From assembly GCA_046757165.1 (NCBI GenBank), contig JBHHXT010000135.1:1-12643 (forward strand): 12,643 nucleotides of DNA. The letters are read 5' to 3'. A program made the translations under genes and the position numbers. The number at the start of each line of letters is the position of its first letter. Positions within the stretch are counted from its first letter, which is position 1. Below the pieces are notes generated by a model. That model was not told the DNA's origin and did no database searches. It saw nothing but the letters and a program-made list of their open reading frames with translations. Origin of the DNA: a bacterium (GTDB lineage: Bacteria > Zhuqueibacterota > Zhuqueibacteria > Oceanimicrobiales > Oceanimicrobiaceae). Of the stretch, positions 1 through 12,643 are shown piece after piece.

Positions 1-13
1 TTGGTCCTTGCTT

Positions 14-143
14 GCTCAATGACGCCCGCAGGGCAAATGACAGCAAATGACGAGCAAAGCTCAATGACGGGCCTTTTCTGAAACGGTTGATCCAAAAGAA
101 ATTATCGACAAAACTTTGTCGATGTCTGGCGCCAAGCGCCTAA
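14..143. repeat. Left copy of a hairpin-rich dispersed repeat (AATGAC-linked mini-hairpins); 41..143 is an inverted copy of 12539..12643
   Basis: By manual alignment, 41..143 matches the reverse complement of 12539..12643 at 88 of 105 columns. It contains AATGAC four times, the hairpins GCCC-GCA-GGGC, GAGC-AAA-GCTC and GGCGC-CAA-GCGCC, and the palindrome ATCGACAAA-AC-TTTGTCGAT (104..123). Confidence 0.9.
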
Positions 144-316
144 AACCTTTTCAGTCTCGACAATTCATATTCGCCTTCACTTTCTCTTGCACCTCGTTCG
201 ATCCCGAAGCTCAAGCGCTACAGCCAATCGGCCTGAATTAGTTTCCACCGAAATGACGCCGATGTCACCGAAGGTCACCGAAAGATTTGAGGTTGCCTCT
301 TGTTGCCCGAATAAAA

Positions 317-454
317 AAGGGGCTGTCCAAAAAGTCAAAAACGAGCCACGATTTGTCATTCCTGCGAAAGCAGGAATCCCCAAAAAAACAATAGCTTATA
401 GATTCCCGCTTTCGCGGGAATGACAGGAAAAGTGCACTTTTGGGACAGCCCCTT
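317..454. mobile_element. MITE-like non-autonomous element with 19-bp terminal inverted repeats enclosing a REP doublet
   Basis: AAGGGGCTGTCCAAAAAGT (317..335) and ACTTTTGGGACAGCCCCTT (436..454) are reverse complements with 1 mismatch. There is no credible coding capacity and no clear target-site duplication. Confidence 0.65.
354..425. repeat. Inverted REP pair (REPIN-like; GTCATTCCYGCGAAAGCRGGAATC family, dRS3-like core)
   Basis: TGTCATTCCTGCGAAAGCAGGAATC (354..378) and GATTCCCGCTTTCGCGGGAATGACA (401..425) are inverted with a 22-nt spacer. Each is an 8-bp hairpin with a GAAA/TTTC loop, and the right copy fits ATTCCC-N8-GGGAAT. Confidence 0.9.
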
Positions 455-530
455 GGATCTCTGTACTCTACTTTGTATTTGCAGGATTGTTCGGCGATCG
501 GGAGTTGAACCGTACAGAAGAGGATAAGCG

Positions 531-580
531 CACCGGCCTGCTTCGTAAACCGCAGTGCAAGGGCTCCAAACAGGCCGGTG
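531..580 (-). terminator. Long stem-loop 3' of the DUF3179 gene (terminator or mRNA 3' stabiliser)
   Basis: CACCGGCCTG (531..540) and CAGGCCGGTG (571..580) form a perfect 10-bp inverted repeat, extendable to 13 bp with a G-U pair on the - strand. It lies about 28 nt after the stop and has no strong U-tract. Confidence 0.5.
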
Positions 581-607
581 GGCTGGTGGTCGCTCAAAAA
601 ACTTTCA

Positions 608-1804
608 TCACTGATAAATGGGCACACCCGGAAAGAAGGCTCCCCAGGCAAACCAATACGCATTGTATGAGTCGGTTGGCTCGAGTTTCTGGCCTGTCCG
701 TGGACCGGAGACGCCCTGTCCCAAAATGTTCCAGGTCGTCCCTTCATTGTCTAGCAGGTCAAACGGATAGATATTGGGGGAATCTGTGCTGACGTCGAAG
801 GTTAACACCGTCCCGTCACTCGCGACTCGCGAATAGCTGATATAAAAGTGAGCAGACTTCATTCCTGCGACGACAACAGGTTGGCCGTCGACCTCATCAT
901 TGATCGCGCGGGCCCCATTTTCAAACAGGTTGAAGCGATAGGTTTTTGCACTCGGGGCAAAGCGGTCGGTGATAATGCCGTGCACCCTTTCTTTGAAAAA
1001 GAGTCGCGTGTCATAGGTCGTCAGTGGAAACAGTAGCGCCTCCACCTCTTTGTAATTGCCGTAGGGGAAAATATCATAATTGCGTTCAAACCCCGTATCA
1101 TTCGAAACGACCCTCGAAGCCGGGAACATCCTTTTCCAGCTCTCCCAGGTCGTTTCCAGCAAAAGGACGGTCTGCATCAATTCGCCGCGCAAGGTTCCAT
1201 TGACAGACCTGAGATACATCTGAGACCAGGCGCTGCGAGTGACTCTGTCATACACAATCAGGTTGTTGTTGTATAGAAACCCTGAAACGCCAAACTGCTG
1301 CCTGTCTTGATTCATGGTCACATCATCAACGGGAGGCGGGGCAGCCACCGCAGATCCGGTTAACGGACAGTAGGTCAGGGTAATCGGCGCACTGCCAAAC
1401 TTGTAATTGACGACCTCGTGCCAGTCAAGAATCTTTTCAGGGTAGGCGTAGGCTTGACCGTCTATGACCATGCCGTAGACCACGTCATCCCTCTCCATGA
1501 ACGAAGCGGCTTCTACAGCGACGAAATCCGGGTGATCGATGGATGGAATACAGTCCAGCCCGGTGGAACAGCCGCGCACGATGTCCGCCCGGTTCAAATC
1601 CCAGGTGCCTTTGAAGCCGCTGCTGTCGTTACTAGTAGAGGGCGGACCTCCAATCCCCCCATCGCCATCGTCGCCGCCACTGCCACCGTCATCTGCGAGG
1701 TCAGAATTGGCCTCGGAAGATGTGGGCCCATCACTGCTTGCGCACCCGAATACAAGCAGGCCAAAGAACAGGAAGAAAACGAAACACATTTTTTCTAACT
1801 TCAT
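608..1804 (-). CDS. DUF3179 domain-containing lipoprotein (Cys form of the DUF3179 (seleno)protein family)
   Basis: 398-aa ORF with a GGAG RBS, hydrophobic signal with lipobox-like LVFG-C, and a Gly/Asp-rich linker. DUF3179 motifs: DCIPSIDHPDF, AYPEKILDWHEVVN, TYCPLTGS, FGVSGFLYNNNLIVYDR..WSQ, AYWFAWGAFFP. Confidence 0.88.
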   Translation of the reverse strand: MKLEKMCFVFFLFFGLLVFGCASSDGPTSSEANSDLADDGGSGGDDGDGGIGGPPSTSNDSSGFKGTWDLNRADIVRGCSTGLDCIPSIDHPDFVAVEAASFMERDDVVYGMVIDGQAYAYPEKILDWHEVVNYKFGSAPITLTYCPLTGSAVAAPPPVDDVTMNQDRQQFGVSGFLYNNNLIVYDRVTRSAWSQMYLRSVNGTLRGELMQTVLLLETTWESWKRMFPASRVVSNDTGFERNYDIFPYGNYKEVEALLFPLTTYDTRLFFKERVHGIITDRFAPSAKTYRFNLFENGARAINDEVDGQPVVVAGMKSAHFYISYSRVASDGTVLTFDVSTDSPNIYPFDLLDNEGTTWNILGQGVSGPRTGQKLEPTDSYNAYWFAWGAFFPGVPIYQ

Positions 1805-1863
1805 ACTCAGTACTCCGCAAAATACCTAAACCTAAACCAAAACCACCGGCTCTTCCGGGAAAG

Positions 1864-1883
1864 GGGAAGTCTCCTGACTTCCC
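1864..1883. promoter_or_regulatory. Perfect palindrome, candidate operator in the divergent promoter region
   Basis: GGGAAGTC-TCCT-GACTTCCC (8-4-8), lying 2 nt upstream of the -35 of the putative ECF promoter. Confidence 0.45.
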
Positions 1884-1885
1884 AG

Positions 1886-1911
1886 GGAAGCAAACGACCG
1901 AAAATATTGTT
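1886..1911 (+). promoter_or_regulatory. Putative SigR/SigH-type ECF promoter for the 1970..2842 gene
   Basis: gGGAAG-caaacgaccgaaaatatt(18 nt)-GTT, about 58 nt upstream of the ATG and correctly oriented. Confidence 0.55.
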
Positions 1912-1969
1912 AAATGCTAAGAGCCGTACACCTCTTCACTTATCAAAATCCAAACCGAGTTAAACTACT

Positions 1970-2842
1970 ATGATGTCAAAAAGAATCACTCTAATCATCC
2001 TGCTGTTGCTCGTGACAACCCCTGACGTCCCCGCCTACGCCGGCGCCTGGACGCAGAAGCGCGGTGCGTTTTTTTACAAACTGGGTGTCCTGAGATTTGA
2101 ATCCACGTCGCAATATCTGTTGAACGGCGAGCGGGAATCCCTCTCCAACAAGGGTCGAGTCATCGACCTCAGTGTCTACCACTATCTCGAGTATGGCCTT
2201 TCCGATGAATTGACCGTGATCGCCTCGGTCCCCTTCAAGAAAGTCTCCTTTGACTGTGCCATTGAGGAGTGCGACAAATCCTCATCCGGTCTTGCAGATC
2301 TCTTCCTTGGCTTCCGCTACCGCCTGTCGAATCGCCGGTGGATCGTCTCTATCGAAAGCGGTTTGAAACTCGCTCCCGGCTATGAAACCGACGAAGACAA
2401 GCTGGATTCCGCGCCGCCGCTCGGGGACGGGCAGACAGATTTCGACCTGAGATTGCTGCTCGGCCATCCGCTGTTCAACTACCGGGGCTACCTGAACATC
2501 GATGCCGGGTTTCGCACCCGTTCCGGTGACCCGGTTGACGAGCTACCCTTCTCGCTTGAACTGGGCCTCAACCTGACCGATGACTATTTGCTCATCGGCC
2601 GACTGCACGGCGTTCGCAGCATCTCCGAAGACGCAGGGCAGAAGAACTTCCGCATTGTCAATGGTACGATTCAGAACTTCATCGGTACCGGTGCGGTAGA
2701 AGACTTTGTCAAAGGACAACTGCAGCTCATCTATAAACTCTCTGCCACCATCAGTCTGGCGTTTGAACTAGACCAGGTCCTCACCGGACGCAACACCTCG
2801 CACGCCACAACCGTCGGCGCTGGCCTCGTCATTGCCAAATAA
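1970..2842 (+). CDS. Putative outer-membrane beta-barrel protein (SphA/MetA-pathway 'transporter'-like), paralog A
   Basis: 290 aa with a Sec signal ending AYA-GAWT and alternating amphipathic strands. Motifs YLEYGLSDELTVIASVPF, GLADLFLGFRYRL, GLKLAPGY and LGDGQTD are shared with the 2851..3795 protein. Confidence 0.7.
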   Translation: MMSKRITLIILLLLVTTPDVPAYAGAWTQKRGAFFYKLGVLRFESTSQYLLNGERESLSNKGRVIDLSVYHYLEYGLSDELTVIASVPFKKVSFDCAIEECDKSSSGLADLFLGFRYRLSNRRWIVSIESGLKLAPGYETDEDKLDSAPPLGDGQTDFDLRLLLGHPLFNYRGYLNIDAGFRTRSGDPVDELPFSLELGLNLTDDYLLIGRLHGVRSISEDAGQKNFRIVNGTIQNFIGTGAVEDFVKGQLQLIYKLSATISLAFELDQVLTGRNTSHATTVGAGLVIAK

Positions 2843-2850
2843 TCTATTCG

Positions 2851-3795
2851 TCATCGCAACAGCGAGAACTTGTACGACACGCCCACGTTGAACACTTCCC
2901 CTGCCAGATAATTCTTGCCCGAAACACTCACCTGAACGGAGGTTTCGAAAGCCAAACCCCGGACGACTTGCAGGGAGATGCCGGGTTCCACATACAGGAC
3001 CTCCCTTTCCGACTCCGGGATGTCAAAAGGAGTGTCAAACGAATGGTTCTTGAAGGGGTCGCCATAGAGTCCGGACAGGGCGAACTTGACCACCAGATTC
3101 TCCAGCACATTGTAACCTGCTTCGCCGCGGAAGAAAAACTCGTTCCCGGGTTCTACACTCGAGGTTTCGAGGGCTGGTGCAAACCTGATTCTGTACCCGA
3201 GATCGAGATTCAAATAGCTCTGCACGGGCCACAAAGATTTGCCAAATTGCCCGATGAGCTCCAGGTCCCACTGCCCATCGCCCACCGGAATGATTTCAGC
3301 GTCCTTGTTGAGAAAGCCGGTCGGGGCCTTAGCCTGAACGCTCAGCGAGGCAACAAGAGGGGTTGCCAGGAAACGGTATTTGACTCCGAATCGCACGTCG
3401 CCAATATCGCTCGTCCCGGGCCGCTGAGGACTCGCCAGGTCGGTGAATTGGATGTCAAAGAAAGGAACCTGGAGATAGATCTCCAGAGGATCGAACAAGC
3501 CATAGTGGACGTCCACAAAAACGGCCGTCAGCTCACTTTCGCCATCAAAGGGGAAATCGACCCGCTGGCCTTCAGTGCAATTCACGCCCAGCGGGCACGG
3601 GGTGTTGCGGGAATAGTATTGATCACTTGTCTTTTGATAGAGCAGCGCGGATTTGATCCAGAGATGGCCTTTCTTCAGTGTCCAGGCTCCTGCATGCGCC
3701 GTCCCGGCAACCATGAATGTGCAGAAGACCAGAACCAGAACAATCGACGCGCGCCTAATGGGTTGCCTATCGTTGCTCGGGCCGCTCCTACTCAT
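2851..3795 (-). CDS. Putative outer-membrane beta-barrel protein (SphA/MetA-pathway 'transporter'-like), paralog B
   Basis: The ORF runs 2851..3840 (TTG). The ATG at 3795 is preferred because it overlaps the upstream stop (ATGAGTAG). It has a signal ending AHA-GAWT, motifs DIGDVRFGVKYRF, KAPTG and VGDGQWD, and a C-terminal beta-signal-like VGVSYKF. Confidence 0.72.
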   Translation of the reverse strand: MSRSGPSNDRQPIRRASIVLVLVFCTFMVAGTAHAGAWTLKKGHLWIKSALLYQKTSDQYYSRNTPCPLGVNCTEGQRVDFPFDGESELTAVFVDVHYGLFDPLEIYLQVPFFDIQFTDLASPQRPGTSDIGDVRFGVKYRFLATPLVASLSVQAKAPTGFLNKDAEIIPVGDGQWDLELIGQFGKSLWPVQSYLNLDLGYRIRFAPALETSSVEPGNEFFFRGEAGYNVLENLVVKFALSGLYGDPFKNHSFDTPFDIPESEREVLYVEPGISLQVVRGLAFETSVQVSVSGKNYLAGEVFNVGVSYKFSLLR

Positions 3796-4543
3796 TAGGC
3801 AGGATATCGAACGTGACCCGGGCGGGTTTACCTGTTTCAACGGTCACCTCTTTTTCCAATTTACCCAACACTTCATGCCAGGCTTGAATCTTGTACGTGC
3901 CCGCTGGAACATTTGATATGGCAAACTCACCGGCCTCGTTGGTCACGGCGTAGTAGGGATGGTCCATCACGGCAATGTAGGCGCTCATGTGGTCGTGGAC
4001 ATCGCACTTGTAGTAGTACATCCCAACTTTGTCAACCGTTTGACCGATCTTCTTCAGAAACTTTGGCTGAGCTTTGTTGAAAACGGTTTTCTTGGGATCG
4101 AGGCCGTCAAAGTACGCATGAACGTTGTGCAAGATGCCGTCGTTGTTCAGGATTTCCAGTTTCGTGCCCACCGGCACGGCCTGCACATGGGGGACATACC
4201 GACACTTGGTTTGACTCATCGTGACCTTTGCCTCGCCGGCCTTCACCCTACCTTTGGCACCGACAAGCGTGACGACCACATTCTTCAGCCCATGGTTAGC
4301 CTCAGACACAACGAATAGCTCAGAGAATTGAAACGCGCCACAGACCGCCGGATCTTTGGTGATGGTAATCTTGTCTCGTTCAGGATAGTCTTCCGGGAAC
4401 TTCACCACCCCGGTAATCGAGCCGGTATCGGCTGGCCGTGCAGGCGGATTGCTTCCGGCGCCCGCCCCGGTCATCGACATAAACCAAACCGCCACGAGCA
4501 GTGAGCAAACCGTAATGAGGATTGATTTCATGACTTTATTCAT
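3788..4543 (-). CDS. Secreted cupredoxin (amicyanin-like type-1 Cu site) / carboxypeptidase-regulatory-like domain protein
   Basis: 251 aa with a signal peptide, GSITGVV N-terminal strand, CRYVPHVQAV, NNDGILHNVH and YKCDVHDHM (H...C-x2-H-x2-M). The C-terminal TNEAGEFAISNVPAGTYKIQAWHE is typical of the CarboxypepD_reg fold. Confidence 0.8.
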   Translation of the reverse strand: MNKVMKSILITVCSLLVAVWFMSMTGAGAGSNPPARPADTGSITGVVKFPEDYPERDKITITKDPAVCGAFQFSELFVVSEANHGLKNVVVTLVGAKGRVKAGEAKVTMSQTKCRYVPHVQAVPVGTKLEILNNDGILHNVHAYFDGLDPKKTVFNKAQPKFLKKIGQTVDKVGMYYYKCDVHDHMSAYIAVMDHPYYAVTNEAGEFAISNVPAGTYKIQAWHEVLGKLEKEVTVETGKPARVTFDILPNE

Positions 4544-4565
4544 CGGTTAGATCTTCTCCCACGTT

Positions 4566-5579
4566 TTATTTGAACCGCCACTTATGCTTCTTCGGTGCAA
4601 AGGATTTCAGATATGCGTACAGGTCACTCACTTCCGATGCACTCATGTGATTGCCATAATCCGGACAAAAGAACGGGGGCGGGGGTGCGTTGGCATCGAG
4701 GGGCTGCGAGTAAACACGCTTCTGCAGCCGCGCCAGGAATTCCGCCTGGGAGTACTTGTTGGCAACCGTCTTCAAAGCTGGCATCATTTCGTCTGGCGCC
4801 ATGTTTGGATTTCTAACGCCCCCGCTGCCAAACTCTCCGTGACATGACCAGCAAGCAAACCGTTTGAAAACCAATTCTCCTCTTTCCTTGTCGATATTGC
4901 CGAGAAAAAAGTTCGTCCGGAACTCCCACTCCTGAGAGTCGTCGTTCTTTTGCCCCTGCTGTGTGTGCAGGTAGGCCGACAGCGCTCTCACTCCCTCTTG
5001 CGGGATGTGAAAATTGGGCATGAATGTCCCGGGTTTGAAGGCTTCCGGGTCTCGCAGCCAGGTCTGTTCCCACTCTTCAGTCTTCCTCACCCCAACCCAG
5101 GTCAGATCCGGCCCAATAAACCGTCCATCCGAACCAACACGATGACATCCAAGACAGCCATAATCATCAACAAGCAACTTGCCTTTTTCGGTAAGCGGAA
5201 GCTCTTTGCTCAAGATTTCTTCAGTTTTCAATTCTTTTTTCATCGCGGTCAAATAGCCGACGACTGAATCGAGCTGCCTCGGCGGAAAGTCAAAAGTCGG
5301 CATCTTGGTGCCGGGTTTGACAGCCTGTGGGTCGGCCAGCCACTTTCGCAACCATTCTTCAGACCGCCGGTTGCTGATAAAATTCAAAATCGGGCCCACC
5401 GTTCCGCCACGTTCTCCAATCGTATGACAACTGGTGCATTGATACGTCTTGACAATCTCGCTGTTTAGAAAGGCTTCTTGCGGGGTTCCGCTCCACTCGT
5501 CGTTCTCCTCTCCTGCGAACAAAAACGACGACCCAACAATGCCCGCGTAAACAAGGTATAGAACCCAATATCGTTTCAT
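4566..5579 (-). CDS. Triheme class I cytochrome c
   Basis: 337 aa with an N-terminal signal/anchor and three CxxCH motifs (CTSCH, CLGCH, CWSCH). Domains 1 and 2 repeat GP.L..(I/V)..R...EW...WL.DP.A.KPGT.MP.F. Confidence 0.92.
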   Translation of the reverse strand: MKRYWVLYLVYAGIVGSSFLFAGEENDEWSGTPQEAFLNSEIVKTYQCTSCHTIGERGGTVGPILNFISNRRSEEWLRKWLADPQAVKPGTKMPTFDFPPRQLDSVVGYLTAMKKELKTEEILSKELPLTEKGKLLVDDYGCLGCHRVGSDGRFIGPDLTWVGVRKTEEWEQTWLRDPEAFKPGTFMPNFHIPQEGVRALSAYLHTQQGQKNDDSQEWEFRTNFFLGNIDKERGELVFKRFACWSCHGEFGSGGVRNPNMAPDEMMPALKTVANKYSQAEFLARLQKRVYSQPLDANAPPPPFFCPDYGNHMSASEVSDLYAYLKSFAPKKHKWRFK

Positions 5580-5627
5580 AGTAATCGTGATGTTTTCTAT
5601 CCTTCCTGCTTATTAGGGGAATAATTC

Positions 5628-5680
5628 ATAGAACACGGCGCGGGCGGCAACGAGGCGCACAACCCACGCCGCAGTTCTAT
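5628..5680 (-). other. Intercistronic long stem-loop between the two cytochrome genes
   Basis: On the - strand, ATAGAAC-T-GCGGCGTGGG...CCCGCGCCGT-GTTCTAT forms a ~17-bp stem using G-U pairs and one bulge. No U-tract follows. Confidence 0.6.
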
Positions 5681-5694
5681 CTGAGCATCAGGGA

Positions 5695-6333
5695 CTACTT
5701 CTTGCCCATCTCCATCATCATCTTCTTCATCATTTCCGGAATTTCTCCAACGGATACTTTGTCCTCATTGCTGAGTGTGGCAATGTAAGCTGTCAGAGCC
5801 CGGGCTTCTTTGCTCTTCTTGTCAAGTGGCTGAGCAGCCATGAACATCATGATGCAGTTGTTGGCCATATCGGTAATGTCGATGACCTGGTCGTTTGGAA
5901 CTTTGTACTTCGGGAAGGTTGCTGCCGCGCCGACCAGCGTTGGAATGGGGAGCTTGTAGGGTTTGCCCGTAGCCTCGCTTGGCATCGGAGTCTCCGCCTC
6001 GCCGCCGGTGGTGCCACCACCAGGATGACAGCTCGCACAAGCCTGACCATTGGTGCCCAATGCTTTGGTGTCGTTAAACAGCTTTTCCCCCCACGCAATG
6101 GTCTCTTTCTGAGTCATCATCAGATGCTTCGGTAACTTCTGCATCATCGCTTCCTTGCTGGCCATGAATTTGTCCATGTTCTTCATGGCCATGTTCTTCA
6201 TCATCATCTTCTGTTCCTGAGTCAGTGGCTTCGGCGCGTGCTTCTTTTCCTGGGCAACCAGATTGCTCATGGTAAGAGCAACGGCACAAACCAGGATGGC
6301 TAGCAATACCGATGTTCCTCTCACTCTTTTCAT
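5695..6333 (-). CDS. Met-rich periplasmic monoheme cytochrome c of SoxA/TsdA-type fold (probable His/Cys heme)
   Basis: The ORF runs 5695..6345. The ATG at 6333 is preferred because GGAGG lies 6 nt upstream. It has a signal peptide, GEKLF...NGQACASCH, LVGAAATFPKY, DITDMANNC and ALTAYIATLS, resembling the SoxA/TsdA heme domain, with Met-rich patches at both ends. Confidence 0.8.
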   Translation of the reverse strand: MKRVRGTSVLLAILVCAVALTMSNLVAQEKKHAPKPLTQEQKMMMKNMAMKNMDKFMASKEAMMQKLPKHLMMTQKETIAWGEKLFNDTKALGTNGQACASCHPGGGTTGGEAETPMPSEATGKPYKLPIPTLVGAAATFPKYKVPNDQVIDITDMANNCIMMFMAAQPLDKKSKEARALTAYIATLSNEDKVSVGEIPEMMKKMMMEMGKK

Positions 6334-6459
6334 AGTGACCTCCATAAATAAGTGAATAGTAATAGTAATTAAGAGAGTAACAGCTTCCTGATAATTCTTG
6401 AATTAGTTAGTAGACATCAGGCAAGAGAGTGGATAATATGCAAAACGGTTACCCCCTGG

Positions 6460-6485
6460 AACAAACTAAGTTTTTGAAATATTCC
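6460..6485 (-). promoter_or_regulatory. Putative SigR/SigH-type ECF promoter of the cytochrome operon
   Basis: tgGGAAT-atttcaaaaacttagttt(18 nt)-GTTcc is an exact match to the SigR consensus GGAAT-N18-GTT. It lies immediately downstream of the anti-sigma terminator. Confidence 0.75.
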
Positions 6486-6500
6486 CACCGGCATTGTGGC

Positions 6501-6538
6501 AAAACAAGAAAGCCCTTGCGGGACGCACCGCAGGGGCT
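6501..6538 (-). terminator. Rho-independent terminator of the sigma/anti-sigma operon
   Basis: On the - strand, an AGCCCCTGCGG-TGCGTC-CCGCAAGGGCT stem (1 mismatch) is followed by TTCTTGTTTT. Confidence 0.8.
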
Positions 6539-6593
6539 CGTCTTGAACAGACTGTCGCTTCCAATCTGCCGTGTCTTAACTAACTAAGTTATT

Positions 6594-7250
6594 TTACAAC
6601 AACTTATACTTATTGACGCTGATATATCTCGGGTTTTCGAATACCACGCCGAACAAGGTTGCCTTCCTCTTCAGGAGTTCACGATTGTATTGAATTTCCT
6701 TGCCTGTCCCGTCTTGTAGAATGGTCCAGACGGCACCATCTTCAGCCCGCAAACCCGGCCGGTGAATGACCTGATGGCGTACGGGGACGCCGTGATACTT
6801 CAAGAACAAATCACAGTCCAAACAGATAATCTCGCCACGCAGTTGTGCTGAATGTACAGAAAGTCCAGCGGAAGTCGATCGTCCCGCGTCCCCGCTCGAT
6901 GTCATGACGCCAAAGGTCGGCAACAGGATCGAGAAAGCCAGGACGGCAAGGGCGAAAGACGTGGCCACAGGACGGTACTCAAAAAGAGACTGGATGAGCT
7001 GCCAGAAAGTCGGCAGGTCCCCGCCGCGGGCGATTTGTCGCTCGATACGCCGTCTCAAATGGGCCGGAGCCTTGGCAATCTGCAATCTCTCCGTTACCAA
7101 CTCCTTTAGCTTGCATTCAGCTTCATAGCGCTGCAATAACTCGGGCGATTCTTGCAGCAGCTTTTCAACCTCCATCCTGTCCTTTTCATTGAGTTCGCCA
7201 TCGATGTAGCCGGTGATGAGATAATCACATCTGTCGCGCTCTTCCTTCAT
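6594..7250 (-). CDS. Transmembrane anti-sigma factor (degenerate zf-HC2/RsrA-like N-terminal domain, one TM helix, external CxxC domain)
   Basis: Directly downstream of the ECF sigma, with a GGAGG RBS. LITGYIDGEL...VEKLLQESPEL...APAHLRRRI matches the anti-sigma domain pattern. TM segment ATSFALAVLAFSILLPTFGV; C-terminal LRGEIICLDC. Confidence 0.82.
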   Translation of the reverse strand: MKEERDRCDYLITGYIDGELNEKDRMEVEKLLQESPELLQRYEAECKLKELVTERLQIAKAPAHLRRRIERQIARGGDLPTFWQLIQSLFEYRPVATSFALAVLAFSILLPTFGVMTSSGDAGRSTSAGLSVHSAQLRGEIICLDCDLFLKYHGVPVRHQVIHRPGLRAEDGAVWTILQDGTGKEIQYNRELLKRKATLFGVVFENPRYISVNKYKLL

Positions 7251-7290
7251 TTGAAATCTTTACCTCCAGAAAATAGGTCCCACAAATACT

Positions 7291-7890
7291 TCAGTTTGCT
7301 CTACTGATGAATCCGCCCCGGAGGGCATAGTCCTTGAGATGGATTTGCAATTGTTTCCTGCCGCGAGAAAGTCTCGACATCACCGTTCCCAACGGACAGC
7401 CGATTATTTTGGCGATCTGTTTATAAGAGAAATTTTCAATGTCAGCCAATAAGACCACCATTCTAAACTCGTCAGGCAACTGCTCCAAAGCGGTTCTTAT
7501 TTCATCGTCGAATAGACTCTCGTACTCCAGTTGGCGGAAATTTTCAATCACGTGATTGTGCACATCACGTTTATCCTCAATATAAACATGCTTGACCTTC
7601 TCCAATTCAACCTGATGAGGCAGACTTAGCTTCTTGCGGTATTGGTTAATGTAGGTGTTGGTCAAAATCTTGAAGATCCACGCCTTGAAATTTGTATCCT
7701 TCTTGAACTTGTCAAAAAACCGATAAGCGCGTATGCAAACATCTTGCAGCAGGTCTTCGGCATCGAGCTCATTGCGTGTCATCCTCAACGCCGTATTATA
7801 CAGAGAATCCATGTGCACCATGGCCAACTCTTGAAACTCCTGGTTTCTTCGCTTCAAAGAATCGGAGTTTTCCCTGGACTCATCCTGCAT
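7291..7890 (-). CDS. sigH: ECF RNA polymerase sigma-70 factor, SigH/SigR-like (ECF12 type)
   Basis: Region 2 SLYNTALRMTRNELDAEDLLQD..RAY..F..F...TNFKAWIFKILTNTYINQYRKK and region 4 ALEQLPDEFRMVVLLADIENFSYKQIA..GCPLGTVMSRLSRGR closely resemble actinobacterial SigR/SigH. The start is either ATG 7890 or TTG 7893. Confidence 0.92.
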   Translation of the reverse strand: MQDESRENSDSLKRRNQEFQELAMVHMDSLYNTALRMTRNELDAEDLLQDVCIRAYRFFDKFKKDTNFKAWIFKILTNTYINQYRKKLSLPHQVELEKVKHVYIEDKRDVHNHVIENFRQLEYESLFDDEIRTALEQLPDEFRMVVLLADIENFSYKQIAKIIGCPLGTVMSRLSRGRKQLQIHLKDYALRGGFISRAN

Positions 7891-7956
7891 CAAGCTCTTT
7901 AGTTTAATTGGACTTACATTACGAGTGACTATTCGATTGGAATCTCAAATCTATGC

Positions 7957-7982
7957 AACAGGCTGGCGTTATGATTTATTCC
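7957..7982 (-). promoter_or_regulatory. Putative autoregulatory SigR/SigH-type promoter of the sigma/anti-sigma operon
   Basis: tgGGAAT-aaatcataacgccagcct(18 nt)-GTTgc is an exact GGAAT-N18-GTT match in the intergenic region upstream of the sigma gene. Confidence 0.78.
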
Positions 7983-7988
7983 CAAAAA

Positions 7989-8504
7989 TCACCGCAGGGA
8001 TTCATCTTTCCAGCGGACGACCCGCCACTTTTGATCCAGCCCACTCTGCTTGAACGTAAAGATGGCGGTTCCGGTCACCAGGAAGTTGATGTCCGAACTG
8101 AAGAGATTGAGGTTGAAGCGCAGAAATCTTCTTTCGAGCTCAGCGTGGCTTTCCTGAAATAGAATGTCCCAGTGCAAATCTACAACGTCAAACTGCCGGA
8201 AGAGCCGGCCCGTGGTTTTGAGGTCCACGTCCCGCTCCCACGTAACCGGTTCGAGATTGGCATCCAGAAATTCGAAGACAAATGATTCGTCCAGAACATC
8301 GCTGTACAATAACGAATCTTTGAAGGTATAGGCGATCCTGAAATTCTGCAGGACTTCTTCGGGGCTGGTCTGCTCTGTTATGACATTGGTCAGGTCGATG
8401 CGCTCATCAAGCTCAGGGGCAAATGGATTGAAACACGCAGGCAGCAGCAGCAAAACCACCGGGAATGTCCACCTTGTCAGAAGGGATGATAGAGGCCCTC
8501 TCAT
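7989..8504 (-). CDS. Hypothetical lipoprotein
   Basis: The ORF runs 7989..8567. The start is placed at ATG 8504 because the longer version runs through the tonB terminator. It has a lipobox-like LLLPA-CFNPFAP and SPEEVLQNFRIAY...WRVVRWKDES, an NTF2-like pattern (inference). Confidence 0.7.
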   Translation of the reverse strand: MRGPLSSLLTRWTFPVVLLLLPACFNPFAPELDERIDLTNVITEQTSPEEVLQNFRIAYTFKDSLLYSDVLDESFVFEFLDANLEPVTWERDVDLKTTGRLFRQFDVVDLHWDILFQESHAELERRFLRFNLNLFSSDINFLVTGTAIFTFKQSGLDQKWRVVRWKDESLR

Positions 8505-8546
8505 GGCGTTGCGAACGACCATTGTAACTCGGGGAAGACTCGACAT

Positions 8547-8580
8547 AAAAAAAGCGGCGCTTGACAAAGCACCGCCTTTT
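8547..8580 (-). terminator. Rho-independent terminator after tonB (possibly bidirectional)
   Basis: On the - strand, AAAA-GGCGGTGCTT-TGTC-AAGCGCCGCT-TTTTTT, about 17 nt after the tonB stop. Confidence 0.85.
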
Positions 8581-8597
8581 CTTGCAAATCCCTGGTA

Positions 8598-9236
8598 TTA
8601 CTTCAATCTAAAAATCACGGGAATAGCAACCCACACCTTTACGGGCTTATCTCGTTGCAGTGCCGGCTTCCATTTCACGCTCCTGATAGCCTTGACCGCC
8701 GCCTGGTCGCAACCACTGTGTCCCAGTGATTTAATGACCCGAGTGTCGATGACTTTGCCTTTCTCTGAAACCCAAACATATACAACCACGCGGCCTTCTA
8801 TGCCTGCCTTGCGCGCGATTTCAGGGTATTTCAAAGCTCTTTGAATCGCTCTGAACCCGCCAATCGGAGACGGCGCTTCATCATAGGGTACAAAGATGTT
8901 CATACCATCATCGTCCTCCGGCGGAGGCGGTGGAGGCGGGATGTCAGACAGGTCGAGCTCAGTCGTCTCAATCGTCAAATCATCCGGAATATCCTCACTC
9001 TCGGAAGGAATGGGAATGGATGGTTTTGGTGGAGGGGGCGGCCTCTTCACCTGTTCGGTGGGTGGGATGTCTGCGACCTCGATCTGTATTTCTTTGGTCG
9101 TGGTTTCCACCGCCTCCAGATCGATGACACGCAGCAACTGGAAGACGATGATCATCAGACCCAACGACAGGACAAGACCGAGCTCCAGCACTTTTTTGTA
9201 CCTGAGCTTCAGGTTAGCGTCCGGGTTCTTCCTCAT
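8598..9236 (-). CDS. tonB: Energy transducer TonB
   Basis: N-terminal TM helix, Pro-rich linker (PPPPPKP, PPPPPPPE), and TonB C-terminal domain LKYPEIARKAGIEGRVVV...WKPALQRDKPVKVWVAIPVIFRLK. Confidence 0.95.
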   Translation of the reverse strand: MRKNPDANLKLRYKKVLELGLVLSLGLMIIVFQLLRVIDLEAVETTTKEIQIEVADIPPTEQVKRPPPPPKPSIPIPSESEDIPDDLTIETTELDLSDIPPPPPPPEDDDGMNIFVPYDEAPSPIGGFRAIQRALKYPEIARKAGIEGRVVVYVWVSEKGKVIDTRVIKSLGHSGCDQAAVKAIRSVKWKPALQRDKPVKVWVAIPVIFRLK

Positions 9237-9245
9237 AATGACACC

Positions 9246-9668
9246 TCAAAAAGCTGGTTTAGCTGAGTAATTGACATTGAGTGCACCAGGTGCATCCGAT
9301 TCGCGTAACTTCTCCTGGACATCCGTGACGATCCCCATTTCGGTCCCTTTGTCGATCTTCATGGAGACCAGTTTGAGGGGATGTTGCGGGTCCCTCGCTT
9401 TGGCGAGCATGATGTTCGGAATCTGACTGAGATTGACAAAGCGGTCATCGATAGAAACCGCTCCCTTCTTGTTCACCCACAGATAAGCGACATCCCGTTT
9501 CCCGGCAAGCTTCTCGATTTTTCTGGCGTTGGGCAAATTGACTGGAAGACCAGAAAACTCCTTAAAGACCGACGACACCATGAAGAAGATGAGCAACAGA
9601 AATACGATGTCCGGCAACGACGAGAGCGGTATTCCAGGTTTAACTTTCTGTTTTCCTTCGAATTTCAA
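9246..9668 (-). CDS. exbD: Biopolymer transporter ExbD/TolR family protein
   Basis: SSLPDIVFLLLIFFMVSS TM motif with the conserved Asp; TTG start with a GGAGG RBS. Confidence 0.93.
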   Translation of the reverse strand: MKFEGKQKVKPGIPLSSLPDIVFLLLIFFMVSSVFKEFSGLPVNLPNARKIEKLAGKRDVAYLWVNKKGAVSIDDRFVNLSQIPNIMLAKARDPQHPLKLVSMKIDKGTEMGIVTDVQEKLRESDAPGALNVNYSAKPAF

Positions 9669-9711
9669 TTCTATTTCCTCCGCTTAGACTTTGAGAAAGC
9701 CAAAGCCCTAC

Positions 9712-10113
9712 CTACTTTTCGGGCTCGGCAATCGAGATGCGGGTTGCGTTGGCGACCTTGAGCTCATCAAGCGCCTGGACATATGTCTCATACCTGGTCT
9801 GACGGTCTGTTTTAACCGAGATGATGAGATTTGGATTCTGCATGATTTGTTCCCGGATCAAGCGGCTGATGTCACTCAACGCAACCGGTTCGCCATCAAT
9901 CGCAACTTCGCCATCTGCGTTGATCAAAAGATTGGTGATGTTCTTACTTCTGACCTCCGTCTGCTCCCCCTTCGCCGGCAGGGTCAAACCGATTCCTCTG
10001 TCCACGTCGATGGTTGTTGTTACCAGGAAAAAGATGAGCAAGAGGAAGGCAATATCGGCCAGCGAGGCCATGGGGATTTCGCTTTCACGGCTTTTCTTTT
10101 TTTCAACTAACAT
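9712..10113 (-). CDS. exbD: Biopolymer transporter ExbD/TolR family protein
   Basis: Motifs IPMASLADIAFLLLIFFLVTTT and IISVKTDRQTRYETYVQALDELK. Confidence 0.94.
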   Translation of the reverse strand: MLVEKKKSRESEIPMASLADIAFLLLIFFLVTTTIDVDRGIGLTLPAKGEQTEVRSKNITNLLINADGEVAIDGEPVALSDISRLIREQIMQNPNLIISVKTDRQTRYETYVQALDELKVANATRISIAEPEK

Positions 10114-10146
10114 GGAAATTCTCCAAACTAACGCTCCGGGTTGTGA

Positions 10147-10767
10147 TTAGCCCTTTCTTTGCATTTCGATCAATGTGTCCACGAAATCGACTGAACTCTC
10201 TTCCATGTCGACAATCAAACCGTCCACGCGCGAAATAAAGTAGTTGTTCAGGATCTGAATGATAATCGCAACAACCAAACCAAACAGGGTTGTCAGCAGT
10301 GCGGTCGAGATACCACCGGCGACAATTGAGGGCGAAATGTCGTTGGCCGCTTCGATGGCCTTAAACGCCTCGATCATGCCCCAAACGGTACCCAGGAAGC
10401 CCAGCATCGGCGCAACACTGATAACGGTACCAAGCCAAACCAACCCCTTTTCAAGGAAAGCCATTTCGATTGATCCCGCGTTCATAATTGCCTTTTCTAC
10501 ATGTTCAATGCCGCGATCGACTCTCAAAAGCCCAGCATGAAAAATCGAAGCGACGGGACCACGTGTGTTGGCACAGACTTCTGTTGCTGCTTCAACGCCC
10601 CCTTCATGCAATGCTTTCTTGATGGTCGCAAGAAATTTGCGCGTATTGACAGAAGCACGGGATAGCGTCCAAAACCTCTCTAGACTGATTGCAAGTCCCA
10701 AAACGAAAGATGCAAGAATGGGCCACATAAATCCACCGCCATCATTGAACAATTGCAAAAAATTCAT
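10147..10767 (-). CDS. exbB: MotA/TolQ/ExbB proton channel protein
   Basis: Motifs GGGFMWPI..SLERF, LEKGLVWLGTVISVAPMLGFLGTVWGMI and VAGGISTALLTTLFGLVVAI; GGAGG RBS. Confidence 0.95.
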   Translation of the reverse strand: MNFLQLFNDGGGFMWPILASFVLGLAISLERFWTLSRASVNTRKFLATIKKALHEGGVEAATEVCANTRGPVASIFHAGLLRVDRGIEHVEKAIMNAGSIEMAFLEKGLVWLGTVISVAPMLGFLGTVWGMIEAFKAIEAANDISPSIVAGGISTALLTTLFGLVVAIIIQILNNYFISRVDGLIVDMEESSVDFVDTLIEMQRKG

Positions 10768-10851
10768 TACTCTTATTCCTCCCTTAAAAAATTAATTTGG
10801 ATAGTTTGAAGATCGTTGACGATTTGAATTGAGTTTCAGAAATGTTTCAAC

Positions 10852-10880
10852 ATTATAATTATTTATGTTTTAAAAGTCAA
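10852..10880 (-). promoter_or_regulatory. Near-consensus sigma70 promoter of the exbB-exbD-exbD-tonB operon
   Basis: TTGACT (10880..10875), 17-nt spacer, TATAAT (10857..10852), preceded by an A-tract (UP-element-like). Confidence 0.85.
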
Positions 10881-10909
10881 TACTTTTTTTGGTGAGGCCG
10901 GCGAGCAGG

Positions 10910-12505
10910 TCACTCTGGGGAACGCCCAACCGTCAAGTGAGCAATCTTGGCCGCCTCCGAAAAATGCTGCAAAGCCTGCTTGACCTGCACGTCCGCCGCA
11001 GCCTCCACTTGACGATATTGGCGCGAACTCCAGAGGTGGCGTGCAATCTCGCTCTTGAGCCTGCGCTTCACAAACGCCAGGTCCCCATCGAGCTCTGCTT
11101 TCGATACATCAAGCCCCCTCTGCTGGACCAGTGCCAGAAACTCCTCGATAATCTCAGAGTCGACGAAAAAAGTCTTCCGGAAGCGTTCGAAATCTCGCCC
11201 GAGTTTTGGATGCCTGGAGGCATAGTCCGAGCCATAATCAAAAAACGCCTGCTCTTGAATCAACTTAATGGTGGACACAGCAAGCATCGGCGACTTGATG
11301 ATGATATCCGGAGAAATGCCCCCCCCACCGAAGACCTTGCGGCCAGCATGGGTTGTGTAAATAGGTTTGCCGGCTCGATCATCGGCATCGACGTTGGGGT
11401 CATAATCATCGTAGCCATCCGCAATGTAGGTTTCCAGGCCGCCTTGGTACGAGCGCTGAATCAGCCGCCCGCTGGGCGTGTAGTAGCGCGCTATGGTGAC
11501 GCGTATCGCCGAGCCATCTTTTAGAGCCACCTGATGCTGGACCAGTCCTTTCCCGAACGAGGTTTCTCCAACAATCAAGCCGCGGTCCCAATCCTGCAGG
11601 GCGCCCGCCACGATCTCAGAGGCGCTAGCCGAGCCGTGGTTGATCAGCACGATTAGAGGCAGGCGCGGGAAGGCAGGCTCACCCGAAGAGTAGTAATCCT
11701 CGTTTGAGCTTCTGATCCGGCCCCGCGTATAGACGATCCGCTTCTCCCCCGGCAGGAAATAGTCAACCATCTCCACGGCCTGGTCCAGATAGCCGCCGGA
11801 ATTTCCTCTCAGATCCAGAACCAACCGTTTCATGCCTTTTTGCTGCAATTGTCGCAGGGCTGCTTCGAACTCATCATTGGTGGTTCTGGCAAAACGTCCA
11901 ACTCTGATATAGCCGGTCTGGGTATCGAGTAAGAAAGCAGCCGTGACGCTATGAATCGGAATCTTGTCACGTACAATGGTCACATCAAAGGGGGCTTCGA
12001 TGCCCGGGCGCAGGATTTGAATAGTCACCCGGGTTCCCTTCGGGCCGAGCAGCTTTTCCCGTACGCCGTCCTCCGTGAGACCATAAATGGCCTCCCCTTC
12101 GATTTCAACAATTCTGTCACCGGAGCGCAAGCCCACGCGCTCTGAGGGGGAATCTGCAATCGGTGAGACAATCACCGGATACTTATCGTGCACAATGAAT
12201 TCGATCCCGATCCCTTCAAACTCACCATCAAATTGCTCGGTGATTTCCTGGATGCGATCCTTCGAAATAAAGATCGAGTGCGGGTCGAGCTCTTTGAGCA
12301 AACCATGGATGGCGCCGTCGACCAATTTTTCGGCATCCACTTCTTCAACATAGAGCTTGTCGACGGTTTGCAGGACTTCGATCACGCGCTGTACCTGCTG
12401 GTAGAGATTGCCGGCCGTGGCGAACAAATCAAACCTGAACGCCAGGGCCGCCAGGACTAGTGAAAACAGGGTGAGCCCAAGGATATTCTTCTTAAAGGTC
12501 GTCAT
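10910..12505 (-). CDS. ctpA: S41A carboxyl-terminal processing protease (PDZ + peptidase S41)
   Basis: 531 aa with an AGAGGAG RBS and N-terminal anchor. Motifs LDPHS, PDZ FEGIGI, LVLDLRGNSGG, catalytic SASASEIVAGALQD, SFGKGLVQ and ARYYTPSGRLIQ. Confidence 0.95.
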   Translation of the reverse strand: MTTFKKNILGLTLFSLVLAALAFRFDLFATAGNLYQQVQRVIEVLQTVDKLYVEEVDAEKLVDGAIHGLLKELDPHSIFISKDRIQEITEQFDGEFEGIGIEFIVHDKYPVIVSPIADSPSERVGLRSGDRIVEIEGEAIYGLTEDGVREKLLGPKGTRVTIQILRPGIEAPFDVTIVRDKIPIHSVTAAFLLDTQTGYIRVGRFARTTNDEFEAALRQLQQKGMKRLVLDLRGNSGGYLDQAVEMVDYFLPGEKRIVYTRGRIRSSNEDYYSSGEPAFPRLPLIVLINHGSASASEIVAGALQDWDRGLIVGETSFGKGLVQHQVALKDGSAIRVTIARYYTPSGRLIQRSYQGGLETYIADGYDDYDPNVDADDRAGKPIYTTHAGRKVFGGGGISPDIIIKSPMLAVSTIKLIQEQAFFDYGSDYASRHPKLGRDFERFRKTFFVDSEIIEEFLALVQQRGLDVSKAELDGDLAFVKRRLKSEIARHLWSSRQYRQVEAAADVQVKQALQHFSEAAKIAHLTVGRSPE

Positions 12506-12538
12506 CGAACTCCTCTTATGTCTAATCCATTCAGGTCA

Positions 12539-12643
12539 TTAGGCGCTTGGCGCCAATCATCGACAAAGTTTTGTCGATAATTTTTTTGGGGTCAATCGTT
12601 TGCTGAGAAAACCGTCATTTTGAGCTTCGCTCGTCATTTGCTG
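12539..12643. repeat. Right, inverted copy of the 41..143 repeat (runs off the window end)
   Basis: The reverse complement reads CAGCAAATGACGAGCGAAGCTC...AAATTATCGACAAAACTTTGTCGATG..TGGCGCCAAGCGCCTAA, with identical blocks of 15, 26 and 17 nt to the left copy. Confidence 0.9.

Follow-up and report, generated by a model that had tools for sequence, protein, structure and literature searches.

Three genes encoding a Met-rich monoheme cytochrome c of the SoxA/TsdA fold, a triheme cytochrome c and a type-1 copper protein share their stress-promoter sequence with thioredoxin genes, and for this reason they likely make up a defence of the outer compartment, so far undescribed, against oxidants that attack sulfur. 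They were found in a 12,643-nucleotide stretch of bacterial DNA (the window), whose sequence-only reading had not recognised the wider gene combination there as a described pathway. In line with that view, a literature search returned no title or abstract opening describing the operon, although most subscription papers lie outside its scope and it is not proof of absence, and passages of PMC8388095, PMC9230427, PMC8999054 and PMC11683472 add nothing on the three-gene module. The proposal provides a highly conserved cytochrome family with a testable function and a regulatory handle.

A three-gene core with lineage-restricted neighbours

All eight genes of the redox cluster seen in the window are real, as judged from open reading frames and family searches. 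On the minus strand, the gene of a SigR/SigH-like ECF sigma factor (7291..7890; TIGR02947 match, Pfam Sigma70_r2 and r4_2) is followed at +1 by that of a transmembrane anti-sigma factor (6594..7250, minus strand; one hydrophobic helix, C-terminal CLDC), and a terminator-like hairpin (6510..6539, minus strand; -24.0 kcal/mol, then a T-rich tail) lies between this unit and the cytochrome promoter. The core follows on the same strand, with the exported monoheme cytochrome (5695..6333; PF21342, 54.8 bits), the exported triheme cytochrome (4566..5579) and an exported cupredoxin with an additional beta-sandwich domain (3788..4543). The gene for outer-membrane barrel C (2851..3795, minus strand) overlaps the cupredoxin stop with its start and is predicted to be co-transcribed with it. 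Barrel C shares 27% identity with barrel B (1970..2842, plus strand), a Phenol_MetA_deg (SphA/COG4313)-like outer-membrane protein with Atlas structure matches at TM 0.81-0.90, and a DUF3179 lipoprotein gene (608..1804, minus strand; PF11376, 270.8 bits) completes the cluster.

The eight genes do not, however, form a conserved unit. Across 46 genome loci, related genomes among which are not independent samples, the next cytochrome is present in 44 and the cupredoxin in 37, as compared to 7 for the anti-sigma, 5 for barrel B, 3 for barrel C and 6 for DUF3179. We thus rejected the eight-gene unit; both barrels, the DUF3179 gene and the neighbouring sigma/anti-sigma genes are regarded as additions to the core that are restricted to certain lineages. 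The three-gene set itself occurs in uncultured bacteria of about ten phyla. Its neighbours in other lineages include AhpD-like, SelL-like, YpdA-like, MsrP, idrABP-like and arsenosugar-type genes, and a Rieske/cytochrome b complex, together with an NAD(P)H oxidoreductase, comes after the core at one locus (L256). Such stress neighbours are a selected minority, most neighbours in distant lineages being unrelated housekeeping genes, and an MsrP homologue is linked to the core in one of 87 loci searched (L077).

Promoter motif, sigma factor and predicted regulon

A SigR/SigH-type motif, GGAAT/G-N18-GTT, precedes three transcription units, as had been noticed from the sequence, and it is conserved in relatives: the ECF12-type version lies 5′ of the sigma gene (7957..7982, minus strand; 9/9 loci with this sigma) and of the cytochrome operon (6460..6485, minus strand; 13/16 loci), and a GGAAG-type version lies 5′ of barrel B (1886..1911, plus strand; 6/6 loci). 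Dinucleotide shuffles (5000 per intergenic region) produced the pattern, itself picked post hoc, in 0.2%, 1.0% and 0.4% of cases. When the 6.09-Mb genome was scanned with a matrix built exclusively from 23 sites of relatives, the top rank went to the cytochrome site (27.0 bits) and rank four to the sigma site, with the barrel-B site below the 14-bit listing threshold. The motif is still found 5′ of the cytochrome operon in five of the seven loci with sigma gene and operon apart; overall it precedes the cytochrome in 14 of 46 loci, outside the window's clade only at L058, L060 and L063. Co-regulation in this family is highly probable, and the sigma factor is predicted to be autoregulated. Among the regulon members proposed earlier, DUF3179 is a weak assignment, with no 5′ motif in the window and one in 2/7 loci overall. 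The genome's four paralogous sigmas have similar DNA-binding regions and could read the same promoters; upstream of their own genes the motif is absent.

Where else does the motif occur? The genome holds 51 matrix hits and 108 pattern sites, and conservation figures cover six downstream genes: those of a GT2-thioredoxin operon (14/18), a flavoprotein-radical SAM-ArsM-like operon (13/16), clpC (10/20), YceI (7/18), an exported 153-aa protein (6/11) and a YpdA-like flavoprotein (6/17), the background rate being 54 and 134 of 4784 ORFs. TrxR/YpdA-like flavoprotein genes are also among the motif-led genes elsewhere in the genome, and the motif matches SigH promoters of C. glutamicum such as that of trxB1 (PMC10012870). 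The notion of a sigma factor rewired away from cytoplasmic thiol homeostasis is contradicted by the motif at the thioredoxin operon, clpC and these flavoproteins. Instead, the three-gene set is likely a periplasmic arm added to a canonical SigR/SigH-type thiol-stress regulon, since the motif of the cytochrome operon is shared with the thioredoxin and clpC genes.

The best NCBIfam match of the sigma factor is SigH_actino (TIGR02947), at 196 bits below its cut-off of 251.55. Its putative antagonist consists of an N-terminal anti-sigma domain, the hydrophobic helix and a predicted periplasmic OB-fold with Cys143, Cys146 and His163. This external Cys/His domain is kept in 43/43 homologues, which favours the external cysteine sensor suggested earlier, and the cytoplasmic zinc motif HxxxCxxC is kept in 32/43 and missing in 11/43, the window's protein included. 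The structure model is of low confidence (pLDDT 65; best matches Z < 8), and its weak OB-fold matches include CusF, which scores no better than many other OB folds. For the C-terminal domain, an Atlas feature search gave no usable match, and an Atlas structure search returned unnamed clusters, one of them partly DUF5818.

Similarity of the sigma factor, an anti-sigma at +1, the GGAAT-N18-GTT promoter and, by motif conservation only, thioredoxin and clpC among the predicted targets are reminiscent of ECF12 (SigR-RsrA, SigH-RshA). In contrast to the soluble HxxxCxxC zinc anti-sigmas of that group, the window's protein is transmembrane and lacks the cytoplasmic zinc site, bearing a periplasmic Cys/His OB-fold instead, and the regulon here includes exported cytochromes, a cupredoxin and barrels. 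Transmembrane anti-sigmas do occur in a described subgroup, ECF12s19. The SigR/SigH paradigm would thereby reach a Gram-negative lineage in which the Cys/His sensor is periplasmic and the effector arm exported, and the homologues that carry both sensors versus the external one only offer a natural series for studying this change of compartment.

The core proteins compared with known systems

With residues numbered from the ORF start at 6345, the monoheme cytochrome has its CxxCH at 103-107, a predicted distal Cys164 and Met160 at the catalytic Arg position. Arg119 does not vary in either TsdA or SoxA (PMC4423706); here, Met replaces it in 55/55 sequences. Met160, Met167, Lys146 and Lys148 (the latter at the second SoxA Arg position) are invariant, as are the Met/Asn/Lys residues around the Cys, and identity across genera is 70-82%. 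At 11.6%, the Met content is the highest of 7602 genome ORFs of at least 150 aa; in tandem loci the second copies do not share this enrichment (4-7%). A strong hairpin 3′ of the gene (5636..5672, minus strand), either a stabiliser or a partial terminator, predicts synthesis of the monoheme protein in excess. Elsewhere, Arg-less SoxA-fold domains are numerous and include Met-poor fusions of two or three domains.

Databases label the monoheme family 'thiosulfate dehydrogenase', and sulfur-oxidation claims based on this label would be unsafe because the family lacks the catalytic Arg. Besides this substitution, membership of the Sox/TsdA systems was rejected on a SoxA score (TIGR04484) of 51.5 bits, below the cut-off of 110, and on the missing partners: SoxY was found in 0/15 genomes of this family, SoxZ was not found in the window's genome (99.98% complete by markers), and SoxB reached 127 bits there against a cut-off of 550. 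The absence of a Sox system, for which the window's lack of soxBXYZ genes had been noted first, is supported. Like SoxA, the monoheme protein combines CxxCH with a predicted distal Cys in a SoxA fold, and as in SoxAX and TsdA/TsdB, its partner has His/Met hemes. These systems differ from the present one, in which each chain has one domain, a helical, Met-rich extension is present, the partner bears a second His/Cys heme by prediction, a cupredoxin is added and SoxYZ are missing; where TsdA has two hemes per chain and an Arg109/Arg119 site, the monoheme protein has one CxxCH with Pro150 and Met160.

Ligation of the triheme cytochrome, predicted from conserved positions, is His/Met93 (42/42), His/Met187 (41/41) and His/Cys305 (39/40), paralogous domains having Met at the last position. 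It passes the SoxX model TIGR04485 (75.3 versus 61), as does an unrelated pentaheme paralogue (95.2). In the cupredoxin, the type-1 Cu ligands His139, Cys180, His183 and Met186 (His ... Cys-x2-His-x2-Met) are each kept in 37/37 sequences, and PF00127 matches at 21.4 bits against a cut-off of 21.2. In di-heme cytochrome c peroxidases and MauG, electrons run from a cupredoxin via a His/Met heme to a low-potential heme, the order also envisaged for the core. PF03150 matches the N-terminal heme-binding stretch of the monoheme protein (residues 81-144 only); these enzymes are weak fold matches (E 0.1 or worse), and the monoheme protein differs from them in its single heme, distal Cys and lack of a second domain. 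The Azospira suillum SigF/NrsF-MrpX-YedY (MsrP) system, a reactive-chlorine defence, includes an ECF-controlled Met-rich periplasmic scavenger of HOCl (PMC4436054). The present system resembles it in placing a Met-rich periplasmic protein, possibly an oxidant sink, under an ECF promoter and is distinguished by a SigH-like sigma and a Met-rich protein that is a folded c-type cytochrome. The absence of msrPQ first noted is correct for the window; the genome does carry msrP elsewhere, unlinked to the core, and unlike in the MrpX system, the motif is absent upstream of both msrP and msrA.

Possible functions of the core

What might these proteins do? Our preferred reading, at a probability of roughly 0.45, is that the monoheme cytochrome is an abundant oxidant-trapping heme-thiolate protein that is reset via the triheme cytochrome and the cupredoxin. 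An oxidant or soft electrophile would react with the anti-sigma at its periplasmic Cys143/Cys146/His site, and the sigma factor thus released would transcribe its own gene, the cytochrome operon, barrel B and cytoplasmic thiol-repair genes. The monoheme protein, present in excess and probably dimeric, would take up the oxidant (perhaps a chloramine or hypohalous acid, or else a sulfane or polythionate species) through its Met cluster and the Cys164 bound to heme. This modification might lift the Cys off the iron and, in the way suggested for TsdA/SoxA, make the heme potential higher, with the result that electrons from Rieske/cytochrome b complexes could arrive via cupredoxin and His/Met hemes and restore the thiolate. 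Overall, TsdA chemistry would here run reductively, with a substrate that is neither tetrathionate nor thiosulfate; TsdA works in both directions, and its heme potential has been proposed to rise when the Cys dissociates (PMC6879331). The trap is favoured by the conserved motif shared with thiol-stress genes, the Met content with invariant Met160 and Met167, the absent catalytic Arg and the known Met-rich HOCl scavenger. Against it, resting potentials (-160 to -400 mV or lower for His/Cys hemes, +200 to +380 mV for His/Met hemes) favour the opposite flow; the second tandem copies without Met enrichment, the motif-free msrP and msrA and the scarcity of the motif before the cytochrome outside the window's clade also speak against it. 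If true, it represents a new use of the SoxA fold. The most novel version of this proposal is doubtful as a whole: a new periplasmic detoxification in about ten uncultured phyla, in which a split, Arg-less, methionine-lined SoxA-fold heme-thiolate acts as a trap for hypohalous acids or reactive sulfur, with the triheme and blue-copper proteins recharging it, under a SigR-type switch in one KSB1 family whose anti-sigma cysteine sensor moved from cytoplasm to periplasm.

The direction of resting potentials would instead suit an oxidative, SoxAX/TsdAB-like chain, wherein the monoheme protein, with heme 3 of the triheme, oxidises sulfide, polysulfide or a small thiol, or forms protein disulfides, and electrons run downhill via the His/Met hemes and then the cupredoxin towards a heme-copper oxidase. 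TsdA and SoxA are indeed the closest monoheme folds (Foldseek), the two invariant Lys residues include one at a SoxA Arg position, the genome has three heme-copper oxidase subunit I genes, and a rhodanese lies near one locus (L255). Yet the invariant Arg is Met throughout, SoxY (in this and 14 same-family genomes), SoxZ and an above-threshold SoxB were not found, the SoxX match extends to the pentaheme paralogue, and a promoter shared with thioredoxin and clpC is not obvious for an energy-yielding pathway. No DsbB was found in the genome, as a role in disulfide formation might lead one to expect, but the presence of VKOR weakens the idea of a Dsb replacement. We consider such a chain unlikely. 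Less likely still is a module for thiophilic metals or metalloids, in which Cu(I), As(III) or Hg(II) would be sensed by the anti-sigma OB-fold and bound by the Met-rich cytochrome, and its oxidation state altered by the heme/Cu chain. Met clusters are typical Cu(I) sites, CusF appears among the anti-sigma matches, one motif-led operon encodes an ArsM-like methyltransferase, and neighbours at other loci include ArsS (L249), arsenosugar-type genes (L043, L082), MerTP (L074), a Cu-type P-ATPase (L081) and CusF-SCO (L085). The CusF match is unspecific, however, the annotated subset of motif-led genes contains no Cu exporter or Cus gene, and a His/Cys heme of low potential is ill suited to oxidising Cu(I). 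The least probable of these accounts is a low-potential electron relay or redox sensor without catalytic activity, incidentally stress-induced in this family: Met at Cys-4 has its counterpart in the non-catalytic N-terminal domain of R. sulfidophilum SoxA, Arg-less SoxA-fold domains are common, including the low-Met fusions, paralogous cupredoxins and multihemes occur in Rieske/cytochrome b clusters, and some His/Cys hemes are proposed sensors. It leaves unexplained the high identity across genera, the invariant residues around the Cys, the extreme Met content and the hairpin that predicts excess synthesis.

Selenocysteine as a heme ligand was also considered and rejected, as L001-L153 have no in-frame stops at Cys164 or Cys305; an in-frame TGA in the monoheme gene of genome G021 falls at a Trp position. 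The DUF3179 protein has Cys at the UxxC/T position, as in DUF3179 Cys/Sec redox proteins, a family tabulated as a UxxC/T selenoprotein (PMC9312934), and in two homologues (L048 and L101) an in-frame TGA aligns with its Cys146, marking a putative selenocysteine position.

A conserved three-gene core

Which of the genes in the window belong together? The sequence-only reading had proposed a candidate eight-gene periplasmic redox regulon, and ORF and family searches found all eight genes as described: a Met-rich monoheme cytochrome c (5695-6333, minus strand), a triheme cytochrome (4566-5579, minus), a cupredoxin (3788-4543, minus), an ECF sigma factor (7291-7890, minus) with its transmembrane anti-sigma (6594-7250, minus), the barrel proteins B (1970-2842, plus) and C (2851-3795, minus), and a DUF3179 lipoprotein (608-1804, minus). 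As a conserved unit, the set shrinks to the first three. A profile scan of species-representative genomes yielded 46 loci, several on short contigs, which by record labels span about ten phyla, including KSB1, Acidobacteriota, Myxococcota, Gemmatimonadota, Calditrichota, Ignavibacteriota, Zixiibacteriota, Krumholzibacteriota, Fidelibacterota and Pseudomonadota. The partner cytochrome comes after the monoheme in 44 of them (one of the two misses is a contig end), with the third domain in 39, and the cupredoxin is next in 37. Since the accessories are rare (anti-sigma 7, barrel B 5, barrel C 3, DUF3179 6), the conserved unit comprises three genes, and the others represent a family-level arrangement. 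The four Pseudomonadota loci carry a diheme partner and no cupredoxin; a further 41 metagenome loci share the three-gene core. Closer to the window, the monoheme occurs in 14 of 20 same-family genomes (72-87% identity), and all eight genes co-occur in four of the loci L021-L035 (15 loci of the window's family and one of its order).

The feature is real and conserved, a variant on the known ECF12 regulon and SoxA-fold cytochromes. We found no published description of the operon in the open-access literature; subscription papers or supplements could alter this. The source genome (G000), of which the window forms contig C135, measures 6.09 Mb, is 99.98% complete by markers and encodes three heme-copper oxidase subunit I genes; KSB1/Zhuqueibacterota, to which it probably belongs, are described as facultative anaerobes for the most part (PMC11683472). 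Downstream of DUF3179, at ~315-455, nested inverted repeats, in which a second repeat encloses a palindromic pair at ~355-424, resemble a small non-autonomous repeat element. In two compared loci, TGA stands at conserved Trp positions, namely in the G021 monoheme (L036:5579-6559) and the L081 cupredoxin (11674-12300). At the G021 locus the triheme is missing and the cupredoxin alignment shows a TAA, so this copy of the core may be decaying.

Promoter motif, sigma factor and probable wider regulon

ECF promoter motifs had been noted before three transcription units, and the sites, of the form GGAAT/G-N18-GTT, are borne out at 7982-7957 (minus, sigma), 6485-6460 (minus, monoheme) and 1886-1911 (plus, barrel B). 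The chance of each is at most 1% (5000 shuffles per intergenic region), for a pattern picked after the sites were seen. A weight matrix trained on 23 sites from relatives only (listing threshold 14 bits) puts the cytochrome site at rank 1 of G000 and the sigma site at rank 4. In this genome 11 sites reach at least 18 bits, whereas three block shuffles gave 0, 4 and 2 such sites; the score for barrel B stays under the threshold. Counting the window, the motif precedes the sigma in 9/9 loci, the monoheme in 13/16 (the rest include one GAAAT variant and one short upstream DNA), barrel B in 6/6, always as GGAAG, and DUF3179 in 2/7. Between the anti-sigma gene and the promoter of the cytochromes lies a terminator-like hairpin. 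Outside the window's clade, only L058, L060 and L063 of the 46-locus set have the motif before the monoheme, which suggests that the core elsewhere is mostly under other control; five metagenome loci, more distant in sequence or of unknown taxon, also have it.

The sigma factor had been called SigR-like. SigH/SigR are indeed its nearest relatives, but its score falls under the actinobacterial cut-off. ECF12 members are known from Bacteroidetes, Chlorobi, Ignavibacteriae and Calditrichaeota, and subgroup ECF12s19 is reported to have transmembrane anti-sigmas (PMC7826278), so that, going by that account, a membrane-bound anti-sigma alone is not new. The external CxxC type proposed for the anti-sigma held up: each of the 43 homologues has a hydrophobic helix and, in its C-terminal part, C-x-D-C with at least two His behind it; the cytoplasmic HxxxCxxC is kept in 32 and lost in 11, the window's included. 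A low-confidence model pairs an RsiW/MucA-like N-terminal domain with an OB-fold C-terminal domain (Z 6-7.5). The C-terminus of the anti-sigma (at 6597) is hydrophobic, the final Leu being shared by at least 90% of the 43. It could be cut by the S41 tail-specific protease whose gene is found upstream, within the conserved neighbourhood (10910-12505, minus; also in L025, L028, L029 and L032); the promoter pattern stands before a second S41 gene of G000, on contig C407. A lipoprotein without Pfam family (7989-8567, minus), coming after tonB-exbD-exbD-exbB, is the immediate upstream neighbour of the sigma promoter in every locus with this sigma (8/8 relatives, 65-82% identity).

Is this sigma type "rewired" from cytoplasmic thiol homeostasis, as had been suggested? 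The retained motif before thioredoxin, clpC and flavoprotein genes contradicts this. Outside the window, six G000 genes that follow the motif were each checked in 22 relatives, with G000's copy counted. The strict pattern (background 54/4784 ORFs) precedes a flavoprotein, first gene of an operon with radical SAM and ArsM-like members, in 13/16 loci, YceI in 7/18 and an exported 153-aa protein in 6/11. The relaxed pattern (134/4784) precedes a glycosyltransferase in 14/18, with thioredoxin directly downstream in 17/18 loci, clpC in 10/20 at a fixed distance, and a YpdA-like flavoprotein in 6/17, or 6/8 close orthologues with upstream DNA. As the background includes spurious ORFs and the relatives are not independent, these counts are no formal tests. 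A second G000 thioredoxin has its own site; none was found before G000 msrP and msrA. The C. glutamicum SigH promoter at trxB1, given as GGAATA-N17-GTT (PMC10012870), has the same spacing. Judged from promoter sequences, canonical SigR/SigH targets are retained and an exported arm is added. No motif was found upstream of the four paralogous sigmas of G000, which favours, without proving, the window sigma as its reader. The motif-led operon on contig C219 (L095:1476-6117) comprises genes for an unassigned flavoprotein, a radical SAM enzyme and an ArsM-like methyltransferase, and possibly serves organoarsenic chemistry; the first two genes adjoin in 15/16 loci.

The cytochromes and their partners

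The predicted monoheme structure, confident at pLDDT 85.8, matches TsdA best and SoxA next. Cys164, at the position of the heme-ligating Cys, is invariant (55/55), as is Lys148, at the position of the second SoxA Arg. Four residues before Cys164, all 55 monohemes have Met where catalytic SoxA/TsdA domains have an Arg that is termed invariant (PMC4423706). Met makes up 11.6% of the protein, the highest among 7602 G000 ORFs (mean 1.8%). The gene is tandemly duplicated in 11/46 loci: upstream copies form one supported clade and mostly remain Met-rich, and downstream copies drop to 4-7% Met (8-9% in two) with more Lys/Arg. Such tandem copies, together with related two-domain fusions (P0181, P0207), suggest a monoheme dimer. 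The best hairpin 3′ of the monoheme is stronger than that 3′ of the triheme in 13/13 loci of the window's clade (clear T tail in 9), predicting monoheme in excess. A wider group of Arg-less SoxA-fold cytochromes comprises P0181, P0207, P0217, P0224 and P0232, some with two or three domains per chain and low Met content.

In the triheme, Met93 (42/42), Met187 (41/41) and Cys305 (39/40) are conserved; Met replaces Cys305 in two paralogous domains of G000, supporting an axial-ligand switch. All four type-1 ligands of the cupredoxin are kept (37/37), and its G000 paralogues reside in multiheme and Rieske/cytochrome b clusters. Several clusters of the Rieske/cytochrome b, cytochrome bd-like and multiheme kinds lie on contigs C34, C45, C74, C112 and C313 (L169, L177-L180). 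A paralogous cupredoxin accompanies most of these, and two include an NAD(P)H oxidoreductase; 40 G000 ORFs have at least two CxxCH. Barrel B resembles Phenol_MetA_deg channels. Cys146 of DUF3179 aligns with TGA in two homologues, and the protein fits a family on a published selenoprotein list (PMC9312934). G000's own paralogue (L101:4284-5348, C98) has an in-frame TGA there and adjoins a barrel-B paralogue with a degenerate promoter motif.

Possible functions of the core

His/Cys hemes have low resting potentials. Cys modification and dissociation are proposed to raise heme potential strongly, and TsdA works both ways (PMC6879331); on these grounds we prefer a reading in which the Met-rich cytochrome would trap an oxidant and respiratory electrons would reset the trap (probability roughly 0.45). 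In Azospira, MrpX is likewise ECF-controlled and Met-rich (PMC4436054); compared with that system as described, the predicted heme chain occupies the place of MsrP. A SoxAX-like oxidative chain, to which the structural matches speak, seems unlikely: SoxY was not found in G000 and 14 same-family genomes, nor SoxZ in G000, where SoxB fell below cut-off.

Most neighbours of the core in distant loci are unrelated, and a smaller number recur. Among the latter are homologues of G000 genes that follow the motif, seen next to the core in L082 (radical SAM and ArsM-like), L272 (radical SAM), and L048, L069 and L074 (YpdA-like). Other neighbours are AhpD-like, SelL-like and MerTP genes in L074, selA/selB in L075, ArsS in L249 and MsrP in L077. 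A copper or arsenic module, which the ArsM-like and ArsS genes would suit, we consider improbable, and a plain electron relay, with the core merely passing electrons on, more doubtful still. In L256 the genes after the core encode a Rieske/cytochrome b complex together with an NAD(P)H oxidoreductase; complexes of this kind could supply the resetting electrons of the oxidant trap. In L060 the core diverges from an arsenite-oxidase-like pair, and two peroxidase genes are present. This stretch (L060:4104-9758), with large and Rieske subunits and two di-heme peroxidases in an idrABP1P2 layout, has the gene order of iodate reductase clusters, which are reported to produce hypoiodous acid (PMC8692401).
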